Below, piece after piece: positions 1 to 64,000 of a stretch of DNA of 64,000 nucleotides. Every line of letters starts with the position of its first letter. The first letter of the stretch is position 1. A program made the position numbers and the translations under genes. Below the pieces are notes generated by a model. That model saw nothing but the letters and a program-made list of their open reading frames with translations. It did no database searches and had not been told where the DNA came from. Source of the DNA: Candidatus Eiseniibacteriota bacterium (lineage in GTDB: Bacteria; Eisenbacteria; RBG-16-71-46; DASYSL01); contig JBKJJJ010000215.1 of assembly GCA_046598045.1 (NCBI GenBank), positions 31,617 to 95,616 on the forward strand. Direction: 5' to 3'.

Positions 1-85
1 GTCCGGCGCCCGCTTGTGAAGGGCTCAACCGGGCGGTATCCTCGCGCTTGAAATCTCCCTCGACCTCCGCCCCGGAGCCAGCGCA

Positions 86-2008
86 ATGCCCGACGAACGC
101 TCGACCGTCCCGCCCGCCACGACCCATGCCACGGAGCACGAAGCCCGTGCCATCGCGGAAGCCTCGCGCGAGACCGAGTGGGACAAGCCGAGTTTCGTGC
201 GCGAGTTGTTCGACGGCAAGCTCGACCTCTCCCTGATCCACCCGTTCCCGACGCCCGATCCCGAGGAGGAGCGCCGCGGCAAGGAGTGGATCGCGCGGCT
301 CGAGACCTTCCTCAGGGACCACGTCGACGGCGAGCAGATCGAGCGCGAGGGCAGGATCCCGCCCGAGGTGATCCAGGGGCTGCGCGAGCTGGGCGCGTTC
401 GGGATCAAGATCCCGGTCGAGTACGGCGGCCTCGGGCTGTCGCAGCGCAGCTACGGCCACGCGGTCGCGCTCGCGGGGTCGGAATCGGCGGCGCTGGTCA
501 CGCTCCTGTCCGCGCACCAGTCGATCGGGCTGCCGCAGCCGGTCAAGCTGTTCGGCACCGAGGCGCAGAAGAGGAAGTACCTGACGCGCTGCGCGGCGGG
601 GGCGATCTCGGCGTTCGCGCTGACCGAGAGCGACGTGGGCTCGGATCCCGCGCGCATGTCGACGCTCGCCACGCCGCTGCCCGACGGGTCCGGCTGGTCG
701 CTCTCCGGCGAGAAGCTCTGGTGCACGAACGGCGCGATCGCGGAGTTGCTGGTCGTCATGGCGCGCACGCCCGGCACGACGCCCGGCAAGCCCGGGCCGA
801 TCTCGGCGTTCATCGTCGAGGCCGACACGCCCGGCGTCCACGTCACGCACCGGCTCGAGTTCATGGGGCTCAGGGGCATCGAGAACGCGGTCATCCGTTT
901 CGACGACGTCAGGGTCCCGCGCGAGAACCTGCTGTGGGACGAGGGCAAGGGGCTCAAGCTCGCGCTGGTCACGCTCAACACGGGCCGGCTCACGCTGCCC
1001 GCGTCCTGCGCGGCCGCCGGCAAGTGGTGCCTCAACGTGGTGCGCCACTGGGCGAACGACCGCGTGCAGTGGGGCAAGCCCGTGGGCAAGCACGACGCGG
1101 TGGCGCAGATGATCGCCGACATCGCCTCGAAGACCTACGCCATGGACGCGATCAGCGAGCTGGGCTCGATGCTCGCCGACCGCCACGCCTCGGACATCCG
1201 GCTCGAGGCCGCGGTCGCCAAGCTGTGGAATTCGGACACCGCGTGGCACCTCGCCGACATGACGCTCCAGATCCGCGGCGGCCGCGGCTACGAGACCGCG
1301 CCCTCGCTCGCCTCGCGCGGCGAGACCCCCGTCCCGATGGAGCGCGTACTGCGCGACCTGCGCATCAACCGCATCTTCGAGGGCACGAACGAGATCCTGC
1401 ACCTGTTCATCGCGCGCGAGGCGGTCGACACCCATCTCAAGGTGGCGGGGGACCTGATCGACCCGAAGGCGCCGATGGGCAGGAAGCTGTCCGCGCTGGT
1501 CAAGGCGGGGCTGTTCTACGCGGTGTGGTACCCGTCGAAGTGGCTGGGCTACGCGGGCTGGCCGAAGTACTCCGAGTTCGGGCCGCTGGCGACCCACCTC
1601 CGGTTCGTCGAGCGCACGTCGCGCCGGCTGGCGCGGGCGCAGTTCCACGCCATGATGCGCTACCAGGGCGGGCTCGAGCGCAAGCAGTCGATCCTGTTCC
1701 GCTTCGTGGACGTGGCGGCCGAGCTGTATGCCATGAGCGCCGCGGTGACCATGGCGCATGCGCAGTCCCGCGCCGGCGCCGCGGCCGGGGAGGACCCGAT
1801 CGCGCTCGCCGACCTGTTCTGCAGGAACGCGCGCCGCCGGGTGGCGGAGTCGTTCCGCCGTGTCTCGGACAATGACGACGAGGCCGGCTACCGGTTGGCG
1901 AAGGACGTGCTCGCGGGCAATCTCACGTGGCTCGAGCAGGGCGTGTTCAACGTCGACGACCTGCTCAGCGCCGCCGAGGCCGCGGCGGTGGCGAAGAGCG
2001 CAAGCTAG
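86..2008 (+). CDS. Acyl-CoA dehydrogenase, long FadE10/ACAD9-like form (640 aa)
   Basis: Motifs FALTESDVGSD, GEKLWCTNG, QIRGGRGY and RINRIFEGTNEI, plus a C-terminal extension typical of the long forms. Confidence 0.93.
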   Translation: MPDERSTVPPATTHATEHEARAIAEASRETEWDKPSFVRELFDGKLDLSLIHPFPTPDPEEERRGKEWIARLETFLRDHVDGEQIEREGRIPPEVIQGLRELGAFGIKIPVEYGGLGLSQRSYGHAVALAGSESAALVTLLSAHQSIGLPQPVKLFGTEAQKRKYLTRCAAGAISAFALTESDVGSDPARMSTLATPLPDGSGWSLSGEKLWCTNGAIAELLVVMARTPGTTPGKPGPISAFIVEADTPGVHVTHRLEFMGLRGIENAVIRFDDVRVPRENLLWDEGKGLKLALVTLNTGRLTLPASCAAAGKWCLNVVRHWANDRVQWGKPVGKHDAVAQMIADIASKTYAMDAISELGSMLADRHASDIRLEAAVAKLWNSDTAWHLADMTLQIRGGRGYETAPSLASRGETPVPMERVLRDLRINRIFEGTNEILHLFIAREAVDTHLKVAGDLIDPKAPMGRKLSALVKAGLFYAVWYPSKWLGYAGWPKYSEFGPLATHLRFVERTSRRLARAQFHAMMRYQGGLERKQSILFRFVDVAAELYAMSAAVTMAHAQSRAGAAAGEDPIALADLFCRNARRRVAESFRRVSDNDDEAGYRLAKDVLAGNLTWLEQGVFNVDDLLSAAEAAAVAKSAS

Positions 2009-2868
2009 TCCCTCCGGGGCTGCTCGAGCACCGGCGCCATCGCGGCCCGCATCATCCCGAGCTTCATCCGTTCGGTGGGGCGCATCTCCCCCCGATGCGG
2101 CGCCCGTCCGTCCGCGAACACCTGCTGCAACTGCCCCGCCGGCACCATGCCCATGTCGTGCCTCCCCGCCATCACGTGGACCGTGCCCTCGAGCACGCAG
2201 ACGCAGGTTCCCATCGGCTCCTCGATCACGGCCAGCGTCGTCCCGGTCATCGTCGCCGAGGCCTGGGGCGTGGCGATGGTGAGGGTCGCGCCGTGGAAGC
2301 GCGTACCCGAGGTGAGGCGGACTTCGCCCGCCTCGACGCGGCCCTCGCTGTGCCGCCCGAACCAGCGCGGCGGGGGGGCCGGGAGCGTCATGCGCGTGCC
2401 CGGCGCGATCCCCAGCGCGACCTGACCGCGCGAGACCAGCTCGAGATCGCCGGACCCGTTCCACTCGATCGTGGCGCCGGCGACCAGCGCCTCGTTGATG
2501 CTCTCGAAATCATCCGCCGGGATCGCCTCGTCGTTGATCAGCACATTGCCGTGCGCGTTCTGGAGCGCGGCCACCCGCCAGCGCGGGCCCGGGTTGAACA
2601 CCCAGGCGAACCCGGCGACGAGCAGGAGCGCGGCGGTCGCGAGCGCCAGCCGGAGCAGGCGCGAGCCGGGACGCCGGGCCGCGATCGGGCGCTCGGCGGG
2701 GGTCGCCGCCGCCGGGTCGATCGCGCCGGAAGCGAACGCCGCGCCGAGCCGCGCCCGGAACTCCGGGTCGGCCGCGACCCCCGGCAGCGCGCGCACCGCG
2801 TCCTGCGCCCGCAGCGCATCGGGGTCGAGCGGTTCGTCCATGATGTCGCGACCGTCGTCGTGGGTCAT
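2005..2868 (-). CDS. FecR-domain transmembrane anti-sigma factor (287 aa)
   Basis: C-terminal part of ORF 2005..4749; ATG at 2868 overlaps the sigma-factor stop (ATGA); one TM helix, then FecR-like 'TPQASATMTGT...VCVLEGTVHV'. Confidence 0.8.
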   Translation of the reverse strand: MTHDDGRDIMDEPLDPDALRAQDAVRALPGVAADPEFRARLGAAFASGAIDPAAATPAERPIAARRPGSRLLRLALATAALLLVAGFAWVFNPGPRWRVAALQNAHGNVLINDEAIPADDFESINEALVAGATIEWNGSGDLELVSRGQVALGIAPGTRMTLPAPPPRWFGRHSEGRVEAGEVRLTSGTRFHGATLTIATPQASATMTGTTLAVIEEPMGTCVCVLEGTVHVMAGRHDMGMVPAGQLQQVFADGRAPHRGEMRPTERMKLGMMRAAMAPVLEQPRRD

Positions 2869-3506
2869 GCCAGCCGTTCCCGAAGCGCCTTGCCGAGTGC
2901 GGCGAGTGCGCGTGAGTGCCGCTTCCGAGCCGCGTCGTGCGTGATGCCCAGCGACGCGGCGATCTCCTCGTGCGTGAGGCCGGAGTAGTCGTACAGCAAC
3001 ACCGACTCGCGCAGGTCCTCCGGGAGCGCGGCGATCGCATCCTGCACGGCCCGCTCCCGCTCCCCGCGCACGAAGTCGCGCTCGGGGTCGTTCGTGCCCG
3101 CCGTGAGCGTCTCGCGCACGGCGGGATCGTCGACCGGCATCGCCGCCCGGCGCATGCGCTCGGCGCCCGAGCGCCAGTGATCGCGGCAGACGTTGCTCGC
3201 GATCGTCACCAGCCAGGGCATCGGGTCGCGCGCCGGGTCGAGCCGGTCGATCGCGCGATGCACCTTGAGGAACACCTCCGAGACCGCGTCCTCGGCCTGA
3301 GTCCGGTCGCCGAGCAGCCGATGCACCAGGGAGAAGACCCGGTCGAAATACGCCTCGAAGAACCCTGCCAGCGCTTCCGGATCCCGGGAGCGCACCCGCT
3401 CGAGCACGGCCGGATCGAGACGGGGCCCGGCCTCCACTCCCCGTACGGACGGGGGCGGGACGAGTGTCTCCGATTCGGCGGGTGGGGTCGGGCGGTCGGG
3501 GCTCAA
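2865..3506 (-). CDS. ECF sigma-70 family factor (about 213 aa)
   Basis: Region 2 'AEDAVSEVFLKV...PWLVTIASNVCRD' and region 4 'GLTHEEIA...ARKRHSRAL'; TTG start at 3506 chosen from a GGAG RBS. Confidence 0.88.
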   Translation of the reverse strand: MSPDRPTPPAESETLVPPPSVRGVEAGPRLDPAVLERVRSRDPEALAGFFEAYFDRVFSLVHRLLGDRTQAEDAVSEVFLKVHRAIDRLDPARDPMPWLVTIASNVCRDHWRSGAERMRRAAMPVDDPAVRETLTAGTNDPERDFVRGERERAVQDAIAALPEDLRESVLLYDYSGLTHEEIAASLGITHDAARKRHSRALAALGKALRERLA

Positions 3507-3624
3507 CTGGGATGTCTCCGGGGCCGGGAAGGGGTCGGGCGGGCAGCTTAGCACAGGCCGGCCAGGGGGTTGGCGCGTCCGGCCGGCCTTGCCCGCCCGC
3601 CCAGCGGACACTACACTGCGCCGC

Positions 3625-4734
3625 ATGCAAGGACGCGTTGCGCTCTCCCTGACCGCGATCTTCACCCTCCTGGCCATCGGCCTGTCGTTCACTTCCGCAG
3701 CACCGCTCCTGGTTTTCGGCGTGGCGGCGCTCGCGATCCTCGGCCTGGCGGCCGTGCTCGGCGGGGCGACCGAGGAACTCGGCGCCCATCTCGGGCATCG
3801 CGTCGGCGGCATCCTCAACGCGACCGTGGGCAACGTGGGCGAGATCATCATCGCCGTGTTCGCGCTCAAGGCCGGCCTGATCGACCTGGTCAAAGCCTCG
3901 ATCACGGGCTCGATCATCGGCAACGTGCTGCTCGTGTTCGGCGCGAGCGTCACGGTGGGCGGGCTCAAGCACGGGATCCAGCGCTTCGACGCGCGCTCGG
4001 CCGGGATGAACGCCGTGCAGCTCGTGCTCGCCACGATCGGCCTGGTCGTGCCCGCGATGTTCGCCTTGAGCGTCGGCGGCGAGCACGTGGCGCAGAACTT
4101 CCTGCCGATCGAGAGCGTGACGCTCGGGGTCGCGGGGCTCCTGGTCGTGCTCTACGGACTGTCGGTCTACTATGACCTGACGCGGCCCATGGGCGCCGTC
4201 CGCTCGGGCGACGAGATGCACACCGCCGACGCCGCGGAGGCGGCCGCGCGCCGCCACTGGTCGCGTCCGCTCGGGATGCTGGTGGTCGCGGCCGCGGCGC
4301 TGGCGTGGGTTTCGGAGATCCTGGTCGGGGCGGTCGAGCCGGTCGTGCATGAACTGGGCGTCAGCCAGTTCTTCCTCGGCATCGTCGTGATCCCGATCAT
4401 CGGCAACCTCGCCGAGCACCTGGTCGCGCTCCAACTCGCGCGCAAGAACCAGATGGATTTCGCGATCGCGGTCTCGCTCGGCTCGGCGACCCAGGTGGCA
4501 TTGTTCGCGGCGCCGCTCCTGGTCTTCCTCTCGATCCCGCTCGGCCACCCGCTGACGCTCGTGTTCACGCCCCTGGAGGTGATCGCGGTCGGCATGGCCG
4601 CGCTCATCGCGGCGCTGATCGCCATCGACGGCGAATCGAACTGGCTTGAGGGCGTGCAGCTGATCGCGGTCTACCTGATCCTCGCGGTGGCGTTCTTCTT
4701 CCTGCCTTTCGGCCCCGCGCCGGTGCACCCTTAA
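3625..4734 (+). CDS. cax: Ca2+/H+ antiporter (CAX/ChaA family)
   Basis: Alpha-repeats 'LNATVGNVGE' and 'PIIGNLAEH', C-terminal 'DGESNWLEG', about 11 hydrophobic segments. Confidence 0.92.
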   Translation: MQGRVALSLTAIFTLLAIGLSFTSAAPLLVFGVAALAILGLAAVLGGATEELGAHLGHRVGGILNATVGNVGEIIIAVFALKAGLIDLVKASITGSIIGNVLLVFGASVTVGGLKHGIQRFDARSAGMNAVQLVLATIGLVVPAMFALSVGGEHVAQNFLPIESVTLGVAGLLVVLYGLSVYYDLTRPMGAVRSGDEMHTADAAEAAARRHWSRPLGMLVVAAAALAWVSEILVGAVEPVVHELGVSQFFLGIVVIPIIGNLAEHLVALQLARKNQMDFAIAVSLGSATQVALFAAPLLVFLSIPLGHPLTLVFTPLEVIAVGMAALIAALIAIDGESNWLEGVQLIAVYLILAVAFFFLPFGPAPVHP

Positions 4735-4753
4735 CCATGAGTTCGGCAAGGGT

Positions 4754-5416
4754 TTGCGGTCAGGAGCTCCACTGAATCGCGAAGCCGCGGCCCCGGGAGC
4801 GGTAAACGATTCCCACGCCGGGGGCGTCTCCCATGCCGAGGACGTGGCGCTCGCGCGCCGCGCCGCCGCCAGGGACGAGGCGGCGTGGCGGACGATCTAC
4901 GAGCGCACCCGGCAGCGCCTGTTCGCGCTGCTCGCCTACCAGACGGGCGACCGCGAGGAGGCGCTCGAGCTCCTGCAGGAGGTCTACCTGCACGCCTACC
5001 AGGGGCTCGCGCGCTATCGTGGGGACGGCCCGCTCGAGGCCTGGTTCGCGATCATGGCGATCCGCCGCGCGCGCGACTGGAAGCGCAAGCTGGTGCGGCG
5101 GCGACGGCACGAGCGGGATGATGCGGAGATCGGCCGGGCCATGGAGGCGGAGGGACCGCGCGGACCCGACCCGAGCGCGCTGCCGCTGCGGATCGTGCTC
5201 GACCGGGCGCTGGCGCAACTGCCCGAGCGGCAACGCGCCGCGTTCCTCCTGCGCGAGGTCGAGGACCTTCCATTCCGCGAGGTCGCGGAGGCGCTCGGCG
5301 TCAACGAGGCGACGGCGCGTGTCCACCACTTGAGGGCCCGGCGCGGGCTCCAGGAATTGCTGAAGGACGAGCCGCGTGCCGCGGTGTTCATCGCCGAGGA
5401 CCGGGAGGCCCCATGA
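4754..5416 (+). CDS. ECF sigma-70 family factor (start uncertain)
   Basis: 'ELLQEVYLHAY..L.RYRG...AWF' and 'LPERQRAAFLLREVEDLPFREVA'. Confidence 0.87.
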   Translation: MRSGAPLNREAAAPGAVNDSHAGGVSHAEDVALARRAAARDEAAWRTIYERTRQRLFALLAYQTGDREEALELLQEVYLHAYQGLARYRGDGPLEAWFAIMAIRRARDWKRKLVRRRRHERDDAEIGRAMEAEGPRGPDPSALPLRIVLDRALAQLPERQRAAFLLREVEDLPFREVAEALGVNEATARVHHLRARRGLQELLKDEPRAAVFIAEDREAP

Positions 5417-6618
5417 GCGACCTGTTCAAGGACGGGCGACCGCAGCTGTCGGACGACGAGGACCGTCGTCTCTGGCAGCGCGTGCGCGCGATCCCGGGCG
5501 AGGTCGAGGGCGTCGCTCCCGCGCGCGCGCCGCGCCTGCCGTGGTGGCGTGCCCTGTGGGCGATGCCCGCCGTGCGCTATGGGGCCCCCGCGCTCGCGGT
5601 GCTGCTGGTCGCCGTGGTCTGGGTCGCCGAGCGTTCCCCGGTGCCGCCGGCACGCGTGAACGCGCAGAAAGTCCTCGACCGCGCGCGGTCCCAGGAGGCC
5701 ACCCCGTCGCCCGCGCCGATGCCCACGTCGGTGACCGCGTCCGCGCCCACAGCCGCCAACGAGTTGAAGAAGGCGACCCCCGAGCTCGCGAGCAGCGCCG
5801 ACAAGGAGCGGGACGCGAAGGAGGCCCCGATGCCAACGGGCGTGGACGCGCCGGCCGTCGTGCAGAGCGAGGAGTCCCGGCGGACGTTCGCCGCCGAGCC
5901 GGTGCCCGTGCGCGAGGCGGCCAAGGCCCGCACCGAGGAGCGCGCACAAGCGCAGAAGGCCACGCCCGTCGCGCCGCCACCCGCCGTGCGCGGGGGCCGG
6001 GCGAATGAAGATCAGTTCAAGGTCGACGGGTTGCCGGTGAACCCGCCGAAGGACGCTTTGAGCGGCGGGGCGGCGAAGGCGCCGGCATCGACACCGGCCC
6101 CGGGCGCGAACGGGGGAGCGGTCCAATCCCGGTATCGAGACTCGGGGCCCGGAGCCGGTTTGGTCCTGCCTCCGACCGGTGTGACCGATCGCCTCGCGGC
6201 GGGCACGCTGCCCGGAGCTGCCGACCTCGCGCAACACCCGATCGTCCGCGACATCACGAGCGGAAGAGCCTTCAAGGCGTTTGTCGCGATCTCTGAGCCC
6301 ACACTGTGGGCGCCAGAAGGCAACGCGAGCTACAAGGTCTTCCTCTTGGGGTTCCCCGGCGGGGTTTCGGTGGAGGCTGGCTCGATTTCCGTCACCGGCG
6401 AACATCCGGTGCCCTTTGAAAACGCAACTGCCCCGGCAAGACTCGCCGTGCTGGCCTCGCTGTTCGAGCAGGCGCTCGTTCAGACGCCGCCCTCGCGCGC
6501 GCGCATCGAGGCCCTGCGCGAGGAAGTCCGGCGGATCGACGCCGCCGAGGGCGGCTATGGCCGCACGCGCCTGCTCGCGCTGCTCGCCGGCGCGCTGAAG
6601 GCGCTGCCCGCGCGTTAG
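5413..6618 (+). CDS. Putative transmembrane anti-sigma factor with an Ala/Pro-rich extracytoplasmic part
   Basis: ATGA overlap with the ECF gene; short cytoplasmic N-terminus; TM helix 'LAVLLVAVVWV'. Confidence 0.65.
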   Translation: MSDLFKDGRPQLSDDEDRRLWQRVRAIPGEVEGVAPARAPRLPWWRALWAMPAVRYGAPALAVLLVAVVWVAERSPVPPARVNAQKVLDRARSQEATPSPAPMPTSVTASAPTAANELKKATPELASSADKERDAKEAPMPTGVDAPAVVQSEESRRTFAAEPVPVREAAKARTEERAQAQKATPVAPPPAVRGGRANEDQFKVDGLPVNPPKDALSGGAAKAPASTPAPGANGGAVQSRYRDSGPGAGLVLPPTGVTDRLAAGTLPGAADLAQHPIVRDITSGRAFKAFVAISEPTLWAPEGNASYKVFLLGFPGGVSVEAGSISVTGEHPVPFENATAPARLAVLASLFEQALVQTPPSRARIEALREEVRRIDAAEGGYGRTRLLALLAGALKALPAR

Positions 6619-8378
6619 AACCGGTTGGCGGCGGGCGTGGGCCGGGTGTATACGGAGTCGTTTACGGCGCGCTCGACGATGCGCAAATCCCCGTCCACGC
6701 CGAAGCGCAGGAACTCGTCCCGCACCAGCAACTCGGGCCGGAACGCGACCACGGCCACCCGCACATCGCCCTGCTCGTACACGTCCGCGAACGAGACCGG
6801 CAACTCGAACGCCGGGATCAGGTCGGCGGGCAGGCGCACGTTCACGCCCTTGAGGCCGATCCGCCGGAGCAGGACAACCATCGAGTCCGGGTGCATCGCG
6901 ATCCCGCAGCGGCCGAAGCGGTTCTGCTCCTCGAACACGGCGCGCACCTTGGCCCACGACTTTTCGTCGAGATCGAACGCGAGACGGATCTGGTCGCGGC
7001 GCATGAGCGGGCGCCCGACGATCCTGCTGTCCCCGAGCGTGAAGTGGATGGTGGCCTGCGCCTCGTGCGTTTGTGGGCGGATGACCCCGGTGAGCGTCTG
7101 CCGGGTCGAGAAGCCCCGGCACACCACCGAGGCCAGCGCCGTTGGTTCCCACGAGGCCGCGAACGTCGCTGCGCCCCCGGCCCCGGTGATGTGGACCGGC
7201 AGCGTGACATCGAGGGCGTCCGGCGGCTTGAAGCGGACCTTCGGCTCCCCGGGCGTCTCGAGCCGGCCGACGAGGTGCCGCACGCGCACGTCCACCCGGA
7301 TCCGGCCCGCGCCGACACGCTTGCCCAGCAGCTTGACCTTGATCTCCTGGTCGATGGTCTCATGGATCTCCGGCTTGAAGTCCACGCGCGCCCCGGTGCG
7401 GTACCGGCGCGCGACCCGGTAGGCCAGCTCGGCCAGCACCGACCGCGGGGTGAGGATCACGAGGTCGCGGTCGGCGAGCAGAATCGCGCGCCAGATCGAA
7501 TCCTGCGCGGCGAACGCGCGCACGCTGTCGCCCAGCGCCTCGACGGTGGCGGCGGTGGCGCGCTCGGGGCGTTGGCCCTCCCGCAGCGAAGGAAGCTCCC
7601 AGGGCGCGCGGGGCGCGCGCGGGCCGACGCCCGTTGAGTCGGTCTCGGGCAGGAGGCTCAGGTTGACGACCAGGCGGTTCTCGAGCGCGACCACCGAGCT
7701 CAGGCGGATCGACAACGGGACGAGCGCCTCGGGCAGCGCGAGGTCGCCCTCGACCGGGGGCAAGCGCAGGCGGGATTCGATCTTGAGTGGCAGATGAATG
7801 GCCGACTGTAAATCGTTCCACTCCTGCAGTTTCTGGATGCTGAAAAAGCGGATTGCGGGGTTCGTCACCACCGCCAGCGCTCCGGTGCCCGTGCGCACCA
7901 CCTGGAGGTCCGTGATCTCGAGCCGCGGCTTGAGCTGCCCCGTGCTGTCGTCCACGCCCGCGATGCCGAGCCGGCCGCTGAGGACGAGTTCGGCGAACAG
8001 CGTCGAGTCGGAAGCGACCATGCCGCGGCCTCTCAGCGTCACCACCGCGAGTCCGTCGAGCAGGTCCACCTTCGCCGAGTCGAGCCGCGCGACATAGCGA
8101 CCACCGTCGAACGCGCGCGTGAACGGCAGGGAGGAGGCGACGATCTTCTGCAGGAAGTCGTCGCGCACGGCGATCGTGACGTCGTTCGCCGGCAGGAGCG
8201 TGCCCTGGGTGCGGCGGGAGAGGTAACGCCTGAGCGCGGCGACCTGCTCGCCGCGGCGCTCGGCTTCGACTACGGAGGCGGGGCGCGCGAGGCTCGAGCT
8301 CAGCCGCTGGAAGAGCACCAGCCCGACTGCGAGCGCGATCAGGAGCAGCAGGCCCAGCACCAGCGGGAAGCGTCGCAT
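6615..8378 (-). CDS. Membrane-anchored hypothetical protein with two similar beta-rich halves (587 aa)
   Basis: N-terminal TM/signal 'LVLGLLLLIALAVGLVLF'; protein-like composition; starts 31 nt after the gltG-like stop on the same strand. Confidence 0.75.
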   Translation of the reverse strand: MRRFPLVLGLLLLIALAVGLVLFQRLSSSLARPASVVEAERRGEQVAALRRYLSRRTQGTLLPANDVTIAVRDDFLQKIVASSLPFTRAFDGGRYVARLDSAKVDLLDGLAVVTLRGRGMVASDSTLFAELVLSGRLGIAGVDDSTGQLKPRLEITDLQVVRTGTGALAVVTNPAIRFFSIQKLQEWNDLQSAIHLPLKIESRLRLPPVEGDLALPEALVPLSIRLSSVVALENRLVVNLSLLPETDSTGVGPRAPRAPWELPSLREGQRPERATAATVEALGDSVRAFAAQDSIWRAILLADRDLVILTPRSVLAELAYRVARRYRTGARVDFKPEIHETIDQEIKVKLLGKRVGAGRIRVDVRVRHLVGRLETPGEPKVRFKPPDALDVTLPVHITGAGGAATFAASWEPTALASVVCRGFSTRQTLTGVIRPQTHEAQATIHFTLGDSRIVGRPLMRRDQIRLAFDLDEKSWAKVRAVFEEQNRFGRCGIAMHPDSMVVLLRRIGLKGVNVRLPADLIPAFELPVSFADVYEQGDVRVAVVAFRPELLVRDEFLRFGVDGDLRIVERAVNDSVYTRPTPAANRF

Positions 8379-8409
8379 GGCCGCAGCATGTCACACCCGG
8401 AGCGGCGCG

Positions 8410-9504
8410 TCAGCCCCCGGTCGGGGGCGTGAAGACGAACGGGATGTCGAACAGGAACCGGCTCTCGGAAGAGTGCGGGAAGCGCCACTCGCGGGCCTGG
8501 CCCAGCACGCAGTTGTCGAGATCGGAATCGCCCAGGGTCGAGCGCACGACCGAGGCCTCGCTCACGCTACCGTCGCCGGCCACCGTGAGGCGGATCACGA
8601 TCTGGCCGCTCGCGCCCGCGCGCTTGGTGAGCAGGCGGTTGTAGCAGAAGCGCACCGCCGCCGCGTGGCGCTGAACGACCGCCATGAGCGCCCCGGCCGT
8701 GCGGCCCTCGGCCGCCGCGTCGCCGCCGCCGGCGACCGCCGCGGGCGCCGCGATGCGCACCTGCGCGCGGCCCACGCCGCCACCGCCGCCTCCCGCCCCC
8801 GCGCCCGCCGTGCCGCGGCCGCCGAGCCCGCCCCTGTCCGCGTTGCCCAGGATCTCGTCCACGCCGCCGAGGTCGGCGCCCGAGCGCGCGTGCGCGCCCG
8901 GCGTGCCCTCGCGGCGGGAAATGCCGCTGCCGGCGGCGCCCTCCCTCAGGGCGCGGCCGCCGCGATTGCTCGCCACCACGCCCGTGAAGTCGCCGACGAT
9001 GCGGTCCACCTCGGCCAGCGTGCCCGTGGCGGCCATCGCCTGCGCGACTCCTGCCGCCATCTGCGCGCCCTTGACGCCCGCGTTGCTTCCGCCGCCGCCA
9101 CGGGGTCCGCCGGAGCCCGGCTCGTTGGTCGGCACGCCGCTCGCGTCGGGCGGCGGCGCCTGGTGCGAGATGCGGGTCTCGGGCGCCGTGGGCTTGGGCT
9201 CCTCGGTCGGATCGGCCGAGCGCGGGGCGATGCCCTCGGCCGGGACGGCGGCGCGCTCGGGCGTCGACAGCTTCGCGAGGTCCGACTGGTTGAGCAGGAG
9301 GCGCGATACGCGCTTGGGCAACTGGTCGAAGGTCATCGACTCGATCGGGCGGATCGGCGTATTGGAAACCAGCCACAGGAACAGCGCGCCCAGGGTCAGG
9401 AAGACCAGGTGGCTGACCATCGCCGGTTTGTCGAGGGTCTCGAACGGGCCGGGCCGGAAGTCGTCGAAGAGCTCGTTCTGGGCGGCGCGTGCGCGGGTCG
9501 TCAT
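8410..9504 (-). CDS. GltG/AgmX-like TonB-family energy transducer (364 aa)
   Basis: ATG 9504 overlaps the exbD-like stop; TM helix with His ('MVSHLVFL'); Gly-rich linker; TonB_C/AgmX-type C-terminus 'VRFCYNRLL...GQIVIRLTVAGDGSV...NCVL...WRFP'. Confidence 0.85.
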   Translation of the reverse strand: MTTRARAAQNELFDDFRPGPFETLDKPAMVSHLVFLTLGALFLWLVSNTPIRPIESMTFDQLPKRVSRLLLNQSDLAKLSTPERAAVPAEGIAPRSADPTEEPKPTAPETRISHQAPPPDASGVPTNEPGSGGPRGGGGSNAGVKGAQMAAGVAQAMAATGTLAEVDRIVGDFTGVVASNRGGRALREGAAGSGISRREGTPGAHARSGADLGGVDEILGNADRGGLGGRGTAGAGAGGGGGGVGRAQVRIAAPAAVAGGGDAAAEGRTAGALMAVVQRHAAAVRFCYNRLLTKRAGASGQIVIRLTVAGDGSVSEASVVRSTLGDSDLDNCVLGQAREWRFPHSSESRFLFDIPFVFTPPTGG

Positions 9505-10013
9505 TTCTGGATCACCGCCAGCGTGATGTCGTAGAAGCCGACGGTCTGGCTCGTGTACATGACCTTCTGCAGGACCTGGAAGGGGATCGTCTCGTCCGCC
9601 TGCAGGATCAGCTTGCCTTCGAACTTGCGGGCACTGCCGGCGCGCTCGGCCAACCCTTCGGTCTTCTGGCGCACCGCGGCGAGCGCCTGCTCGAGCGCCG
9701 GTACCTTGAGCTCGCCGAGCTGCACCACGTCCTCGGTCGGGCACACGGCCTCGCCGTCGACCACGACCTGGCTCTTGGTCACGACCACCACGGGCGCCTC
9801 CTTGAACGAAGCGGTCGAGGTGGACGGCGGGAGCGTCACGCCCGGGAACGGCGACACCACGGCGCCGCCCACGACCAGGCTCTTGAGCAGGAACAAAAGC
9901 AGCACCGTGAAGATGTCGATCAGCGAGGTCAGCTGGAGCCGCGCGACCGCGGCCTGCTCGCTGCCGCGGCGCTTGCGCTCGCGAATCGCCGTGCCGACGA
10001 GGTAGCCCCTCAT
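9501..10013 (-). CDS. ExbD/TolR family, AglS-like
   Basis: TM 'LTSLIDIFTVLLLFLLKS' with the conserved Asp; periplasmic 'LILQADETIPFQVLQKVMYT'. Confidence 0.9.
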   Translation of the reverse strand: MRGYLVGTAIRERKRRGSEQAAVARLQLTSLIDIFTVLLLFLLKSLVVGGAVVSPFPGVTLPPSTSTASFKEAPVVVVTKSQVVVDGEAVCPTEDVVQLGELKVPALEQALAAVRQKTEGLAERAGSARKFEGKLILQADETIPFQVLQKVMYTSQTVGFYDITLAVIQK

Positions 10014-10459
10014 TGCTGGGCCCCCAGCAGCGTGGAGTTGCCGAAGCCGGCCTCGCGCACCTGGTCCATGACCTGGACCACGTCGCGGTAGGGCACCTGC
10101 GGCGACACCACGAGGATCGCGCCGCCCGAGGTCGGGAAGCGGGCATGCACGTTGTCGAGCTGGGCGCGCAGTTGCTGGATCGGATCGGACCCGGCGGCCA
10201 TCCGATCGATCGGCGCATAGGCGCTGTCGGGCACGCCCTCGACCGCGTAGGTCGAGTCGGCCAGGCGCACCGCGAGTGCAAGCGGGCTCGCGCTCGCCGC
10301 GCCGCCCGTGCCCGGAAAGTCGAGCCCGAGCGCCGACACCGGCACGAAGACCGCCGAGTACAGGAGCGCCGGCACGAGCGCGACGAACAGGCTCATGAGC
10401 GGCAGGAGGTTCAACTCCTCCGGCTCGGCCGGTCCGCGCTTCTTCTTACGAAGAGGCAT
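10010..10459 (-). CDS. ExbD/TolR family, AglQ-like
   Basis: 'ELNLLPLMSLFVALVPALL' TM and 'VPYRDVVQVMDQVREAGF'. Confidence 0.88.
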   Translation of the reverse strand: MPLRKKKRGPAEPEELNLLPLMSLFVALVPALLYSAVFVPVSALGLDFPGTGGAASASPLALAVRLADSTYAVEGVPDSAYAPIDRMAAGSDPIQQLRAQLDNVHARFPTSGGAILVVSPQVPYRDVVQVMDQVREAGFGNSTLLGAQQ

Positions 10460-11162
10460 GGCCGCCGTTCGCCGGGGTGCTCGTGGCGGTGGTCATCGGG
10501 ATCACGTTCTTCGGCTGGTCCAGGCCCGACATGGCGTGGATCAGCTTGACCGACGTGGCCTCGACGTCGTCGGTGATCGAGGTCACCTGCGACGAGAAGA
10601 ACGAGTGGATGAACAGCGTCGGGACGGCGACGATCAGGCCGAACGCGGTGCAGTTGAGCGCCTCCGCGATGCCGGCCGCGAGGAACGCCGATCGCTGCGC
10701 CGGGTCGGCCTGGCCGACCGCGCTGAACGAGTAGATCAGCCCCGACACCGTGCCCAGCAGGCCGAGCAGCGTCGACGCATTGGCGAGCATCGCGATGTAG
10801 AGGATGCGCTTGGAGAGCGGCGGCAGCGCAACCGAGGCGGCCGAATCCGCGGTGGCGAACAGCTCGGCCTCGACCTCGAGCGCGTTCGAGCCGCGCGTCG
10901 GGCGCTCGAGGATCGCGGTCGCGACCTGCGCCAGCGGGGCCTCGGAATCATGGCAGAAGCGCGCCGCCTCGTCCTTGCGCCCGCCGCGGATCAGCGGTAC
11001 GACGCGCTCGGTCAAGCGCTTGCTCGAGATGCGGGCCTTGACCATGATCACCCACCAGCGCTCGGCCGTGATCGCCAGCGTGATCACGGCGATGCCGAAG
11101 ATGGGGTACATGAACGGGCCGCCCGCCTTGAAGAACGTGGCGAACATGGTCAACGGATTCAT
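10446..11162 (-). CDS. MotA/TolQ/ExbB proton channel, AglR-like
   Basis: 'GGPFMYPI', 'TLLGLLGTVSGLI', 'GIAEALNCTAFGLIVAVP'. Confidence 0.93.
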   Translation of the reverse strand: MNPLTMFATFFKAGGPFMYPIFGIAVITLAITAERWWVIMVKARISSKRLTERVVPLIRGGRKDEAARFCHDSEAPLAQVATAILERPTRGSNALEVEAELFATADSAASVALPPLSKRILYIAMLANASTLLGLLGTVSGLIYSFSAVGQADPAQRSAFLAAGIAEALNCTAFGLIVAVPTLFIHSFFSSQVTSITDDVEATSVKLIHAMSGLDQPKNVIPMTTATSTPANGGHASS

Positions 11163-11542
11163 CGGCTCCCTCCGGGTGTCGGTATGGCGCGCAGGGGTTC
11201 GATCCTCCGCACGCGCACGGTTACGGGCGACGACAGGGCCGCCGTGAAATCATCTCTCAGGTAGGACGGGTGCTTGGGCGCGGCCTCGAGCGCGAGCGTC
11301 GGACCCGTGTGGACGAACAGGACGCGCGGCGCCTCGGAGCGGCCCTCGATCGTCTGCGCCGCGAGCGTGAGCGGGCGGTGCGGCGCGGCGGTCGCGAGTC
11401 GCGCGGACTTCACGGCCGGCCTCGCGGCCGGCTTCGCGGTGGGCGCCGGCGGGGGGGCCGCGGACGCACCGGGGGCGAAGCGTCCCGCGCTGCACACGAT
11501 CAGCGCGAGGGCGACGAACGATCCAGGGCGCAGTCGGCTCAC
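11159..11542 (-). CDS. Small secreted GltF/CglF-like protein
   Basis: Signal peptide, Pro/Ala linker, then 'LAAQTIEGRSEAPRVLFV', resembling the GltF 'IEG..qkP.a.yi' motif; sits directly before the aglR-like gene. Confidence 0.65.
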   Translation of the reverse strand: MSRLRPGSFVALALIVCSAGRFAPGASAAPPPAPTAKPAARPAVKSARLATAAPHRPLTLAAQTIEGRSEAPRVLFVHTGPTLALEAAPKHPSYLRDDFTAALSSPVTVRVRRIEPLRAIPTPGGSR

Positions 11543-14500
11543 GGTTGCTTCTCCTCGGCCATGCGATCGGCCAGGGTCTCGTCGAAGGACGCGCCCAACG
11601 TCAGGAAGCGTTCGAAATCACGGCGCGCGGCCGCGCGATCGAGGCGATAGAAACGCCCGAAGAGCGCCCGGTTCATGAGCGCTCCCGGCTGGCGGGGATC
11701 GAGCTCGAGGGCCTTGTTCCAAGCCCGCTCGGCCTCGCCCCACGACCCCCGAAGTTGGCGCACCACTCCCAGATCATTCCAGATTTCGGCCCGCGTCGGG
11801 TACAACTTGAGGGCCGCCTCGCACCATTGCGCGGCAAGATCAACCTGCTGATCTGCAACGTATTGCGAGATCCATCGCAAGCGGTTTCGAAGGTCCTCGA
11901 GCGCACCGGCGTCGAGCGCCGTCGAATCGACCGCCCCGACGTGTGGCTCGGCCCCGGCGACCAGCCCGCCGGAACCATCCTGCCCCGGAAGGTCGGTGGC
12001 CGCAAGCCGCCATGGCAGGTGCTGCTGGAGCCGGGGCTCGAGCCGCTCCCAGATCCGGCCCCGCCAGCCGCCCTGCGGCCGGCGCGCGCGCGCCACCGAG
12101 TCCGTGTCCGCGGATGCAGGCAGGCCCTCGAGCGTCGCGATCCAGAGGTCCTCGGCGCGCGTGTAAAAGCCGCGGGCCTGGGCGCCGATCGCGGCCCTGT
12201 ACCCGGCGCTGTCGGCCGACGCCATGACCGAGGGCGGCGGTAGCGCCCCGAGGCGCGCACCCAGGTCGTCGAGCAGGAGCCCGGCGAAATACCCGCTCTC
12301 GGCCCAGTAGGGGCTCTCCACGGTGCGGGCCGCAGCCTTGAGGTTCTCGAGCGCCGGGCCGAGCGCGGCCAGCTTGCGATCGAGCGCCGGCTTGATCGGG
12401 TGCGCGATCGGGATCGCGAGGCACGAGTCGGCGAGTACGCGTCCGAGCACGAAGCGCGCGCGCACGTCGGCCTCGGCGTCGGGCGCGAAGCCGTCGGGCA
12501 GGCGCCCGCCGACGCGCCAGGGCGCGAGTGTCTGCGCCAGCTCGGCGCGGCGGCCGAGCTCGTATTGCAGCGTCGCCAGGTCGGCGAGCGCGCGCGTGCG
12601 CGCACGGCCGTCGGGAGACTGCTTGATCAGGCGCCGGTAGGTCGCCTCCGCGTCGGTGTAGCCGCCCGCCGCGCGGAATAGTCGGCCCGCCTGCTCCAGC
12701 GCCTCGACGCCGAGGGTCCCGCCCTCGGCCAGGCGGCCGCCGGCGAGGACCTGCGCTGCGCCCAGCGTGTCGCGCGCCGCGAGCGCCGCGTCGCCGCGCT
12801 TGAGCAGCGCGTCGTCGACCAGCTTGGATGCAGGGTAGCGCTCGCGCAGCGTCGCGAGGTGCTCGTCGGCCAGGCGGGGCTGGCCGCCCTGGAGCGCGGC
12901 CAGCCCGGCGCGGTAGAGCGCGACGTCGGCGCGCGCGAAGTTCGGGTAGCGGTCGGCCACGGTGCGGAACGTGCTGGCGGCCCGGGCACTGTCCGGCCCG
13001 GCCGCCTGGTCCTCGGCGGCCTTGAAGCGCGCCGAGGCCGCGAGGTCCGACAGGCGCGTCTCTTCGGCACGATCGCCCGCGGCCAGGTAGCCCGCGGCCG
13101 CCTCGGCGTAGGCCTTCTCGGCATCGAGCCAGCGGCTCTCCGCGAGCGCCACGCGCCCGAGCTCGGCCTGCGCGCGACGCGAGGCCTCGCTGGTGTCCCG
13201 GCCGGCGACGTGCTCGAACACGCGGCGGGCACGCGCGGGGTCCTCGTGCTCCTTCGCCCCGAGGGCGAGCGAGAGCCACAGCGGCGGTACGCGCGCGTCC
13301 CCGGGGGACTCGCTCTCGAGGCGGGTCACCGCGCGCTCGAGCGAGTCGCGAACGCCCGCGCTCCGGTAACCGTCGGCGGCGGCCACGCGCTCCCGGGCGA
13401 GCGCCGCGCCGAACGCGGCCTCGCGCTTGACGTCCGCCGGCGCGCCGGGGATCGCGAGCGCGCGCTCGTGCGCCCGGGCGGACTCGTCGAACCGTCCGAG
13501 GTCGAACAGCGCCTCGCCCTCGGACGAAGCGGCGAGCGCGAGCGAGTCGCTCTGCGGGTAGAGCCGGGCGAGCTCGCGGTAGAGCCCGACGGCGCGGGTG
13601 AGCGCGGGCATGTCCTTGCGCGTCCGTCCGGCTTCGTGCGCCAGGAACGCAGCCTCGAGCAGCGCGCGCGCGCCCACGTCCTGGGCCTCTGCGCCGAGGC
13701 CCACGCCCTTGCCGCCCGGCCCGAAGAAGTGGCCGAGGTCGACGCGCGTGAGCTCGCGTTCGTCCGGCCGCGAACGCGCGTCCCACGCGCCCAGGACCTT
13801 CTGCGCCAGCGCGAGGTTCTCGGGCCGCGTCGGTTCGCGCTCCATTGCGAGCCGCCACGCGCGCGCGGCGGCGTCGAACGCGCCGTCGTCGAAGTCCTGC
13901 TCGGCCATCGCGACCAGCAGCGCGTGGGCGTAGGGCGGGTTCGGGTGCCCGCTCAGGAAGCGGTCGGCCGCCGACGCGCCGCCCCCCTGGCGGAGCGCCT
14001 TCGCGAGCTGGGCGAGGCCGTCGTCGGCGATCTCGGGCGGCAGGTCGGGCAGCGCGAGCAGGCCGGCGAATGCCTCCGTGGCGGCGGCCGCGTCGCCGCG
14101 CTTGAGCGCCGCGAAGCCCTGCTTGTAGCGCGCGAGCGAGGCCAGTGGCCCGCCGCCCGCGGCGACCGCGCCGAAGTGCCCCTCGGCCTCGGCCCAGCGC
14201 TCGCCGTCGAGCGCGCGATCGCCGAGCTCGATGTGCGCCTCGCGTGCCAAGTCGGTCCCGGGCGCGGTCGCGAGCAGCTCGGCGAGGCGGCGGTCGGAGG
14301 TGGCGGGATCCCCCGCCTCGCGCGCCAGCGCCGCGAGGTTGAACAGCACTGCGTCGCGTCGCGCGAACGGCGGCGTTCCCGTGAGCAGCCGCTCGTAGCG
14401 CGCGACTGCCGGGGCGAAGTCGGGGGCGCCGCCGTGCGCGCGGGCCCGCGCGTAGGCGAGGCGGACCTCGAGGTCGGCGCGATTGAATTCGGTCGCGCCC

Positions 14501-16608
14501 ACGTACTGGCTCTGCGGGAAGCGCGCCAGGAAGTCGTCGCACGCGGAGATCGCCGGGCGCAGGTCGGCCTCGGTCGAATCGGATTCGTCGAGGGCGATCG
14601 CCGACCAGGCCCCGCGCTCGAACAGCGCGACCTCGTAGTCCGCGCGCGCGCGCTCGGCCATCTGTGCGGTGTGGGCCCGCGCGCGCGCATCGTCGTCGCG
14701 CACGGCGGCGAGGCGGGCGAGCGAATCGGCCGAAGTCACCTCGACCGCCGCGCGGTCCGCCGCGGAGGCGCGCTCTGCGAGGTCCGCCAGCGGCGCGTCC
14801 CGGCCGGCGTCCGCCGCGGCGCCGCGCGCGTCTGCCGCAAGCCGGCGCGCCTCGGCCTGGCGCCGGGCGAGGCCTGCGGCGGCGCCCGCGTTGAGCGCGA
14901 TCGAGCGCGCTCCGCGCCAGGCGGCGGCATCGCGGGCGGCGCGCGCCTCGGCGCTGTCGGCGAGCGCCTCGAGCCCGGCGGCCTCGCGCACGAGCGCGGC
15001 ACGATCGATGGCCTCGAAGGGCTCCTCCCGGCGCTCGGGCGCGGGGGCGGTCAGTGCGGCCAGGGCGCGCGCCCGCCCGGCCCGGGCGCGCGCGCGCGCG
15101 GCGGTGGCGCGGCCCTGTTGCTCGGTGGCGCGCGCGGCGGCCTCGCCCAACGCGCCGGCCCGCCGCCTCGCCCCGGACACCCAGGCCGCGCTGTCGGCGG
15201 GGGAGAGTGTCGCGTTGCGCAGGGAGTCGGACATCGCCGCCAGGTCGCGCGTCACCGCCGCGACCAGCCCGGCGCGGTCGGCGACCCGGTCGTCCGCGGC
15301 GTACGCGTCGAGCCGCGCCGAGCGCGACGCCGGGGACTCGATCTCGCGCGTCGCCTGCTCGCGGCCGCTCGCCTTGTTCTCGGCGCGCGCGGCCTCGCCC
15401 GCGCCGGTGCGCACCAGCCGGAACGGGAAGGCGGCCTGGTTCGGCGCGTCCGGCATGGGCGGCATCCAGCCCTCGCGCGCGGCCTGCGCGAGGAAGAACT
15501 CCCGCGCCAGGCGGGGGCGGTCGACGTCGAGTTCGAGCGCGCCCTCGAGCACGTCGGTGGCGTCGGTGAGCAGCGCGACGCCCACGCCCTCGCCGCGCGA
15601 GGCGGCCTCGAGATCGGCGGCGCCGTCGCCCGCGACCGCAGCCGCGATCCGGTACTCGCCCGACTGCGCGCGGCAGCGCGCCTCGAGCGCGAGCAGGCGC
15701 CCGCGCTCGCCGCGGTCACGCGTGCAGGCCTGGGCGTAGTTGAACGCCGCCGCCGCCTCGTGGGCGTGGCCGAGACGGTAATGCGCATAGCCCGTCAGGA
15801 TCGCCGCCGGGCAGGAGAGCGTGCGGCTCTTGTCGGTACCGACGCGCTCGACCCAGTGCAGCGCCGTGGCGGCGTTGCCCTGGTAGTAGGCGAGCGCCGC
15901 GCGCCTGAGCGCGGCTTCGGAGACGAGGTCGCCGTCGCCGCGCGCGGCCGCCCGCTCGACCGCGCGCTCGAGCGCCGCCTGCGCCGCGGCGGTGTCGCCC
16001 GCCGCAAGGTGCGCGTGCCCCAGCAGGAGCGACCAGAACGGCCCGGCGGCGGTGGCCTCGAGCGGCTTGCCCCAAGCCTCGGCCGCGCGCGCGCCGCGGG
16101 AGCGTGCGATGCGCTCACCCTGCGCCACCGCGGCGACGAGCCCGAGCGGCCCGCGCGTCGCCGCGGTGGCGGGATCGAGCGCGTCGGCGCATGGCGCGTC
16201 CTCGAGCGCGCACAGGTCGAGCACGGCGCGCGCCCAGGGCGTACCTGCAAACTGGCGCATCAGGAGGTCGCGCTCGCGCTCGGCGGCCTCGGGCTGGCCG
16301 GCTTGCCGCAACGCCTCGGTGCGCGCGAAGCGCAGGGCCGTGGCGGGGATCGACCCGCTCCCGGCAGCGAGCGCCAGCCCCGCGAGCCGCGCCGCGCGAT
16401 CCGGCCGGCCGGCCGTGTACTCGAAGAGCGCAGCCCTCGCCCACGCCTCCCCGGGCATCGCGGCGCGCGCAGGCGCGGCGGAGGCAGCGGCAGCAGGGCG
16501 GGCCGGGGCGGCGGGCGCCCCTGCGCATACGGGCGCGACCCACGCCCCCAAGGCCGCGCCCGCGAGGATCAAGGCGCGGTGGAACGGCGTTCGACAACGC
16601 GGCGTCAT
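11539..16608 (-). CDS. Giant secreted TPR protein (1689 aa), apparent GltC/GltD/GltE-like fusion
   Basis: ATG 16608 overlaps the upstream TGA; signal peptide; many TPR repeats; GltD-like C-terminal module 'IPIAHPIKPALDRKL...LPPP...YRAAIGAQARGFYTRAEDLW'; final TPR block. Confidence 0.8.
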   Translation of the reverse strand: MTPRCRTPFHRALILAGAALGAWVAPVCAGAPAAPARPAAAASAAPARAAMPGEAWARAALFEYTAGRPDRAARLAGLALAAGSGSIPATALRFARTEALRQAGQPEAAERERDLLMRQFAGTPWARAVLDLCALEDAPCADALDPATAATRGPLGLVAAVAQGERIARSRGARAAEAWGKPLEATAAGPFWSLLLGHAHLAAGDTAAAQAALERAVERAAARGDGDLVSEAALRRAALAYYQGNAATALHWVERVGTDKSRTLSCPAAILTGYAHYRLGHAHEAAAAFNYAQACTRDRGERGRLLALEARCRAQSGEYRIAAAVAGDGAADLEAASRGEGVGVALLTDATDVLEGALELDVDRPRLAREFFLAQAAREGWMPPMPDAPNQAAFPFRLVRTGAGEAARAENKASGREQATREIESPASRSARLDAYAADDRVADRAGLVAAVTRDLAAMSDSLRNATLSPADSAAWVSGARRRAGALGEAAARATEQQGRATAARARARAGRARALAALTAPAPERREEPFEAIDRAALVREAAGLEALADSAEARAARDAAAWRGARSIALNAGAAAGLARRQAEARRLAADARGAAADAGRDAPLADLAERASAADRAAVEVTSADSLARLAAVRDDDARARAHTAQMAERARADYEVALFERGAWSAIALDESDSTEADLRPAISACDDFLARFPQSQYVGATEFNRADLEVRLAYARARAHGGAPDFAPAVARYERLLTGTPPFARRDAVLFNLAALAREAGDPATSDRRLAELLATAPGTDLAREAHIELGDRALDGERWAEAEGHFGAVAAGGGPLASLARYKQGFAALKRGDAAAATEAFAGLLALPDLPPEIADDGLAQLAKALRQGGGASAADRFLSGHPNPPYAHALLVAMAEQDFDDGAFDAAARAWRLAMEREPTRPENLALAQKVLGAWDARSRPDERELTRVDLGHFFGPGGKGVGLGAEAQDVGARALLEAAFLAHEAGRTRKDMPALTRAVGLYRELARLYPQSDSLALAASSEGEALFDLGRFDESARAHERALAIPGAPADVKREAAFGAALARERVAAADGYRSAGVRDSLERAVTRLESESPGDARVPPLWLSLALGAKEHEDPARARRVFEHVAGRDTSEASRRAQAELGRVALAESRWLDAEKAYAEAAAGYLAAGDRAEETRLSDLAASARFKAAEDQAAGPDSARAASTFRTVADRYPNFARADVALYRAGLAALQGGQPRLADEHLATLRERYPASKLVDDALLKRGDAALAARDTLGAAQVLAGGRLAEGGTLGVEALEQAGRLFRAAGGYTDAEATYRRLIKQSPDGRARTRALADLATLQYELGRRAELAQTLAPWRVGGRLPDGFAPDAEADVRARFVLGRVLADSCLAIPIAHPIKPALDRKLAALGPALENLKAAARTVESPYWAESGYFAGLLLDDLGARLGALPPPSVMASADSAGYRAAIGAQARGFYTRAEDLWIATLEGLPASADTDSVARARRPQGGWRGRIWERLEPRLQQHLPWRLAATDLPGQDGSGGLVAGAEPHVGAVDSTALDAGALEDLRNRLRWISQYVADQQVDLAAQWCEAALKLYPTRAEIWNDLGVVRQLRGSWGEAERAWNKALELDPRQPGALMNRALFGRFYRLDRAAARRDFERFLTLGASFDETLADRMAEEKQP

Positions 16609-17912
16609 GGAGCGGTGGCCGTCACGAAATCGAGCGCCGGCGCCGCGCCGGCGCGTTCGCCGCCGCTGAGCTTGAGGCGCAACAGCGTCAATTGGCGGAG
16701 CGCGAGCGCGCCGCGCCAGGTCACGCTCTGGGTCTTGTGGTCCACGCCCTCGATGTCGACCCTGATCTCGCGCGTCCCGGGGCGCACCGTGCGGCGCGCG
16801 ACCTCGGCCCACGCGCCCGCGTCGAGCGCGCGCCATTCGGCGTCGCCGTAGGCGGCGCGCGCGATCTCCGCGCCGTCGACCGACAGCTTGATCAGCGCGG
16901 GGCGCGCCCGCGCATCGAGCGCGAGGTAGAGTGCGAGCTCGGTCGGGCGCTCGGACGCGAGATCGCGACGCGCAGCCTCGATCCGCTGGGCGCTGCGCGC
17001 GAGCAGGCTGTCGGATTGCGCGGTGCCGGCGCGCGCGCTGGCGAGTGCGGCGGCCTGCGCCTCGACGTCGTTCCCGGCGACGAGCACGTCCCCGTGGCCG
17101 AGCGTGTCGAGGGCGGCGTCCTGGGCGGCGAGGCGCTCGAGCGCCGCGGCCTCGCGCGCCACCAACCAGAGCGGGCGCTCGTCGCCCGGCTTGCCCCATG
17201 TGCCCGTGCCGCCGCCCGAGCGCGCGAGCGCGGCCGCGCCGTGCGCGGACAGCCAGGGCGAGAGCTTAGCGCGTCCGCCCGCGAGTTCGCCGACCGTCTC
17301 CGGCACCTCGCCTTCGCGTTCGAGGATGAGCGTGCCACGCAGCGCGTCGCCGATCCACTCGCGGCCCACGCTCGACCCGGTGCCGAATCCGAACAGCCAG
17401 GTGGTACGCCGGGGGCCGTCGGGCAGCGACAGGCCGTTCGACAGCATCGCGATGCGCAGCGGGCCGGTCGCCCGGGCGCGCACGAACTCCGGGTCCTTGC
17501 CGGCACGCTGGATCGCGTTGAACCCGTCCAACCAGCCATCCTCGAGCGCCGGCGGCGAGAACGGAAACGCGAGCTCGAACCACATCGCCGCACCGCCACG
17601 CCGCACCGTCCAGCCGCGCGTCCGCCGGCCCTGCGGCGACCAGAACAGGTAGGTCCACGACTCGGCCGTCCCGTCCGCCCACAGCGAAGCGGAGGCCTCG
17701 AGGTACACGAGCGTGGCGTCGGGTTGCCAGCCGCGGGCGAGCGCGCGCGCGGTCTCGAGCCCATCGCGCGCCTTGAGCCCGATGCCCTCGGGTTTGGGCA
17801 CGAGCGAGAGGCTCGCCGCGCCGGCATGCGGCGCCACGGCGAGCGCGCCGAGAAGAGCCAGCACGGGGAGCAACGCGCGGCGCTGGCGTGCGAAGGGCAA
17901 GTGGGGCGACAT
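16605..17912 (-). CDS. Secreted two-domain protein, first gene of the Agl/Glt-like operon (435 aa)
   Basis: C-terminal part of ORF 16605..20483; signal peptide 'LLPVLALLGALAVAPHAGA'; short coiled coil, then 'IKLSVDGAEIARAAYGDAEWRALDAG...PGTREI'. Confidence 0.72.
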   Translation of the reverse strand: MSPHLPFARQRRALLPVLALLGALAVAPHAGAASLSLVPKPEGIGLKARDGLETARALARGWQPDATLVYLEASASLWADGTAESWTYLFWSPQGRRTRGWTVRRGGAAMWFELAFPFSPPALEDGWLDGFNAIQRAGKDPEFVRARATGPLRIAMLSNGLSLPDGPRRTTWLFGFGTGSSVGREWIGDALRGTLILEREGEVPETVGELAGGRAKLSPWLSAHGAAALARSGGGTGTWGKPGDERPLWLVAREAAALERLAAQDAALDTLGHGDVLVAGNDVEAQAAALASARAGTAQSDSLLARSAQRIEAARRDLASERPTELALYLALDARARPALIKLSVDGAEIARAAYGDAEWRALDAGAWAEVARRTVRPGTREIRVDIEGVDHKTQSVTWRGALALRQLTLLRLKLSGGERAGAAPALDFVTATAP

Positions 17913-18116
17913 CGGACACTCCGATCCCTGGGGTTTGCGAGCCGACGGAAGACGCTCTCCATTATCGGCGGCAACGGCTTCGCGCTGAACCGTCACGGAA
18001 CGGCTCAAGTGCCGTGGCCAAAACCTCTTATCGCTAAATTGCACGACTGGCCGCGGGTCCCGACGCATGGCATACTGCCGGGCCGACACCGGAGTTCCGC
18101 CGGTCAGGGAGGGTTC

Positions 18117-20507
18117 GTGGGACGAAAGCTGTTGGGCTTCTCGATCGTGCTGCTGGCGCTCCTGACCATGCTCGGCATGTACGCCGCGTGGTCGGTGCGC
18201 GCCACCCTGCCGCCCGCAGAGGAGTCCCTCGCGCTCAAGGCGCCGCCGGGCCTCCCGGGCGGGACGGTCACGCTCGTGTACGACGCGCTCGGCGTGCCCA
18301 CGATCCAAGCCCACAATGAGATCGGCGTCGCGTTCGGTCAAGGCTGGGCGCATGCCCGGGACCGGCGCTTCCAGATGGAGCTCTACCGCCGAACCGCCCT
18401 CGGTCGCCTGTCGGAGTGGGTGGGCCCGGGGCTCCTGTCCTCCGACCGGCAGTTCCGTGCGTTCGGGTTCGCGGAGGTCGCCGACTCGGCCGTGGCCCGG
18501 CTCACGCCGGCGCGGCGCGCCCTGTTCGACGCCTACGCCGCGGGGGTCAACGCCTACGACGCGGGGCATCGACCCGCGCCCGAGTTCCTCGTGTTCGGCG
18601 CGCCGGCGCCGTGGAGCGCGCGCGACATCGTGCTCACGACCATGCTCATGCTCGAGGACCTGACCTGGGACCAGGCGGACGAGGAGCGAATCACCGAGCG
18701 CATGGACGCCACGCTTCCGCCCTCGGTGGTCGCGTTCCTGCGCCCCGTGACCACGCCGATCGACGAGCCGCTCGCCGCCGGACCGGCGCCCCCGGTCCCG
18801 CCCACGCCGACGCCAGCCGAGTTCGACACCCGCGCGCCGCGTGCGAGCGGGCCGAGGCCAGGCGGCAACGGGATCGACCAGCGGCTCGCGGTCGTGGTCG
18901 ACCGCCACGACAAGGGCAGCAACAACTGGGCGATCGCAGGCGCTCGCACGGCGAGCGGCCGGGCGCTGGTCGCAGGCGATCCCCACCTCTCGCTGCGCGT
19001 TCCCGTGATCTGGCACCGCCAGCGGCTCGAGGGGCCCGGGCTCGCCGTGACCGGGGTCACGCTGCCCGGCGTGCCCGGCGTGGTGTTCGGCAGCAACGGC
19101 CGGATCGCGTGGACCGGCACGAACGTCGAGGGCGACTTCGTGGACCTCGTGCGCTGCGTGCCACTCGCGTCCGACAGCAGCCGCTACGCCGGCCCGGCCG
19201 GGCCGGAGCGCTTCGGTGAGCGGCGCGAGGTGATCGCGGTGCGCGGCGCGCGCGCGGACACACTGCTCGTGCGCACGACGCGGTTCGGACCGGTGGTGGC
19301 GCGCTCGGCGCGCGGCGGGTGGCTCGCCGCGCAATGGATCGCGCTCGACCCGACGATGTACGACACGGACCTGTTCGGCCTCGATCGCGCCGGGAGCGCG
19401 CGCGAGTTCATCACGGCGCTCCTGGGCTATGGCGGCCCGCCGCTCAATTTCGTGGTCGGAGACACGAGCGGGACGATCGCGTGGCAGATCGGCGGCCGCG
19501 TCCCGCGCCGCACGGGCTACGACCCCGCTCGTCCGCGCGAGGCCGACGACGCCTCGGGCGGGTGGACGGGCTCGGATCCCGCGGACTCCGCGCTCGGCTC
19601 CTTCGCCCCCGGGGCGGGCTACGTTGCCACCTCGAACCAGCGCACGACGGGCGGCGCCGCGTGGTCGCGCCTGGCCGGCATGCCGGCGATGCCGTGGCGC
19701 GCCCACCGCGTCTCCTCCGTCCTCGCCGCCCGCACGGGCTGGACCGCAGCCGAATGCGCGCGGTTGCAGATCGACGTCGACGACGCGTTCCTGGGGACCA
19801 CGGCGCAGGCGCTCGCGCGCGCGCTCACGCCCGGGGCGGTGCGCGGCGACTCGACGCTCGAGGACGCGCGGCGCATCGTCGCCGCGTGGGAGCATCGCGC
19901 GGACACGACCTCGGTCGCGCACGCCTACCTGCGTTACGCGCGGGGCGAGCTGACGCGGCTCCTGGTCGAGCCTATGATCGCGCCGTGCCTTGCGGCGGAC
20001 AGCCTGTTCGAGTACGACTGGGCGCTGTCCGACGAGGTGGCGCGCCGGATGCTCCTGGAGCGACCGCTCCACCTGCTCGATCCGCGCTACGAGGATTACG
20101 ACGCGCTCGTGCGCGACGCCGCTCGCGGCGCCGCCCGGCTGCTGCGCGCGCGGGCTCCCGGAGCGCCCCTGGGCCGCATCGCGTGGGGCCGCGTCAATCG
20201 CGCCGACATCGCGCATCCGCTCGGGCTCGCCGTGCCCGCGCTCGGGCGCTGGCTGGACCTGCCGCGCGTCGCGCTCGCGGGCGGTTCGAATTGCGTGCGG
20301 GTCGCGCGGCCGCGCTCGGGCGCGTCCATGCGCATGGTGGCCGATCTCTCGGACCGGGCGCGTTCGACGTTCGCGCTGCCCGGCGGGCAGAGCGGGCACT
20401 TTCTCTCGCCCCACTACGCGGACGAGTTCCCGGACTGGGTGGCGGGCCGCACCACGCCGCTCGAGCCCGGCGCCCCCGCGCACCGGGTCACGCTCCAGCT
20501 TCGTTAG
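18117..20507 (+). CDS. Penicillin acylase / AHL acylase family Ntn hydrolase
   Basis: GTG start after GGAGG; 'DALGVPTIQA', 'GQGWAHARDRRFQM', autocleavage site 'GSNNWAI...GDPHL', 'PGGQSGH'. Confidence 0.93.
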   Translation: MGRKLLGFSIVLLALLTMLGMYAAWSVRATLPPAEESLALKAPPGLPGGTVTLVYDALGVPTIQAHNEIGVAFGQGWAHARDRRFQMELYRRTALGRLSEWVGPGLLSSDRQFRAFGFAEVADSAVARLTPARRALFDAYAAGVNAYDAGHRPAPEFLVFGAPAPWSARDIVLTTMLMLEDLTWDQADEERITERMDATLPPSVVAFLRPVTTPIDEPLAAGPAPPVPPTPTPAEFDTRAPRASGPRPGGNGIDQRLAVVVDRHDKGSNNWAIAGARTASGRALVAGDPHLSLRVPVIWHRQRLEGPGLAVTGVTLPGVPGVVFGSNGRIAWTGTNVEGDFVDLVRCVPLASDSSRYAGPAGPERFGERREVIAVRGARADTLLVRTTRFGPVVARSARGGWLAAQWIALDPTMYDTDLFGLDRAGSAREFITALLGYGGPPLNFVVGDTSGTIAWQIGGRVPRRTGYDPARPREADDASGGWTGSDPADSALGSFAPGAGYVATSNQRTTGGAAWSRLAGMPAMPWRAHRVSSVLAARTGWTAAECARLQIDVDDAFLGTTAQALARALTPGAVRGDSTLEDARRIVAAWEHRADTTSVAHAYLRYARGELTRLLVEPMIAPCLAADSLFEYDWALSDEVARRMLLERPLHLLDPRYEDYDALVRDAARGAARLLRARAPGAPLGRIAWGRVNRADIAHPLGLAVPALGRWLDLPRVALAGGSNCVRVARPRSGASMRMVADLSDRARSTFALPGGQSGHFLSPHYADEFPDWVAGRTTPLEPGAPAHRVTLQLR

Positions 20508-20517
20508 GCGGACCGCG

Positions 20518-22101
20518 TCAGGCGAAGGCGAGCAGCGTCGCGATCAGGAGTACGAGCGCGAACCAGCCAAGCGGATCGCCCGTCCCCGCGCCCGCCAGCA
20601 GCGGCCACAATTGCGCGAAAAAGAACCACACCAGCCATCCCGTCGGCAGCAGCAACTCGGCCGTCGACGCCCAGGCGCGCGGTCTGAGCGCCCGCGGCGA
20701 ACTGGGCTCGGGCCGCCAGTCCCCCTGGATCGCGGCGAGGATGCCGTCGAGCACGACCGCCTGGTCGAGGTACCCGAGGTGCGTGCTGAACGGGTTCGGC
20801 AGCGGCCCGCAGGCGACCGCGACGTTGCGCACCGGGGCGGCCATCGCGCGGTCATTCGGACTCTCGAGGCGACCAGCGACGAAGTCGGCCGGGTCGTAGT
20901 AGTTGTCCCACGCGAGCCCGCCGGGCCGCTCGTCGAACGGTGCGGCGCGCGTGTCGGAGCGCTGGGCCTCGAGCACGCGCGCAAACGTCGGGTCGTTCTT
21001 GTCGTCCATGAAGTGGAAGAATCGGATCTTGTCGACCGGCGAGCCGTAGGTCACCACCCGCGCCAGCTTGAGCAACGCAGGCTTCGACATCGGGCCACCG
21101 GCCGCGGCCTCGAGCGTGAGCGCGCGCAGCGCGTCCCACGCCACGACCGAGCCCAGGCTGTGCCCGACCAGCACCACGCGATCGCAATCGGGATCGTCGA
21201 GCGCGCGGCGCAGCGCGCCCATGGTCTCGGCGAGCACGGCCGCGTGCGCGCGGTGGCGCTCCGACGCCTCGGTGTAGGTCGCGTACACCTCGACGTCGCC
21301 GAGCGTGTTGACGAGCATGCGGGCGAACGGAAACGCGCCCAGCCAGGCGGCGAGCGTGGCGAGCGTCACCAGCAGCGCCCCGGCGCTGGTGGGTGGATGG
21401 AGCAGCCGCTGCGCCAGCCATGCCGCGGTCAGCGGGGTGGCGAGCAGCGCCGCCGCGAGCGCGAGCAGCAGTGGCGCCGCGCGCACGAGCGTGACCAGCA
21501 TGAGGGAGCGGAAGCGGGCGAGCCAGCGCCGGGCCGCGCGCTCCTTGGCCTCGAGCTCGGCCGGTCCGCCCGCGCCGCCCGCCGCCGAGTGGCGCCGCTC
21601 GAGGTCGGAAAGGAACGCGCCGAAGTGCCCGGCCGCGCCCCATCCCATGTGCGCGCGCGACTGCGCCGCGAACGCGAGGTAATCGTCGATCAGGCGGCGC
21701 TCGAGATCGTCGAGCCCGCTCCTGTCCTCCTGCAACGCGGTGATCTTGAGTTCGGGGTGGCTCGACCAGCGCGCGGCAAGGTAGCGGAGCGGACGCAGGC
21801 CCCGGCCGCGCAACCAGCGCACGAGCGACCGGAAGTTCGTCTGCCCGGCCACCAGCGGAGCCCAGTACGCGTCGTGGAAGACGACCCGCCGCCCGGCGAG
21901 CTCGGCGGTGAGCATGGCGCGCGCCCGCGGTGCGGACGGCCCGTCGTCGCGCCACGCGAGTCCGACCCCGGGGTCGGGCGCGCCCGCATGCCAGGCCAGG
22001 CGCGTCGCGAGTTGCGCGGCATCGGCATAGCGACGCTGCTCGCCCATGCCGTGCACGAACACGACCGCGACGGATTTCGGGGGCGTCCCGGGCGTATCCA
22101 T
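20518..22101 (-). CDS. Membrane-associated alpha/beta hydrolase (lipase-like)
   Basis: 'VFVHGMGEQ', nucleophile 'GHSLG', 'TYGSP', 'DPADFV', 'STHLGY'; several TM segments. Confidence 0.75.
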   Translation of the reverse strand: MDTPGTPPKSVAVVFVHGMGEQRRYADAAQLATRLAWHAGAPDPGVGLAWRDDGPSAPRARAMLTAELAGRRVVFHDAYWAPLVAGQTNFRSLVRWLRGRGLRPLRYLAARWSSHPELKITALQEDRSGLDDLERRLIDDYLAFAAQSRAHMGWGAAGHFGAFLSDLERRHSAAGGAGGPAELEAKERAARRWLARFRSLMLVTLVRAAPLLLALAAALLATPLTAAWLAQRLLHPPTSAGALLVTLATLAAWLGAFPFARMLVNTLGDVEVYATYTEASERHRAHAAVLAETMGALRRALDDPDCDRVVLVGHSLGSVVAWDALRALTLEAAAGGPMSKPALLKLARVVTYGSPVDKIRFFHFMDDKNDPTFARVLEAQRSDTRAAPFDERPGGLAWDNYYDPADFVAGRLESPNDRAMAAPVRNVAVACGPLPNPFSTHLGYLDQAVVLDGILAAIQGDWRPEPSSPRALRPRAWASTAELLLPTGWLVWFFFAQLWPLLAGAGTGDPLGWFALVLLIATLLAFA

Positions 22102-22224
22102 CCGCCGGTGGTACTCCGCCCGGAGTGCCGCGTCAATCCCCTCCTCCGGGGGCGCGGGGCAGGCGGACGGGACTTTGTGCTAGATTTCATCCCCGGGGCC
22201 GCCCTTGCGGCCGCACGGAGGTCC

Positions 22225-23655
22225 ATGAACCGTCGCACCAAGATCGTCTGCACCCTCGGCCCGGCCACATCCTCGCGCGAAAGGATCGAAGAACTCGTGC
22301 GCGCGGGCATGGATGTGGCCCGCCTGAACCTGTCCCACGGCACCCACGACGACCATCGCGCCGTCTACAACCACCTGCGGGACGTCTCCGACTCGACCGG
22401 CCGGGCCATCGGGATCCTGCTCGACCTGCAGGGGCCCAAGATCCGCCTCGGCGAGTTCGCCGGCGGCGAGGCCGAGCTCGAGCCCGGTGCGACGTTCACC
22501 ATCACCACCCGCAGCGACGAGGCCGAGCACGGCAACGCGCGGCTGGCCGCGACCACCTATGCCGACCTCGCGCGCGACGTGAAGCCGGGCGATGCGCTGC
22601 TGATCGACGACGGCAACATCCGCCTCGAGGTCCTCGAGACCGATGGCGTGCGGGTCACCACGCGCGTGGTCGAGGGCGGGCCGGTCAAGGACCACAAGGG
22701 CATCAACCTGCCGGGCGCGAACGTGTCCGCGCCCGCGCTCTCCGACAAGGACAAGGCCGATCTCGAGTTCGGGCTCTCGCTGCGCGTCGACCTGGTCGCG
22801 CTCTCGTTCGTGCGCCGGCCGGAGGACGTGATCGAGGTGCGCGAGTTCATGGCCGCCCGCGGCGCGGAGCTGCCGATCATCGTCAAGCTCGAGAAACCCG
22901 AGGCGGTGGTGCGCCTGCGCGAGATCCTCGAGGTCGCGGACGCGCTGATGGTCGCGCGCGGCGACCTCGGCGTGGAGATGCCGCTCGAGCGCGTGCCCGC
23001 GATCCAGAAGCAGTCGATCCTGCTCGCACGCCGCATGGGCAAGCCGGTGATCGTCGCCACCCAGATGCTCGAGTCCATGATCGAGCACTCGCGCCCGACG
23101 CGCGCCGAGGCGTCGGACGTGGCGAACGCGATCCTCGACGGCGCGGACGCGGTCATGCTCTCGGGCGAGACCAGCGTCGGCGAGCACCCGATCGAGGCCG
23201 TGCGCGTGATGTCGCGCATCATCGACGCCACCGAGTCGGGTGCGGTCGAGGCCCTGCGCGACCGGCGCCAGCCGCCGGCGACGACCAAGCAGGAGGCGGT
23301 CGCCGAGTCCGCGGTGCGCGCGGCCCAGGAGCTGCAGGCCGCGGCGGTCGCGGTGTTCACGCAGACCGGGGTCGCGGTGCGCCTGGTCGCGAAGTACCGG
23401 CCCGGCCCGCCGCTGCTCGCGTTCACCACCGAGTCCGCGGTGCGCAGCCAGCTCACGTTGGTGTGGGGGGCGGAGACGTTCGTCGTGCCCACGGTCGGCC
23501 ACACCGACGAGATGGTGCGGCAGGTCGAGCGCGCGTTGATCGACCTCGGGCGGGCGAAGGAGGGCGACCTCGTGGTGATCGTCGCCGGCACGCCGCCGGG
23601 TCGCCGCGGGACCACGAACATGATGAAGATCCACCGGCTCGGCGAACCGAGCTAG
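22225..23655 (+). CDS. pyk: Pyruvate kinase
   Basis: 'RRTKIVCTLGPAT', 'DLQGPKIR', 'MVARGDLGVE', 'ATQMLESM', 'PTRAEASDVANA'; GGAGG RBS. Confidence 0.97.
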   Translation: MNRRTKIVCTLGPATSSRERIEELVRAGMDVARLNLSHGTHDDHRAVYNHLRDVSDSTGRAIGILLDLQGPKIRLGEFAGGEAELEPGATFTITTRSDEAEHGNARLAATTYADLARDVKPGDALLIDDGNIRLEVLETDGVRVTTRVVEGGPVKDHKGINLPGANVSAPALSDKDKADLEFGLSLRVDLVALSFVRRPEDVIEVREFMAARGAELPIIVKLEKPEAVVRLREILEVADALMVARGDLGVEMPLERVPAIQKQSILLARRMGKPVIVATQMLESMIEHSRPTRAEASDVANAILDGADAVMLSGETSVGEHPIEAVRVMSRIIDATESGAVEALRDRRQPPATTKQEAVAESAVRAAQELQAAAVAVFTQTGVAVRLVAKYRPGPPLLAFTTESAVRSQLTLVWGAETFVVPTVGHTDEMVRQVERALIDLGRAKEGDLVVIVAGTPPGRRGTTNMMKIHRLGEPS

Positions 23656-23677
23656 CATCCCAGTCCCCGGAGGAACC

Positions 23678-24403
23678 ATGGCGCGCTTTCCGGTTTCGCT
23701 CCAGCGTCGCGAGGAGATCGCGGCCGGCACGTGGGCGTTCACGTTCGGACTCGAGGGGCGCGAGTTCTGGTTCAACCCGGGCCAGGCGATCGACCTGTTC
23801 CTGATCGATCCGCCGCACCCCGATCCGCGCGGCGCGCAGCACGCGTTCAGCATTGCGGGCACGGCCGGGCCGGGCGCGATCCAGATCGCGACCCGCATCC
23901 GCGAGAGCGTGTGGAAGCAGAACCTGCTCGAGATGCCGCTCGGCACGAAGCTCGAGGCCGACGGTCCCTGGGGCGAGTTCACGCTACCGGGCGAGCCGGG
24001 GGACATCGTCATGCTCGCGGGCGGGATCGGCATCACCCCGTTCCGCGCGATGGCGCAGGACGCGACCGCGCGCTCGCTGCCGCACGAGCTCTCGCTCATC
24101 CATGCGAACCGCACGCCCGAGGAGACGCCGTTCCTCGCCGAACTGAGGCGCTGGACGACCGCGCATCACCGCTTCACCTACCTGCCGACCATGACCCGGA
24201 TGGAGGAGTCGCGCGCCCCGTGGGTGGGGGCCCTGGGCCGCATCGACGCCGCGTTCCTCAACGATGTGCTGGACGACGCGCGGAACGAAGCGCGCTACAT
24301 GGTGGCCGGGCCGGCGGCGTTCGTTGCGGCGGTCGTCGCCGCGCTGGGCGAGGTGGGCGTCGCGCCGGAGCGGATCCAGTCCGAGGACTTCCCCGGGTAC
24401 TGA
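23678..24403 (+). CDS. FAD/NAD(P)-binding oxidoreductase (ferredoxin-NADP reductase family)
   Basis: 'PGQ', 'HAFSIA', 'GPWGEF', 'LAGGIGITPF', C-terminal 'EDFPGY'. Confidence 0.88.
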   Translation: MARFPVSLQRREEIAAGTWAFTFGLEGREFWFNPGQAIDLFLIDPPHPDPRGAQHAFSIAGTAGPGAIQIATRIRESVWKQNLLEMPLGTKLEADGPWGEFTLPGEPGDIVMLAGGIGITPFRAMAQDATARSLPHELSLIHANRTPEETPFLAELRRWTTAHHRFTYLPTMTRMEESRAPWVGALGRIDAAFLNDVLDDARNEARYMVAGPAAFVAAVVAALGEVGVAPERIQSEDFPGY

Positions 24404-24417
24404 CCCGACAATGAACA

Positions 24418-24446
24418 TTGAACCGGAGAGACTCGGGGAATACGCT
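24418..24446 (+). promoter_or_regulatory. Putative sigma-70 promoter of the DUF4160/DUF2442 pair
   Basis: TTGAAC-N17-TACGCT, ending 40 nt upstream of the GTG start. Confidence 0.5.
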
Positions 24447-24486
24447 GAAAGCGCCCCGTGTAGAAACGCTCCCGGGGAGGGGCTCC

Positions 24487-24747
24487 GTGCCCCGAATTTC
24501 CGAGTTCTACGGAATCATCATCGCCATGTACTTTGCAGACCACGCCCCGCCGCACTTCCACGCCATTTACGGTGAGTACCGGGCTGCGATTCGAATCTCC
24601 GATCTCGGACTACAGGCACGGAGGTTGCCCATGAACGCGCTTCGCCTGGTCCGGGAATGGGCGGCACTTCACCGCGAGGAGCTGAACGACAACTGGTACC
24701 GGGCCGGAATCGGGGAGCCTCTTCGCAGAATCGATCCCCTGTCATGA
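24487..24747 (+). CDS. DUF4160 family protein (putative toxin)
   Basis: 'MPRISEFYGIIIAMYFADHAPPHFHAIYGEY...VREWAALHREEL..NW'; GGAGG RBS. Confidence 0.88.
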   Translation: MPRISEFYGIIIAMYFADHAPPHFHAIYGEYRAAIRISDLGLQARRLPMNALRLVREWAALHREELNDNWYRAGIGEPLRRIDPLS

Positions 24748-25019
24748 GTGCCGCAAAACAACCGGGTATCATGCGGGTCGTCGATGTGGCGGTTGCGGGG
24801 CCGCACGCTTTGCGTCTCCGTTTCGACGACGGCCTCGAGGGCGAAGTCGATCTGCGCTCCCACCTCATCGGCCCGGTGTTCGTCCCGCTCCGGGAGAGCG
24901 CCTACTTCGCGCGCGTACGGCTCGATGAACGCTGCGGCACAGTCGTGTGGCCCAACGAAGCGGACTTCGCCCCGGAATTCCTGCACGACCTCGTGCGCAA
25001 GAACTCCGCTTCGGGCTAG
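24744..25019 (+). CDS. DUF2442 family protein (putative antitoxin)
   Basis: ATGA overlap; 'LRLRFDDGLEGEVDL...GPVF.PL....F..V....GTVVWPNEADFAPEFL'. Confidence 0.88.
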   Translation: MSAAKQPGIMRVVDVAVAGPHALRLRFDDGLEGEVDLRSHLIGPVFVPLRESAYFARVRLDERCGTVVWPNEADFAPEFLHDLVRKNSASG

Positions 25020-25090
25020 GTTCCCGCGCGAAGGCGCTCCGCGAATTCCACCCGGTCGGCGCTGCCGATAGAGGACGAGCCGTTTACCGG

Positions 25091-25987
25091 CTACTTTTCG
25101 GTGACGGCGTGACCGCCGAACTCGTTGCGCAGCGCGGCCAGGACCTTGCCCGCGAATGAGTCGTCCTGGCGCGAGCGGAAGCGCATCTGCAGCGAGAGCG
25201 CGAGCACCGGCATCGGGACCGCGCGGTCGATCGACTCGGCGAGCGTCCAGCGGCCCTCGCCCGAGTCCTGCACCACGCCCTTGAGCTGCGCCAGGTCCGG
25301 GTCCTTCTTGAACGCGCGGCCCGCGAGCTCGAGCAGCCACGAGCGCACGACCGAGCCCTGCATCCACAGGTCCGACAGGTCGGACAGGTCGTACTGGTAA
25401 TCGCTCGCGCGCAGAATCTCGAAGCCCTCGGCGTAGGCCTGCATCATGCCGTACTCGATCGCGTTGTGGACCATCTTCGAGTAGTGGCCGGCGCCTGACG
25501 GCCCGAGCCAGCGGTAGCCGCTCGGCGGGGCGAGGGTCTTGAGCGCGGGCTCGACGAGGTCGAACGCCGCGCGCTCGCCGCCGAGCATCATGCAGTAGCC
25601 CTCGGTCAGTCCCCAAACCCCGCCGGAGGTTCCCTGGTCGAGGAAGCGCAGCCCCTTCGCGGCCATCATCGCGGCGCGGCGGACCGAATCTTTGTAGTAG
25701 GAGTTGCCGCCGTCGACGATCACGTCCCCGGGCGAACAGGCGGCGAGGAGCTGGTTGAGCACCTGCTCGGTGGCATCCCCGGCCGGCACCATCAGCCAGA
25801 TCGCGCGCGGGGCCTCGAGCTTCGCGACCAGCGCGGGGACGTCCGGCGCGCCCTCGCCGCCGTGCGACTCGAGGTCCCGGATCGAGTCCGCGTCGCGCGC
25901 CGTGCCGACCACCGCGTGGCCCCCGCGCAGGAGCCGCGTGGCCATGTTGCCGCCCATCTTGCCGAGACCGATCATGCCGACGCGCAT
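25091..25987 (-). CDS. gnd: 6-phosphogluconate dehydrogenase, decarboxylating (short form)
   Basis: 'IGLGKMG', 'DGGNSYY', 'GTSGGVWG', 'GAGHYSKMVHNAIEYG', 'DSGEGRWT', 'LRNEFGGH'. Confidence 0.95.
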   Translation of the reverse strand: MRVGMIGLGKMGGNMATRLLRGGHAVVGTARDADSIRDLESHGGEGAPDVPALVAKLEAPRAIWLMVPAGDATEQVLNQLLAACSPGDVIVDGGNSYYKDSVRRAAMMAAKGLRFLDQGTSGGVWGLTEGYCMMLGGERAAFDLVEPALKTLAPPSGYRWLGPSGAGHYSKMVHNAIEYGMMQAYAEGFEILRASDYQYDLSDLSDLWMQGSVVRSWLLELAGRAFKKDPDLAQLKGVVQDSGEGRWTLAESIDRAVPMPVLALSLQMRFRSRQDDSFAGKVLAALRNEFGGHAVTEK

Positions 25988-26077
25988 CAGGAGACTCCGG
26001 GAAGGGGAAACGCCGCGCCCCGGGACGGGGCCGGCCCGCGGGCAGAATACCGCAATCTGCGGTATCCTGCGGCCCGT

Positions 26078-26932
26078 ATGGATACCGGGGGGACACCGCT
26101 GACTGACGGCTTCGTGGGCGAAGAGGTCGCGCGCCGTTTCGAGGCGCTCGACGCCGATTATGCCGCCCGCATGGTGACGCTGCGCGCGGTGATGGCGCCC
26201 GAGGGCGGCGCCGAGGCGCTCGTCGTCGGCGGCGCGACCTGCGCCTGGTTCGCCCCCGAGTCCGTGCTGTCGCACGTCTACGGTCTCGGCCTCTTCGCCG
26301 AGGCGACCGACTCCGACCTCGAGGCGATCGAGGCGTTCTATCGCTCCAAGGGCGATGCCCGCCTGCAGGTCGAACTCTGCCCGTTCGCACGCACGTCCAC
26401 GCTCCAGCGTCTCGGCGCGCGTGGCTACTTCGTGACCGGGTTCGAGCACGTCCTGGCGCGGCCGCTCCGCCTGCCCCTGTCTGCCGCGCCTGCCGGGAGC
26501 GACGCGCGCATCACCGTGCGCGCCGTGGACGCGCGCTCGGAGACGGCGCGGGCGGAGTGGTCGCAGCTCGCCGGCGAGGCGTTCTTCGCGCCCGACCTCG
26601 TGCCGCGTTCGCTCGAGGGCGTGTTCGAGGTGACGCCGCAGCTCCCGGACACGACCGTCTTTTTCGCGGACGTGGACGGGCGCCCGGCCGCGGTCGCGGG
26701 GTTGACGGTTTCCGCGGGGATCGGAGTCCTGTTCGCCGCGGCGACCCTGCGCGCGGCGCGGCGCCTGGGGGCACAAGGGGCGCTGCTCAAGGCCCGTCTC
26801 GAGGCCGCCGCGGCCGCGGGAGCCGCGTGGGCCACCGCCGGGGCGACCCCCGGCAGCGGGTCCCATCACAATATGGAACGCCAAGGATTTCGGGTGGCGT
26901 ACACTCGGGCCGTCCTCTTGAAACGTCTCTGA
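26078..26932 (+). CDS. GNAT-family acetyltransferase-like protein
   Basis: C-terminal 'AATLRAARRLGAQGALL..RL...SHHNMERQGF' acetyl-CoA-binding motif. Confidence 0.75.
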   Translation: MDTGGTPLTDGFVGEEVARRFEALDADYAARMVTLRAVMAPEGGAEALVVGGATCAWFAPESVLSHVYGLGLFAEATDSDLEAIEAFYRSKGDARLQVELCPFARTSTLQRLGARGYFVTGFEHVLARPLRLPLSAAPAGSDARITVRAVDARSETARAEWSQLAGEAFFAPDLVPRSLEGVFEVTPQLPDTTVFFADVDGRPAAVAGLTVSAGIGVLFAAATLRAARRLGAQGALLKARLEAAAAAGAAWATAGATPGSGSHHNMERQGFRVAYTRAVLLKRL

Positions 26933-26951
26933 GTTCGCGGAGGAGCCGACG

Positions 26952-29402
26952 GTGAAGATCCCGCACGATCCCGCCGATTCGCAAGGGCCGCGCCGGCGCG
27001 GGCGACCCCCGCGCGACGCGTCGCTCGCGCCGGGCGATCCGGGCGTGCTCGGCGGCCCGGGCGCGGAGACGTTCGCGCGCGCAATCCTGCACTCCCTCCC
27101 GGCGCACCTCGCGGTGATCGAAACCGACGGCCGCATCGTCGCCGTCAACAAGGCGTGGGAGAAATTCTCGCAGGAGGTCTCGGACACCTGGCCGGACATT
27201 CCGGGCCTGGGCGAGAACTACCTCGACGCCCTGGAAGAGGGGCGCGCGCTCGAGCGCGAGCGCGCGCGCGAGGCCGCGTCCGGCATCCAGGAGGTGCTCG
27301 ATCGCCGGCGCGCGCGCTTCGAGCTCGAATACGGGATCGAGACCGTCGGCGGCGTGCGCTGGTTCCTGCTGTGTGTCACGCCGCTGCTCGGGGCCGAGGG
27401 CGGCGCCGTGATCGCCCACACCGAGATCACCGCCCGCAAGCAGGCGGAGGTCACCGCCAACCAGAAGCACGAGATCCTGCACGCGGTGCTAGAGAGCAGC
27501 GCCGACGGCATCGTCGTCGCCGGTGCGGACGGAGAGTTCCTGCTGTTCAATGCCGCCGCGCGAGAGATCGCGGGCGTGGGCCTGATCGAGAGCCCGCCCG
27601 AAAAGTGGAACGAGGACTTCGGCATCTTCCATCCGGGCGGCCCGATGATGCGCCTCGAGGAGCTGCCGCTCTATCGCGCGATGCTGGGCCAGTCCACCGA
27701 CCGCGTGCGCATGCACCTCAGGAACCCCGCCGTTCCCGAAGGGCACGACATCGAGATTTCCGGTCGCCCGTGGAGCGTGCCGGGCGCCAGGCTCTCGGGT
27801 GGCGTGGTGGTCTTCCGCGACGTCACGAGCGAGGCCCTCGCACAGGCGAAGGTGCGCTTTCAGGCCGGCGTGCTCGACGCCGTGCCGAACGCGGTGCTGG
27901 CGCTCGATCCCGAAGGCAAGGTCGTGTACTGGAACCGGGGGGCGGAGCGGCTGATCGGCTGGACCTCGGCCGACCTCGTGGGCCGGCGCGGCCGGGACGT
28001 GCTGCTGTCCGAGGACGAGCGGGCGCAGGTCGACGGCATCCGCGCGTACTGCGAGGGCGGCGGCATCTTCCGTGGCGAGTTTCCGGCGCGGCGCCCGGAC
28101 GGCACGCAGGTTCCGATCCTCGCGCTCGCGAGCGCACTGCGCGACGAGGCGGACGCGCTCACCGGTTTCGTCGTCGTCGGCGTGGACCTGACCGATCTGC
28201 GCACCACGCAGGACGCATTGCGCGCGCGCGAGGCCGAGTTGCGCCAGTTCCAGAAGATGGAGGCGATCGGACGGCTCGCCGGCGGGGTCGCGCACGACTT
28301 CAACAACCTGCTGACCGTGATCCGCGGATACATGGACCTGCTGCTCATGCGGCTGCCCGAAAGCGAGCCCGTGCGCGAGGATGCGTTGCAGGTCGCGCGC
28401 GCGGCCGACCGCGCGGCGGAACTGACGGGGCAGCTGCTCGCCTTCAGCCGCAGCCGGCCGATCGCGAGCGCGCTCGTCGACATGAACCAGGTGGTCTCCG
28501 AGTTCCTGCCGATGCTCCAGCGCACGCTCGGCGAGAACATCAAGGTTGAGGCCAGGCTCGATTCGGATCTTGGCGTGGTGCGCGCCGACGCGGGCCAGAT
28601 CGGCCAGGTGCTGCTCAACCTGGCGCTCAACGCGCGCGACGCGATGCCCGAGGGCGGGACGCTCACGATCGGCACCGAGAACGCCGAGCTCGACGCGAGC
28701 TACCCCGGCACGCACGTCCCGCTGCCACCCGGGTCGTATGTCCGGCTGTCGGTCGGGGACACGGGCATCGGCATGGACGAGGAGACGCGCGCGCGCGTGT
28801 TCGAGCCGTTCTTCACGACCAAGGGGCCGGGACAGGGGACGGGCCTCGGGCTTTCGACCGCCTACGGCATCGTGCGCCAGCATGACGGCGCGATCTGGAT
28901 CTACAGCGAGTTGGGCCACGGCACGACCGTGCGGCTCTACCTGCCGCGCGTGCACGATGCGTTCACCGCGCCCGCGCCGCCGGCGCCGGAGTCCGTCGCC
29001 GCACCCGGCGGCGAGACCATCCTGCTGGTCGAGGACGAGAGCGCCGTGCGCCAGGTCGCGCGCCGGCTGCTCGAGACGCGCGGTTACCACGTGCTCGAGG
29101 CCGAGGGCGGCGAAACCGCGCTCGCCCATGCACGCGTACGCGCGCTGGGCATCGACCTGCTGTTGACCGACGTGATCATGCCCGGAATGAACGGACGTGA
29201 GGTCGCGGAAGCCGTGCGGGCGCTGCGCCCCGGGCTGCGCGTGCTCTACGTGTCCGGGCACTCGGGCGAGGTGCTCAATCGCCTGGGCGGCCTCGGGCCC
29301 GGTGCGCATTTCCTGACGAAACCGTTTTCCACGAACGAGCTGTGCGATGCCGTGCGCAAGGCCCTCGATGGTCCGGCCGGGCCCGGCACCGCGTCTTCCT
29401 GA
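26952..29402 (+). CDS. Cytoplasmic hybrid histidine kinase (3 PAS + HisKA + HATPase + REC), CckA-like
   Basis: 'LAGGVAHDFNNLL', 'NLALNARDAM', 'FEPFFTTKG.GQGTGLGL', REC 'LLVEDE...LLTDVIMP'. Confidence 0.95.
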   Translation: MKIPHDPADSQGPRRRGRPPRDASLAPGDPGVLGGPGAETFARAILHSLPAHLAVIETDGRIVAVNKAWEKFSQEVSDTWPDIPGLGENYLDALEEGRALERERAREAASGIQEVLDRRRARFELEYGIETVGGVRWFLLCVTPLLGAEGGAVIAHTEITARKQAEVTANQKHEILHAVLESSADGIVVAGADGEFLLFNAAAREIAGVGLIESPPEKWNEDFGIFHPGGPMMRLEELPLYRAMLGQSTDRVRMHLRNPAVPEGHDIEISGRPWSVPGARLSGGVVVFRDVTSEALAQAKVRFQAGVLDAVPNAVLALDPEGKVVYWNRGAERLIGWTSADLVGRRGRDVLLSEDERAQVDGIRAYCEGGGIFRGEFPARRPDGTQVPILALASALRDEADALTGFVVVGVDLTDLRTTQDALRAREAELRQFQKMEAIGRLAGGVAHDFNNLLTVIRGYMDLLLMRLPESEPVREDALQVARAADRAAELTGQLLAFSRSRPIASALVDMNQVVSEFLPMLQRTLGENIKVEARLDSDLGVVRADAGQIGQVLLNLALNARDAMPEGGTLTIGTENAELDASYPGTHVPLPPGSYVRLSVGDTGIGMDEETRARVFEPFFTTKGPGQGTGLGLSTAYGIVRQHDGAIWIYSELGHGTTVRLYLPRVHDAFTAPAPPAPESVAAPGGETILLVEDESAVRQVARRLLETRGYHVLEAEGGETALAHARVRALGIDLLLTDVIMPGMNGREVAEAVRALRPGLRVLYVSGHSGEVLNRLGGLGPGAHFLTKPFSTNELCDAVRKALDGPAGPGTASS

Positions 29403-29427
29403 CGTCATCGATTCCCGGAGGCAACGC

Positions 29428-30822
29428 ATGGAGTTCCCCGCCGAACCATTTCGCATCAAGGTCGTCGAGACACTCCGCCCGACCACGCGCGAGGAGCGCG
29501 TCGGGTGGCTCGAGGCGGCCGGATACAACCTGTTCCAGGTCCCGGCGGAGTCGATCTACATCGACCTCCTGACCGACAGCGGCACGTCGGCCATGAGCGA
29601 CAAACAGTGGGCCGCGCTGATGGTGGGGGACGAGTCCTACGCCGGCAGCCGCAGCTTCTACCGCTTCGAATCCGTCGTGCGCGATCTGTTCGGATTCCAC
29701 CACGTGATCCCCACGCACCAGGGGCGCATGGCCGAGAACCTGCTGTTCCATGCGGTGGTCAGCCCGGGCGACATCGTCCCGAACAACATCCACTTCGACA
29801 CCACCCGCGCGAACGCCGAGCAGGCGGGCGCGGAGGCGCTCGATCTGGTCGTGCCGGAGGGCCTCGATCCCCAGCACCGGGGCCTGTTCAAGGGCAACAT
29901 GGACGTGGCCCGGCTCGACCACGTGCTCACCGAGCACAAGGGCCGCGTGCCGGTCGTGATGCTGACGATCACGAACAACTCGGGCGGCGGCCAGCCGGTC
30001 TCGATGGCGAACGTGCGCGCCACCTCCGAGGTCTGCCGCCGCCACGGCGTCCCGTTGTTCTTCGACGCGTGCCGCTTCGCCGAGAACTGCTGGTTCATCC
30101 AGCAGCGCGAACCGGGCTATGCCGGCAAGAGCGTGAAGCAGATCGCGCAGGAACTGTTCGCCTTCGGCGAAGGCTGCACCATGAGCGCGAAGAAGGACGG
30201 CCTCGTCAACATCGGCGGTTTCGTCGCGATGAACGACGCGTCCTGGGCGGAGAAGATCACGCACCGCCTGATCCTGGTCGAAGGTTTTTCGACCTACGGC
30301 GGCCTCGCCGGCCGCGATCTCGAAGCGATCGCCCAGGGGCTCACCGAGGTGCTCGACGAACACTACCTTGCGTTCCGCATCGGCCAGGTCCGGCGGTTGG
30401 CCGAGACGCTGACCGATGCGGGCGTGCCGATCATCCAGCCGCCGGGCGGGCACGCGGTCTATCTCGACGCCCGCGCGATTGCGCCTCATATCCCGCCGGC
30501 CGGGTTCCCGGGGCAGGCGATCGCGGTCGCGCTCTACCGCGACTACGGCATCCGCGGCGTGGAGATCGGGAGCCTCATGTTCGGCGGCGCCGACCCCCGC
30601 ACGGGCAAGGAAACCGCGCCGGCGCTCGAGCTGGTGCGGCTCGCGATCCCGCGGCGCGTCTACACCGAGGCGCAGCTCGGTTACGTGGCGAAAAGCGTGA
30701 TCGAGGTCCACCAGAACGCTTCCGGGCTGCGCGGGCTCCGGATCACGCACGGTGCGCCGTTCCTGCGCCATTTCACGGCCTCCCTTGAGGAGCTCCCGGA
30801 GGGCGTCCCGGCGGTCGGCTGA
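29428..30822 (+). CDS. tnaA: Tryptophanase (PLP beta-eliminating lyase)
   Basis: 'EPFRIK', 'IDLLTDSGT', PLP Lys motif 'MSAKKD', 'EIGSLM' and 'LRHFTA' fit tryptophanase better than tyrosine phenol-lyase (SGKKD, LRFFTA). Confidence 0.85.
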   Translation: MEFPAEPFRIKVVETLRPTTREERVGWLEAAGYNLFQVPAESIYIDLLTDSGTSAMSDKQWAALMVGDESYAGSRSFYRFESVVRDLFGFHHVIPTHQGRMAENLLFHAVVSPGDIVPNNIHFDTTRANAEQAGAEALDLVVPEGLDPQHRGLFKGNMDVARLDHVLTEHKGRVPVVMLTITNNSGGGQPVSMANVRATSEVCRRHGVPLFFDACRFAENCWFIQQREPGYAGKSVKQIAQELFAFGEGCTMSAKKDGLVNIGGFVAMNDASWAEKITHRLILVEGFSTYGGLAGRDLEAIAQGLTEVLDEHYLAFRIGQVRRLAETLTDAGVPIIQPPGGHAVYLDARAIAPHIPPAGFPGQAIAVALYRDYGIRGVEIGSLMFGGADPRTGKETAPALELVRLAIPRRVYTEAQLGYVAKSVIEVHQNASGLRGLRITHGAPFLRHFTASLEELPEGVPAVG

Positions 30823-30926
30823 ACTTTCCGGCCGTTCCGGGGTATGCTGGTGGGGTCCCGCCCGGGACTCGGGCGTTCCAATGCACGCATTCAGGGGGAT
30901 TGAAATTGGCGACTCGTTTTCACGTC

Positions 30927-31865
30927 ATGCGGTCCGCAGGGGCCACGCTCGGGGCGCTCGTCGCGCTGCTCGGCGCCGCCGGTTGCGGCGCGTCGCGGCA
31001 CGACGCGGTGACGAATCTGTCTTCGGTGCGCACGGGTCCGATCGCGGCCACCGGGGCGCCGGTGAACCCCGCGCTCACCGACGCGGCGGCCCTGCTCGCC
31101 GCGCGCAAGCAGAAGCTCGGCCATCCCTGGTTCCCGATGGTTCCGGGCGCGTACGTTGACTACCGCGTGACGCGCCTCGGCGTGGGGCTGCGCTACGTGC
31201 GCGTCGCGGTCGGCGCGCCGGAGCTCTTCTTCGGGCGGCTCGCGACGCCGTTCGTCTACGACGACGTCCCCGGCCAGGTGCGCGACTCCACCCTGTACGG
31301 CCTGCACCAGTACTTCTCGATCTCGCCGCGGGGCGACGTCTGGTTCCACGGCGCGCAGAACAACGGCTTCATGTCCCACACCGATCCGCCCGTGCGGCAG
31401 TTGCTCGCCTCGCCGACGCCGGGGGAGACGTGGGCGGACACGGTCCAGTTCGAGAGCTTCTTTCCGGGGATGGTCCTGTTCGTGCGCGACAACTACCTGT
31501 ACTCGTGGACGCTCTCGGATCCGGCGAAACTCGTGCTGCCGGGCGGCGTCTTCCGGGCGGTGCGTGCCGGCGCGAGCATCGACGATGCGCCGGTCGCGGG
31601 CGTGCGCTCGCCCATGCACACCGAGGTCGGTGGGCTCACGCCCGGGAACGCCGCGCTCGAGGCGTTCGCGCGACTCGGATTGACGCCGCTGCCCGAGCCG
31701 TTGCGCGGCTCATGGTTCTCGCGCCACGACGGCATGGTCGCGCGCGATTGGCCCTCGGGTGCGGGCGTGGTCAATCTCAACTCGGTGACGTTGGAGCGCA
31801 TCGGGAGCGGGACCGGGCCGGTGCCGCCGCCCACGCCACCACCCCTTCCGCCGGGTACCGGCTAA
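30927..31865 (+). CDS. Hypothetical lipoprotein
   Basis: Signal peptide with lipobox-like 'LLGAAGC'; beta-rich body; Pro-rich tail. Confidence 0.7.
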   Translation: MRSAGATLGALVALLGAAGCGASRHDAVTNLSSVRTGPIAATGAPVNPALTDAAALLAARKQKLGHPWFPMVPGAYVDYRVTRLGVGLRYVRVAVGAPELFFGRLATPFVYDDVPGQVRDSTLYGLHQYFSISPRGDVWFHGAQNNGFMSHTDPPVRQLLASPTPGETWADTVQFESFFPGMVLFVRDNYLYSWTLSDPAKLVLPGGVFRAVRAGASIDDAPVAGVRSPMHTEVGGLTPGNAALEAFARLGLTPLPEPLRGSWFSRHDGMVARDWPSGAGVVNLNSVTLERIGSGTGPVPPPTPPPLPPGTG

Positions 31866-33256
31866 GCCGCGGCGGAGAGCGGCCCGGCGTCGCTCATCGC
31901 GGCGGGATCCTCGGCGAGTCCGAGGATGCGCTCCGATGCGTTCGCGTGATCGAACCCCAGGCGCGCCTCCTCCGACAACCACACCGACTCGTAGTGCCCC
32001 GGCTCGCCCGCGAGCGTGACGAACATCGCGCCCAGGAACAGCGCCCGTGCCCGCGTGTTCTGCGCCGCGCGTGCGAGCAGCGTGCGGAAGTCGGGCGTTG
32101 GCTCGCAGGCCACGACGAGGCAGCGCGCGGCCGCGTGCGCCATGGTTGACGCACGCACGCCGCGGACGAGGTCGAGCACGACGACCGAGGCGCCTTCGTG
32201 CAGCGCCTGGCGCAGGTCGGAGTCCAGGCGCTCGGCGGAGGTCGCGCGCAACGAGAGCGGGCCCTGCGCGGCCTCGGTGATGTCCTCGCCGAGCACCACG
32301 GTGAAGCGTCCGCGCACCGCGAACTCCTCGGCGAGCGCGCGCGCGGTCACGCTTCGGCCCGCGGCCGGCGGCGCGCCGAGCCAGACCAGGCCGCGGGGCG
32401 CGCCCGCCGCCTCGTCGAGCCACTCCTCGGGCAGGCCGGCGCTCGACCAGTCCATCACCGGCGGCACGCCGCGCAGGAACAGCGCCTCGCCGCCGGCCTC
32501 GTGCAACAGCGCGACGACGAACGCGCCGGCCGAGGAGGTCCGCCGCTGCGCGCCCACGCTCGCACCCAGCGCCGCGATCGCCATCGTCACGGTGTCGGGC
32601 GAGAGCACGCTCGGCAACGCGGTCATGTGGCCGTCCCTGAGGCCGAGCGCCGGCTCGCCGGGGCGCACCAGCACGGCCGAGTGCCCCGACGCGCGCGCCT
32701 CCTCCCACAGCCGCCCGAGCGGATCGTCGCTGCCGGTCGTGCCACCGCGCTCGCCGCGCAACGTCTGGAAGAGCTGGCGCAGTTCGTCGCCGGACTCCGA
32801 ACGCTTGCGAATCGCCTCCTCGTGCGTCCACTGCTCCGGCCGGTCGCCCTCGGGGCCTTCGCCTCTCTGCGCGCGCTCCTCGCGGTGCTCGTCCATGAAG
32901 CGTGCGATGTCGAGGATCAGGGACTCGGTGCCGGTCTGGATGCTGCGCAGCGGCGGGGGCGGCTGGAGGCGGAACATGAAGGTGCCGCCGGTCCACGCGA
33001 AGATGCGGTAGGCGGCCTGCTCGCCGTCGGCGAGCGCGTCGTCCACCGCGTTGACGATCTGGCCGTGGTCGAAGTAGATCGCGCCGCGCTTGCCCAGGGC
33101 TTCGATCTCGAGCACGCCCGTCTTCTGTCCGAGCAGCAGGAACTGGCAGATCTCGAACAGGTCGGTCTGGTCGAGCCGCCCCGTCAGCAGGAGATTCTCG
33201 GGCACGCCGTGGGCCGTGCCGCCCTCGGCCACCAACCCCCCGCGTCCGCGACTCAT
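31862..33256 (-). CDS. DUF4388 (PATAN-like) domain fused to a degenerate PilT-like ATPase
   Basis: N-terminal 'LTGRL...DLFEICQFL....KTGVL...GAIYFDHGQIVNA...GEQAAYRIFAWTGGTF'; C-terminal half is collinear with the neighbouring PilT but has eroded motifs. Confidence 0.75.
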   Translation of the reverse strand: MSRGRGGLVAEGGTAHGVPENLLLTGRLDQTDLFEICQFLLLGQKTGVLEIEALGKRGAIYFDHGQIVNAVDDALADGEQAAYRIFAWTGGTFMFRLQPPPPLRSIQTGTESLILDIARFMDEHREERAQRGEGPEGDRPEQWTHEEAIRKRSESGDELRQLFQTLRGERGGTTGSDDPLGRLWEEARASGHSAVLVRPGEPALGLRDGHMTALPSVLSPDTVTMAIAALGASVGAQRRTSSAGAFVVALLHEAGGEALFLRGVPPVMDWSSAGLPEEWLDEAAGAPRGLVWLGAPPAAGRSVTARALAEEFAVRGRFTVVLGEDITEAAQGPLSLRATSAERLDSDLRQALHEGASVVVLDLVRGVRASTMAHAAARCLVVACEPTPDFRTLLARAAQNTRARALFLGAMFVTLAGEPGHYESVWLSEEARLGFDHANASERILGLAEDPAAMSDAGPLSAAA

Positions 33257-34521
33257 CCGCCGTTCCCTCCGACGCGCGCCGCGAGCGAGCCCGGCCGCAC
33301 CGCGCCCGCGGGTCCGCCATTGTCCGCCGCTCCACCGAGCGCGCCGAGGATCCCCTTGAGCCCGCCGTCGGCGTCCCGGGCCGCGGCCGCCGCGGCCGTC
33401 GTGCCGGACTCGGTCGCGCCCGCGCCGTCGTCGCCCATCGCCGCGTCGCCCGCTGCGCGCGCGCCTTCGCGCGACGTGCGTTCGAGCGTGTCGGCGTCGA
33501 TTCCGTAGCCCGCGGCCTCCTCGGCGGCGACGACGCCCTGGCGCACGAGCGTCAGCACCGAGTCCTCGAACGTGAGCATGCCGTCGCGCTTGCTGCTCTG
33601 CATGACGCTCGCGAGCTGGAACGTCTTCTTCTCGCGGATCAGGCTCGAGACCGCCGGCGTGCCGAACAGGATCTCGACCGCGGCCGCGCGTCCCCGGCCG
33701 TCGGCGCGCTTCAGGAGGCGCTGCGCGACGATGCCCTTGAGCGATTCCGAGAGCTGGCTGCGCACCTGGTTCTGCTGGTCCGGGGGAAACGCGTCGAGGA
33801 TGCGATCGACGGTCGCGATCGCGCTCTGCGTGTGCAGCGATCCGAGCACGAGCTGCCCGGTCTCGGCGGCGGAGATCGCGAGTGCGAGCGACTCACGGTC
33901 GCGCATCTCGCCCACGAGGATGACGTTCGGATCCTCGCGCAGCGAAGCCCGGAGCGCGTCCGCGAACGAGCGCGTGTTACGCCCGACCTCGCGCTGGTTC
34001 ATGAGGCAGCGCTGGTTCTGGTGCACGTACTCGATCGGGTCCTCGAGCGTGATCACGTGGCGTTTGCGCGTGCGGTTGATGTGGTCGACGATCGCAGCCA
34101 GCGTGGTCGATTTTCCGCTGCCGGGCGGGCCGGTCACGATCACCAGGCCGCGGTTCATCTCCGCGAAGCGCAGGACCTGCGGCGGCAGCCCGAGCTGCTC
34201 GACGGTCAGGATGCGCGTGGGGAGCAGGCGGAACGCGGCCGCCATGCCGTTGGTCTGCTGGTACACGTTGCAGCGCAGGCGCACGACGGTCGGGACCTCG
34301 TACGCGAAGTCCACCTCCTCGAGGCCCTGGTAGCGCGCCATCTGCTCCTCGGTCATGATCTCGGCAAGCAGGCCGACGATGACCTCCGAGGTCAGCGGCT
34401 CGTACTCGATGGGCTGCAAATCACCGTGAATCCGGAGCATCGGGGGCGAGCCCGAGACCAGGTGAAGGTCCGAGGCCCCCTGGGCCTGGACCAGTTGCAG
34501 GATCGAATCGATGCGTGGCAC
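33253..34521 (-). CDS. pilT: Type IV pilus retraction ATPase, PilT/PilU family
   Basis: 'GASDLHL', Walker A 'GPPGSGKSTT', Asp box 'TLEDPIE', Walker B 'LREDPNVILVGEMRD', His box 'AAETGQLVLGSLHT', 'SSLIRE'; GTG start. Confidence 0.92.
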   Translation of the reverse strand: MPRIDSILQLVQAQGASDLHLVSGSPPMLRIHGDLQPIEYEPLTSEVIVGLLAEIMTEEQMARYQGLEEVDFAYEVPTVVRLRCNVYQQTNGMAAAFRLLPTRILTVEQLGLPPQVLRFAEMNRGLVIVTGPPGSGKSTTLAAIVDHINRTRKRHVITLEDPIEYVHQNQRCLMNQREVGRNTRSFADALRASLREDPNVILVGEMRDRESLALAISAAETGQLVLGSLHTQSAIATVDRILDAFPPDQQNQVRSQLSESLKGIVAQRLLKRADGRGRAAAVEILFGTPAVSSLIREKKTFQLASVMQSSKRDGMLTFEDSVLTLVRQGVVAAEEAAGYGIDADTLERTSREGARAAGDAAMGDDGAGATESGTTAAAAAARDADGGLKGILGALGGAADNGGPAGAVRPGSLAARVGGNGG

Positions 34522-34577
34522 GTGACCCCTTCCCCGACGCAGGCGACACCTGAGAACCGGTAAGCGGTTTCGCCACT

Positions 34578-34593
34578 TGCAAGACAAGTGCCA
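34578..34593 (-). promoter_or_regulatory. Sigma-54 (-24/-12) promoter for pilT
   Basis: Minus strand reads TGGCAC-TTGTC-TTGCA, a perfect consensus match, 56 nt upstream of the pilT start. Confidence 0.8.
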
Positions 34594-34772
34594 TGCACAA
34601 CGTGCAACATGCGGCGGAGAATCGCCGCGTCCACGCGCACTCGGAGCGCACGCGATCCGCCCCGGTCCGGATCGTGCGAATTCCCCGTGCGGAGAGCACG
34701 GGCGCCCGTGCAGGGCGCACGCACTCCCGCGCGGCCCCTGCCCGAAATCCCGCGCCCAGCGCGATCCGGCGG

Positions 34773-34789
34773 CTGGCACATGGCCTGCA
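34773..34789 (+). promoter_or_regulatory. Sigma-54 promoter for the divergent gene
   Basis: CTGGCAC-ATGGC-CTGCA with correct GG-N10-GC spacing. Confidence 0.65.
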
Positions 34790-34866
34790 ATGGGAGGAGG
34801 GGACCGCTGCAGGAGCTGCCCGTCGGGTGGCGCGCGGCGGATGTCGCTGGAGCCAAGGAGAGCCCC

Positions 34867-35448
34867 GTGTTCCGCGTCCCCAAGTGTCGAGCCACGGTCA
34901 AGCTGTGCGGGATGGATGGGTCGGTCACGCGCGGCGCGCTGTTCGTCGATCCCGCGAGTCCGAGACATGGCGGACAGCAGACGATCCTCGAGCGCCTGAA
35001 TGGCCCCGAAGGGTTCATCGTTCTCGAGGTGGGGGACGCCGGCCAGATCGAGATCTTTCAGAAGCGCCACCTGCTGCGAGTGACGCCCACGGGCGAGATG
35101 CCGATGGACCACGTCTTCGTCCCGGACGGCCTGGTGACGCGCCAGGAGGACGTCGTGCTGACCATGACGAACGGCAGCACGATGCACGGACGGATCTGGA
35201 TGGGCCTGCCGCATGATCGGTCGCGGCTCTCGGACTTCCTCAACATGGGCGAGGAGTTCTTTCCCCTGCTGATCCCGGGCGGCATTCATCTCGTGCGCAC
35301 CGACGCCGTGGTCAAGGCCGTGCCGCTGGTGGACGCACCGACCGGCGAGGAAGTGACCAGGGAGGACCTCAACGCGATCCAGAACACGTTCCGGGAATCG
35401 TTCGAGCACGCGGGCGGCACCGTGCGCCCCGGGCTCGGCCGCGACTGA
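34867..35448 (+). CDS. Hypothetical protein with a tandem small beta domain (DUF6812-like)
   Basis: AAGGAG RBS then GTG; two repeats, 'DGSVTRGALFV...ILERLNGPEGFI' and 'NGSTMHGRIWM...RLSDFLNMGEEFF'. Confidence 0.7.
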   Translation: MFRVPKCRATVKLCGMDGSVTRGALFVDPASPRHGGQQTILERLNGPEGFIVLEVGDAGQIEIFQKRHLLRVTPTGEMPMDHVFVPDGLVTRQEDVVLTMTNGSTMHGRIWMGLPHDRSRLSDFLNMGEEFFPLLIPGGIHLVRTDAVVKAVPLVDAPTGEEVTREDLNAIQNTFRESFEHAGGTVRPGLGRD

Positions 35449-35454
35449 ATCGTC

Positions 35455-36036
35455 TTAGGCGGGGATCGTGGCCGCGATCCGTGCCACGACGTCGGCCGGG
35501 TCGCGCGCGACTTCGACGAAGCGCGCGAGCTCCGGCGCGACGAGCCCGGGCGCGGTCACGGCGCGCATGAATTCCTCGTAGGGCCCGCCGAGGCAGACCA
35601 GCGGCGCCTGGGGGCGACCGTCGACGGCGAGCAGGTTCCAGGTCAGGAAGAGTTCCGCCATCGTGCCCACCGATCCCTCGAGCACCACGAACGCCGCGGC
35701 CACGTGCACGAGATAATCGAGCCGCTCGAGCAGCGTCGTCGTGTCCTCGCGATGGCTCAGGTGCGGATTCGCCGGGCGGTGGTTGAACAGCGCGGTGGTC
35801 ACGCCGATGACCGGCGCGCCGCCCTTCGCGGCGCCCTCGCTCACCGCCTCCATCGCGCCGGCATAGCCCCCGTTCATCACGGCGTATCCGGCGCGCGCGA
35901 GGCGCTCTCCCAGTTCCACCGCGACCGCCCAGGCCGGCTTCTCACGCGTCAGCGTGCTCGAGCCGAACACTGCGACGATCTTGCGATCGGTCGGTGGCGT
36001 GAAGCGCGGCGGCATCACCCGTGGGGCGGGGGACAT
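35455..36036 (-). CDS. LOG family (Rossmann-fold nucleotide-binding) protein
   Basis: 'VAVFGSS', 'NGGYAGAMEAVS.GA', 'LEGSVGTMAEL'. Confidence 0.88.
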   Translation of the reverse strand: MSPAPRVMPPRFTPPTDRKIVAVFGSSTLTREKPAWAVAVELGERLARAGYAVMNGGYAGAMEAVSEGAAKGGAPVIGVTTALFNHRPANPHLSHREDTTTLLERLDYLVHVAAAFVVLEGSVGTMAELFLTWNLLAVDGRPQAPLVCLGGPYEEFMRAVTAPGLVAPELARFVEVARDPADVVARIAATIPA

Positions 36037-36043
36037 GGATCTC

Positions 36044-36415
36044 TCAGACCGAAAACGACTCGCCGCACGAGCACGAGCGCTTTGCGTTCGGATTGACGAA
36101 CTTGAAGCCCCTGTCCATGAGCGAGACCGTGTAGTCGAGTGTCGTCCCGGCGAGGAAAAGCTGGCTCTTGATGTCGAGGAACACCCTGAGGCCGTCGACC
36201 TCGATCACCTGGTCGCCCTTGCGCGCCTCGCGCTCGAACTCGAGCATGTAGGACAGCCCCGAGCAACCGCCTCCGCGCACGCCGACGCGCAGGCCGTGGT
36301 CCTCCTTGCCGTGCTTGGCGAGCATCTCCCGCGCCTTGGTGACCGCGAGGGGCGTGACGGTGATCAGCGGTCGCGTCGGCTTCGTGGCGGCGGCCGGGGT
36401 CGTGGTTTCGGACAT
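36044..36415 (-). CDS. iscA: IscA/HesB Fe-S assembly protein
   Basis: 'LRVGVRGGGCSGLSY', 'NPNAKRSCSCGESF'; AGGAGG RBS. Confidence 0.93.
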   Translation of the reverse strand: MSETTTPAAATKPTRPLITVTPLAVTKAREMLAKHGKEDHGLRVGVRGGGCSGLSYMLEFEREARKGDQVIEVDGLRVFLDIKSQLFLAGTTLDYTVSLMDRGFKFVNPNAKRSCSCGESFSV

Positions 36416-36435
36416 GCGGCAAAGTCCTCCTGGGT

Positions 36436-37662
36436 TCAGCGGTCGCGCAGGCGCGCCGGGCCGGCTGCGGTCTCCGCCGCGCGGCGCAGGCCGCCCTCGG
36501 CGGTCGCAAGCTCGCGCAGGCGCGTGACGGTCGCGACCACCTGGTCGGCGACGAAATCGACTTCTTCCCCGGTATTGAAGCGCCCGAGGCCAAAACGGAT
36601 CGAGGCGTGCGCGCGGTCCGCGCCCACGCCCAGCGCGCGGATCACGTGCGAGGGTTCGACCGACGCCGAGCTGCACGCCGAGCCCGACGACACCGCGACG
36701 TCGCGCAATGCGAGCAGCAGCGCCTCGCCTTCGACGCCGTCGAACGACAGGTTCAGGTTCCCGGCGAGCCGCGCGCCCACCGACATCGTGCCGTTGACGT
36801 GCACGCCGTCCAGCCGCGCGACGATGCGCTCGAGCAGGCGGTCGCGCAGCGCGGCGACGCGCGGCGCCTCGGCCGGCATGGTCTCGAGCGCGAGCGCGCA
36901 AGCGGCGCCGAGCCCGACGATTCCCGGCACATCGAGCGTCCCGGAGCGCATGCCCTTCTCGTGGCCCCCGCCATCGAACAGGGGCGTCAGCCGGACCTTC
37001 GGGCGACGGCGCACGTAGAGCGCGCCGACACCCTTCGGCCCGTACAGCTTGTGTCCCGACAGCGCGAGCAGGTCGACCTGCGCGGCCTCGACGTCGATCG
37101 GGATCCTGCCCACCGCCTGCGTGGCGTCGACCGCGAACAGCGCGCCTTTCGCACGCGCGATGCGGCCGATCTCGGCGATCGGCTGGATCGTGCCGATCTC
37201 GTTGTTCGCCCACATCACCGACACCACGGTCGTCCGGTCGTCGATCGCGTCCGCCAGCCGGGCGAGGTCGACGAGCCCGTCCGGACGGACCGAAAGCACC
37301 GTGACGCGAAAACCCTCGGCCTCGAGCGCGTGCACCGGATCGAGGACCGCCTTGTGCTCGGTCGCGAGCGTGACCACGTGGTCGCCGCGCTCCTTGTAGT
37401 GCCGGGCCGCGCCCTTGAGCATGAGGTTGTCGCTCTCGGTCGCGCCCGAGGTGAACACGATCTCGGCGGGCGACGCCCCGATCGCGCGCGCCACCTGCTC
37501 GCGCGCGTCGTTCACCGCCTGCTCGGCCTTCCAGCCGAAGACGTGGCTCTTGCTCGCGGCGTTGCCGTAGTGCGTCGTGAAATAGGGCAGCATCGCCTCG
37601 AGCACCCGCGGGTCGCAGGCGGTCGTGGCGTGGTTGTCCATGTAGACGGGCAGTTGCAGCAC
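36436..37662 (-). CDS. iscS: Cysteine desulfurase
   Basis: 'YMDNHATT', '[10 protein letters not shown]', '[10 protein letters not shown]', 'SSGSACSS'. Confidence 0.95.
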
Positions 37663-37799
37663 GGCGGCACCTCCGGACGTCGCCCCATCTTAACCCACCT
37701 GCCCGTTGGATGCGCACCGGCCTCCGGGATTGCACGGAGTTGGCCGAATGGGAGACCTCCCCGATTGCGCGCCGGCCGCCGCGCCCCTAGGGTGCGAAC

Positions 37800-38627
37800 A
37801 TGCGCCGCGCCGCCATGCTCGCCCTCGCCGTCCTATCCGCCGCTCCCACAGGCGCCTCCGGGCACGTGGGCGAGGTGCTGCTGTCCGAGCGCGCCGCCCT
37901 GGCGCTCGGCGTCGCGCGGGGCGACACGGTCGACGCCGCGCCCACCGCCGCGTTCGCCGCGCCCGAGCGCTACGTGGTCTCGGGCATTTACCGTCCGCAA
38001 GCCGACCCGGTCGAGGTCGGCCGCGACAGCCGCTACGCGCGCTTTCATGCGGACGATCTCGAGCGCCTCTCGGGCCAGCGCGACGCGGTCCAGCGCTTCG
38101 TGTTGCGGATCTCCAATCCCGCCCGCGCCGCCCTCGTGCGCGACCGGCTCCAGCGCAGCGCGGTCGGGTTCGACGCGTGGACCAGCCAGGACCTCGCCGA
38201 CCGCGCCTCGGGCACGTTCGTCGTGATCTCGCGCTTCCAGCGCGCGATCGCCTGGCTCGCGCTCGCGGCGGGCTCGATCTTCCTGGTCACGCTCATGGTC
38301 CTCAAGGTCGAGGAGCGGCGGCGCGAGCTCGCCTCGCTCACCCTGATGGGTATCTCGCGGCGGACGATCCTGAGCAGCCTCGCGCTCGAATCGCTCGTGG
38401 TGGCGGCGGTGGGTGGCGTGCTCGGAGTCCTGCTCGGGCTCCTCGCACAGGCCGGGATCAACGGCTACTTCCAGCGCTACTACGCGACCGACCTCCTGTT
38501 CTCGCGGGTCAGCCCCACGGTCGCGCTCACCGCGGTCCTGCTCGCGCTGCCGCTCGGGGTCGCCGCCGCGGCGGTCGCCGCGTGGCGGCTGCTCAAGACG
38601 CGCGGGCTGACGCGGGGCGCGCGGTGA
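37800..38627 (+). CDS. MacB/LolC-type ABC permease, C-terminal half only
   Basis: Signal-like N-terminus, second half of the periplasmic domain 'VLLSERAALALGVARGDTV', FtsX motif 'VEERRRELASLTLMG', 3 TM. Confidence 0.82.
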   Translation: MRRAAMLALAVLSAAPTGASGHVGEVLLSERAALALGVARGDTVDAAPTAAFAAPERYVVSGIYRPQADPVEVGRDSRYARFHADDLERLSGQRDAVQRFVLRISNPARAALVRDRLQRSAVGFDAWTSQDLADRASGTFVVISRFQRAIAWLALAAGSIFLVTLMVLKVEERRRELASLTLMGISRRTILSSLALESLVVAAVGGVLGVLLGLLAQAGINGYFQRYYATDLLFSRVSPTVALTAVLLALPLGVAAAAVAAWRLLKTRGLTRGAR

Positions 38628-39856
38628 TCGCCTTCCTCGCGCGGCGGAATCTCGTGCGCCAGCGAGCGCGCACGCTGCTGTGCGCGCTCGGGCTCGCGGT
38701 CTCGACCGCGCTGCTCTACGACATGGCGCTGCTCGCCTCGGGGCTCAAGGCGAGTCTCGCGCACGTGCTCGAGCAGATCGGCTACGACCTGCGCGTGTTG
38801 CCCCGCGGTGGGCTGCCGTTCTCGAGCGACGCCGTGCTGCCCGGCGGCCACGCGCTGGCGAACGACCTCGCCGGGATCCCGGGCGTCGCCGGGGTGGAAC
38901 CGCTGTGGGCGACCACGCTCTATCTCGAGCCGCGCGCCGGGGCCGGCCCCACCCGGCGGGCGGTGAGCGCATTCGCGCTCGGCCTCGAGCCCGCGCGCCA
39001 GACCATGTACCGCATCGAGCAGGGCGCCGCGATCGCGCCCCGCGACTCCACGCGCCCGCCGGGCGATGACGACGCGACGCCGGTCGTGCTCAACGCGCTC
39101 GCGGCGCGCGCGCTCGGCGCGGGGCCGGGCGACACGCTCCTCGCCTCGGCCACGCTCGACGCGGTCCAAGGCGGCGCCGCGCGGCCCGTGCACCTCGTGG
39201 TCACGGGCATCGCGCAGTTTCGCTTCGACATGCGCACGCAGCGCTCGCTCTCGCTCCGCCCTGGAGACCTCGCGCGCCTCGCCGGGCGAGGCGACGACCC
39301 GGCGTCGTTCCTGCTCGGGCGCCTCGCGCCCGGCGGTTCGGCGCGCGCGGTGGGCGCGCGCTGGGAGGCGCTCCACCCGGAGACCGAGTTTCACGAGGTG
39401 AGCGAGATGCTCGCCGAGGTGCGTGGGCAGCTCTCCTACTTCCGGCAATTCTCGCTCATCCTCGGCACGGTCAGCCTGCTGGTCACCTTCCTGCTCGTGC
39501 TCACGCTGCAGACGCTGTCGGTCAACGAACGCCAGGGCGAGATCGCGATCCTGCGCGCGCTCGGCCTGCGCTCGTCGCGCGTCGTCCGGCTCGTGCTGGC
39601 CGAGGGCCTTGCGCTCGCCCTGCTCGCGCTCGGACCGGGGATCGCGCTCGGCGCGCTCGCCGCGCGCGGCCTCGATAAGATCCTCACCAGTTCGCCGGGG
39701 CTGCCGGTCGGGCTGTCGTTCTTCGTGTTCACGCCCGGCGCGCTCGCGCGCACCGCCCTGCTCGTGCTCGTCACCGCGACGCTTGCCGGCGCCTACCCGG
39801 CGTGGCTCGCCGCGCGGACGAACGTCGCGCTCACGCTACACCGGGAGGTGACTTGA
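38624..39856 (+). CDS. MacB/LolC-type ABC permease, full length
   Basis: GTGA overlap; 'LARRNL...RARTLL' TM1, periplasmic domain, 'VNERQGEIAILRALG', 'GAYPAWLAAR'. Confidence 0.9.
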   Translation: MIAFLARRNLVRQRARTLLCALGLAVSTALLYDMALLASGLKASLAHVLEQIGYDLRVLPRGGLPFSSDAVLPGGHALANDLAGIPGVAGVEPLWATTLYLEPRAGAGPTRRAVSAFALGLEPARQTMYRIEQGAAIAPRDSTRPPGDDDATPVVLNALAARALGAGPGDTLLASATLDAVQGGAARPVHLVVTGIAQFRFDMRTQRSLSLRPGDLARLAGRGDDPASFLLGRLAPGGSARAVGARWEALHPETEFHEVSEMLAEVRGQLSYFRQFSLILGTVSLLVTFLLVLTLQTLSVNERQGEIAILRALGLRSSRVVRLVLAEGLALALLALGPGIALGALAARGLDKILTSSPGLPVGLSFFVFTPGALARTALLVLVTATLAGAYPAWLAARTNVALTLHREVT

Positions 39857-40545
39857 ACGCATCCCAGGTCGTGGTCGAGGCACGCCACGCGACCAAGCTC
39901 TACCCGATGCCCGCAGGCGACGTGCGCGCGCTCAGCGACGTGTCGCTCGCCGTGCCGTCGGGCGACTACCTCGCGCTGATGGGCCCGAGCGGCTGCGGCA
40001 AGAGCACGCTCCTCAACCTCTTCGGCGCGGTCGATCTCCCGAGCACCGGCAAGGTCGTGCTCGAAGGTCAGGATACCGGTGTGCTCGGGGACGGCGAGCG
40101 CACCGCGCTACGGCTCACGCGCGTCGGGTTCGTGTTCCAGCGCTTCTTCCTCCTGCCCATGCTGACGGCGTACGAGAACGTGCTGCTGCCCATGCTCGAG
40201 GCGCGCATGCCGCGCGCCGAGCGCGAGGCGCGCGCGCTCGAGCTGCTCGAGTACGTCGGCCTCGCCGGCCGCCGGGACCACCGCACCGCGCAGCTCTCGG
40301 GCGGGGAGATGCAGCGTGTCGCGATCGCGCGCGCGCTCGCGAACCGGCCGCGCCTGCTGCTCGCCGACGAGCCGACCGGGGAACTCGACGAGGCCACCGG
40401 CGACGTCATCGCCCGCCTGCTCGCGCGCCTCTCGGCCGACGGGCTGACGATCGTGCTCGTGACCCACAACCCCGTGCTCGCGGCGCAGGCGCGTCGCACG
40501 CTCCACCTGCGCGACGGGCGCGTGGTCGAGGAGACCTACAGCTGA
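39853..40545 (+). CDS. ABC ATP-binding protein (LolD/MacB type)
   Basis: TTGA overlap; 'GPSGCGKST', 'LSGGEMQRVAIARAL', 'LLADEPTG', 'VTH'. Confidence 0.95.
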   Translation: MNASQVVVEARHATKLYPMPAGDVRALSDVSLAVPSGDYLALMGPSGCGKSTLLNLFGAVDLPSTGKVVLEGQDTGVLGDGERTALRLTRVGFVFQRFFLLPMLTAYENVLLPMLEARMPRAEREARALELLEYVGLAGRRDHRTAQLSGGEMQRVAIARALANRPRLLLADEPTGELDEATGDVIARLLARLSADGLTIVLVTHNPVLAAQARRTLHLRDGRVVEETYS

Positions 40546-42056
40546 TGTGGCTCCTCGCGCGCCGCAACCTCGCCGTCCGGCCCGGACGGACCGCGCTGTT
40601 CCTGCTCGGCTTCGCGCTCGCGGTGGGCGTGATGATCGCGCTCCTGTCGGTCGGCGAGGCGATCGTCGAGCAGGCGCGCGACAAGGACCTCGTCGGCGGC
40701 GGGGACATCGTGCTCGTGCCGCAGGGCACCGACGTCGACGTGCTCAAGCTCGGCGGCGTGACCGCGATGTTCTCGACCGTGCCGAACGCACGTTTTCTGT
40801 ACCGCCAGTTGCTGCGCGGCCCGCGCTTCGTGCGCGACGTCGAAGCCGCCGCGCCGACCTGGGCCGGACGCCCGGTCTACCTGCGCGCGCGCGGCAGGGT
40901 GATCCAATCCCTCGCGAGCGCCGAGGTCCCCGCGCTCACGCGCGCGCTCCGGGGCAAGTCCCGGCTGCCGAAGGAATGGCGCGACAGCCCCGGGGAGACG
41001 GCATTCGCGCGCCTCGAAGGTCCCGAGCTCTACGCCGAGATGGATCACTGGCACCGGCCTCCGGCCGCGGCCAGGGAGGCCGGGCACTGGGCCGAGTGGT
41101 ACTACTTCAACCTCGCCGATCCGGTGACCGGCGCGTATGCGTATCTCTCGTTCTTCGTCGCCGGCGACCCGTGGAGCGGCCGCGCGCTCGGCAGCCTGTC
41201 GCTGCAGCTCGGCGGCCGCGGCCGGCCGCCCCGGCGCTACGTGTGCGCGGTCCCGATCGACTCGAGCGCGGTTCCGCTCGACGGCGTGGGCGCGCGCCTC
41301 GGCCCCGCGACGGTCACGTTCGAGGACGGGCGATACCGACTGCGCGCGCGCTTCAGCGACCTGCTCGGCGGGGGACCGGTCGACGTCGACCTCACGGTGA
41401 CGCCCGCGCCGCGCGCCTACTACCCGCCGATCACGATCGCCGGCGCGGACGGCTTCGAGTCGGGCTACGTCGTGCCTGCCGCGATCGCACGGGGCGACGG
41501 CACGGTGAGCGTCTCCGGCACGCGCGTCGTGTTCGCCGGCGTGCCCGCGTACCACGACCACAACTGGGGCGTGTGGAAGAGCACGCGTTGGGACTGGGGC
41601 CAGGTCCAGAGCACGGACCGTGCGTTCGCCCTGGTCTACGGCGCCGTGCACGCGCCCGAGCTCGAGCGCGCCGGCAACAGCGGACGCCGCTTCGTACTGG
41701 TGACCGCGCACGACGGCTTCCTCGGCTTCCTCGAGCCGCGCGCGTTCGTGTACTCGGGCTGGCGCCCCGGCCCGCGCGTCGGCGCGACCCAGGTGGCGGC
41801 CCCCTCCGAGATCCGCTTCGACGCGGTGAGCGAGGACGATTCACTCACGGTGCGCTTTCGCGTGGAGGACGTGGTCGCCTCGCGGCCACCGGGCGACGCG
41901 GGCGAGCCGGTCGCCATGCGGCTCGGGGCGGGGCGGGCGTTCCTGCAGATGCGCGGCACGTACGAGGTGCGGGGGAGGGTGGGCGGTCGCGCGGTCGCAT
42001 TCGACGCGCCGGGCGCGGCGGAGACGTTCGTCGAGCTCGACCGACATCCTGATTGA
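40545..42056 (+). CDS. Permease N-terminal half fused to an AttH/CrtC (tocopherol-cyclase-like) domain
   Basis: 'LARRNLAVRPGRTALFLLGFALAVGVMIALL' TM1; later 'WAEWYYFN', 'AYHDHNWG', 'RWDWGQ'. Confidence 0.8.
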   Translation: MWLLARRNLAVRPGRTALFLLGFALAVGVMIALLSVGEAIVEQARDKDLVGGGDIVLVPQGTDVDVLKLGGVTAMFSTVPNARFLYRQLLRGPRFVRDVEAAAPTWAGRPVYLRARGRVIQSLASAEVPALTRALRGKSRLPKEWRDSPGETAFARLEGPELYAEMDHWHRPPAAAREAGHWAEWYYFNLADPVTGAYAYLSFFVAGDPWSGRALGSLSLQLGGRGRPPRRYVCAVPIDSSAVPLDGVGARLGPATVTFEDGRYRLRARFSDLLGGGPVDVDLTVTPAPRAYYPPITIAGADGFESGYVVPAAIARGDGTVSVSGTRVVFAGVPAYHDHNWGVWKSTRWDWGQVQSTDRAFALVYGAVHAPELERAGNSGRRFVLVTAHDGFLGFLEPRAFVYSGWRPGPRVGATQVAAPSEIRFDAVSEDDSLTVRFRVEDVVASRPPGDAGEPVAMRLGAGRAFLQMRGTYEVRGRVGGRAVAFDAPGAAETFVELDRHPD

Positions 42057-42144
42057 CGAATGACCGGGAGTGGCGCGAGGCTCCCGGTGCTCGCCGCACG
42101 CGGCCGCGAAGTGTGAAACCGGATTCCACCCGAGGAGGTCGTTC

Positions 42145-42753
42145 GTGATCACGGTTGCTCCCATCCAGCTCGAGGGCCATGGCGTGCGCCTCGAGCCCCT
42201 GACCGTCGAGCACTCCGAGGGCCTTGCCGCCGCGGCGTCCGACGGTCACCTGTGGGAACTCTGGTACACCTCGGTGCCGGCGCCGGGGGAGGAGGCCGGG
42301 TACGTCGCGACCGCGCTCGAGGGGCAACAGGCCGGTCACATGCTCCCGTGGGCCGTGCGCGACCTCGCGTCGGGCAGGATCGCGGGGACGACGCGCTACC
42401 ACGACATCGTGCCGGAGATCGATCGCGTCGAGATCGGGTGGACGTGGTACGGCGCGTCGTGGCAGCGCACGCACGTCAACACCGCGTGCAAGCTGCTCCT
42501 GCTGGGCCACGCGTTCGACACGCTCGGCTGCCGGGTGGTCGGCCTGCGCACGGACAATTTCAATTTCGCGTCGCAGCGCGCGATCGCCGCGCTCGGCGCG
42601 AAGCCGGACGGCGTGCTGCGCCACCACACCGCGCGGCGGGATGGAACGGTGCGCGACTCAGTCCTGTTCAGCATCCTGGCGGCGGAGTGGTCGGACGTGA
42701 AGCGGCACCTCGCCGTGCGGTTCGCCCGCGCGGCCGCGCGGGCGCTGCGGTAG
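42145..42753 (+). CDS. GNAT N-acetyltransferase (RimJ/RimL-like)
   Basis: 'VEIGWTW', 'VNTACKLLLL.HAF', 'N.ASQRAI..LGA..DGVLR'; GAGGAGG RBS. Confidence 0.9.
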   Translation: MITVAPIQLEGHGVRLEPLTVEHSEGLAAAASDGHLWELWYTSVPAPGEEAGYVATALEGQQAGHMLPWAVRDLASGRIAGTTRYHDIVPEIDRVEIGWTWYGASWQRTHVNTACKLLLLGHAFDTLGCRVVGLRTDNFNFASQRAIAALGAKPDGVLRHHTARRDGTVRDSVLFSILAAEWSDVKRHLAVRFARAAARALR

Positions 42754-42853
42754 GTCCGCGCGCCCGCGATTGGCGCGGCCTCCGGGCCGGTCGCGGATTC
42801 CCTGAAAATCACGCTCGACAAGCGAGGTCCCTCCGGGGCATTCTGCGGAGTCT

Positions 42854-42872
42854 ATTGAGACTGAGTCTCAAT
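42854..42872. promoter_or_regulatory. Perfect 9-1-9 inverted repeat, Fur-box-like operator
   Basis: ATTGAGACT-G-AGTCTCAAT, an AT-rich patch ending 79 nt upstream of the apbE-porin gene. Confidence 0.72.
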
Positions 42873-42951
42873 TGCAGCGCGAGCGGGGGGCGACGGCCGC
42901 CGCCCGCTCGGGTCCTCGCCACTCGGGCTCCCCGCCCGCACGGAGGTCGTC

Positions 42952-45285
42952 GTGAGATTGCGCCTCGCCTCGCTGATCGCAGTCCTTTCCCTTGCCGCAC
43001 TCCCCAGGGGCGTCCCGGCCGCGGAGGCGACGAGTCCCGCGATCAACGCGCCCGCAAGCGTCACCGTCGAACGCGAGCGCGTGCTCATGGGCACGCGCTG
43101 CTCGATCGTCCTCCAGGGCGACGACGTTGCGGCGCTCGAGTCGGCGGCGACCGCCGCCTTCGAGACCATCGCCCGCCTCGAGGCGGTGGCGAGCAACTGG
43201 CGCCCGGACTCCGAGCTCGCCCGCTTCACGCGCGCGTCCTCCGCACGCTCCGGCCGGGCGGTCCCCGTCTCTCCGGACCTGTTCGACGTGCTCGACCGCT
43301 CGACCGCGTGGTGCATTCGTACCGGCGGTGCGTTCGACGCCACGGTCGAGCCCCTGACCCGCGCGTACGACCTCCGCGGCGACGGACGCATTCCCGGCGA
43401 GGCCGAGCGCGTCGCGGCGTCGAAGCTGGTGCGCGGCGCCGACGTGATGCTCGATGCCGAAGCGAAGACGGTGTCGCTGCCCGCGCGCGGCATGGCGTTC
43501 GATCTCGGCGGCATCGCGAAGGGTTGGGCGCTCGATCGCGCCGTCGGGACGCTGCGCGCGCACGGCGTGACGCGAGCGCTGGTCAATTTCGGCGGGCAGG
43601 TCTACGCACTCGGCGCGCCCGTCGGCGCCGACGCGTGGGCGGTCGAGATCGCCTCGCCCGACGAGCGCGGGCAGGGCGTGGTGACGCTGCGGCTCAAGGA
43701 TCGTTCGCTCGCGACCAGCGCGGCGTCCGAGCATGCGCTCCAGGTGGGCGGCACATCGATCAACCACATCCTCGATCCACGCACCGGACGCCCGGCGGCT
43801 TCATGGGGCTCGGCGAGCGCGATCGCGGCCACGGCGACCGATGCCGACTGCGCCTCGACCGCGCTCTACGTGATGGGTGCCGCGATGGGGCTGGCGTGGG
43901 CCAAGGGCCAGCCCGACCTCGAGGCGGTGATGCTCACGCCCGACCCGTCCGCCCCCGGCGGCGTGCGCGTGGAGCGCTCGAGCGGTCCGGTCGCCGCCTT
44001 GTTCCCCGCGGCCCCGGCGCTGGCCGCGCAGGCCGGCGATGCCGCGACCCCGGAACCGAGCAATCGCGAGCTGGCGCGCCGGCTGGACGTGCTGGCCGGC
44101 GAGGTCGACGATCTCAAGATCGGCGACGCGGCGGCGCCGCCGGTCGAGAGCCACGCCGGCCTCGGCCCTGCGGCGTCGAAGGTCTATGGCGTCAAGCGCG
44201 GCGTCTCGATCGGCGGCTACGGCGAGATGAGATACGAGTCGTTCCGCCAGAACGCGGACGGCGGCACGCCCGCGGGCAAGAGCGCGCGCCTCGACTTCGT
44301 GCGCGCGATCACCTACGTGGGCTACAAGTTCTCGGATCACGCGCTGTTCAACTCCGAGATCGAGTTCGAGCACGCGTCGACCGAGCTCAGCGGATCGGTC
44401 TCGGTCGAGTTCGCGTACCTCGACTTCCTCGCGAAGCCGGCGCTCAACCTGCGGGCGGGCATGCTGCTCGTGCCGATGGGCTTCCTGAACGAGCTGCATG
44501 AGCCGCCCACGTTCCTGACGTCGAGCCGACCCGAGGTCGAGCGCAACATCGTGCCGTCGACCTGGCGCGCGAATGGCGCCGGGCTCCATGGCGAGTTCGC
44601 CAATGGCCTGTCGTATCGAGCGTTCGTGACCGAGAGCCTGCGCGGCGTCGCCGACCCGGGTGCGGGGATCGAAGGCATCACCGCCGGGAGCGGCCCCTAC
44701 GAGGCGCGCCAGAACGGCTCCGAGAGCATCTTCGACGAGGTTGCGTTCACCGGCCGGGTCGAGTGGCAGGGCGGCGGCGCGCGCTTCGGCGCATCGGCGT
44801 TCACGGGCGGCACCGCCCAGAACGCGACCACGACGCTCGGCGAGGACTTCACCGCGCGCGCGACCATCGTCGAGGCGCATGGCGAATACAAGAACCACGG
44901 CCTGTGGGTGCGGGCGCTCGGCGCGCGCGGCATCGTCGATGAGGCCGCGCTGCTCAACGACGCGAACGGCTTCGTGGGCGACGAGTCGGTGGGTTCGAGG
45001 AACTACGGGGCGTACCTGAACGTGGGTTACGAGCTGATGCGCCAACTCGGCAAGGGGTCGGGCCTGGCGCTCTGGCCGTTCGTCCAGTACGAGCGCTACG
45101 ACACGCAGGACGAGGTGCCCGTGGGCTTCACCAAGAACCCGGCGAACGACCGCAAGTCCTGGACGTTCGGCGCCGCGTTCTACCCGGACCCGCAGATCGT
45201 GCTCAAGGCGGACTACCAGAACAACTGGACGCCCAACGGCTCCGCCGTCGACCGCCTCGGCGTGTCGCTGGGGTACCTGTTCTGA
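42952..45285 (+). CDS. ApbE (FAD:protein FMN transferase) fused to an outer-membrane porin-like beta-barrel
   Basis: ApbE motifs 'LMGT', 'GGAFDATV', 'DLGGIAKG', 'LATS', 'HILDPRTG', 'ADCASTA'; then 'SIGGYGE', 'FNSEIEFEH', 'VEFAYLDF' and terminal beta-signal 'LGVSLGYLF'. Confidence 0.85.
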   Translation: MRLRLASLIAVLSLAALPRGVPAAEATSPAINAPASVTVERERVLMGTRCSIVLQGDDVAALESAATAAFETIARLEAVASNWRPDSELARFTRASSARSGRAVPVSPDLFDVLDRSTAWCIRTGGAFDATVEPLTRAYDLRGDGRIPGEAERVAASKLVRGADVMLDAEAKTVSLPARGMAFDLGGIAKGWALDRAVGTLRAHGVTRALVNFGGQVYALGAPVGADAWAVEIASPDERGQGVVTLRLKDRSLATSAASEHALQVGGTSINHILDPRTGRPAASWGSASAIAATATDADCASTALYVMGAAMGLAWAKGQPDLEAVMLTPDPSAPGGVRVERSSGPVAALFPAAPALAAQAGDAATPEPSNRELARRLDVLAGEVDDLKIGDAAAPPVESHAGLGPAASKVYGVKRGVSIGGYGEMRYESFRQNADGGTPAGKSARLDFVRAITYVGYKFSDHALFNSEIEFEHASTELSGSVSVEFAYLDFLAKPALNLRAGMLLVPMGFLNELHEPPTFLTSSRPEVERNIVPSTWRANGAGLHGEFANGLSYRAFVTESLRGVADPGAGIEGITAGSGPYEARQNGSESIFDEVAFTGRVEWQGGGARFGASAFTGGTAQNATTTLGEDFTARATIVEAHGEYKNHGLWVRALGARGIVDEAALLNDANGFVGDESVGSRNYGAYLNVGYELMRQLGKGSGLALWPFVQYERYDTQDEVPVGFTKNPANDRKSWTFGAAFYPDPQIVLKADYQNNWTPNGSAVDRLGVSLGYLF

Positions 45286-45845
45286 GAGCCGCTCGCATCG
45301 CAGCCCTGCTCGCGTGCCTGCTTGCACTGCTCCCGGCGCTGGCGGGCGCGCGCATCCTGATGACGCGCGAAGCGGCACTGGCGCAGGCGTTCGGGGTCGA
45401 GGCGCGCGTCGAGGTGCGCACCGTCTACCTCACGCCCGATCAGGTGACGCGCGTCGAGCGGGCCGCCGGCGCGAAGCTCGCGTCGCCGCGCGTGGTGGCA
45501 TATCGTGGCGCGGTCGGCGATTCGCTCGTCGGCACCGCGTATCTCGACACTCACCCGGTGCGCAGCCAGATGGAGACGATCATGATCGTGGTCACGGCCG
45601 CGGGGAAGGTCGGCGCCGTCGAGGTGCTCGCGTTCAACGAGCCGAACGATTATCTGCCGCCGCCGCGCTGGCTCGAGCGCTTCGACGGGCGTGCATTGTC
45701 GAAGGACCTCAAGCCCGGGCTCGCGGTGCCCAGCCTCGCCGGCGCGACGCTGACGGCGCGCGCGGTGTCCGCCGCGGTGCGGCGCACGCTCGCACTGCAC
45801 GCGGTGCTCGCGCAACTCGCGCCCGCCGCGGCGGGGGTCCGATGA
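45282..45845 (+). CDS. Secreted FMN-binding (flavinylation substrate) protein
   Basis: Frame is open from CTG 45282 (CTGA overlap), which adds a signal peptide; flavinylation-like motif 'LAGATLTARAV'. Confidence 0.8.
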   Translation: MRAARIAALLACLLALLPALAGARILMTREAALAQAFGVEARVEVRTVYLTPDQVTRVERAAGAKLASPRVVAYRGAVGDSLVGTAYLDTHPVRSQMETIMIVVTAAGKVGAVEVLAFNEPNDYLPPPRWLERFDGRALSKDLKPGLAVPSLAGATLTARAVSAAVRRTLALHAVLAQLAPAAAGVR

Positions 45846-46378
45846 AGTACCTGCAGTCGGGGGGGTTCCGCAACCATCCGCTGATGCGGCTCACGCTCGG
45901 CTGCACGCTCTTGCTGCTGGCCGGGCTGTGGGTCACGACCGCGCTCATGTACTTCAAGAACATGACCCTCGATCCGCGAACGGTGATCGCCTACTACCGC
46001 GGTGACGAGGCGCGCTTTCTCGAGCCGCGCACCTACGGATCGATGCTCGAGGTCACGCACATGCACCTGCCGATGATGGCGCTCGTGCTGCTCCTGCTGA
46101 CGCACCTCGCGATCTTCCTGCCGTGGTCCCAGCGGGCGCGCGCCTGGCTCATTGTGAGTACGTTCATGTTCGCGCTGGTGGGCGAGGCAGCCGGGTGGCT
46201 GGTGCGGTTCGTCAGCCCGGGGTTCGCGCCGCTGAAAGTGGCGTGTTTCCTTGGTCTCGAGGCCACGCTCGGGGGACTCCTGGTTGGGCTTGCGCTCTAC
46301 CTGGCCTCCGCCGATCGGCCGGGCGCGCGGGCGCGGACGGCGGGAACCGCGATGCAGGGCGAGGAGTACGGCGAGTAG
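45842..46378 (+). CDS. Four-TM membrane protein with His motifs (possible heme b carrier)
   Basis: C-terminal part of ORF 45314..46378; ATGA overlap; 'EVTHMHLPMM...LLTHL'. Confidence 0.75.
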   Translation: MKYLQSGGFRNHPLMRLTLGCTLLLLAGLWVTTALMYFKNMTLDPRTVIAYYRGDEARFLEPRTYGSMLEVTHMHLPMMALVLLLLTHLAIFLPWSQRARAWLIVSTFMFALVGEAAGWLVRFVSPGFAPLKVACFLGLEATLGGLLVGLALYLASADRPGARARTAGTAMQGEEYGE

Positions 46379-46506
46379 GGAAGAAGCGGCCGGAATCCCC
46401 TGCACAAAACCGCGGGTTTCCGGGCGAATTGATCGGGGACCGGTCCGGGGGTCGCGGCGCCGGGGCCGAATTTCGGGGGACGGGGAGCCGGTGAGTTGTA
46501 AACTCC

Positions 46507-46648
46507 TTGACCCCTCCCGAACGCGGGTTCAAACTCGTTTTGCTTGGAGCTCAACCCGAATTTTTCGACGAGCCGGGGAGCAACGTTGCGTAGCGCGGTC
46601 TGACTTGGGACCTCCGGCCGCATGCGCTCGTTCTCCCCGGCCTCTTTT
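46507..46648 (+). ncRNA. Candidate small RNA (promoter, about 100-nt structured transcript, U-tract)
   Basis: TTGACC-N17-CAAACT, long imperfect hairpin 46570-46644, then a T-run; no credible ORF; lies between convergent genes. Confidence 0.4.
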
Positions 46649-46674
46649 GTATCCGGGGGTGCTGGACGAGCGCC

Positions 46675-47364
46675 TCAGCGCAGCGCGGGTGGCCCGAACA
46701 ACCCCGGGTGCCGCGCGATCAATCGCCGCATCGCGCCGCGAAAATTCGCCCGCTGACCGGTCCCCGGGTGCGGGATTCGCTCGCTCACCAACAGCCTCGG
46801 CCCGAATCCCCAACGCGTCAGCATCGGCTCCAGCAGGTCGCGCACCGTCGCCTTGACGAGCACGATGTGCTCGGGCTCGAGCGCGCGCAGCTCGCGCCAC
46901 AGCCAGTGTTCCGCGCAACGCGCGACTGCGGTCTTGCGCGCGTCGTCGTCCGCCACGCCGTTGACCGCGCACTTCGCCGCGTCCACCAGCCACAATCCGC
47001 GCGCGCGCAATTCCTCGATCAGCTCGGGTTTCGCCTGACCGCGCGCCCGGAACGCGGTGGCGTAGGTCCACCCGCGCGCCTCGGGAAGCGCAAGCACCTC
47101 GGCGAGCGCCCAGAACAGCGTCGAGGCGTCCTCGCCCGGCAGTTTCTCCTGCGGCAGGTAGAAGTAGGACCAGCGCCCGCGCCGGTTGACCTTGGGCGGC
47201 GACTCGGCGACGAACAGGACGCGCACATGCTCCGGGCGCGCCGCCTCGGACATCCGCCAGAACGTTTCGCGGCGGGGATCGGGTGCCACCCCCAACTCGG
47301 CGCAGCGCGTGCACGCCGCGTACTGCTCGGCGATCGAGCGCAGCGTAGCGCCGGGATCGCTCAC
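46675..47364 (-). CDS. Uracil-DNA-glycosylase-superfamily-like protein
   Basis: 'ACTRC', motif-A-like 'VLFVAESPP', 'DAAKC', 'RELRALEPEHIVLV', motif-B-like 'IPHPG'. Confidence 0.6.
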   Translation of the reverse strand: MSDPGATLRSIAEQYAACTRCAELGVAPDPRRETFWRMSEAARPEHVRVLFVAESPPKVNRRGRWSYFYLPQEKLPGEDASTLFWALAEVLALPEARGWTYATAFRARGQAKPELIEELRARGLWLVDAAKCAVNGVADDDARKTAVARCAEHWLWRELRALEPEHIVLVKATVRDLLEPMLTRWGFGPRLLVSERIPHPGTGQRANFRGAMRRLIARHPGLFGPPALR

Positions 47365-47371
47365 GGGTGCG

Positions 47372-47731
47372 TCAGTAGCGTCGGAGGCTGGGGTCGATCT
47401 GCCGGGACCACCCCTCGATCCCGCCCGCGAGACTGCGCGCGCGCGGGAATCCGTGCGCGCGCAGGAACAGCGCGGCGTGGTGCGAGCGCACGCCATGGTG
47501 GCAGTAGGCGACGACGTCGGCGGTGGGATCGAGTGCGGCCGTCAGTTCGCCGAGTCGCGCCGCGAGCTCGGACAGCGGCACGAGCCGGCTCGGCTCGAGA
47601 CGGACGTACGCATGCTCCTCCGGCTGGCGCACGTCGAGCAGCACGGGCGCGCCGGAGGCCCCGGCGAGGCGTGCCGCCAGGTCCGCGGGCGTGATCTCGA
47701 TCGGCGGCGCCACGCCCGCGGGATCGCTCAT
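47372..47731 (-). CDS. Rhodanese-domain protein
   Basis: 'LLDVRQPEE', active-site loop 'YCHHGVRS', 'SLAGGIEGW'. Confidence 0.9.
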   Translation of the reverse strand: MSDPAGVAPPIEITPADLAARLAGASGAPVLLDVRQPEEHAYVRLEPSRLVPLSELAARLGELTAALDPTADVVAYCHHGVRSHHAALFLRAHGFPRARSLAGGIEGWSRQIDPSLRRY

Positions 47732-47850
47732 GGTCTCACTGGCCGAGCGCGGTCGGGGCGATACGGTTCATCGGGTCCTCCCTGGAAAGGGACACGTGGC
47801 GAGCCGCCGGGGACGGTAGGGCTCCGCGTCCCCGGCCGCAACCCGCGATC

Positions 47851-47879
47851 TTGACGAGTGCACAAATGTGCAGTATCGT
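47851..47879 (+). promoter_or_regulatory. Sigma-70 promoter with a LexA (SOS) box in the spacer
   Basis: TTGACG-N17-TATCGT; palindrome TGCAC-AAAT-GTGCA at 47859-47872 matches the Fibrobacter succinogenes LexA consensus TGCNC-N4-GTGCA. Confidence 0.8.
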
Positions 47880-47931
47880 CGGCCCGTTCCCCCCGGCGCA
47901 CCCATCAAGCTTCGAAGCCATCGGAGATCGC

Positions 47932-48186
47932 ATGCGCGTCGAGAAGTTGGACGAGCCCGTCCGCGTGCGCGCGGACTTTGCCGGGGGGCAGGCCACCCCG
48001 GTCGTGTTTCGGCGGGGCACCCAGAGTCACCGCATCGCGCGCGTCAACGCGCGCTGGGAGGACCGCGTCGGCCGGCAGCCGCTCTATTATTTCGCGTGCT
48101 CGGTCGACTCGGGGGACGTCTACGAGCTGTGCCTCAACGCGCACGAGCTGACCTGGCGCCTGACGTCGGTGATGCTCGATGGCTGA
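47932..48186 (+). CDS. DUF6504 / ImuB-C-like small protein (84 aa)
   Basis: GGAG RBS; 'PVVFRRG...HRIARVNARW...YYFACSVDSGDVYEL......WRL'. Confidence 0.7.
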   Translation: MRVEKLDEPVRVRADFAGGQATPVVFRRGTQSHRIARVNARWEDRVGRQPLYYFACSVDSGDVYELCLNAHELTWRLTSVMLDG

Positions 48187-49423
48187 TCTCGCCGCTCCAC
48201 CCGTACCCGATCCTCACGCCACGCCCGTGCTCCACCTCGACATCGACGCGTTCTTCGCGTCGGTCGAGCAGGCGCGCGACCCACGGCTGCGCGGCCAGCC
48301 GGTGGTCGTGGGCAACGGCGTGATCGCGTCGTGCTCGTACGAGGCGCGGCGCTTCGGGCTCAAGGCCGGCATGTCGCTCACCGAGGCGCGGCAGCGCTGC
48401 CCCGCGGTCGTGATCCTCGACGGGCACCAGCCCACGTACCGCGCGTTCGCCGACCGGGTGTGGGCGCTGCTCGCCCGGGTCACGCCCGACCTCGACGTCG
48501 CGCTCGACGAGGCGTACGGCGACCTCGCCGGCACCGAGCGCCTGCACGGCGACCTCGTCGCGCGCGCCCGCGTGCTGCAGCAGGAGATCGCCGAGGCGAC
48601 CGGTGGCGTCACGGTGACGATCGGCCTCGGGCCGAACCGCATGCTCGCGAAGCTCGTGGGCAAGACCGCGAAGCCGCGCGGCGTGGCGCGCGTGACCGCG
48701 GCCGGGGCCGACGCGTTCCTGCTCGATCGGCCCGCGCGCGACGTGCCCGGCATCGGGCACGTGCACGGCGAGCGCCTGGCCGGGCTCAACGTGCGTACGG
48801 TCGCCGACCTGCGGCGCCTGCCGGTCGAGGCGCTGAGCGCGCTGTTCGGCGCGATCGGGCCGCTGCTCTACGAGCGTGCGCGCGGGCGCGACACGCGCGC
48901 CCTGTCGGCGCGCGAGATCCCGGCGTCGATCTCGCGCGAGACCGCGTTCCACCGGCCCACTGCCGACCCGAAGGACCTGGACGCGATGCTCTGGTACCTC
49001 GCCGAGCGCGCGTGCCGCGCCGCGCGGGCGCTCGGTCTCAAGCCGCGCACGATCGGCGTCAAGCTGCGCTACGCGGACGGGGCCGCGGTCGAGGCGCAGA
49101 AGACGCCGCCGCTGCCGACCGCACTCGACCCCGAGGTGCACGCGCTGACGCGCGCGCTGCTCGAGCGGCTGTTCACGCGCCGCGTGCGGCTGACTCATGT
49201 CGGCGTCGCGCTGTCGCGTTTCGTGGCGCTCGACGCCGCACAGCTCGACCTGCTCGCGCCGGCGGGGCAGGCGCGCGCGCACAGCCTGATCGAGGGCCTG
49301 GACGCGGTGCGCGACCGCTACGGGCACGGGTCGCTGGTGTCGGGCAGCGCGCTCCACATGCTCGGCGCGTTGCCGCAGGACCGCCATGGCTTCGTCCTGC
49401 GGACGCCCTCGCTGACCAAATGA
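48179..49423 (+). CDS. dinB: Y-family DNA polymerase IV
   Basis: 'LHLDIDAFFASVE', 'SYEAR.FG', 'ALDEAY', 'KTAKPRG', clamp-like motif 'QLDLL'. Confidence 0.92.
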   Translation: MADLAAPPVPDPHATPVLHLDIDAFFASVEQARDPRLRGQPVVVGNGVIASCSYEARRFGLKAGMSLTEARQRCPAVVILDGHQPTYRAFADRVWALLARVTPDLDVALDEAYGDLAGTERLHGDLVARARVLQQEIAEATGGVTVTIGLGPNRMLAKLVGKTAKPRGVARVTAAGADAFLLDRPARDVPGIGHVHGERLAGLNVRTVADLRRLPVEALSALFGAIGPLLYERARGRDTRALSAREIPASISRETAFHRPTADPKDLDAMLWYLAERACRAARALGLKPRTIGVKLRYADGAAVEAQKTPPLPTALDPEVHALTRALLERLFTRRVRLTHVGVALSRFVALDAAQLDLLAPAGQARAHSLIEGLDAVRDRYGHGSLVSGSALHMLGALPQDRHGFVLRTPSLTK

Positions 49424-52400
49424 CCGCCCGCGCGGAACTCGCGCGCAGCGAGGGCGCGGCGCCGCTCGCGGTGCGCTCGACCGGGTCGCTGTTGCGCGGC
49501 ACGGTGGCGCCGCAGGCGCTCGCCGCGCGCGCGGCCGAGCTCGGCTATCGCGCGCTCGGGCTCGCCGACCGCGACGGGCTCTACGCCGCGGTGCACTTCG
49601 CGCGCGCCTGCCAGGACGCGGGCATCGCGCCCGTGCTCGGCGCCGAGCTGTCGGCGGGGCCGGTCGGCAAGGCGCAGGCGCTCGCGCGCGTCGACCCGCC
49701 CGCAGCCGCGCTCGTGTTCGCGCGTGATCGCGCGGGCTATTCGGCGCTGTGCCGGCTCCTGAGCGCGCGCCACCTCGAGCCCGCGCTCGCGTGGTCCCAG
49801 GCCTGCGCGCGCGAGGCGGCAGCGGGTGGGCTCGCCGTGGTCGCGCTCGGGGCGGACGCGCTGGCGGAGCTCGCCGCGCTCGGCGTGCCGCGCGACCGTC
49901 TCGCGCTGGGCGTGGCGCGCCCCGGGGGAGACGGCGCACCGGTGCGCGACGCGCTCGCGTGCGTCGCGCGCATCGCGCCGGGCGCGGGCGTGGTGGCGAC
50001 CGGGCGCGTGAGCGCGCTGACGTCGGACGCCGGTGGCGCGGCGCGCGCGCGTGTGCTCTCGGCGCTGCGCGCGAACACGCTGGTCGAGCGCGTGGACGCG
50101 CGCGGCGCGGGGCGGGACGAGGGCGTGCTCGAGCCGTGCGCGCGCTGGCAGGCGTCGTGGCACGCCGCCGGGCCCGAGGCCGGCGCCGCGCTGGCGGCGA
50201 ACGCGCGCCTCGTCGCCGATTGCCACGCCGTGCCCGAACTCGGCGTGCCGCGCTTCCCGGTCGCGCCGGTGCCCGACGGCGAGACGCCGTATTCCCACCT
50301 CTACGCGCGCTGCCACGAGGGACTCATGCGCCGCTACCGGCCGGTGCCGCGCGCTGCCGTGCACCGCCTCGCGCGCGAGCTCGAGATCATCGACCGGCTG
50401 GGCTTCACGCCGTACTTCGTGCTCGTCGCCGACATCGTGGGCTTCGCGCGCGCCGAGGGCATCCCGTCGGTCGGGCGGGGCTCGGGTGCGGCGTCGATCG
50501 TGAGCTACGTGCTCGGCATCACCAACGTCGATCCCTTGCGCTACCGCCTCGCGTTCGAGCGCTTCCTGCACGACGAGCGCCGCGACTCACCGGACCTCGA
50601 CATCGACCTGTGCTGGATCCGGCGCGAGGACGTGATCGCGCACGTGTACCGCACCTATGGCGCGAGCCGCGTGGCGATGATCTCGACCCACTGCACGCTC
50701 GGCGCGCGCGGGGCGTTCCGCGAGGCGGCACAGGCGCACGGCGTGCCACCCGACGTGGTGGACAAGCTCGCGCGCTTCGTGCCGCACGACCCCGGGACGC
50801 CGCTTTCGGACCTGCTCGCGCGGCCGGCGGCGCGCCTCGGGCTCGATCTCACCGAGCCGTCGTTCGCCGCCACACTCGCCGATGCGCCCACGCTGGTCGG
50901 GTTGAGCGACCACCTCGGCGTCCACCCGTGCGGGCTCGTCATCGCCGACACCGCGCTCACCGACTACACGCCACTCGAGGAGGCGACGAAGGGCCTCGTC
51001 GTGTCACAGATGGAGATGCGCCAGGTCGAAGCGCTCGGCCTGGTCAAGATGGACCTGCTGGGCAACCGCGCGCTGACCGAGATCGGGGACACCATCGAGC
51101 TCGTCCGGCAGGCGAGCGGCGGCGCGGTCACGCCCGTGGTCGAACCCGTGCCCGACGGCGACCCGAAGACGGTCACGATGCTGCGCGCAGGGGATGCGCT
51201 CGGCCTGTTCCAGCTCGAGTCGCCCGCGATGCGCAACCTGCTCCAGATGCTCGACCCGCACACGGTGGACGACGCGATCGCCGCGCTCGCGCTGGTGCGG
51301 CCCGGCCCGGCGGGGGCGGGCATGAAGGACCTCTACGTGCGCATCCAGCGCGGGCTCGAGCCGCCGCGCGTCGTCCACCCGCGGCTGTCCGCGCTGCTCG
51401 CGCCGCAGCACGGCATCCTGCTCTACGAGGAGGACGTGATGGGCGCGGTTGCGCTCCTGACCGACTCGCCGCTGGGGCGCGGCGACCTGTTCCGGCGCGC
51501 GCTCGCGGGCACGCGGAGCGCGGCCGAGCGCGCGCCGCTCCGCCGCTGGTTCGTCGCGCGCGCGCGCAAGGGCGGCATGCAGGACGCCGAGGCCGACGCG
51601 GCGTGGCGCGAGATCGAGCGCTTCGGCGCCTATGCGTTCTGCCGCGCGCACGCGGCGGGCTACGGCGTGCTGGCGTGGCAGGCCGCGTACCTGCGCGCGC
51701 ACTGGCCGGCGGCGTGGGCGACCGCCATGGCGAACCACCACGCGGGCATGTACGGGCTGTGGGTGCACGTCGCCGACGCGCAGCGCCACGGGGTGCGCTT
51801 CGAGCTGCCGTGTGTCCAGCGCTCCGAGGAGGCGTTCACGCTCGAGGGCGATCCGGCCACGGGCCCGCTGCGCGTCGGGCTCGCGCGCGTGCGCGACCTC
51901 ACGCAGCGCGCACGGGAGGCGACGCTCGCGTCGCGCGCGGCGGACGGGCCGTTCGCCTCGCTCGCCGACTGGATGGGGCGCGTCCGGCCCGACCCCACCG
52001 AGGCCGCGCGGCTCGTCGACGCCGGTGCATTCGACTGGACCGGCCGGGCCCGCGCCTCGCTCCAACTCGAGGTCCAGGCGACGCGCGCGCGCTACCTCAG
52101 GGCCGAGCCCGAGGGCGCGTTCCGCGTGCGGCGCTCGCCGATCGCGCTGCCCGACCTGCCCGAGTTCGCGCCCTCCGAGTTGCGCGCGCGCGAGTGGAAC
52201 GCGCTCGAGCTGGGCGTGCTCGCGCACCCGCTCGCGGCGCACGCGCCGGCGCTGTGGCCGGCGGACCGGCCGGCGGCCGCGCTGGCCGCGGCTGCGCCCG
52301 CGGGCTTCGATGCCGCGTGCACGCTGCGCGGATTGCCGGCGGGGCAGCGCGTGCGCGTGGTCGGCCTGATGGCGGCGGCGCGGCGCGTGCCGACAAAGCA

Positions 52401-52626
52401 GGGGCCGCGCATGCTGTTCCTCACGCTCGACGACGGCACGGGGCTGAGCGAGTGCACGCTGTTTCCCGAGGTCCATGCGCGGGACGGGAGCGGCCTGGCG
52501 GGGCCGGGGCCGTTCGTGATCGAGGGGCGGATCGAGAACCAGCACGGATCGGTCACGGTGACGGTCGAGCGCGCCGCGCCCTGGGCCGCGGAAACTCAGG
52601 TCAGCAGCGCCGAGAGATCCTGGTAG
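49420..52626 (+). CDS. dnaE2: DnaE2-like error-prone DNA polymerase III alpha subunit
   Basis: ATGA overlap; eroded PHP domain, 'GRGSGAAS', 'FERFL', catalytic 'PDLDID', 'KMDLLG', 'LFQLESP', 'YAFCRAHA', OB-fold 'MLFLTLDD.TG'. Confidence 0.9.
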   Translation: MTARAELARSEGAAPLAVRSTGSLLRGTVAPQALAARAAELGYRALGLADRDGLYAAVHFARACQDAGIAPVLGAELSAGPVGKAQALARVDPPAAALVFARDRAGYSALCRLLSARHLEPALAWSQACAREAAAGGLAVVALGADALAELAALGVPRDRLALGVARPGGDGAPVRDALACVARIAPGAGVVATGRVSALTSDAGGAARARVLSALRANTLVERVDARGAGRDEGVLEPCARWQASWHAAGPEAGAALAANARLVADCHAVPELGVPRFPVAPVPDGETPYSHLYARCHEGLMRRYRPVPRAAVHRLARELEIIDRLGFTPYFVLVADIVGFARAEGIPSVGRGSGAASIVSYVLGITNVDPLRYRLAFERFLHDERRDSPDLDIDLCWIRREDVIAHVYRTYGASRVAMISTHCTLGARGAFREAAQAHGVPPDVVDKLARFVPHDPGTPLSDLLARPAARLGLDLTEPSFAATLADAPTLVGLSDHLGVHPCGLVIADTALTDYTPLEEATKGLVVSQMEMRQVEALGLVKMDLLGNRALTEIGDTIELVRQASGGAVTPVVEPVPDGDPKTVTMLRAGDALGLFQLESPAMRNLLQMLDPHTVDDAIAALALVRPGPAGAGMKDLYVRIQRGLEPPRVVHPRLSALLAPQHGILLYEEDVMGAVALLTDSPLGRGDLFRRALAGTRSAAERAPLRRWFVARARKGGMQDAEADAAWREIERFGAYAFCRAHAAGYGVLAWQAAYLRAHWPAAWATAMANHHAGMYGLWVHVADAQRHGVRFELPCVQRSEEAFTLEGDPATGPLRVGLARVRDLTQRAREATLASRAADGPFASLADWMGRVRPDPTEAARLVDAGAFDWTGRARASLQLEVQATRARYLRAEPEGAFRVRRSPIALPDLPEFAPSELRAREWNALELGVLAHPLAAHAPALWPADRPAAALAAAAPAGFDAACTLRGLPAGQRVRVVGLMAAARRVPTKQGPRMLFLTLDDGTGLSECTLFPEVHARDGSGLAGPGPFVIEGRIENQHGSVTVTVERAAPWAAETQVSSAERSW

Positions 52627-53339
52627 GGCGTGCTGCAGGGGCGTCCGGCCGCGTGCAGCAGTCGGGTGAGCGACGGGTCGGCCCACGCCAACTGGACGAG
52701 CGTGGAGGAGACCGTGCCGTGCCCGTCGGCGTGCAGGCAGATCGCGCGCCCGCCGTCGTGCGACTGGAGCGCGGGCACGAGGTCCTCGAGCGCGCGCGGC
52801 GGAGCCTGCCGCAGCAGCGTGAGCGCGAGGTCGGTGCGGGCGTCGAACACGTCGTCGGCGTCCACGTGCGTGAGCGCGTGCCAGCCCGGGCGCAACTCCT
52901 CGCTGCGCAACGCGTGGCCGTCCCAGTACGCGCAGTGCACGCCGCGCGCGTCGGCGAGGAAGAGCGTGAACGGCGCATAGCGGCAGGTCAGGACCTCGTC
53001 GGCCACCCAGGCGAGCGCGTGGCGTGCGTCGTCCAGGCGCAGCGCATCGAGGCACAGGAGGCCGCGCGAGCGGTCCGGCTCGCCGCCGGTCGCCCAGGCT
53101 CCGTCGGGAGCTTCGGCGCGTTCGGGGGCCATGCGATTGAGCAGCGCGACCGCGAGGCGGGTCTCCTGGACCCCGAGCCACGTGCCGCCGGCCAGGGAGT
53201 CGCGCCCGGCCACGATGCGAGGTTCGCGCAGCAGCACGTGCGGGGAGAGGGCGGGGCGGGTGAGGGATTCATCGCGGTTCGCGCCCAGCAGCAACATGCC
53301 GGGGCGGGGGCGGTCGACGCCGACGAGCAGGGTGCACAT
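52596..53339 (-). CDS. NRDE/TANGO2 family protein
   Basis: 'MCTL...GANRDE...RP', 'RDSLAGGTWLG', 'SRGLL', 'GTVSST'. Confidence 0.9.
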   Translation of the reverse strand: MCTLLVGVDRPRPGMLLLGANRDESLTRPALSPHVLLREPRIVAGRDSLAGGTWLGVQETRLAVALLNRMAPERAEAPDGAWATGGEPDRSRGLLCLDALRLDDARHALAWVADEVLTCRYAPFTLFLADARGVHCAYWDGHALRSEELRPGWHALTHVDADDVFDARTDLALTLLRQAPPRALEDLVPALQSHDGGRAICLHADGHGTVSSTLVQLAWADPSLTRLLHAAGRPCSTPYQDLSALLT

Positions 53340-53508
53340 GGGGGAAACGTGGCCCGCCGGCGCGGGAACGTCAAGTTGCATGGTCCAACGCAGGGAGTTG
53401 ACACGGATCCGATGGGGAAACGGGCCGAACCTGCCGAAAACGATTGCGCGCCTGGCCTGGCCCCGGTCAGACTCGGGCGACGTGGTTCCCCGCAGCATCG
53501 GAGGCTTC

Positions 53509-53928
53509 ATGCGCGGTTGGGTTCGACTCGTCGGACTGGTGTCGCTCGTCGCGTTCGCCGCATCCCCCCTCGGGGTGGCGGCCGAGGGCTACGTCTGCGC
53601 ATCCGGCCAGCGCATGGTGCACGACGGCACGGCGAAGACCGCCGCGTGCGCGCACTGCCGCCCGTCGGCCCCTTCGCGCGCCGCCGCGCAGCCGTCGTTC
53701 GAGCGCCCGTGCTGCCTTTACGTCGGCTCGACCGCAGTGCCGCCCGTGGCCTCGGCCGCGAGCGCGCCCGCCCTGCATCCGGTCCACCGCGCGCCGCTCG
53801 CGATGCCGGGCGTCACCGCGCTGGCCTCATCCGCGCACGTCTTGACCGGAGTCCCGCAGTACGAGTCGGGAGGCAGCGGCGTTCCCCCGTCTCCACTCAA
53901 GCTTCGCACCGCCATCCTTCTCAACTGA
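53509..53928 (+). CDS. Cys-rich exported leader protein upstream of the cus-type operon
   Basis: GGAGG RBS; signal peptide; 'YVC', 'CAHC', 'PCC'; C-terminal 'VPPSPLKLRTAILLN'. Confidence 0.7.
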   Translation: MRGWVRLVGLVSLVAFAASPLGVAAEGYVCASGQRMVHDGTAKTAACAHCRPSAPSRAAAQPSFERPCCLYVGSTAVPPVASAASAPALHPVHRAPLAMPGVTALASSAHVLTGVPQYESGGSGVPPSPLKLRTAILLN

Positions 53929-54042
53929 TCCAGCGCCGCCGCGCGGCCTGACCGGCTTCGTCGGTCCGGGCCGTGGCTTTCGCGCGTCCGCACGTCCGTG
54001 CGCGACGCGGCGCATTCGATCCATTGCCGAAGGAGTCCCCGC

Positions 54043-55326
54043 ATGCAGTCGATCCGTTCCGCCCTGGCCATGGCGCTGGCGCTCGCGCTCCTGTCCGTGC
54101 CGGCGCGCGGGTTCGCGCAGCCCGCGCCGCTGACGCTCCACGACGTCGAGCGCGGCGTGATCGCCGCCAATCCCTCGCTCTCCGCCATGCGCCACGGGGC
54201 CGACGCGGCGCGCGCTCGCGCGGCGGGCGCCGGGGCGTGGGCCGACCCGGAGCTCTCCGTCATGGCTGCGCCGCGCAGCTTCGGCACCCGCGTCCCGGGG
54301 GACTCCTATCGCGTCGCGCTCACCCAGCGCCTGGCGCCGTTCGGCTCGCGCAGCGCGCAGCGGCTCGAGGCGGGCGCGCGCTTCGACGAGGCCTCGGCGA
54401 ACGTCGAGTCGGCGCGCCGGGACCTGCTGCGCGAGGCGCGGGTCGCGTTCGCCGAGTACCGGCGTACCACGCGCAGCCGGCTCGCGCATGCCGCGACCGT
54501 CGACCTGGCGGCGGAGTTGCGCCAGGTCGCGCTCGCGAGGTACGCGGCGGGGCTGGTCGAGCAACAGGACCCGCTCGCGGCCGGCGTGGAGTCCGCGCGC
54601 CTCGCGCACCACGCGGTGCTGCTCGACCGCGAGCGCCGGGTGGCGGTCGCGCGGCTGAACGCGCTGCTCGGTCGCCCGGCCTCGGCCGAACTGCCGCCGC
54701 CCGCCGACGACTCGGTGGCGCCCGTCGCGCCCACGATGGCGGCAATGGACACCGACTCGCTGGTGCGCGCCGCACGCACGACGCGGCCCGAGGTGCAGGC
54801 GGCGGTGTCGCGCGTCGCCGCTCGTGTTGCGCAGCGCCGGCTCGCACAGCGCTCTCGCTGGCCGGGCCTCATGGTCGGCGTGGCCTACGACACCTACATG
54901 GACGAGCCCGAGCGGCGCACGTCGCTCGAGCTCGGGGTCGAATTGCCGCTGTTCGGCGGCCGCTCCGCGCGGCGGCAGGAGGCCGACGCCGAGCTCGCGG
55001 TCGCCGAGGCCGAGCACCGTGCGCTCATGCTCGACGTCGAACGCGAGGTGGTCGAGGCGCTCGCGCGCGACGAGGAGGCCGAGCACGACCTCGAGGTGCT
55101 CGACCAGGGGGTGCTCCCGGCCGCGGCCCAGAGCGTGGCCGCGATCCGCAATTCGTACGAGGCGAACCGGGCGAGCTTCCTCGCCCTGCTCGATGCCATG
55201 CGCTCGCTGGCGGAGGCGCAGATGGACCGGATCGACGCGGTGGCGCAGCGCGATGTCGCGCGCGCGGACCTCGCGCGCGCGCTCGGTGACGACGGCGGCA
55301 TGTCCGCCCCGAAGGAGATGCGATGA
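54043..55326 (+). CDS. TolC/CusC-family outer-membrane efflux protein
   Basis: AAGGAG RBS; 'ANPSL', 'LNALLG', 'ELPLF', 'YEAN...FLALLDA'. Confidence 0.9.
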   Translation: MQSIRSALAMALALALLSVPARGFAQPAPLTLHDVERGVIAANPSLSAMRHGADAARARAAGAGAWADPELSVMAAPRSFGTRVPGDSYRVALTQRLAPFGSRSAQRLEAGARFDEASANVESARRDLLREARVAFAEYRRTTRSRLAHAATVDLAAELRQVALARYAAGLVEQQDPLAAGVESARLAHHAVLLDRERRVAVARLNALLGRPASAELPPPADDSVAPVAPTMAAMDTDSLVRAARTTRPEVQAAVSRVAARVAQRRLAQRSRWPGLMVGVAYDTYMDEPERRTSLELGVELPLFGGRSARRQEADAELAVAEAEHRALMLDVEREVVEALARDEEAEHDLEVLDQGVLPAAAQSVAAIRNSYEANRASFLALLDAMRSLAEAQMDRIDAVAQRDVARADLARALGDDGGMSAPKEMR

Positions 55327-56807
55327 ACCGCACCGCAAGATGGGTTCTCGGCGCCGTCGTCGTGATCGGCGTGGCCGCGATCGCGTGGGCCGCTGTGCGT
55401 TCGCGCGCGCCCCGGGCGGAGTTCCACGCCGTGGGCCCTTACGCCGTCGCGGTCAGCAACGAGCCTGCCACGCCGCGCACCGGCGAAAACGCATTGCGCG
55501 TCGTGGTCAAAGACGCGGACGGCAGGCCGATCCGGGGCGCCCGCGTCGAGCCGGTGGTGAGCATGCCGGCGATGGGCGCGATGCCTTACATGGAGAGCCG
55601 CGGCAAGGTCAGCGAGCCCGCGCCCGGCGAGTATCGCGTGGCGTACGGCCTCGCGATGGCGGGGGACTGGGACGTCGTGCTCAAGATCATGGCAAAGGGA
55701 GCCGAGCCGGTCGAGGGCCGTTGGCGGCTGTCGACCCACCTGCCGGATGTGGCATTCGCGGACGGGGAGCGGGCCGCGGCGGCGGACACCGGCGCAGCCT
55801 CCGCGACCATCGTGCTCGACGACGCGCGGCGGCAGGCGATCGGCGTGCGCACCGCGCTGGTCGAGCTGCGCGACGTCACCGTGCCGGTGCGCGCGCGGGG
55901 AACCGTGGTGTTCGACGAGACGGCGCGCGCCGTGGTGTCGATGCGCTACAGCGGGTGGGTCCGCACCATCGCGGCCGACTTCACGGGCAAGGCGATAAGG
56001 CGCGGCGACGTGCTGTTCACGGTCGACAGCCCCGAGATCGTGGCCGCCCAGCAGGAATATCTGACCGCGCTGCGCTTCGCGCGCGCGGACTCGACGTCGC
56101 ACGCAGCTGCGTTCGGCGGCAGCCGCGCGGCCGCGCCGACGCTCACGCTCGCGGACGCCGCGCGGCAGCGGCTCCTGTCCTGGGGCGTGACCGAGGAGCA
56201 GGTCGCCCGGGTCGCGCGCACGGGGCGGCCGGTCAACCCGCTCCCCGTACGCTCCCCGGCGAACGGCGTCGTGGTCGAGAAGTCGATCGTTGCCGGCAGC
56301 CCGTTTGCGCCCGGGCAGGTGCTGATCGCGATCGCGCGCATCGACCCGATCTGGATCGAGGCCCGCATCTACGAGGCCGACTTGCCGCTCGTCCACGTCG
56401 GGCTCGCTGCAAGGGTGGAGGATGCCGGCGGCACGCGCCGCGGGCGCGTCACGTTCGTCGCACCGTCGCTCGATGAAGGCAGCCGCACCGGGGTCGCGCG
56501 CATCGAGCTGCCGAACCCGGGCGGCGCGTTCAAGCCGGGCATGTTCGTCGACGTCACGCTCGATGCGGTGCTCGGGCGGCGGCTCGCGGTGCCGGAGGGC
56601 GCGGTCGTGCCCACCGGCACGCGACAGGTCGTGTTCGTCGACCGGGGCCGAGGGAGGCTCGAGCCGCGCGAGGTCAAAGTCGGCCCGCACGCCGGGGATT
56701 GGATCGTGATCGAGCGCGGCCTCAGCGCGGGCGAGATGGTCGTTTCCTCGGGCAACTTCCTCGTCGCCGCCGACGCGCGCCTGCGCTCGGCGCTCGGCAA
56801 GTGGTGA
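55323..56807 (+). CDS. cusB: CusB-type RND periplasmic adaptor with an N-terminal YtkA/FixH-like domain
   Basis: 'SMPAMGAMPYM...GEY...MAGDW' N-domain; 'YSGWV', 'SPEIVAAQQEYL', 'KPGMFV', 'GL..GE.VV.SGNFL'. Confidence 0.85.
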   Translation: MNRTARWVLGAVVVIGVAAIAWAAVRSRAPRAEFHAVGPYAVAVSNEPATPRTGENALRVVVKDADGRPIRGARVEPVVSMPAMGAMPYMESRGKVSEPAPGEYRVAYGLAMAGDWDVVLKIMAKGAEPVEGRWRLSTHLPDVAFADGERAAAADTGAASATIVLDDARRQAIGVRTALVELRDVTVPVRARGTVVFDETARAVVSMRYSGWVRTIAADFTGKAIRRGDVLFTVDSPEIVAAQQEYLTALRFARADSTSHAAAFGGSRAAAPTLTLADAARQRLLSWGVTEEQVARVARTGRPVNPLPVRSPANGVVVEKSIVAGSPFAPGQVLIAIARIDPIWIEARIYEADLPLVHVGLAARVEDAGGTRRGRVTFVAPSLDEGSRTGVARIELPNPGGAFKPGMFVDVTLDAVLGRRLAVPEGAVVPTGTRQVVFVDRGRGRLEPREVKVGPHAGDWIVIERGLSAGEMVVSSGNFLVAADARLRSALGKW

Positions 56808-56814
56808 GCGCGCG

Positions 56815-59800
56815 ATGATCGAACGCGTCATCGCCTTCTGCGCGCGCCGGCGCTTCGCGACCCTGATCGGGGTCGCGATCGCGTTCGCGGCGGGGCTGGT
56901 CGCGTTGTCCTCGACCACGCTCGACGCGATCCCGGACTTGTCGGACACCCAGGTGATCGTCCAGACCGAGTGGGCGGGCAAGAGCCCCGACCTGATCGAG
57001 GACCAGGTCACCTACCCGATCGTCACCACCCTGCGCGCCGCGCCCGGCGTGCGCTACGTGCGCGGGTTCTCGATGCTCGGCGACTCGTACGTCTACGTCG
57101 TGTTCAAGGACGGCGTCGACCTTTACTGGGCGCGCAGCCGCGTGCTCGAATTGCTGGCGCAGGTCGCGAGCCGGCTCCCCGAGGGCGCGACTCCGCGCCT
57201 CGGGCCCGATGCGACCGGCGTGGGCTGGGTGTTCGAGTACGCGCTGGTCGACACCAGTGGCCGCCACGACCTGGGGGACCTGCGTTCCCTTCAAGATTGG
57301 TCGGTGCGCTACCAGCTGCAGAGCGTCGACGGCGTGGCCGAGGTCGCGTCGGTCGGCGGGTTCGTCAAGCGCTTCGAGGTCGTGCTCGATCCCGCGCGGC
57401 TCGCGTCCTTCGGCGTGCCGATCTCCGAGGTTGCGGACGCGATCAAGCGCACGAGCGGCGACTCGGGCGCGGGCGTGCTCGAGGTCGCCGAGCACGAGGT
57501 GGTCGTGCGCGGGCGTGGCTACGTCACGACGCTCGCGGACCTCGCCGCCACCCCCGTGCGCGTCGGCGCGGGCGGGCAGGCGGTCACGCTCGCGCAGCTC
57601 GGCACGGTGCGCATGGGCCCCGAGCCGCGGCGCGGCATCGCGACGCTGGATGACCTGGGCGAGGTCGTCGGCGGCGTCGTGGTCATGCGGCAGGGGCAGA
57701 ATGCGCTCTCGGTGATCCAGCGGGTCAAGGCGCGGCTGGCCGAGGTCGAGCGCACGCTCCCGCCCGGCGTCAAGCTGGTCGTGACCTACGACCGCTCGAC
57801 GCTGATCGAGGATGCGGTGCACACGCTGACCAGCCGCTTGATCGAGGAGATGGTGATCGTCAGTCTCGTGATCCTGCTGTTCCTGTTCCACGTCAGGAGC
57901 GCGCTGATCCCGATCCTGTCGTTGCCGGTCGCGGTCGTGCTCGCGTTCATTCCCATGCACCTCCAGGGGCTGAACGCGAACCTGATGTCGCTCGGCGGCA
58001 TCGCGGTCGCAATCGGCGCGATGGTCGACGCCTCGATCATCATGATCGAGAATGTGCACAAGCGGCTCGAGGACTGGGAGCACGGCGGCCGCGCCGGCGC
58101 GCGCGAGGCGGTGATCGTGCATGCGCTGCAGGAGGTCGGGCGGCCGGTGTTCTTCGCGCTGCTCGTGATCGCCGTGTCCTTCCTGCCCGTGTTCACGCTC
58201 GAGGCGCAGGAGGGGCGGCTGTTCCGCCCGCTGGCGTTCACCAAGACGTGGGCGATGACGTTCGCGGCGCTGCTCGCAGTCACGCTCACCCCGGCGCTCG
58301 CGATGCTGCTGGTGCGCGGCAAGATCCGCCCCGAACGCGACCAGCCGGTGGCGCGCTTTTTCATTCGCGTGTATACGCCGGTGCTGCGCTGGACGGTGGA
58401 GCGGCGGCGCTGGGTGATCGCGGGCGCGGTGCTGTGCGTGCTGTCGACGATTCCCGCGTTCCTGTCACTTGGCGTCGAGTTCATGCCGCCGCTCAACGAG
58501 GGTACGCTGCTCTACATGCCGACCGCGCCGCCCGGCATGTCCGACACCGAGGCGTCGGTCGTGCTCCAGAAGATGGGGCGGCTGATCAAGCAGGTCCCCG
58601 AGGTCGAGCGCGTGTTCGGCAAGAGCGGCCGCGCGAAGACCGCGACCGACCCGGCGCCTCCGGGCATGGTCGAGACCGTGATCGCGCTCAAACCCGAGCG
58701 CGAGTGGCGGCCCGGCATGACGTGGGAGAAGCTCGTCGCCGAGCTCGATCGCAAGGTGCGCGTCCCCGGCATGCCGAACCTGTGGTGGATGCCGATCCAG
58801 ACGCGCAACGAGATGCTGTCGACCGGCGTGCGCAGCGCGATCGGCATCAAGGTGTTCGGCCCCGACCTCGCGACCATCGAGCGCCTGTCGCTCGCGGTCG
58901 AGGGCGCGGTCAAGGACGTCAAGGGCGTGCGCAGCGCGTTCGCCGAGCGGCTCACGGGCTCGACCTATCTCGACTTCACGGTCAAGCGCGAGGAGGCCGC
59001 GCGTTATGGCCTCACGGTCGCCGACGTCGAGGAGGCGGTCGAGGCCGCGGTCGGCGGCATGAACGCCGGCGCGACGGTCCAGGGCCGCGCACGCTACGCG
59101 ATCGCGCTGCGCTACGCGCCCGAGCTGGCGGACGGGCCCGCGGCGCTCGCGCAGGTGCTCGTGCCGACGAAGGGCGGAGCGCAGGTGCCGCTCTCGCAGG
59201 TCGCGACGCTCACCTTCGCGCCCGGGCCGCCGATGATCCAGGACGAGGACGGGCAATTGGTCGGATTGGTGTCGCTCGACGTCGCGGGCCGCCCGCTCGA
59301 CCAGGTCGTGAAGGACACCAAGCAGCGCGTCGCGGCGCACGTGCAATTGCCCGCCGGCACGCGGCTCGAGTGGGCAGGCCAGTTTCAGCACCTGACGCGC
59401 GCGCAGGGCCGGCTCGCGTGGGTCGTGCCGCTGACGCTGCTGCTCGTGTGCCTGCTGCTGTGGCTCAACCTGCGGTCGCTTCCCGAGACCGCGATCGTGC
59501 TCATGGCGGTGCCGTTCTCGCTGGTGGGGGCGGTGTGGCTGGTCTGGCTGCTGGGGTTCAACATGAGCGTCGCGGTGTGGGTCGGCATGATCGCGCTCGC
59601 GGGGCTCGACGCCGAGACCGGCACGATCATGTTGTTGTACCTGAACCTGGCTTACCGTCACCGCGTGGCCACGGGCCGGCTGCGCGACCGGAACGACCTC
59701 GCCGAGGCGATCGTCGAGGGGGCCGCACACCGCATCCGGCCCAAGCACATGACGGTCTTCGCCATCCTGCTCGGGCTCCTGCCGATCCTGTTCGGCCACG

Positions 59801-59943
59801 GGGCGGGTTCGGACGTCATGCAACGCATTGCCGCCCCCATGGTGGGAGGAGTGGTATCGTCCTTTGTACTGGAGCTGCTCGTCTATCCGGCGGTCTTTGC
59901 CTGGTGGAAGGGGCGGCATCTTCCGGAAGGAGCACCCGCATGA
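56815..59943 (+). CDS. cusA: CusA/SilA heavy-metal RND efflux pump (Cu/Ag type)
   Basis: 'DAIPDLSD.QVI', 'LGPDATGVGWV', 'GAMVDA', Met motifs 'FMPPLNEG.LLYMP', 'GMVET', 'MPIQTRNEMLSTG'. Confidence 0.95.
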   Translation: MIERVIAFCARRRFATLIGVAIAFAAGLVALSSTTLDAIPDLSDTQVIVQTEWAGKSPDLIEDQVTYPIVTTLRAAPGVRYVRGFSMLGDSYVYVVFKDGVDLYWARSRVLELLAQVASRLPEGATPRLGPDATGVGWVFEYALVDTSGRHDLGDLRSLQDWSVRYQLQSVDGVAEVASVGGFVKRFEVVLDPARLASFGVPISEVADAIKRTSGDSGAGVLEVAEHEVVVRGRGYVTTLADLAATPVRVGAGGQAVTLAQLGTVRMGPEPRRGIATLDDLGEVVGGVVVMRQGQNALSVIQRVKARLAEVERTLPPGVKLVVTYDRSTLIEDAVHTLTSRLIEEMVIVSLVILLFLFHVRSALIPILSLPVAVVLAFIPMHLQGLNANLMSLGGIAVAIGAMVDASIIMIENVHKRLEDWEHGGRAGAREAVIVHALQEVGRPVFFALLVIAVSFLPVFTLEAQEGRLFRPLAFTKTWAMTFAALLAVTLTPALAMLLVRGKIRPERDQPVARFFIRVYTPVLRWTVERRRWVIAGAVLCVLSTIPAFLSLGVEFMPPLNEGTLLYMPTAPPGMSDTEASVVLQKMGRLIKQVPEVERVFGKSGRAKTATDPAPPGMVETVIALKPEREWRPGMTWEKLVAELDRKVRVPGMPNLWWMPIQTRNEMLSTGVRSAIGIKVFGPDLATIERLSLAVEGAVKDVKGVRSAFAERLTGSTYLDFTVKREEAARYGLTVADVEEAVEAAVGGMNAGATVQGRARYAIALRYAPELADGPAALAQVLVPTKGGAQVPLSQVATLTFAPGPPMIQDEDGQLVGLVSLDVAGRPLDQVVKDTKQRVAAHVQLPAGTRLEWAGQFQHLTRAQGRLAWVVPLTLLLVCLLLWLNLRSLPETAIVLMAVPFSLVGAVWLVWLLGFNMSVAVWVGMIALAGLDAETGTIMLLYLNLAYRHRVATGRLRDRNDLAEAIVEGAAHRIRPKHMTVFAILLGLLPILFGHGAGSDVMQRIAAPMVGGVVSSFVLELLVYPAVFAWWKGRHLPEGAPA

Positions 59944-60323
59944 ACCGCAGCCATTTCAGCATCGCGCTCGTTGCCGCGCTCGCCCTCGCCCTCGCGGGCT
60001 GTGGCGGCGCCAAGACCGCTGCCCAGAAGGAGTCCCCCATGCCCATCGCCGCTGCCGGAGCGCAGGAAGTGCACCTCACCGTGACCGACGCCGGCTTCGA
60101 GCCGGCCCAGATCACGGTCGCCAAGGACCGCCCGATCACGCTGTCGGTGACGCGCAAGACCGACTCGACCTGCGCGCGCGAGATCGTGTTCAAGGAGATC
60201 GACCTGAAGCGCGACCTGCCGCTCAACCAGGAAGTGCGGATCGACCTGCCGGCGCGGGCGTCGGGCACGCTCAACTACGCCTGTGGCATGGACATGATCA
60301 AGGGCAGCCTCGTCGTCCAGTAG
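59940..60323 (+). CDS. Cupredoxin-domain lipoprotein (CupA-like copper chaperone)
   Basis: ATGA overlap; lipobox 'LAGC'; 'GFEP', 'TCA', 'YACGMDM'. Confidence 0.85.
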   Translation: MNRSHFSIALVAALALALAGCGGAKTAAQKESPMPIAAAGAQEVHLTVTDAGFEPAQITVAKDRPITLSVTRKTDSTCAREIVFKEIDLKRDLPLNQEVRIDLPARASGTLNYACGMDMIKGSLVVQ

Positions 60324-60365
60324 TCCGTCGGACCGGAGCTCGGCGGGCGTGCTAGAGTGGACGGC

Positions 60366-61190
60366 ATGAGCCTGAACGACGACGAAGACGAGGACCTCGA
60401 AGAGCTGCTGGAACAGGCCGAGACCGCGCTCGACGCGGGCGACGTGGACCGCGCGCTCGAGTTGCTCGATGACCCGGCGCACGAGGACGAGGCGCACCCC
60501 GACCTGCGCTCGATGTACGGGCTCGCGCTCTATTATGGCGGCGAGTACGAGGAGGCGTTCGACTACCTGCTCGAGGCGGTGGATCACGATCCGGACGACG
60601 CCGAGTGCCGTGGCGCGCTCGGCGTCTGTCATTTCTACCGGCTCGAGTTCGTCACCGCCGAGAAGGAACTGCGCCGCGCGATCCTGACCGAGAACGACTG
60701 GGCCGAGGCGCATTACTGGCTCGGTCGCGTGCTCGAGTACCGCGGGCGCTACCCCGAGGCGATGATCGCGTTCCAGAAAGCGCAGACGCTCGACAAGGAG
60801 CACTACCTCGCGCCGCGCCGGATTCGCGATGAGGATCTCGACGCCGTGATGCAGGAGGCGATCGCCGTGCTGCCGCCGCGCATCAAGTCGGCGGTCGACG
60901 ACGTCGCGATCCTGGTCGAGGAATATCCGACCGAGGAGCTGCTCAAGGAGACCGACCCGCCGTTCCCGCCCGACATCCTCGGCATGTTCACGGGCACCTC
61001 GCGCGCCGAGCGCGGCGCGGGCGTCTCCGGCTCGACCCCGAACACGATCCACGTCTTCCGCCGCAACATCGAGCACTTCGTCGGCGAGCGCGAGGAGGTC
61101 GTGGACGAACTCCGCGTCACGCTGCTGCACGAGATCGGGCACTACCTCGGGATGGATGAAGAGGAACTCGAGGCGCTCGGGCTGGAGTGA
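60366..61190 (+). CDS. TPR + Zincin_1 (DUF1025-like) metallopeptidase-family protein
   Basis: TPR repeats, then 'DILGMFTG', 'IHVFRRNI', 'TLLHEIGHYLG'. Confidence 0.88.
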   Translation: MSLNDDEDEDLEELLEQAETALDAGDVDRALELLDDPAHEDEAHPDLRSMYGLALYYGGEYEEAFDYLLEAVDHDPDDAECRGALGVCHFYRLEFVTAEKELRRAILTENDWAEAHYWLGRVLEYRGRYPEAMIAFQKAQTLDKEHYLAPRRIRDEDLDAVMQEAIAVLPPRIKSAVDDVAILVEEYPTEELLKETDPPFPPDILGMFTGTSRAERGAGVSGSTPNTIHVFRRNIEHFVGEREEVVDELRVTLLHEIGHYLGMDEEELEALGLE

Positions 61191-61227
61191 GGGCATCCCG
61201 GCTCGGGATCGTTCGATAGGAGGACCC

Positions 61228-61764
61228 GTGGCGTACATTCCCTACATACCCGAGGATGGGATTCCGCTGGAGGATCGGGTCCCTGACCGCGATCACATCC
61301 TTCGAATCCACGGTGTCCATCCCCGCGTCATGCGCCAGCACTTCGAGCTCTATCGCGAGCTCATGCATCACGCCGGCCCGCTTTCCCGCGAGCAACGGGA
61401 GAGCGTAGCAATCGTGATCTCCGGCGCCAATGGGTGCCACTACTGACTCGTCCACCACCGGGCGGGCCTGCGGGGCCTGCTCGAACGGGCCGGTCGGCCT
61501 GCAGGGGAGATCGAGGCCCTGGTGAGCGCGCTGGCGCGAGACTATCGGGCAGCCATTCTCACGCCAGCCGATCGGGCGATGCTCGACTACGCGGAGAAAC
61601 TGACGCTTCGTCCGGGGGCCATGACCGGAGCGGATGTCGATCAGCTTCGAACCGCGGGGTTCGACGATCTCGCAATTCACGATCTGTGCGCGATCGTGGC
61701 ATACTTCGCTTTCGTCAACCGGATCGCCGACGGTCTGGGCGTCGAATTGGAGGCGCCCCGATAG
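61228..61764 (+). CDS. AhpD/CMD peroxidase-related probable selenoprotein (C-H-Y-U)
   Basis: AGGAGG RBS and GTG; ORFs 61156..61446 and 61522..61764 share one frame separated only by TGA 61444-61446 at the second Cys position of 'NGCHY*LVHH'; SECIS-like hairpin follows. Confidence 0.85.
61459..61483 (+). promoter_or_regulatory. Bacterial SECIS-like hairpin
   Basis: CGGGCGGGCC-TGCGG-GGCCTGCTCG: 10-bp stem with two G-U pairs and a G-containing loop, starting after a 12-nt spacer from the UGA. Confidence 0.6.
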
Positions 61765-61831
61765 TCGCCGATCGCAGCGCTCGCAATCGTCGGGCCGAGG
61801 CGCTCAGGTGGCCGCAATGGGAGAGCGAACG

Positions 61832-62269
61832 ATGACCGGCGCCTCGTGGGCGATCTTCTTCGCTCGCGGGATCCTCGGGCTGATCTTCTTCATGGCGGGG
61901 TGCTGGAAAGTGTTTCAGCTCGGACCCCTCGAGCATGCCCGCCGCCTCTTCGTGGAGCCCTACGCCCATACTCTCCTGCCGACCTGGTCGCTTTGGGCCA
62001 CGGGTGCTACGGTTCCCATCGTGGAATTGCTCGCCGGTGGGCTCCTGCTCGTAGGCTGGCTCAAGCGTCCGGCGTTGATCGCGCTGGGCTTCGTGCTCCT
62101 GCTGGTGACTTTCGGCCACTTGTTGCTCGAGCCCCTCTACGCCTTCCACTCCCACGTCTTCCCGCGAGCCGTACTTCTGTTGTTCCTTCTGCTTGCGCCG
62201 AACCGACAGGATCGCCTCTCCCTGGATGACTGGCTCACGCGTCGAGCTTCGCGCGAGACCGATAAATAG
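61832..62269 (+). CDS. DoxX family membrane protein
   Basis: 'ARGILGLIFFMAG.WK', 'PIVELLAGGLLLVGW', 'LSLD'. Confidence 0.85.
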   Translation: MTGASWAIFFARGILGLIFFMAGCWKVFQLGPLEHARRLFVEPYAHTLLPTWSLWATGATVPIVELLAGGLLLVGWLKRPALIALGFVLLLVTFGHLLLEPLYAFHSHVFPRAVLLLFLLLAPNRQDRLSLDDWLTRRASRETDK

Positions 62270-62463
62270 TCGTCACTTCGCTCGACCACCCCGCGTAGAC
62301 CCCCCGGACAGCGGATGGTGGTCCCAGCGCGTCCAACCAACCACCAGTCTCCCTCAGCGGCCGAAGGACCGGGCGCGTCGGCTGATCGGGGACCCGCCGG
62401 GCCGTTCGATCGACCCGCGGCGTTTTCTCGCGTTCGTCCACTGGGAAAGCAGGAAACCCAACC

Positions 62464-64000
62464 ATGACATGCACGAACTCTGTTCGTATCGTGAGCGCGA
62501 TCTTGTCGAGTCTTGCGCTCGCAGGACTCGTCGGCGCAGCCCAGGCGCGCTCTTCCGCCGCCGACCAGCAGGCCGTTGCCCATCGCGGCGATGTTCGCGA
62601 TCTGCCACCGCCGCTGCGGGATCGGCTCGTGGAACTCGCGGGCCGTCCGCACAGCTACCTTCCGCTCACTGCGTTCGCCGAGGCGAGTTCTCCGAGTCTG
62701 CTGACCCAGTATTACCTCCTCGATACGCGGGACTTCCAACCGAACGTGTTCACCAGCCGCGTCGCTGGAATCAATGATCGGGCGATCCCAACGGGAACCG
62801 GCGCCAACGGGGGCCTGGCCACGATCGGATCGGTTCGCGTCGTGCTCGAGCCCAAGCCGGGCTTGCCGACCAACCCGAACGACGTGCGGGCTTTCATCGA
62901 CGTGTTCACCGACGTCTCAGGCCTGTTCGTCATCAACAACGAATCCGGTTGGTACGAGGGTTGGTTGATTCGGGATGTCCGCGTTCCGCCCATCGCTCCG
63001 GCGAAGCCGGATGGTTCCGCTCAGTTCGGCACGATGACGGCCGCGGATGCCGTGGCGATCGCGGCCATGGGGTCCGGCAACAACGTCTCCGGGCACATCT
63101 TCAGCACGGACGGCAATGCGGTCCACTTCCCCGCCGCGAATGACCGCTTCCCGGAGCTGCAGAGCAATGTGGTTCCGTTTCCGGTCAGTATCGGCGACTT
63201 CAATGCCCAGCAGCAGAGTGACATTCATGCCTACTGGGAATTCAACCCGGGAACGAATTGGACGTTTCCTCATCTCGAGCTTCCCGGCACCGGCGGGCTT
63301 CCCGGCACCTTCGCGGGCGGGCTTCAGTACGCGCCGCAGTTCCAGTCGCTCGTCCCGGGTTCGGGTCCCGGAGTCGGGGGACACATCAACAGCTCACAGC
63401 AGTACGGCGACAACCCCGACAATCCGCGGGATCCGGATCGGACCGAAGCATCGGATCCGTCCCAGCGTGAAACCAGGAATCGATTCATCCCCAGCAATCT
63501 GACCGAGGAGCTCCTGCTCGACGTGTTCGTTCGCGTGACCTCGTTCGAGCCGGGTGTCGGCCTGCCGCAACGGTTGCTCGATGCCTATGCAATCGAGGTT
63601 GCGAGGGTCGACCAGAACAATGACGGCGTGATCTCCTTCGTGGAGGCGGACGTGAACGGCACGTCGGACGGGTTGCCCAACACCCGACTCTACTTGCCGG
63701 TCACCGCTTTCAACCGTTTCGCCATCACGCGCGAGCTGAATGATGGATTTCTCGCGCCGCGCTTCGCCCCGAGCCAGCGCGCCTACGTGCTTGGCGGCGC
63801 CGTCACCCTCGCGGGACCGGGGATCCCGGCTTCGATACCCCAGGACGCGGACAATCGGAGCCTGCCTCCGCCCCCGGCTCAGCCGGAGGCGCTGGTGGAT
63901 CCGTCGCGCGCGCGACTCCAGTTCGCGGGCGCGAATCCGAGTACGAACGGTGGGCGGATCGACTTTTTCCTGCCGCGGAGCGGCCAGGCGCGGCTGGAAA
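62464..64000 (+). CDS. Secreted protein with an EF-hand-like loop and a FlgD/T9SS-like C-terminal domain (truncated by the window end)
   Basis: Absent from the ORF track; hand translation from ATG 62464 is open to the end; signal peptide; 'DQNNDGVISFVE'; ends 'GANPSTNGGRIDFFLPRSGQARLE'. Confidence 0.8.
   Translation, partial: MTCTNSVRIVSAILSSLALAGLVGAAQARSSAADQQAVAHRGDVRDLPPPLRDRLVELAGRPHSYLPLTAFAEASSPSLLTQYYLLDTRDFQPNVFTSRVAGINDRAIPTGTGANGGLATIGSVRVVLEPKPGLPTNPNDVRAFIDVFTDVSGLFVINNESGWYEGWLIRDVRVPPIAPAKPDGSAQFGTMTAADAVAIAAMGSGNNVSGHIFSTDGNAVHFPAANDRFPELQSNVVPFPVSIGDFNAQQQSDIHAYWEFNPGTNWTFPHLELPGTGGLPGTFAGGLQYAPQFQSLVPGSGPGVGGHINSSQQYGDNPDNPRDPDRTEASDPSQRETRNRFIPSNLTEELLLDVFVRVTSFEPGVGLPQRLLDAYAIEVARVDQNNDGVISFVEADVNGTSDGLPNTRLYLPVTAFNRFAITRELNDGFLAPRFAPSQRAYVLGGAVTLAGPGIPASIPQDADNRSLPPPPAQPEALVDPSRARLQFAGANPSTNGGRIDFFLPRSGQARLE

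Follow-up and report, generated by a model that had tools for sequence, protein, structure and literature searches.

What kind of envelope machine is encoded by seven overlapping genes of the minus strand, when their domain families occur in the Ton and Tol systems and also in the gliding machinery of myxobacteria? The genes lie in a stretch of 64,000 nucleotides, called here the window, and the host genome is an uncultured MAG, 91.6% complete. A preliminary description of this DNA took them for an Agl/Glt-like operon outside its usual myxobacterial context, in an FCB-related host. The placement of the host is correct, because the genome is Eisenbacteria-like. As for the operon, Luciano et al. 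(2011, PLoS Genet, PMC3169522) describe an Agl/Glt 'core complex' (Group B) made of gltC, D, E and G, of aglR, Q and S, and of one extra gene, and report it outside myxobacteria, Fibrobacter included. Family and gene order stand as first described, but the non-myxobacterial occurrence has been in print since 2011, and the words 'outside its usual context' thus overstate the surprise. The locus is a further example of the published core complex, already known beyond the myxobacteria. In our reading, the operon probably encodes an envelope-spanning machine of this core-complex type, a third system paralogous to the Tol and Ton systems of its host.

Layout of the operon

The genes, numbered in order of transcription, are the following.

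8410-17912, minus strand: g1 to g7, seven genes (ORF coordinates)
16605-17912, minus strand: g1, 435 aa, signal peptide
11539-16608, minus strand: g2, 1689 aa, TPR protein, signal peptide
11159-11542, minus strand: g3, 127 aa, signal peptide and TIEG...P motif
10446-11162, minus strand: g4, 238 aa, PF01618 at 78.6 bits
10010-10459, minus strand: g5, 149 aa, PF02472 at 43.8 bits
9501-10013, minus strand: g6, 170 aa, PF02472 at 52.9 bits
8410-9504, minus strand: g7, 364 aa, TonB_C at 24.2 bits, NF033768 at 77.6 bits
6615-8378, minus strand: g8, 587 aa, N-terminal membrane anchor

All seven overlapping genes of the preliminary description are present: by their coordinates, the successive junctions from g1 to g7 are overlaps of 4, 4, 4, 14, 4 and 4 nucleotides, the first of them being ATGA. 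The mechanical ORF of g2 extends to 17199, and the extra stretch is an Arg-rich read-through across g1; the true start of g2 is the ATG at 16608, which is followed by the signal peptide. An eighth gene, g8, which the earlier gene list did not contain, starts 31 nucleotides past the end of g7. The operon is flanked by ten ORFs of housekeeping genes.

Motor subunits

The protein g4 is a predicted proton channel of the MotA/TolQ/ExbB family, of AglR type, that is, the 'wheel' of a stator. In a tree of 59 rows computed with IQ-TREE, g4 and 35 other Agl-like rows make up one side of a branch with support 97/99, and E. coli TolQ and ExbB, together with the TolQ-like copy of the host genome, fall in another clade (98/86); Plesiocystis and Myxococcota paralogues stand there for M. 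xanthus AglR, itself absent, and the labels 'Agl-like' and 'canonical' were given partly by similarity to g4 itself. A FastTree analysis of 119 rows agrees, with a support of 99 for the Agl-like clade that holds g4. Members of this clade come from Fibrobacterota, Cellvibrionaceae and Bdellovibrionota and include the Myxococcota paralogues; the host's own Tol and Ton copies are outside. As the preliminary description anticipated, g4 does not branch with canonical ExbB/TolQ and sits in a well-supported clade of its own. Those Myxococcota paralogues that reach 86-124 bits with g4, versus 30-49 with E. coli TolQ/ExbB, each have a g5-like and then a g6-like gene after them.

The next two genes encode the first and second ExbD/TolR-family subunits, g5 in the position of AglQ and g6 in that of AglS; the pair stands in tandem after the channel gene. 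The Pfam scores listed above bear out one TolQ/ExbB and two TolR/ExbD genes; the ExbD equivalog reaches 18.9 bits (cut-off 153) and the TolR equivalog 16.5 (cut-off 127). The two subunits differ at the column of TolR-D23, where g5 has a serine in place of the membrane aspartate. Among 69 first-position homologues this column contains N in 40, D in 24 and S in 5, whereas the aspartate is kept in g6 and in 79/79 second-position homologues. The proton-carrying residue is thus usually lost from the first ExbD subunit; AglQ and AglS are both said to have it (PMC9389320).

The giant TPR protein

The second gene, g2, can be described as a periplasmic TPR scaffold in three parts: a lineage-specific N-terminal portion of about 685 aa, a GltD-like body and a short GltE-like end. 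Residues ~685-1541 align with near-full-length GltD-like proteins (hhalign 99.9%, E 8e-31, 820 columns), with the GltD-like side spanned from position 105 to 1144 of 1170, and BLASTP against a Myxococcota GltD-like protein gives E 4e-11 over ~350 aa. Other TPR sets match g2 over at most ~340 columns, with E 1e-15 to 1e-22, and unrelated TPR sets match each other at E 1e-8 to 1e-22. Since TPR profiles cross-match so freely, what speaks for GltD is that this profile match is the longest and ranks first, although it is not exclusive; within that limit the giant protein is GltD-like, as first proposed.

The likeness to GltE, by the same kind of comparison, appears confined to the short C-terminal end, a TPR segment placed at residues ~1586-1688: residues ~1559-1688 resemble GltE-like proteins (BLASTP E 3e-9; hhalign 90.6%, 88 columns). 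Related operons have a separate TPR gene of ~313 aa, whose end maps to this stretch of g2. Of the GltE part of the earlier claim, a likeness in the last 90-120 residues of g2 is seen; the GltE model NF033758 matches none of the operon proteins even at E<=10. No GltC-like TPR protein was found either: the operon has no separate TPR gene, and g1 is not a TPR protein; the first 685 aa of g2 have no assigned counterpart.

The transducer

At the other end of the seven genes, g7 is a putative GltG-type, TonB/TolA-like transducer, with a short cytoplasmic N-terminus, one transmembrane helix, a Gly/Ala/Pro-rich linker and an AgmX/PglI C-terminal domain. This tail scores 77.6 bits with NF033768 (cut-off 40), and g7 is the only protein of the whole genome above that cut-off; the two other TonB_C-like matches of the genome, at 28.6 and 24.4 bits, fall short of it. 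The GltG equivalog NF033760 matches g7 at 58.2 bits (cut-off 650), and the GltJ equivalog at 42.1 (cut-off 450), both in the C-terminal part only. About 28 residues precede the transmembrane helix, and no FHA domain is matched at E<=0.01, whereas a Myxococcota GltG-like reference has FHA-type matches. A TonB/AgmX-type transducer lacking the N-terminal FHA domain is what had been proposed for g7. Downstream TonB-like proteins of syntenic loci were above the NF033768 cut-off in 7/7 sampled cases.

The small secreted protein

Between scaffold and motor lies g3, a secreted 'IEG' protein with a conserved core and an invariant G and P. It appears to be a remote homologue of the proteins that Myxococcota operons encode in the GltF slot, between the gltE-like and gltG-like genes, in agreement with the likeness to GltF suggested earlier. 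The comparison was made with these Myxococcota slot proteins: the IEG family (26 sequences) aligns with the GltF slot (8 sequences) at an hhalign probability of 82.9% (E 9.2e-6, 52 columns), against 0.3% for the reversed control and at most 1.2% for 30 column shuffles. An HMM of the GltF slot detects 51/149 IEG representatives at E<=1e-3, and 0/1490 shuffled and 0/149 reversed sequences. The slot proteins are about 86-98 aa long; M. xanthus GltF has a reported length of 89 aa (PMC3169522).

A complex predicted from the C-terminal domain of g7 and the core of g3 obtains a score of 0.41 (runs 0.40, 0.43 and 0.41), the best of 3 controls being 0.00. Agreement between the runs is 85% of contacts or more, with a partner pLDDT of 48 or more. 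The mark for such scores is reached by 58/80 solved complexes and 2/110 mismatched pairs, but the range past the mark and up to 0.60 holds only 7 of those 80 complexes and both mismatches. The prediction is thus weakly suggestive of a contact between g3 and g7.

Accessory proteins

The first gene, g1, carries a signal peptide in its translation, as the preliminary description had it, and would be a secreted accessory protein. Its predicted fold has an N-terminal alpha/beta domain, a long helix and a C-terminal beta-sandwich (AF2 pLDDT 79.1). It matches no Pfam or NCBIfam family and no TPR model; its 14 full-length homologues have no assigned name, and the only PDB match at E<=1e-3 is a putative lipoprotein, 4exr. 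Family, homologue and structure searches identified no Glt counterpart. In three loci (L005, L012 and L071), the N and C halves of g1 are two adjacent ORFs.

The other accessory protein, g8, is probably the eighth product of the operon, membrane-anchored, periplasmic and specific to the lineage. It has no Pfam or NCBIfam family, follows g7 elsewhere only in one close Eisenbacteria locus, and has as atlas match an Eiseniibacteriota hypothetical cluster at 0.95, with a weak DUF4403 lead.

Distribution and comparison with known systems

The same gene order is found in Eisenbacteria, Latescibacterota, Krumholzibacteriota, Gemmatimonadota, KSB1, Calditrichota and Bacteroidota, and also in Fibrobacterota, Gammaproteobacteria and Plesiocystis. 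Among 80 loci, all have ExbD-like ORFs, 62 have a large TPR cluster, and phmmer finds a match to g7 in 59 and to g2 in 45. The IEG profile matches in 60/80 loci, immediately before the AglR-like gene in 58/80, and its family counts 594 representative clusters in a public library. Conservation of the scaffold across phyla goes together with that of the IEG gene. The original paper had a single Fibrobacter case, and the module turns out to be far more widespread than that among FCB-related phyla and Gemmatimonadota; in the window's own phylum, 29/101 sampled genomes carry it.

In common with the core complex described in 2011, the operon combines an AglR-clade channel, two ExbD/TolR subunits, a GltG-type transducer, a GltD-like scaffold and a small secreted protein, and the closest relatives of g4 have a distribution similar to the one reported there: Fibrobacter, Cellvibrionaceae-type Gammaproteobacteria, Bdellovibrionota and Myxococcota (PMC3169522). 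Unlike it, the window has no separate GltC-like or GltE-like gene, the GltE-like end being fused to g2, and it has a 685-aa N-terminal extension of g2, the lineage-specific g1 and g8, and Ser for Asp in g5. The preliminary description equated the operon with a 'core' GltD/E/F-AglR/Q/S-GltG; the likeness to D, F, the motor and G holds, but the core as published includes GltC and excludes GltF (PMC3169522).

With the Agl-Glt and Nfs machineries of M. xanthus the operon shares a homologous motor, transducer tail, GltD-like scaffold and GltF-like protein. These names, AglR, GltD and GltF among them, rest on proxies, namely Myxococcota genomes and Plesiocystis pacifica in place of M. xanthus sequences, and the Myxococcota proxies are themselves under the NCBIfam equivalog cut-offs (GltG-like 489 vs 650, GltE-like 130 vs 225). 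Once the three motor genes are set aside, the order in the window is D-(E)-F-G, the order given for the G1 cluster in Table 1 of PMC3169522. The differences from Agl-Glt are a transducer without FHA, the absence of any visible GltH, I or J, and the grouping in one place of motor and scaffold genes that are dispersed in M. xanthus. The operon contains no outer-membrane partner gene; a search with the SH3/beta-barrel gene that lies upstream in related operons gave no match in this genome, and candidate neighbours for an outer-membrane module in the Myxococcota locus have no Pfam family.

In Fibrobacter, three loci (L053, L055 and L066) have the window's gene order and a channel of the g4 clade. 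Gene order and annotation alone suggest that their counterpart in Fibrobacter succinogenes S85 is FSU_2396-FSU_2403, described as OmpA, two TPR proteins, ExbB, two ExbD and TonB (PMC6851124). The same source reports that the proteins of this cluster are more abundant on cellulose, and that its TPR and OmpA proteins are found together with cellulases in a multiprotein complex of vesicles. The cluster as it occurs in Fibrobacter contains two large TPR genes, and Wza/Wzc-like export genes come after it; none of these is present in the window.

A probable third motor beside Tol and Ton

The operon has the same families as ExbB-ExbD-TonB and TolQ-TolR-TolA, presumably with a 5:2 proton-driven stator and a periplasm-spanning transducer. 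It differs from both by the separate clade of its channel, its two different ExbD subunits, its AgmX/PglI tail, and a TPR scaffold and an IEG protein of its own, with no receptor or TolB alongside.

Could it nevertheless be a second Tol-Pal-like system, serving outer-membrane tethering or constriction, with g2 as an oversized CpoB/YbgF? A motor, a periplasm-spanning transducer and periplasmic partners without a receptor are indeed found in Tol; in NCBIfam, the best name for g4 is TolQ, at 58.7 bits, and the YbgF/CpoB TPR model matches both g2 (73.7 bits) and the Myxococcota GltD-like protein (95.1). The cut-offs of these models are 221 and 90.1, however, so that the Tol equivalogs are far from reached by g4 and g2. 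In addition, g4 falls outside the TolQ clade, no TolB stands beside the operon, and the genome has a TolQ-like gene next to a full-length TolB-like neighbour (299 bits) on another contig, C87, this being its only strong TolB-like match. We therefore give this possibility a small chance. It shares its mechanism with the core-complex reading and differs mainly in the task served.

An ordinary ExbB-ExbD-TonB energiser of TonB-dependent outer-membrane receptors, with the TPR protein as an accessory, seems to us highly improbable. In its favour, the domain families match those found in Ton systems, the closest solved structures are ExbB (43 bits) and then TolQ (37 bits), the genome has 10 receptor-barrel matches to be energised, and Raut et al. 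(PMC6851124) interpret the equivalent Fibrobacter cluster in this way. Yet none of the 10 barrels is on the window's contig, and a separate cluster of ExbB, two ExbD and a TonB_C match exists on contig C76. The channel g4 falls outside the E. coli ExbB/TolQ clade, with 46.6 bits for the ExbB equivalog versus a cut-off of 206.2; the AgmX/PglI tail is not reached by the other two TonB_C-like matches of the genome, and the scaffold and IEG genes are conserved together across phyla. The absence from the window of a TonB-dependent receptor and of TolB, noted in the preliminary description, is borne out at the scale of the contig for receptor barrels and strong TolB-like matches.

That the bacterium glides, the operon being a working gliding or Nfs-like surface-transport machine, is likewise highly improbable: the motor, transducer, scaffold and GltF-like parts are homologous to the myxobacterial machinery, but g7 has no FHA domain and matches the GltG and GltJ equivalogs far below cut-off and at its C-terminus only, no outer-membrane module is seen, and core genes are reported to be insufficient for motility, with carriers that are mostly non-gliders (Luciano et al., PMC3169522).

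We return to the machine of core-complex type. The gene content, family placements and conserved gene order established above are joined here to an architecture proposed by homology to ExbBD, TolQR and AglRQS, from which the 5:2 arrangement, the way energy is coupled and the contacts among the proteins would follow. A pentameric proton channel of g4 would enclose a g5/g6 dimer, with the proton-carrying membrane Asp only in g6, and proton flow would make this 5:2-type stator turn or stroke. The work would be passed to g7, anchored in the inner membrane, whose flexible linker would cross the periplasm to the AgmX/PglI (TonB_C-like) domain; binding of AglR to GltG has been reported by two-hybrid (PMC3169522). 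There g7 may act on a periplasmic assembly of the GltD/E-like scaffold g2, the GltF-like g3 and the lineage-specific g1 and g8. The minimal trans-envelope motor of the preliminary description is supported by the placements of g4, g2, g3 and g7. Since no sign is seen of the outer-membrane and cytoplasmic modules specific to Myxococcales, gliding is most likely not what the core-complex machine drives; a more likely role is to energise some outer-envelope or surface-assembly task.

It is tempting to go one step further, with a conjecture that, taken as a whole, we consider rather unlikely. The IEG protein would be the ancestral GltF, part of the ancient core and not a late myxobacterial addition, gripped as a periplasmic ligand by the AgmX/PglI domain through strand pairing. 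Ton and Tol would then be joined by a third ancient class of motor, this module, common throughout FCB-related phyla and Gemmatimonadota. It would pull on a TPR scaffold by which surface complexes are organised, an example being the TPR/OmpA complex that cellulose induces in Fibrobacter. Its two ExbD subunits would pair obligatorily as a heterodimer, with proton conduction left to the second alone.

The role of the Agl/Glt core complex in non-gliders has been a question since 2011, which the comparison of loci sharpens rather than answers. It adds to the module a family of small secreted proteins that appears homologous to GltF, and the cellulose-induced TPR/ExbBD/TonB cluster known from proteomics appears to be the form that the module takes in Fibrobacter. 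Carriers that can be cultivated, such as Zhongshania, Gemmatimonas and Fibrobacter, would open the module to genetics.

Layout of the operon

Seven co-directional genes, all on the minus strand, occupy positions 8410-17912, and successive genes from g1 to g7 overlap by 4, 4, 4, 14, 4 and 4 nt: coordinates and overlaps bear out the seven-gene cluster announced in the preliminary description. The next gene, g8, is probably an eighth member.

Genes of the operon and the neighbouring reading frame
g1, minus strand, 435 aa, signal peptide
g2, minus strand, 1689 aa, TPR
g3, minus strand, 127 aa, signal peptide
g4, minus strand, 238 aa, MotA/TolQ/ExbB family
g5, minus strand, 149 aa, ExbD/TolR family
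g6, minus strand, 170 aa, ExbD/TolR family
g7, minus strand, 364 aa, TonB-like
g8, 6615-8378, minus strand, 587 aa, membrane-anchored, start 31 nt past g7
ORF, 5413-6618, plus strand, next after the ECF sigma gene

The true start of g2 is the ATG at 16608, while the mechanical ORF reaches 17199, and this is a start that automatic gene callers could get wrong. The stop-to-stop frame (11539-17199, minus strand) holds some 197 codons 5' of the true start, an Arg-rich artefact that crosses the end of g1; Arg-rich read-through ORFs are typical for high-G+C DNA, and the G+C of the window is 70-79%.

Upstream of the operon lies a divergent penicillin amidase gene, and the remaining flanking genes are housekeeping genes and an ECF-type sigma factor (4679-5416, plus strand, Sigma70_r2 and r4_2), found on the opposite strand just past g8. 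The host genome, in which the window belongs to contig C32, amounts to 3.2 Mb in 216 contigs and is an estimated 91.6% complete.

Phylogeny of the channel protein

In order to place g4, the channel protein, we compare it with E. coli TolQ, ExbB and MotA, with the two other paralogues of the host genome, and with every PF01618 (MotA/TolQ/ExbB) paralogue found in Plesiocystis pacifica and in three Myxococcota genomes that have a gltD-E-F-G-like cluster. In wider searches of Myxococcota genomes for references, nothing scores over the cut-off of the GltG equivalog NF033760 (0/81 and 0/61), and nothing reaches E<=1e-65 with the GltE equivalog NF033758 (0/201), a result that is uninformative since just 8 candidates were scored per genome. 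The best full-length GltG-like loci therefore serve as proxies.

Two sets can be told apart among the Myxococcota paralogues: those of the first score 86-124 bits against g4 and only 30-49 against E. coli TolQ and ExbB, and behind each lies a g5-like gene, followed by a g6-like one; those of the second have their best scores against TolQ and ExbB. A tree of 59 rows (IQ-TREE, LG+C20 PMSF) places 36 Agl-like rows, g4 included, on one side of a branch with support 97/99. E. coli TolQ and ExbB form another clade with the TolQ-like copy of the host (98/86), and the host's ExbB-like copy also falls outside the Agl-like clade. FastTree, applied to 119 rows, agrees on the Agl-like split with support 99.

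In the rest of the genome, contig C87 carries a Tol cluster, with a TolQ-like gene and a TolB-like neighbour (299 bits), and contig C76 a Ton-type cluster, in which ExbB and two ExbD genes accompany a TonB_C match; ten receptor barrels are found elsewhere. Trees and clusters together thus distinguish three systems in one genome, Tol, Ton-type and the Agl-like module.

One Myxococcota genome shows an unusual tandem expansion of its motor: four to five channel genes of the Agl-like kind, interspersed with ExbD-like genes, lie within 4 kb (G131:C27:164655-168363; loci L118, L120, L123 and L126).

Gene order in related genomes

A profile of g4 homologues, run against species-representative genomes, yields 590 relatives, and the best 80 of these form the set of loci used here. 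Within the best 80, three Eisenbacteria/Eiseniibacteriota MAGs are at about 80% identity to g4, and Latescibacterota, Krumholzibacteriota and further Eisenbacteria at about 50%. At about 35-46% come Gemmatimonadota, KSB1, Fibrobacterota, Bacteroidota (Cytophagia MAGs), Calditrichota, Gammaproteobacteria (Steroidobacteraceae, Cellvibrionaceae, Zhongshania marina), Bdellovibrionota and Plesiocystis pacifica SIR-1; as a family, Cellvibrionaceae includes Teredinibacter and Saccharophagus. Judged by these relatives of g4, the host is Eisenbacteria-like, and the initial guess of an FCB-related lineage was a fair one. Within the host phylum, a g4-like gene (E<=1e-35) is present in 29 of 101 sampled genomes, one of the 29 being unpublished, and in 25 of the 90 high-quality ones.

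Gene order is well kept in the best 80 of the 590. ExbD-like ORFs, 164 in all, lie downstream of the channel gene in 80/80 loci. A match to g7 is found in 59, almost always immediately downstream, a count in which several loci without a match end short of its position. Upstream, a large TPR gene is detected in 45 loci by phmmer and in 62 by BLAST clustering, and the g3-family profile matches in 60, with 58 matches immediately upstream of the channel gene.

Some Eisenbacteria genomes have two diverged copies of the module, at about 80% and 50% identity to g4, as in one Eiseniibacteriota MAG (L001 and L016) and in genome G266; a single copy is seen in the window's genome.

Transducer and ExbD subunits

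Pfam assigns PF01618 to g4, PF02472 (ExbD/TolR) to g5 and g6, and TPR families to g2; it returns no family for g1, g3 and g8, and its TonB_C match to g7, at 24.2 bits, is slightly below the cut-off of 24.6. In NCBIfam, the C-terminus of g7 belongs to the AgmX/PglI C-terminal domain, NF033768, with 77.6 bits for a cut-off of 40, and g7 is the only protein of the whole genome above that cut-off. Matches to the GltG and GltJ equivalogs are confined to the C-terminal part of g7 (58 and 42 bits, against cut-offs of 650 and 450), and the TolQ, ExbB, ExbD, TolR and YbgF equivalogs all score far under their cut-offs on the operon proteins. Downstream TonB-like proteins sampled from seven lineages are all over the NF033768 cut-off (7/7, 41.9-87.3 bits). 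The GltG-like protein had been described as devoid of an FHA domain, and indeed g7 has none. Its transmembrane histidine is not conserved, so no argument can be built on a TonB-like SHLS motif, and a sequence search of the PDB with g7 returned nothing meaningful.

The two ExbD subunits differ at the position aligned with TolR Asp23. All 79 homologues of the second subunit carry Asp there; among 69 homologues of the first, 40 carry Asn, 24 Asp and 5 Ser, and g5 of the window has Ser. Asn prevails in Fibrobacterota, Bacteroidota, KSB1, Latescibacterota and Krumholzibacteriota, and Asp in Gemmatimonadota and Gammaproteobacteria. Because the first subunit mostly lacks the membrane Asp that the second always keeps, these alignments suggest that the stator contains an asymmetric ExbD heterodimer. 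In this respect g5 differs from AglQ and AglS, both of which retain the Asp according to a review (PMC9389320).

The TPR protein and the IEG protein

Residues 742-1071 of g2 are collinear with part of a GltD-like protein from Myxococcota (residues 175-516; E 4e-11). In a comparison of profiles, GltD-like proteins and the g2 family give a 99.9% match (E 8e-31) that spans 820 columns and pairs g2 685-1541 with GltD-like 105-1144 (of 1170); the first 685 residues of g2 are outside this alignment. Other TPR sets also match the g2 family, with E between 1e-15 and 1e-22 and alignments of no more than about 340 columns: TPR profiles cross-match freely, and the GltD match, top-ranking and much the longest, is therefore not exclusive. 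The final 90-120 residues of g2 show a resemblance to GltE-like proteins, and are the counterpart of the end of a separate TPR gene of about 313 aa in related operons.

The small protein g3, called IEG after its motif, is one of a family whose members, about 85-180 aa long, have a low-complexity linker between the signal peptide and a C-terminal core. In many members this core reads I-E-[IV]-x-G-x(4)-P-Q-x-[VIL]-F, and in the window TIEGRSEAPRVLFV. Over 24 sequences, a single Gly and a single Pro never vary, and the family counts 594 representative clusters (E<=1e-3) in a library of 1.84 billion proteins.

Table 1 of Luciano et al. (PMC3169522) lists M. xanthus GltF as an 89-aa protein with a signal peptide; eight Myxococcota loci, including Plesiocystis, have a signal-peptide protein of 86-98 aa in the GltF slot. 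Aligned with hhalign, the IEG and GltF-slot families match at 82.9% (E 9.2e-6) along the full mature domain, compared with 0.3% for the reversed profile and at most 1.2% for 30 column shuffles. At E<=1e-3 the GltF-slot HMM retrieves 51 of 149 IEG representatives, 8 of which also pass E<=1e-5, and none of 1490 shuffled or 149 reversed sequences. Gene order points the same way: without its three motor genes, the window reads D-(E)-F-G, as does the myxobacterial G1 cluster. Because of these profile matches and this order, the proposal that the IEG protein is GltF finds support at the level of remote homology, with proxies standing for M. xanthus GltF.

Luciano et al. give GltF as restricted to Myxococcales and Bdellovibrionales, and mention in their core complex an "additional gene" without myxobacterial homologues (PMC3169522); we infer that this gene is probably the IEG protein. 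A complex prediction pairing the C-terminal domain of g7 with the core of g3 lends weak support to a contact: it scores 0.41, the best of 3 controls 0.00, and the partner pLDDT is about 49. The predicted contact is a lead, not evidence of binding.

Lineage-specific genes

Among the best 80 of the 590 loci, g1 is confined to the Eisenbacteria/Latescibacterota/Krumholzibacteriota/Gemmatimonadota group, where its halves are often two separate genes. Its model is a confident one (pLDDT 79) and combines an alpha/beta domain with a long helix and a beta-sandwich; the single Foldseek match at E<=1e-3 is an uncharacterised lipoprotein, from which no function follows, and an Atlas search gave no usable match. 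In the same 80 loci, g8 follows g7 only in the closest Eisenbacteria locus, and the Atlas search with g8 returns, besides its own cluster of Eiseniibacteriota hypothetical proteins, no more than a weak lead to DUF4403.

Operons of the Latescibacterota/Krumholzibacteriota type (L005:1572-2582, plus strand, and neighbours) have three extra genes ahead of the g1-like genes. One of them encodes an SH3 domain and an outer-membrane beta-barrel, a candidate outer-membrane partner; used as query, it finds no counterpart in the window's genome (91.6% complete). Pfam assigns no family to the possible GltA/B-like neighbours at the Myxococcota locus L092.

Comparison with known systems

The locus matches the Agl/Glt core complex, published already in 2011. 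As Luciano et al. describe it, this complex consists of aglR, Q and S, gltC, D, E and G, and one extra gene, in a single operon; its carriers are several Gammaproteobacteria, one betaproteobacterium, Geobacter and Fibrobacter succinogenes, and its authors judge it insufficient for gliding (PMC3169522).

The general reading of the operon as an Agl/Glt-like motor is supported, its main weakness being that every Glt and Agl label comes through proxies, not M. xanthus proteins. On such labels, the most likely mechanism is one in which a proton-driven AglRQS-type stator would supply the energy, which a GltG-type transducer would pass on to a periplasmic GltD/E/F-like assembly. Searches of a limited literature collection found nothing on Eisenbacteria and gliding, on AglR/AglQ in Gemmatimonad, or on Agl-Glt homologs of unknown function in Gammaproteobacteria.

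The Fibrobacter loci have the order TPR, TPR, small gene, ExbB, ExbD, ExbD, TonB, the same as FSU_2397-FSU_2403, and presumably are that cluster. Its proteins are reported at higher abundance on cellulose, its TPR and OmpA members having been found together with cellulases in a vesicle complex, and the cluster is interpreted there as a Ton system (PMC6851124). In Fibrobacter locus L066 (12947-16122, plus strand), and also in L053 and L055, polysaccharide-export genes of the Wza-like (Poly_export/SLBB) and Wzc-like (Wzz/GNVR/P-loop) types come immediately after the module.

Follow-up and report, generated by a model that had tools for sequence, protein, structure and literature searches.

Gene clusters for iron assimilation in which ApbE flavinylates extracytosolic proteins have been described with PepSY-like/FoxB, MsrQ-like, DUF4405-like and P19/FTR1-associated members (PMC8238504, PMC11334425). 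The locus reported here resembles these clusters, as they are presented in the main texts of the two papers, in joining ApbE with a predicted secreted FMN_bind substrate and a small membrane partner, as well as in its predicted Fur control, its iron-transporter neighbours and the assimilatory ferric reduction proposed for it. Unlike the clusters in those texts, it has a dedicated, obligatory porin, and its membrane partner is not PepSY, MsrQ, NapH, DsbD, NQR/RNF or DUF4405; it is Aq_1264_TM-like here and cytochrome-b561-like, again with four transmembrane helices (4-TM), in other loci of the same module. The words 'barrel' and 'porin' have 0 occurrences in the main texts of PMC8238504, PMC11334425 and PMC12052999, though the supplements may list such clusters. 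A hypothetical Fur-regulated porin, psp, was described in Geobacter metallireducens and Desulfuromonas; a ferrous iron carrier by proposal, it shows a weak likeness to Porin_O_P, and homologues of it occur in Aquifex as well as in uncultured bacteria (Rodionov et al., 2004, PMC545781). Like psp, the porin studied here lies behind a predicted FUR box of 7-1-7 shape; the account of psp in that paper mentions neither an ApbE, FMN_bind or 4-TM partner nor a fusion. Going by their descriptions, the two barrels may belong to the same family.

As for the fusion itself, trypanosomatid fumarate reductases likewise carry ApbE as their N-terminal domain (PMC12052999). There, according to the sections on these enzymes, it is fused to its own flavinylation target and resides in the cytosol or glycosome, whereas here the target is a separate protein. 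OmpM-type attachment porins (Veillonella OmpM1, PDB 8bys) are built in the same order, from a periplasmic domain at the N-terminus through a coiled-coil stalk to a barrel of 16 strands, and OmpM1 matches our barrel in structure (Foldseek E 1.9e-11) with no sequence relation. The N-terminus of OmpM is an SLH peptidoglycan anchor, whereas that of the fusion is an enzyme. In iron redox chemistry, Cyc2 is a fused cytochrome-porin and MtrCAB a redox module nested in an outer-membrane barrel. Unlike in these systems, the domain fused here is a maturation enzyme without haem motifs, not an electron carrier, and nothing points to electrons passing through the barrel.

The window, that is, the whole stretch of 64,000 nucleotides from a Candidatus Eiseniibacteriota bacterium that was analysed (GCA_046598045.1, JBKJJJ010000215.1:31617-95616), carries three genes behind a palindrome (Table 1). 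They are a fused three-gene variant of a widespread, unstudied four-gene module. We consider it probable (about 0.6) that they form a Fur-repressed iron-acquisition operon encoding an ApbE-porin fusion, its flavoprotein target and a 4-TM membrane link, and we infer a role of the module in iron uptake or reduction. The module is well conserved: an FMN_bind gene lies 3′ of the barrel in 76 of 80 loci and a 4-TM gene, of either of two types, is present in 74, while 80 loci found via the 4-TM protein contained the FMN_bind gene in 78 cases and the barrel in 70.

Table 1. Features of the operon, with positions counted from the first nucleotide of the window
Feature	Coordinates	Strand	Basis and remarks
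Possible promoter, TCGACA, 17 nt, GCATTC	42815..42843	+	Inferred, by inspection only; ends about 10 nt before the box
19-bp perfect palindrome ATTGAGACTGAGTCTCAAT	42854..42872	.	Predicted Fur-type operator; 7-1-7 core TGAGACT-G-AGTCTCA
Gene 1, ApbE-porin fusion, 777 aa	42952..45285	+	ORF; GTG start; GGAGG at 42942-42946
Gene 1 N-terminal signal peptide, residues 1-26	42952..43029	+	Read from sequence; no lipobox Cys
ApbE (FAD:protein FMN transferase) domain, residues 37-352	43060..44007	+	PF02424, Foldseek
Linker, relic porin signal peptide, PVAALFPAAPALAAQA and flanks	43978..44031	+	Alignment to stand-alone barrels; disordered in model
Short helix / coiled-coil stalk, residues 371-388, ELARRLDVLAGEVDDLKIG	44062..44115	+	AF2 helix
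16-strand beta-barrel porin domain, residues 417-777, C-terminal Phe	44200..45282	+	AF2, Foldseek
Gene 2, putatively secreted FMN_bind protein	45282..45845	+	PF04205; 61-sequence alignment; putative CTG start
Gene 3, 4-TM inner-membrane protein, Aq_1264_TM-like	45842..46378	+	Alignment, AF2; ATGA overlap with gene 2

The product of gene 1 is 100% identical to protein P0001 and has fused homologues down to 37% identity. Its AF2 model (pLDDT 87.5) is laid out as ApbE (residues 37-352), a disordered stretch (355-368), a helix (371-388) and 16 strands (417-776) with a terminal Phe; residues 1-32 have low pLDDT. The PF02424 profile matched residues 46-327 over its positions 1-266 of 266 (E 8e-67, 226 bits vs a cut-off of 25.6). 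In Foldseek searches the ApbE half matched 4ifw (ApbE/Ftp) with an E of 1.5e-23, and the matches to 4ifw, 7f2u, 1vrm and 6nxi (Ftp/FmnB/ApbE) spanned E values of 1e-23 to 1e-19 at a target TM of 0.82-0.88. H272, D299 and T303 are invariant (47/47) and the position of S256 holds S or T; S256, H272 and D299 are spaced like the catalytic set Ser241, His257 and Asp285 given for Vibrio cholerae ApbE (PMC12052999), of which they may be the counterparts. The ApbE half is a predicted periplasmic FAD:protein FMN transferase. An N-terminal lipoprotein anchor is typical of characterised ApbEs, if not universal. Residues 1-40 of the fusion contain no Cys or lipobox, and by a crude regular expression 60 of the 61 unfused ApbEs of the module likewise have no lipobox, so that the idea of the fusion as a replacement of the lipid anchor is unsupported.

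The barrel half was matched by Foldseek to OmpC, OmpU and OmpM1 (E about 1e-12 to 1e-11) and also to Omp-Pst1. After strand 5 the AF2 model has a non-strand stretch of the inward-loop type (residues 507-538). Eleven residues are invariant (N467, E469, E471, E473, H474, E486, R501, N513, E514, H516 and E517), the Glu/His set being retained in 47/47 fused and 34-35 of 35 stand-alone barrels. The N/E/E/E/H residues, E486 and the NELHEPP loop in the pore are metal-type ligands, on one strand face and on a constriction-type loop; the Glu/His residues are assigned to the lining of the lumen by the alternation of strand residues and not by coordinates. Porin_O_P (PF07396) is carried by 75% of the members of the nearest ESM Atlas cluster. 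The barrel of the window itself gave 0 Pfam families at E up to 10, and 0/35 barrels matched PF07396 at E up to 0.1, the only stray matches being P0090, P0102 and P0132. The barrel carries no [S/T]GA[S/T] site.

The sequence-only reading had taken the linker between the two halves for a relic signal peptide followed by a short coiled coil, and comparison with stand-alone barrels agrees: the linker aligns with the signal peptide and AxA site that stand ahead of their coiled coil, and in these proteins, too, the ELxRRIDxLxxExExxKLG segment comes after the signal peptide. Linker residues 355-368 have pLDDT under 50 in the AF2 model. The relic hydrophobic core and the AxA site are decaying among fused homologues, and in some of these, such as P0068, the internal signal peptide is still complete. 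On the strength of these alignments, the linker is a decayed signal peptide of the porin.

The fusion is genuine. That a complete ApbE is joined in frame to a beta-barrel ending in Phe, as was noticed at the outset, is borne out by AF2, Foldseek, fused homologues and contigs alike. Contigs of two studies cross the junction (43960-44060) in frame and without indels, which speaks against a missed stop or frameshift there: one from run X1 spans 43849-44372 with 0 gaps and one from run X2, which belongs to another study, spans 42802-44931 and differs by 130 substitutions and 1 gap. The sole indel listed for X2 in that span, at 42902, precedes the start codon. Fusion is the minority state, a variant that recurs in particular lineages; apbE and the porin are usually separate, and the fusion does not define the system. 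Six of 80 species-level loci with apbE upstream are fused and 74 keep two genes, and among the best 150 relatives of the barrel the fused state is seen in about 14. The tree, in which the window falls into an all-fused clade of 26 rows reaching down to about 47% identity, requires at least 7 changes of fusion state. Separate apbE-porin pairs overlap by 4 nt in 37 of 72 non-redundant cases, and it is from such a gene pair that the fusion probably arose.

The three genes had been described as overlapping, which holds for genes 2 and 3; gene 2 overlaps gene 1 only if it starts at the non-canonical CTG at 45282, which overlaps the TGA of gene 1. No ATG, GTG or TTG lies ahead of the signal-peptide-like stretch of gene 2, and its first canonical ATG (45360) falls inside the mature protein according to the alignment of homologues, which have a signal peptide and then a conserved mature N-terminus with the consensus VxLTxxEALxxAFP. 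An X1 contig is identical to the window over 44942-45464. An FMN-binding protein with a GAT motif had been reported, and both elements were recovered: the PF04205 match is borderline, with 22.0 bits (161-aa reading) or 21.6 bits (186-aa reading) vs a cut-off of 22, accompanied by a weak RnfG match, and the motif is seen as G153-A154-T155 within a putative flavinylation site, A-G-A-T, at 45738-45749. Across 61 homologues G153 never varies and A154 is kept in at least 90%, and the acceptor column after G-A holds T or S in 21 aligned rows. The full motif, D-x-x-[S/T]-G-A-[S/T] (PMC12052999), is absent in the window, where P-S-L-A-G-A-T has no Asp and has Ala for S/T; in the consensus of the family, position -3 is T or S and position -6 shows no conserved Asp. 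In the account given in PMC12052999, a D-to-A change in the motif had minor effects only. Since gene 2 is the sole FMN_bind match in a genome (91.6% complete) whose sole ApbE is the fused one, its product is the likely flavinylation target of the fused ApbE.

The AF2 model of gene 3 (pLDDT 81.6) has four TM helices, and all 19 aligned sequences share H73, H75 and H88, in keeping with the four-TM protein with HxH...H that had been noticed. E56, E70, E115, R122 and K132 are further invariant residues. Gene 3 gave no Pfam match above the cut-off and no Foldseek fold match at E up to 0.001; the nearest ESM Atlas clusters carry PF27139 (score 0.97). In 55 of 80 loci the place of gene 3 in the operon is taken by a protein unrelated to it, which has five invariant His and weakly matches cytochrome b561, and hhalign gave gene 3 a probability of 0.4% against this cytochrome-b561-like type. 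The haem-b membrane donor proposed by the sequence-only reading finds no support in this 4-TM family: the three His are all on one helix, with no two His pairs on two helices, neither a haem pattern of four His nor any other redox cofactor site can be recognised, and there is no b561 relation, profile match or fold match. A 4-TM dimer might still bind haem between its two copies. Elsewhere, the 4-TM family of gene 3 is directly followed by dtxR-feoA-feoB.

The perfect 19-bp palindrome that had been called Fur-like is indeed present, 80 nt 5′ of the start codon of gene 1. It has the 7-1-7 shape of the delta-proteobacterial FUR box (dFUR) tTGAAAATCATTTTCAt, as given in PMC545781. It is unique in the 3.2-Mb genome, even allowing up to 4 mismatches, no second copy being found anywhere in the 91.6% complete assembly. 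A consensus promoter scan detected no promoter; upstream regions compared by eye have TCGACA-N17-(GCATTC / GCATGC / CAATGT) in common in the window, L001 and L002. Identical or near-identical boxes precede the module in other phyla. The site is present in 51 of 113 module loci, at 1.15 per kb vs 0.029 per kb elsewhere (about 40-fold enrichment), 62 loci having no box at the threshold used, and L009 has two boxes in tandem. Three of the four best extra sites (L081, L086, L088) lie directly 5′ of a feoA-feoB-like pair, identified by Pfam in L081 as FeoB_N (9.5e-46) and FeoA. Iron genes also adjoin the module: fur is directly upstream in 15 of 80 loci (13/80 in the set found via the 4-TM protein), dtxR is near it in 8/80 (5/80) and feoA or feoB in 4/80 (13/80), and in P0124 FTR1 and the barrel share a single ORF. 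In the 91.6% complete genome of the window we found two Fur-family genes and no true FeoB, FTR1 or Nramp. Judged from sequence, the palindrome is a Fur-type operator, conserved across phyla and tied to iron genes.

In the Fur-repressed iron-acquisition operon that we favour, Fur would leave an operator just downstream of the likely promoter when iron is scarce. The porin would let in iron species via a cation-selective pore, the tethered ApbE would put FMN on Thr155 of the gene 2 product where the outer membrane faces the periplasm, and the flavoprotein would turn Fe(III) into Fe(II) for import, with the 4-TM protein as inner-membrane link, acting as electron donor or metal carrier. The fusion would fix ApbE at 1:1 beside the porin. 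A more far-reaching and rather unlikely reading unites porin, tethered ApbE and flavoprotein in a single outer-membrane machine that would import iron reductively and without TonB. Within the pore, a ladder of invariant Glu and His residues would catch Fe(III), the covalently flavinylated protein docked at the periplasmic mouth would reduce it, and Fe(II) would be released inwards. If true, this would be a bacterial outer-membrane counterpart to eukaryotic reductive iron uptake, and the repeated ApbE-barrel fusion would mark a physical complex also present in unfused systems.

Alternatively, the 4-TM protein might itself be an inner-membrane carrier of Fe(II) or another metal, with the flavoprotein drawing its electrons from a carrier encoded elsewhere. 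The invariant Glu, His, Arg and Lys residues located within the membrane or close to it, the missing four-His pattern, the lack of relation to the cytochrome-b561-like alternative and the absence of FeoB, FTR1 and Nramp from its own genome would suit such a role, but dtxR-feoA-feoB directly 3′ of the family elsewhere implies a separate importer there and the b561-like protein at the same position in 55/80 loci points to a shared role in electron transfer, and we regard the idea as unlikely. Unlikely as well is a reductive conduit across the outer membrane, a flavin-based counterpart to MtrCAB and Cyc2 among the porin-cytochrome systems, in which the flavoprotein at the porin mouth would reduce pore-held Fe(III) or send electrons to mineral iron. 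It would account for the inseparable barrel and FMN_bind genes (76/80 and 70/80 loci), the fact that ApbE has fused to the barrel more than once, and the invariant metal-type ligands on one strand face with the constriction-type loop. However, a folded domain of 140 aa would find little space in a barrel of 16 strands with an inward loop, and the module adjoins uptake genes (feoAB, FTR1), not respiratory genes.

Fur control would equally be expected of an iron-sparing switch with no role in uptake, an idea raised in the discussion of PMC8238504, by which at low iron the flavinylated carrier replaces an iron-containing periplasmic one; this leaves the obligatory, specialised porin with its Glu/His set and the neighbouring feoAB and FTR1 unexplained, and we hold it to be very unlikely. 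Still less probable is a box for another signal, read by a paralogue within the Fur family (Zur, Mur, Nur or PerR), with a module that deals with oxidative stress or a different metal. The 7-1-7 shape is common to Fur-family boxes, and the genome has two Fur-family genes, but the same motif stands ahead of feoAB in three other genomes, the neighbours of the module are fur, dtxR, feoAB and FTR1, and the motif is similar to the delta-proteobacterial FUR box. We give as little weight to the fusion being an artefact of assembly or gene calling, or a polyprotein cut by signal peptidase at the relic A-Q-A into free ApbE and a normal porin. Unfused pairs often overlap by just 4 nt, the single ORF of P0124 is implausible, and some fused proteins, such as P0068, retain a complete internal signal peptide. 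Against this, the two studies have contigs that are in agreement, the frame is intact in a strain that differs by 130 substitutions, all 26 rows of a clade reaching down to about 47% identity are fused, and the decay of the relic core and AxA site within that clade fits a loss of cleavage.

The operon lies in a genome of 3.2 Mb (70% G+C, 216 contigs, 91.6% complete), and the nearest relatives of its first gene carry the label Candidatus Eisenbacteria. In the gene 1 product, Pfam assigned residues 46-327 to a full ApbE domain (E 8e-67) and found no family in the C-terminal 437 residues; a profile search of the barrel against PDB sequences returned nothing meaningful. The sequence-only reading had described this C-terminal part as a beta-barrel ending in Phe and joined in frame to ApbE, and structure prediction bore this out. 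In the AlphaFold2 model, built from 47 fused homologues (pLDDT 87.5), the predicted ApbE part (residues 37-352) is followed by a disordered stretch (355-368), a helix (371-388) and a 16-strand barrel (417-776), with Phe at the terminus. By Foldseek, the first half of the model resembled T. pallidum Ftp, Listeria FmnB and other ApbEs (E 1e-23 to 1e-19, target TM 0.82-0.88), and the second half resembled OmpC, OmpU, Omp-Pst1 and OmpM1 (E about 1e-12 to 1e-11), the last of which is a coiled-coil attachment porin. The fusion polypeptide has a size of 80 kDa.

Features of the operon, its surroundings and related loci (positions in the window unless a locus is named)
Feature	Position	Strand	Remark
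Perfect 19-bp palindrome ATTGAGACTGAGTCTCAAT	42854-42872		80 nt 5' of a GTG start with a GGAGG site
Gene 1 (ApbE-porin fusion)	42952-45285	+	777 aa
Gene 2 (FMN_bind protein)	end at 45845	+	
Gene 3 (4-TM protein)	45842-46378	+	third position of the module
4-TM gene of the other family, locus L011	8723-9151		third position of the module; with gene 3, an example pair of unrelated families
Fused loci L001, L002, L097, L098, L099			Eisenbacteria
Fused locus L008			Acidobacteria
Tandem boxes AATGAGATTGAGTCTCAAT and ATTGAGACTGAGTCGCAAT, locus L009	5814-5897		5' of a stand-alone barrel
503-aa protein	40545-42056		upstream of the operon
GNAT acetyltransferase gene	42070-42753		upstream of the operon
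Y-family polymerase and DnaE2-like homologue	48179-52626		

A missed stop or a frameshift at the junction (43960-44060) was looked for in sequencing runs of two separate studies, X1 and X2, and the junction is in frame in the contigs of both. The X1 contig spans 43849-44372 without a gap. The X2 contig (2.3 kb) spans 42802-44931 with 130 substitutions and one gap, and the sole indel listed for it in this interval is at position 42902, 5' of the start codon, so a diverged strain keeps the frame. The linker had been read as a relic signal peptide followed by a short coiled coil. The N-terminus of stand-alone barrels consists of a signal peptide with a terminal A-x-A, then a coiled-coil segment (ELERKVDxLTxEIExLKLGE) and a conserved GLGPAASKVY stretch; the window linker, PVAALFPAAPALAAQA-GDAATPEPSNRELARRLDVLAGEVDDLKIGD, aligns with exactly these elements. 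The hydrophobic core of the linker is decaying in the fused clade, as is its AxA site. This alignment, together with the decay, shows that both readings were right.

Further ApbE-porin architectures were found in a protein collection and in genomic loci. The protein collection was searched with a fused query, which biased the result: among the best 120 clusters, 81 were at least 695 aa long, contained PF02424 and covered at least 91% of the query. Analysis of frames and stops in 143 loci identified six true fusions (table; L099 is on the same contig as L001, and both are within the six), 74 pairs of separate adjacent genes and 63 loci without apbE directly upstream. It ruled out a figure of about 50 fused loci among 80, which had been judged from the closeness of tblastn matches to ApbE and barrel. 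Among 72 non-redundant separate pairs, the genes overlap by 4 nt in 37 and are spaced by 0-20 nt in 18, as estimated by a first-start heuristic. A barrel-only profile, run against 1.84 billion representatives, recovered 2460 relatives at E <=1e-10; the best 150 of these included 14 ApbE-barrel proteins of at least 734 aa (six from the fused-query search and eight of ten tested further). In a FastTree phylogeny of 179 barrel domains, every one of the 26 rows in the starred clade that contains the window is fused. On this tree the fused state takes 12 changes, of which starred branches make at least seven unavoidable, whereas shuffled labels take 45 on average; the fused rows were partly taken from the biased fused-query search. 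Gains and losses of the fusion are indistinguishable because the tree is unrooted. The fusion came from the joining of an apbE-porin gene pair like the separate adjacent pairs, and its recurrence suggests that ApbE and porin also act side by side in unfused systems.

In the ApbE part, H272, D299 and T303 are invariant in 47/47 sequences, which fits the Ser-His-Asp set named in the accessible text of the ApbE review (PMC12052999), a comparison made without residue-by-residue alignment to the V. cholerae enzyme. The barrel has an invariant set of its own (N467, E469, E471, E473, H474, E486, R501, N513, E514, H516 and E517), kept in 47/47 fused and 34-35 of 35 stand-alone barrels. The Glu residues alternate along one strand and the NELHEPP stretch sits in a long loop after strand 5; judged from strand alternation rather than coordinates, these suggest an acidic, metal-binding pore lining. 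Two other roles for the barrel were considered and rejected. As a flavinylation target like DUF3570, it would be expected to carry [S/T]GA[S/T], which the window barrel lacks and which occurs in only 3/47 fused and 4/35 stand-alone homologues. As a replacement for a lipid anchor of ApbE, it is disfavoured by the unfused ApbEs of the module, which by a crude test mostly have no lipobox either.

The module recurs widely: a relative of gene 1 was found in 513 species-level genomes and one of gene 3 in 487. An FMN_bind gene lies 3' of the barrel in 76/80 loci (for three of the four exceptions the contig ends there), and 74/80 have a 4-TM gene of one type or the other. Conversely, 80 loci found through gene 3 contained an FMN_bind gene in 78 cases and a barrel in 70. 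The carriers belong to soil and sediment phyla that have received little study (Eisenbacteria, Gemmatimonadota, Acidobacteriota, Elusimicrobiota), and little is known of how these acquire iron. A MAG-level name among the carriers is Bacteriovorax stolpii.

Gene 2 had been read as a secreted FMN-binding protein with a GAT motif, and most of this description stands: the product matches FMN_bind at the Pfam cut-off and RnfG weakly, G-A-T is present, and so is a stretch resembling a signal peptide. The start codon is the part that does not fit, as no ATG, GTG or TTG was found in the window 5' of this stretch. Homologues have a signal peptide and then a conserved mature N-terminus (consensus VxLTxxEALxxAFP); the window counterpart of the signal peptide is RAARIAALLACLLALLPALAGA, and the ATG at 45360 falls within the mature protein. 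The best candidate for the predicted start is CTG 45282, which overlaps the TGA of gene 1 (cTGA) and is common to the fused locus L001. An X1 contig is identical to the window over 44942-45464. Many gene 2 homologues start instead at an ATG 26 nt inside the barrel gene. Across 61 homologues G153 is invariant and A154 at least 90% conserved, and at the position of T155, the candidate acceptor, the 21 homologues displayed have T or S. The flavinylation motif in the accessible text of the ApbE review is D-x-x-[S/T]-G-A-[S/T] (PMC12052999); in the window the stretch is P-S-L-A-G-A-T, and no Asp is conserved across the family, so gene 2 departs from the full motif. The source genome holds one ApbE match and one FMN_bind match, and the fused ApbE and the gene 2 protein therefore look like a dedicated enzyme-substrate pair.

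For gene 3, the expected four-TM protein with HxH...H was recovered: the model has four predicted TM helices (pLDDT 81.6), and H73, H75 and H88, on one helix, are invariant, as are E56, E70, E115, R122 and K132. Pfam gave nothing above cut-off. Foldseek against the PDB gave no match at E <=0.001 and brought up just generic helix bundles, while the closest clusters in the ESM Atlas carry PF27139, Aq_1264_TM (score 0.97). At this position an Aq_1264_TM-like protein occurs in 19/80 loci (L001-L080) and another 4-TM family in 55/80. The alternative family has five invariant His and a weak, below-cut-off match to cytochrome b561 (E 1e-4). That the two types are divergent homologues was rejected, since hhalign shows no relation between them; profile searches of both against PDB sequences gave nothing meaningful. 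The sequence-only reading had proposed a heme-b membrane donor. Because the five His and the b561 match sit in the second type, unrelated to gene 3, a haem-b role is plausible there, judging from these sequence features, and is unsupported for the window type.

The Fur-like palindrome noticed before the three genes proved to be a perfect 19-bp repeat, enriched upstream of the module and present before feoAB-like pairs elsewhere. The same box, or one nearly the same, stands 5' of the module in Eisenbacteria, Gemmatimonadota, Acidobacteriota, Planctomycetota, Myxococcota and others. With a site defined as at most one mismatch in ten core bases between -400 and +60, 51/113 non-redundant loci have one, at 1.15 sites per kb compared with 0.029 per kb elsewhere in these loci. 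In the source genome no second box was found with <=4 mismatches to the 19-mer, and at <=2 mismatches in 12 core bases there were seven further weak sites. This genome encodes two Fur homologues. The box pattern is rare in five other genomes, and three of the four best extra sites (in loci L081, L086 and L088) lie just 5' of a feoA-feoB-like pair, confirmed by Pfam in L081 (FeoB_N, 9.5e-46, and FeoA). Directly upstream of the module in 80 loci we found a Fur-family gene (PF01475, 3e-29) in 15, a DtxR-type gene in eight and feoA in four; the second set of 80, collected through gene 3, has fur in 13 loci, feoB in 13 and dtxR in five. Another iron link is the database protein P0124 (687 aa), in which an FTR1 iron permease domain (1-199) and a barrel (274-687) share one ORF; this is probably a read-through and not a genuine fusion. 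In locus L027, upstream of 3787, a gene ending just before the barrel resembles, by eye, the C-terminal part of an iron permease.

A precedent for a porin behind FUR boxes is psp, which the accessible text of Rodionov et al. 2004 (PMC545781) describes as a hypothetical porin. It is weakly similar to Porin_O_P, has homologues in Aquifex and was proposed there as a ferrous iron carrier. The delta-proteobacterial FUR box given there, tTGAAAATCATTTTCAt, shares the 7-1-7 shape of the window box. Two tandem FUR boxes precede psp, the same arrangement as in locus L009 (table). In the ESM Atlas cluster closest to the barrel, 75% of the members carry Porin_O_P, and a direct PF07396 match was found in 0/35 barrels. 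The window barrel family is probably that of psp.

Among bacterial electron carriers, flavinylated periplasmic proteins form an emerging class, and several of these proteins are linked to iron assimilation by gene context only. The operon fits best as a Fur-repressed iron-acquisition module, which combines a dedicated porin whose acidic/His pore chemistry is unusual with a flavoprotein and a 4-TM protein of one of two unrelated types. The porin would provide cation- or iron-selective entry, ApbE would flavinylate the periplasmic protein, which would reduce Fe(III), and the 4-TM protein would be the inner-membrane partner; the fusion would hold the maturation enzyme to the porin at 1:1. As FeoB, FTR1 and Nramp were not found in the source genome (91.6% complete), the importer may lie in the missing 8%, or gene 3 may carry the metal. 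By Rosetta-stone logic, the repeated fusion hints that flavin is attached at the outer membrane and that the flavoprotein probably functions there too. In the searchable literature we found no description of the module as a unit (porin, flavoprotein and 4-TM protein), none combining ApbE, flavinylation and porin, and none on aq_1264; a wider search gave nothing on the module except Rodionov et al. 2004. The accessible main texts of two flavinylation surveys (PMC8238504, PMC11334425) and of the ApbE review (PMC12052999) contain no mention of a barrel or porin. What is new is the fused architecture, together with its recurrence and its origin from a porin signal peptide, and also the oddity at the start codon of gene 2.

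The neighbours of the operon are unrelated to it: a GNAT acetyltransferase gene upstream and, downstream on the opposite strand, UDG-like and rhodanese genes. A database relative of gene 1, P0008 (1013 aa), is predicted as a single protein of GNAT domain (PF13302), ApbE and barrel, by a gene call that crosses the operator region; since it joins GNAT to ApbE-barrel, the upstream GNAT gene is syntenic in relatives. The 503-aa protein further upstream has weak sub-threshold matches only (tocopherol cyclase-like, MacB periplasmic core). Beyond the UDG-like and rhodanese genes, a Y-family polymerase (IMS domains, 3.5e-39) lies directly before a DnaE2-like DNA polymerase III alpha homologue (3.6e-71), and the pair looks like an error-prone repair cassette.
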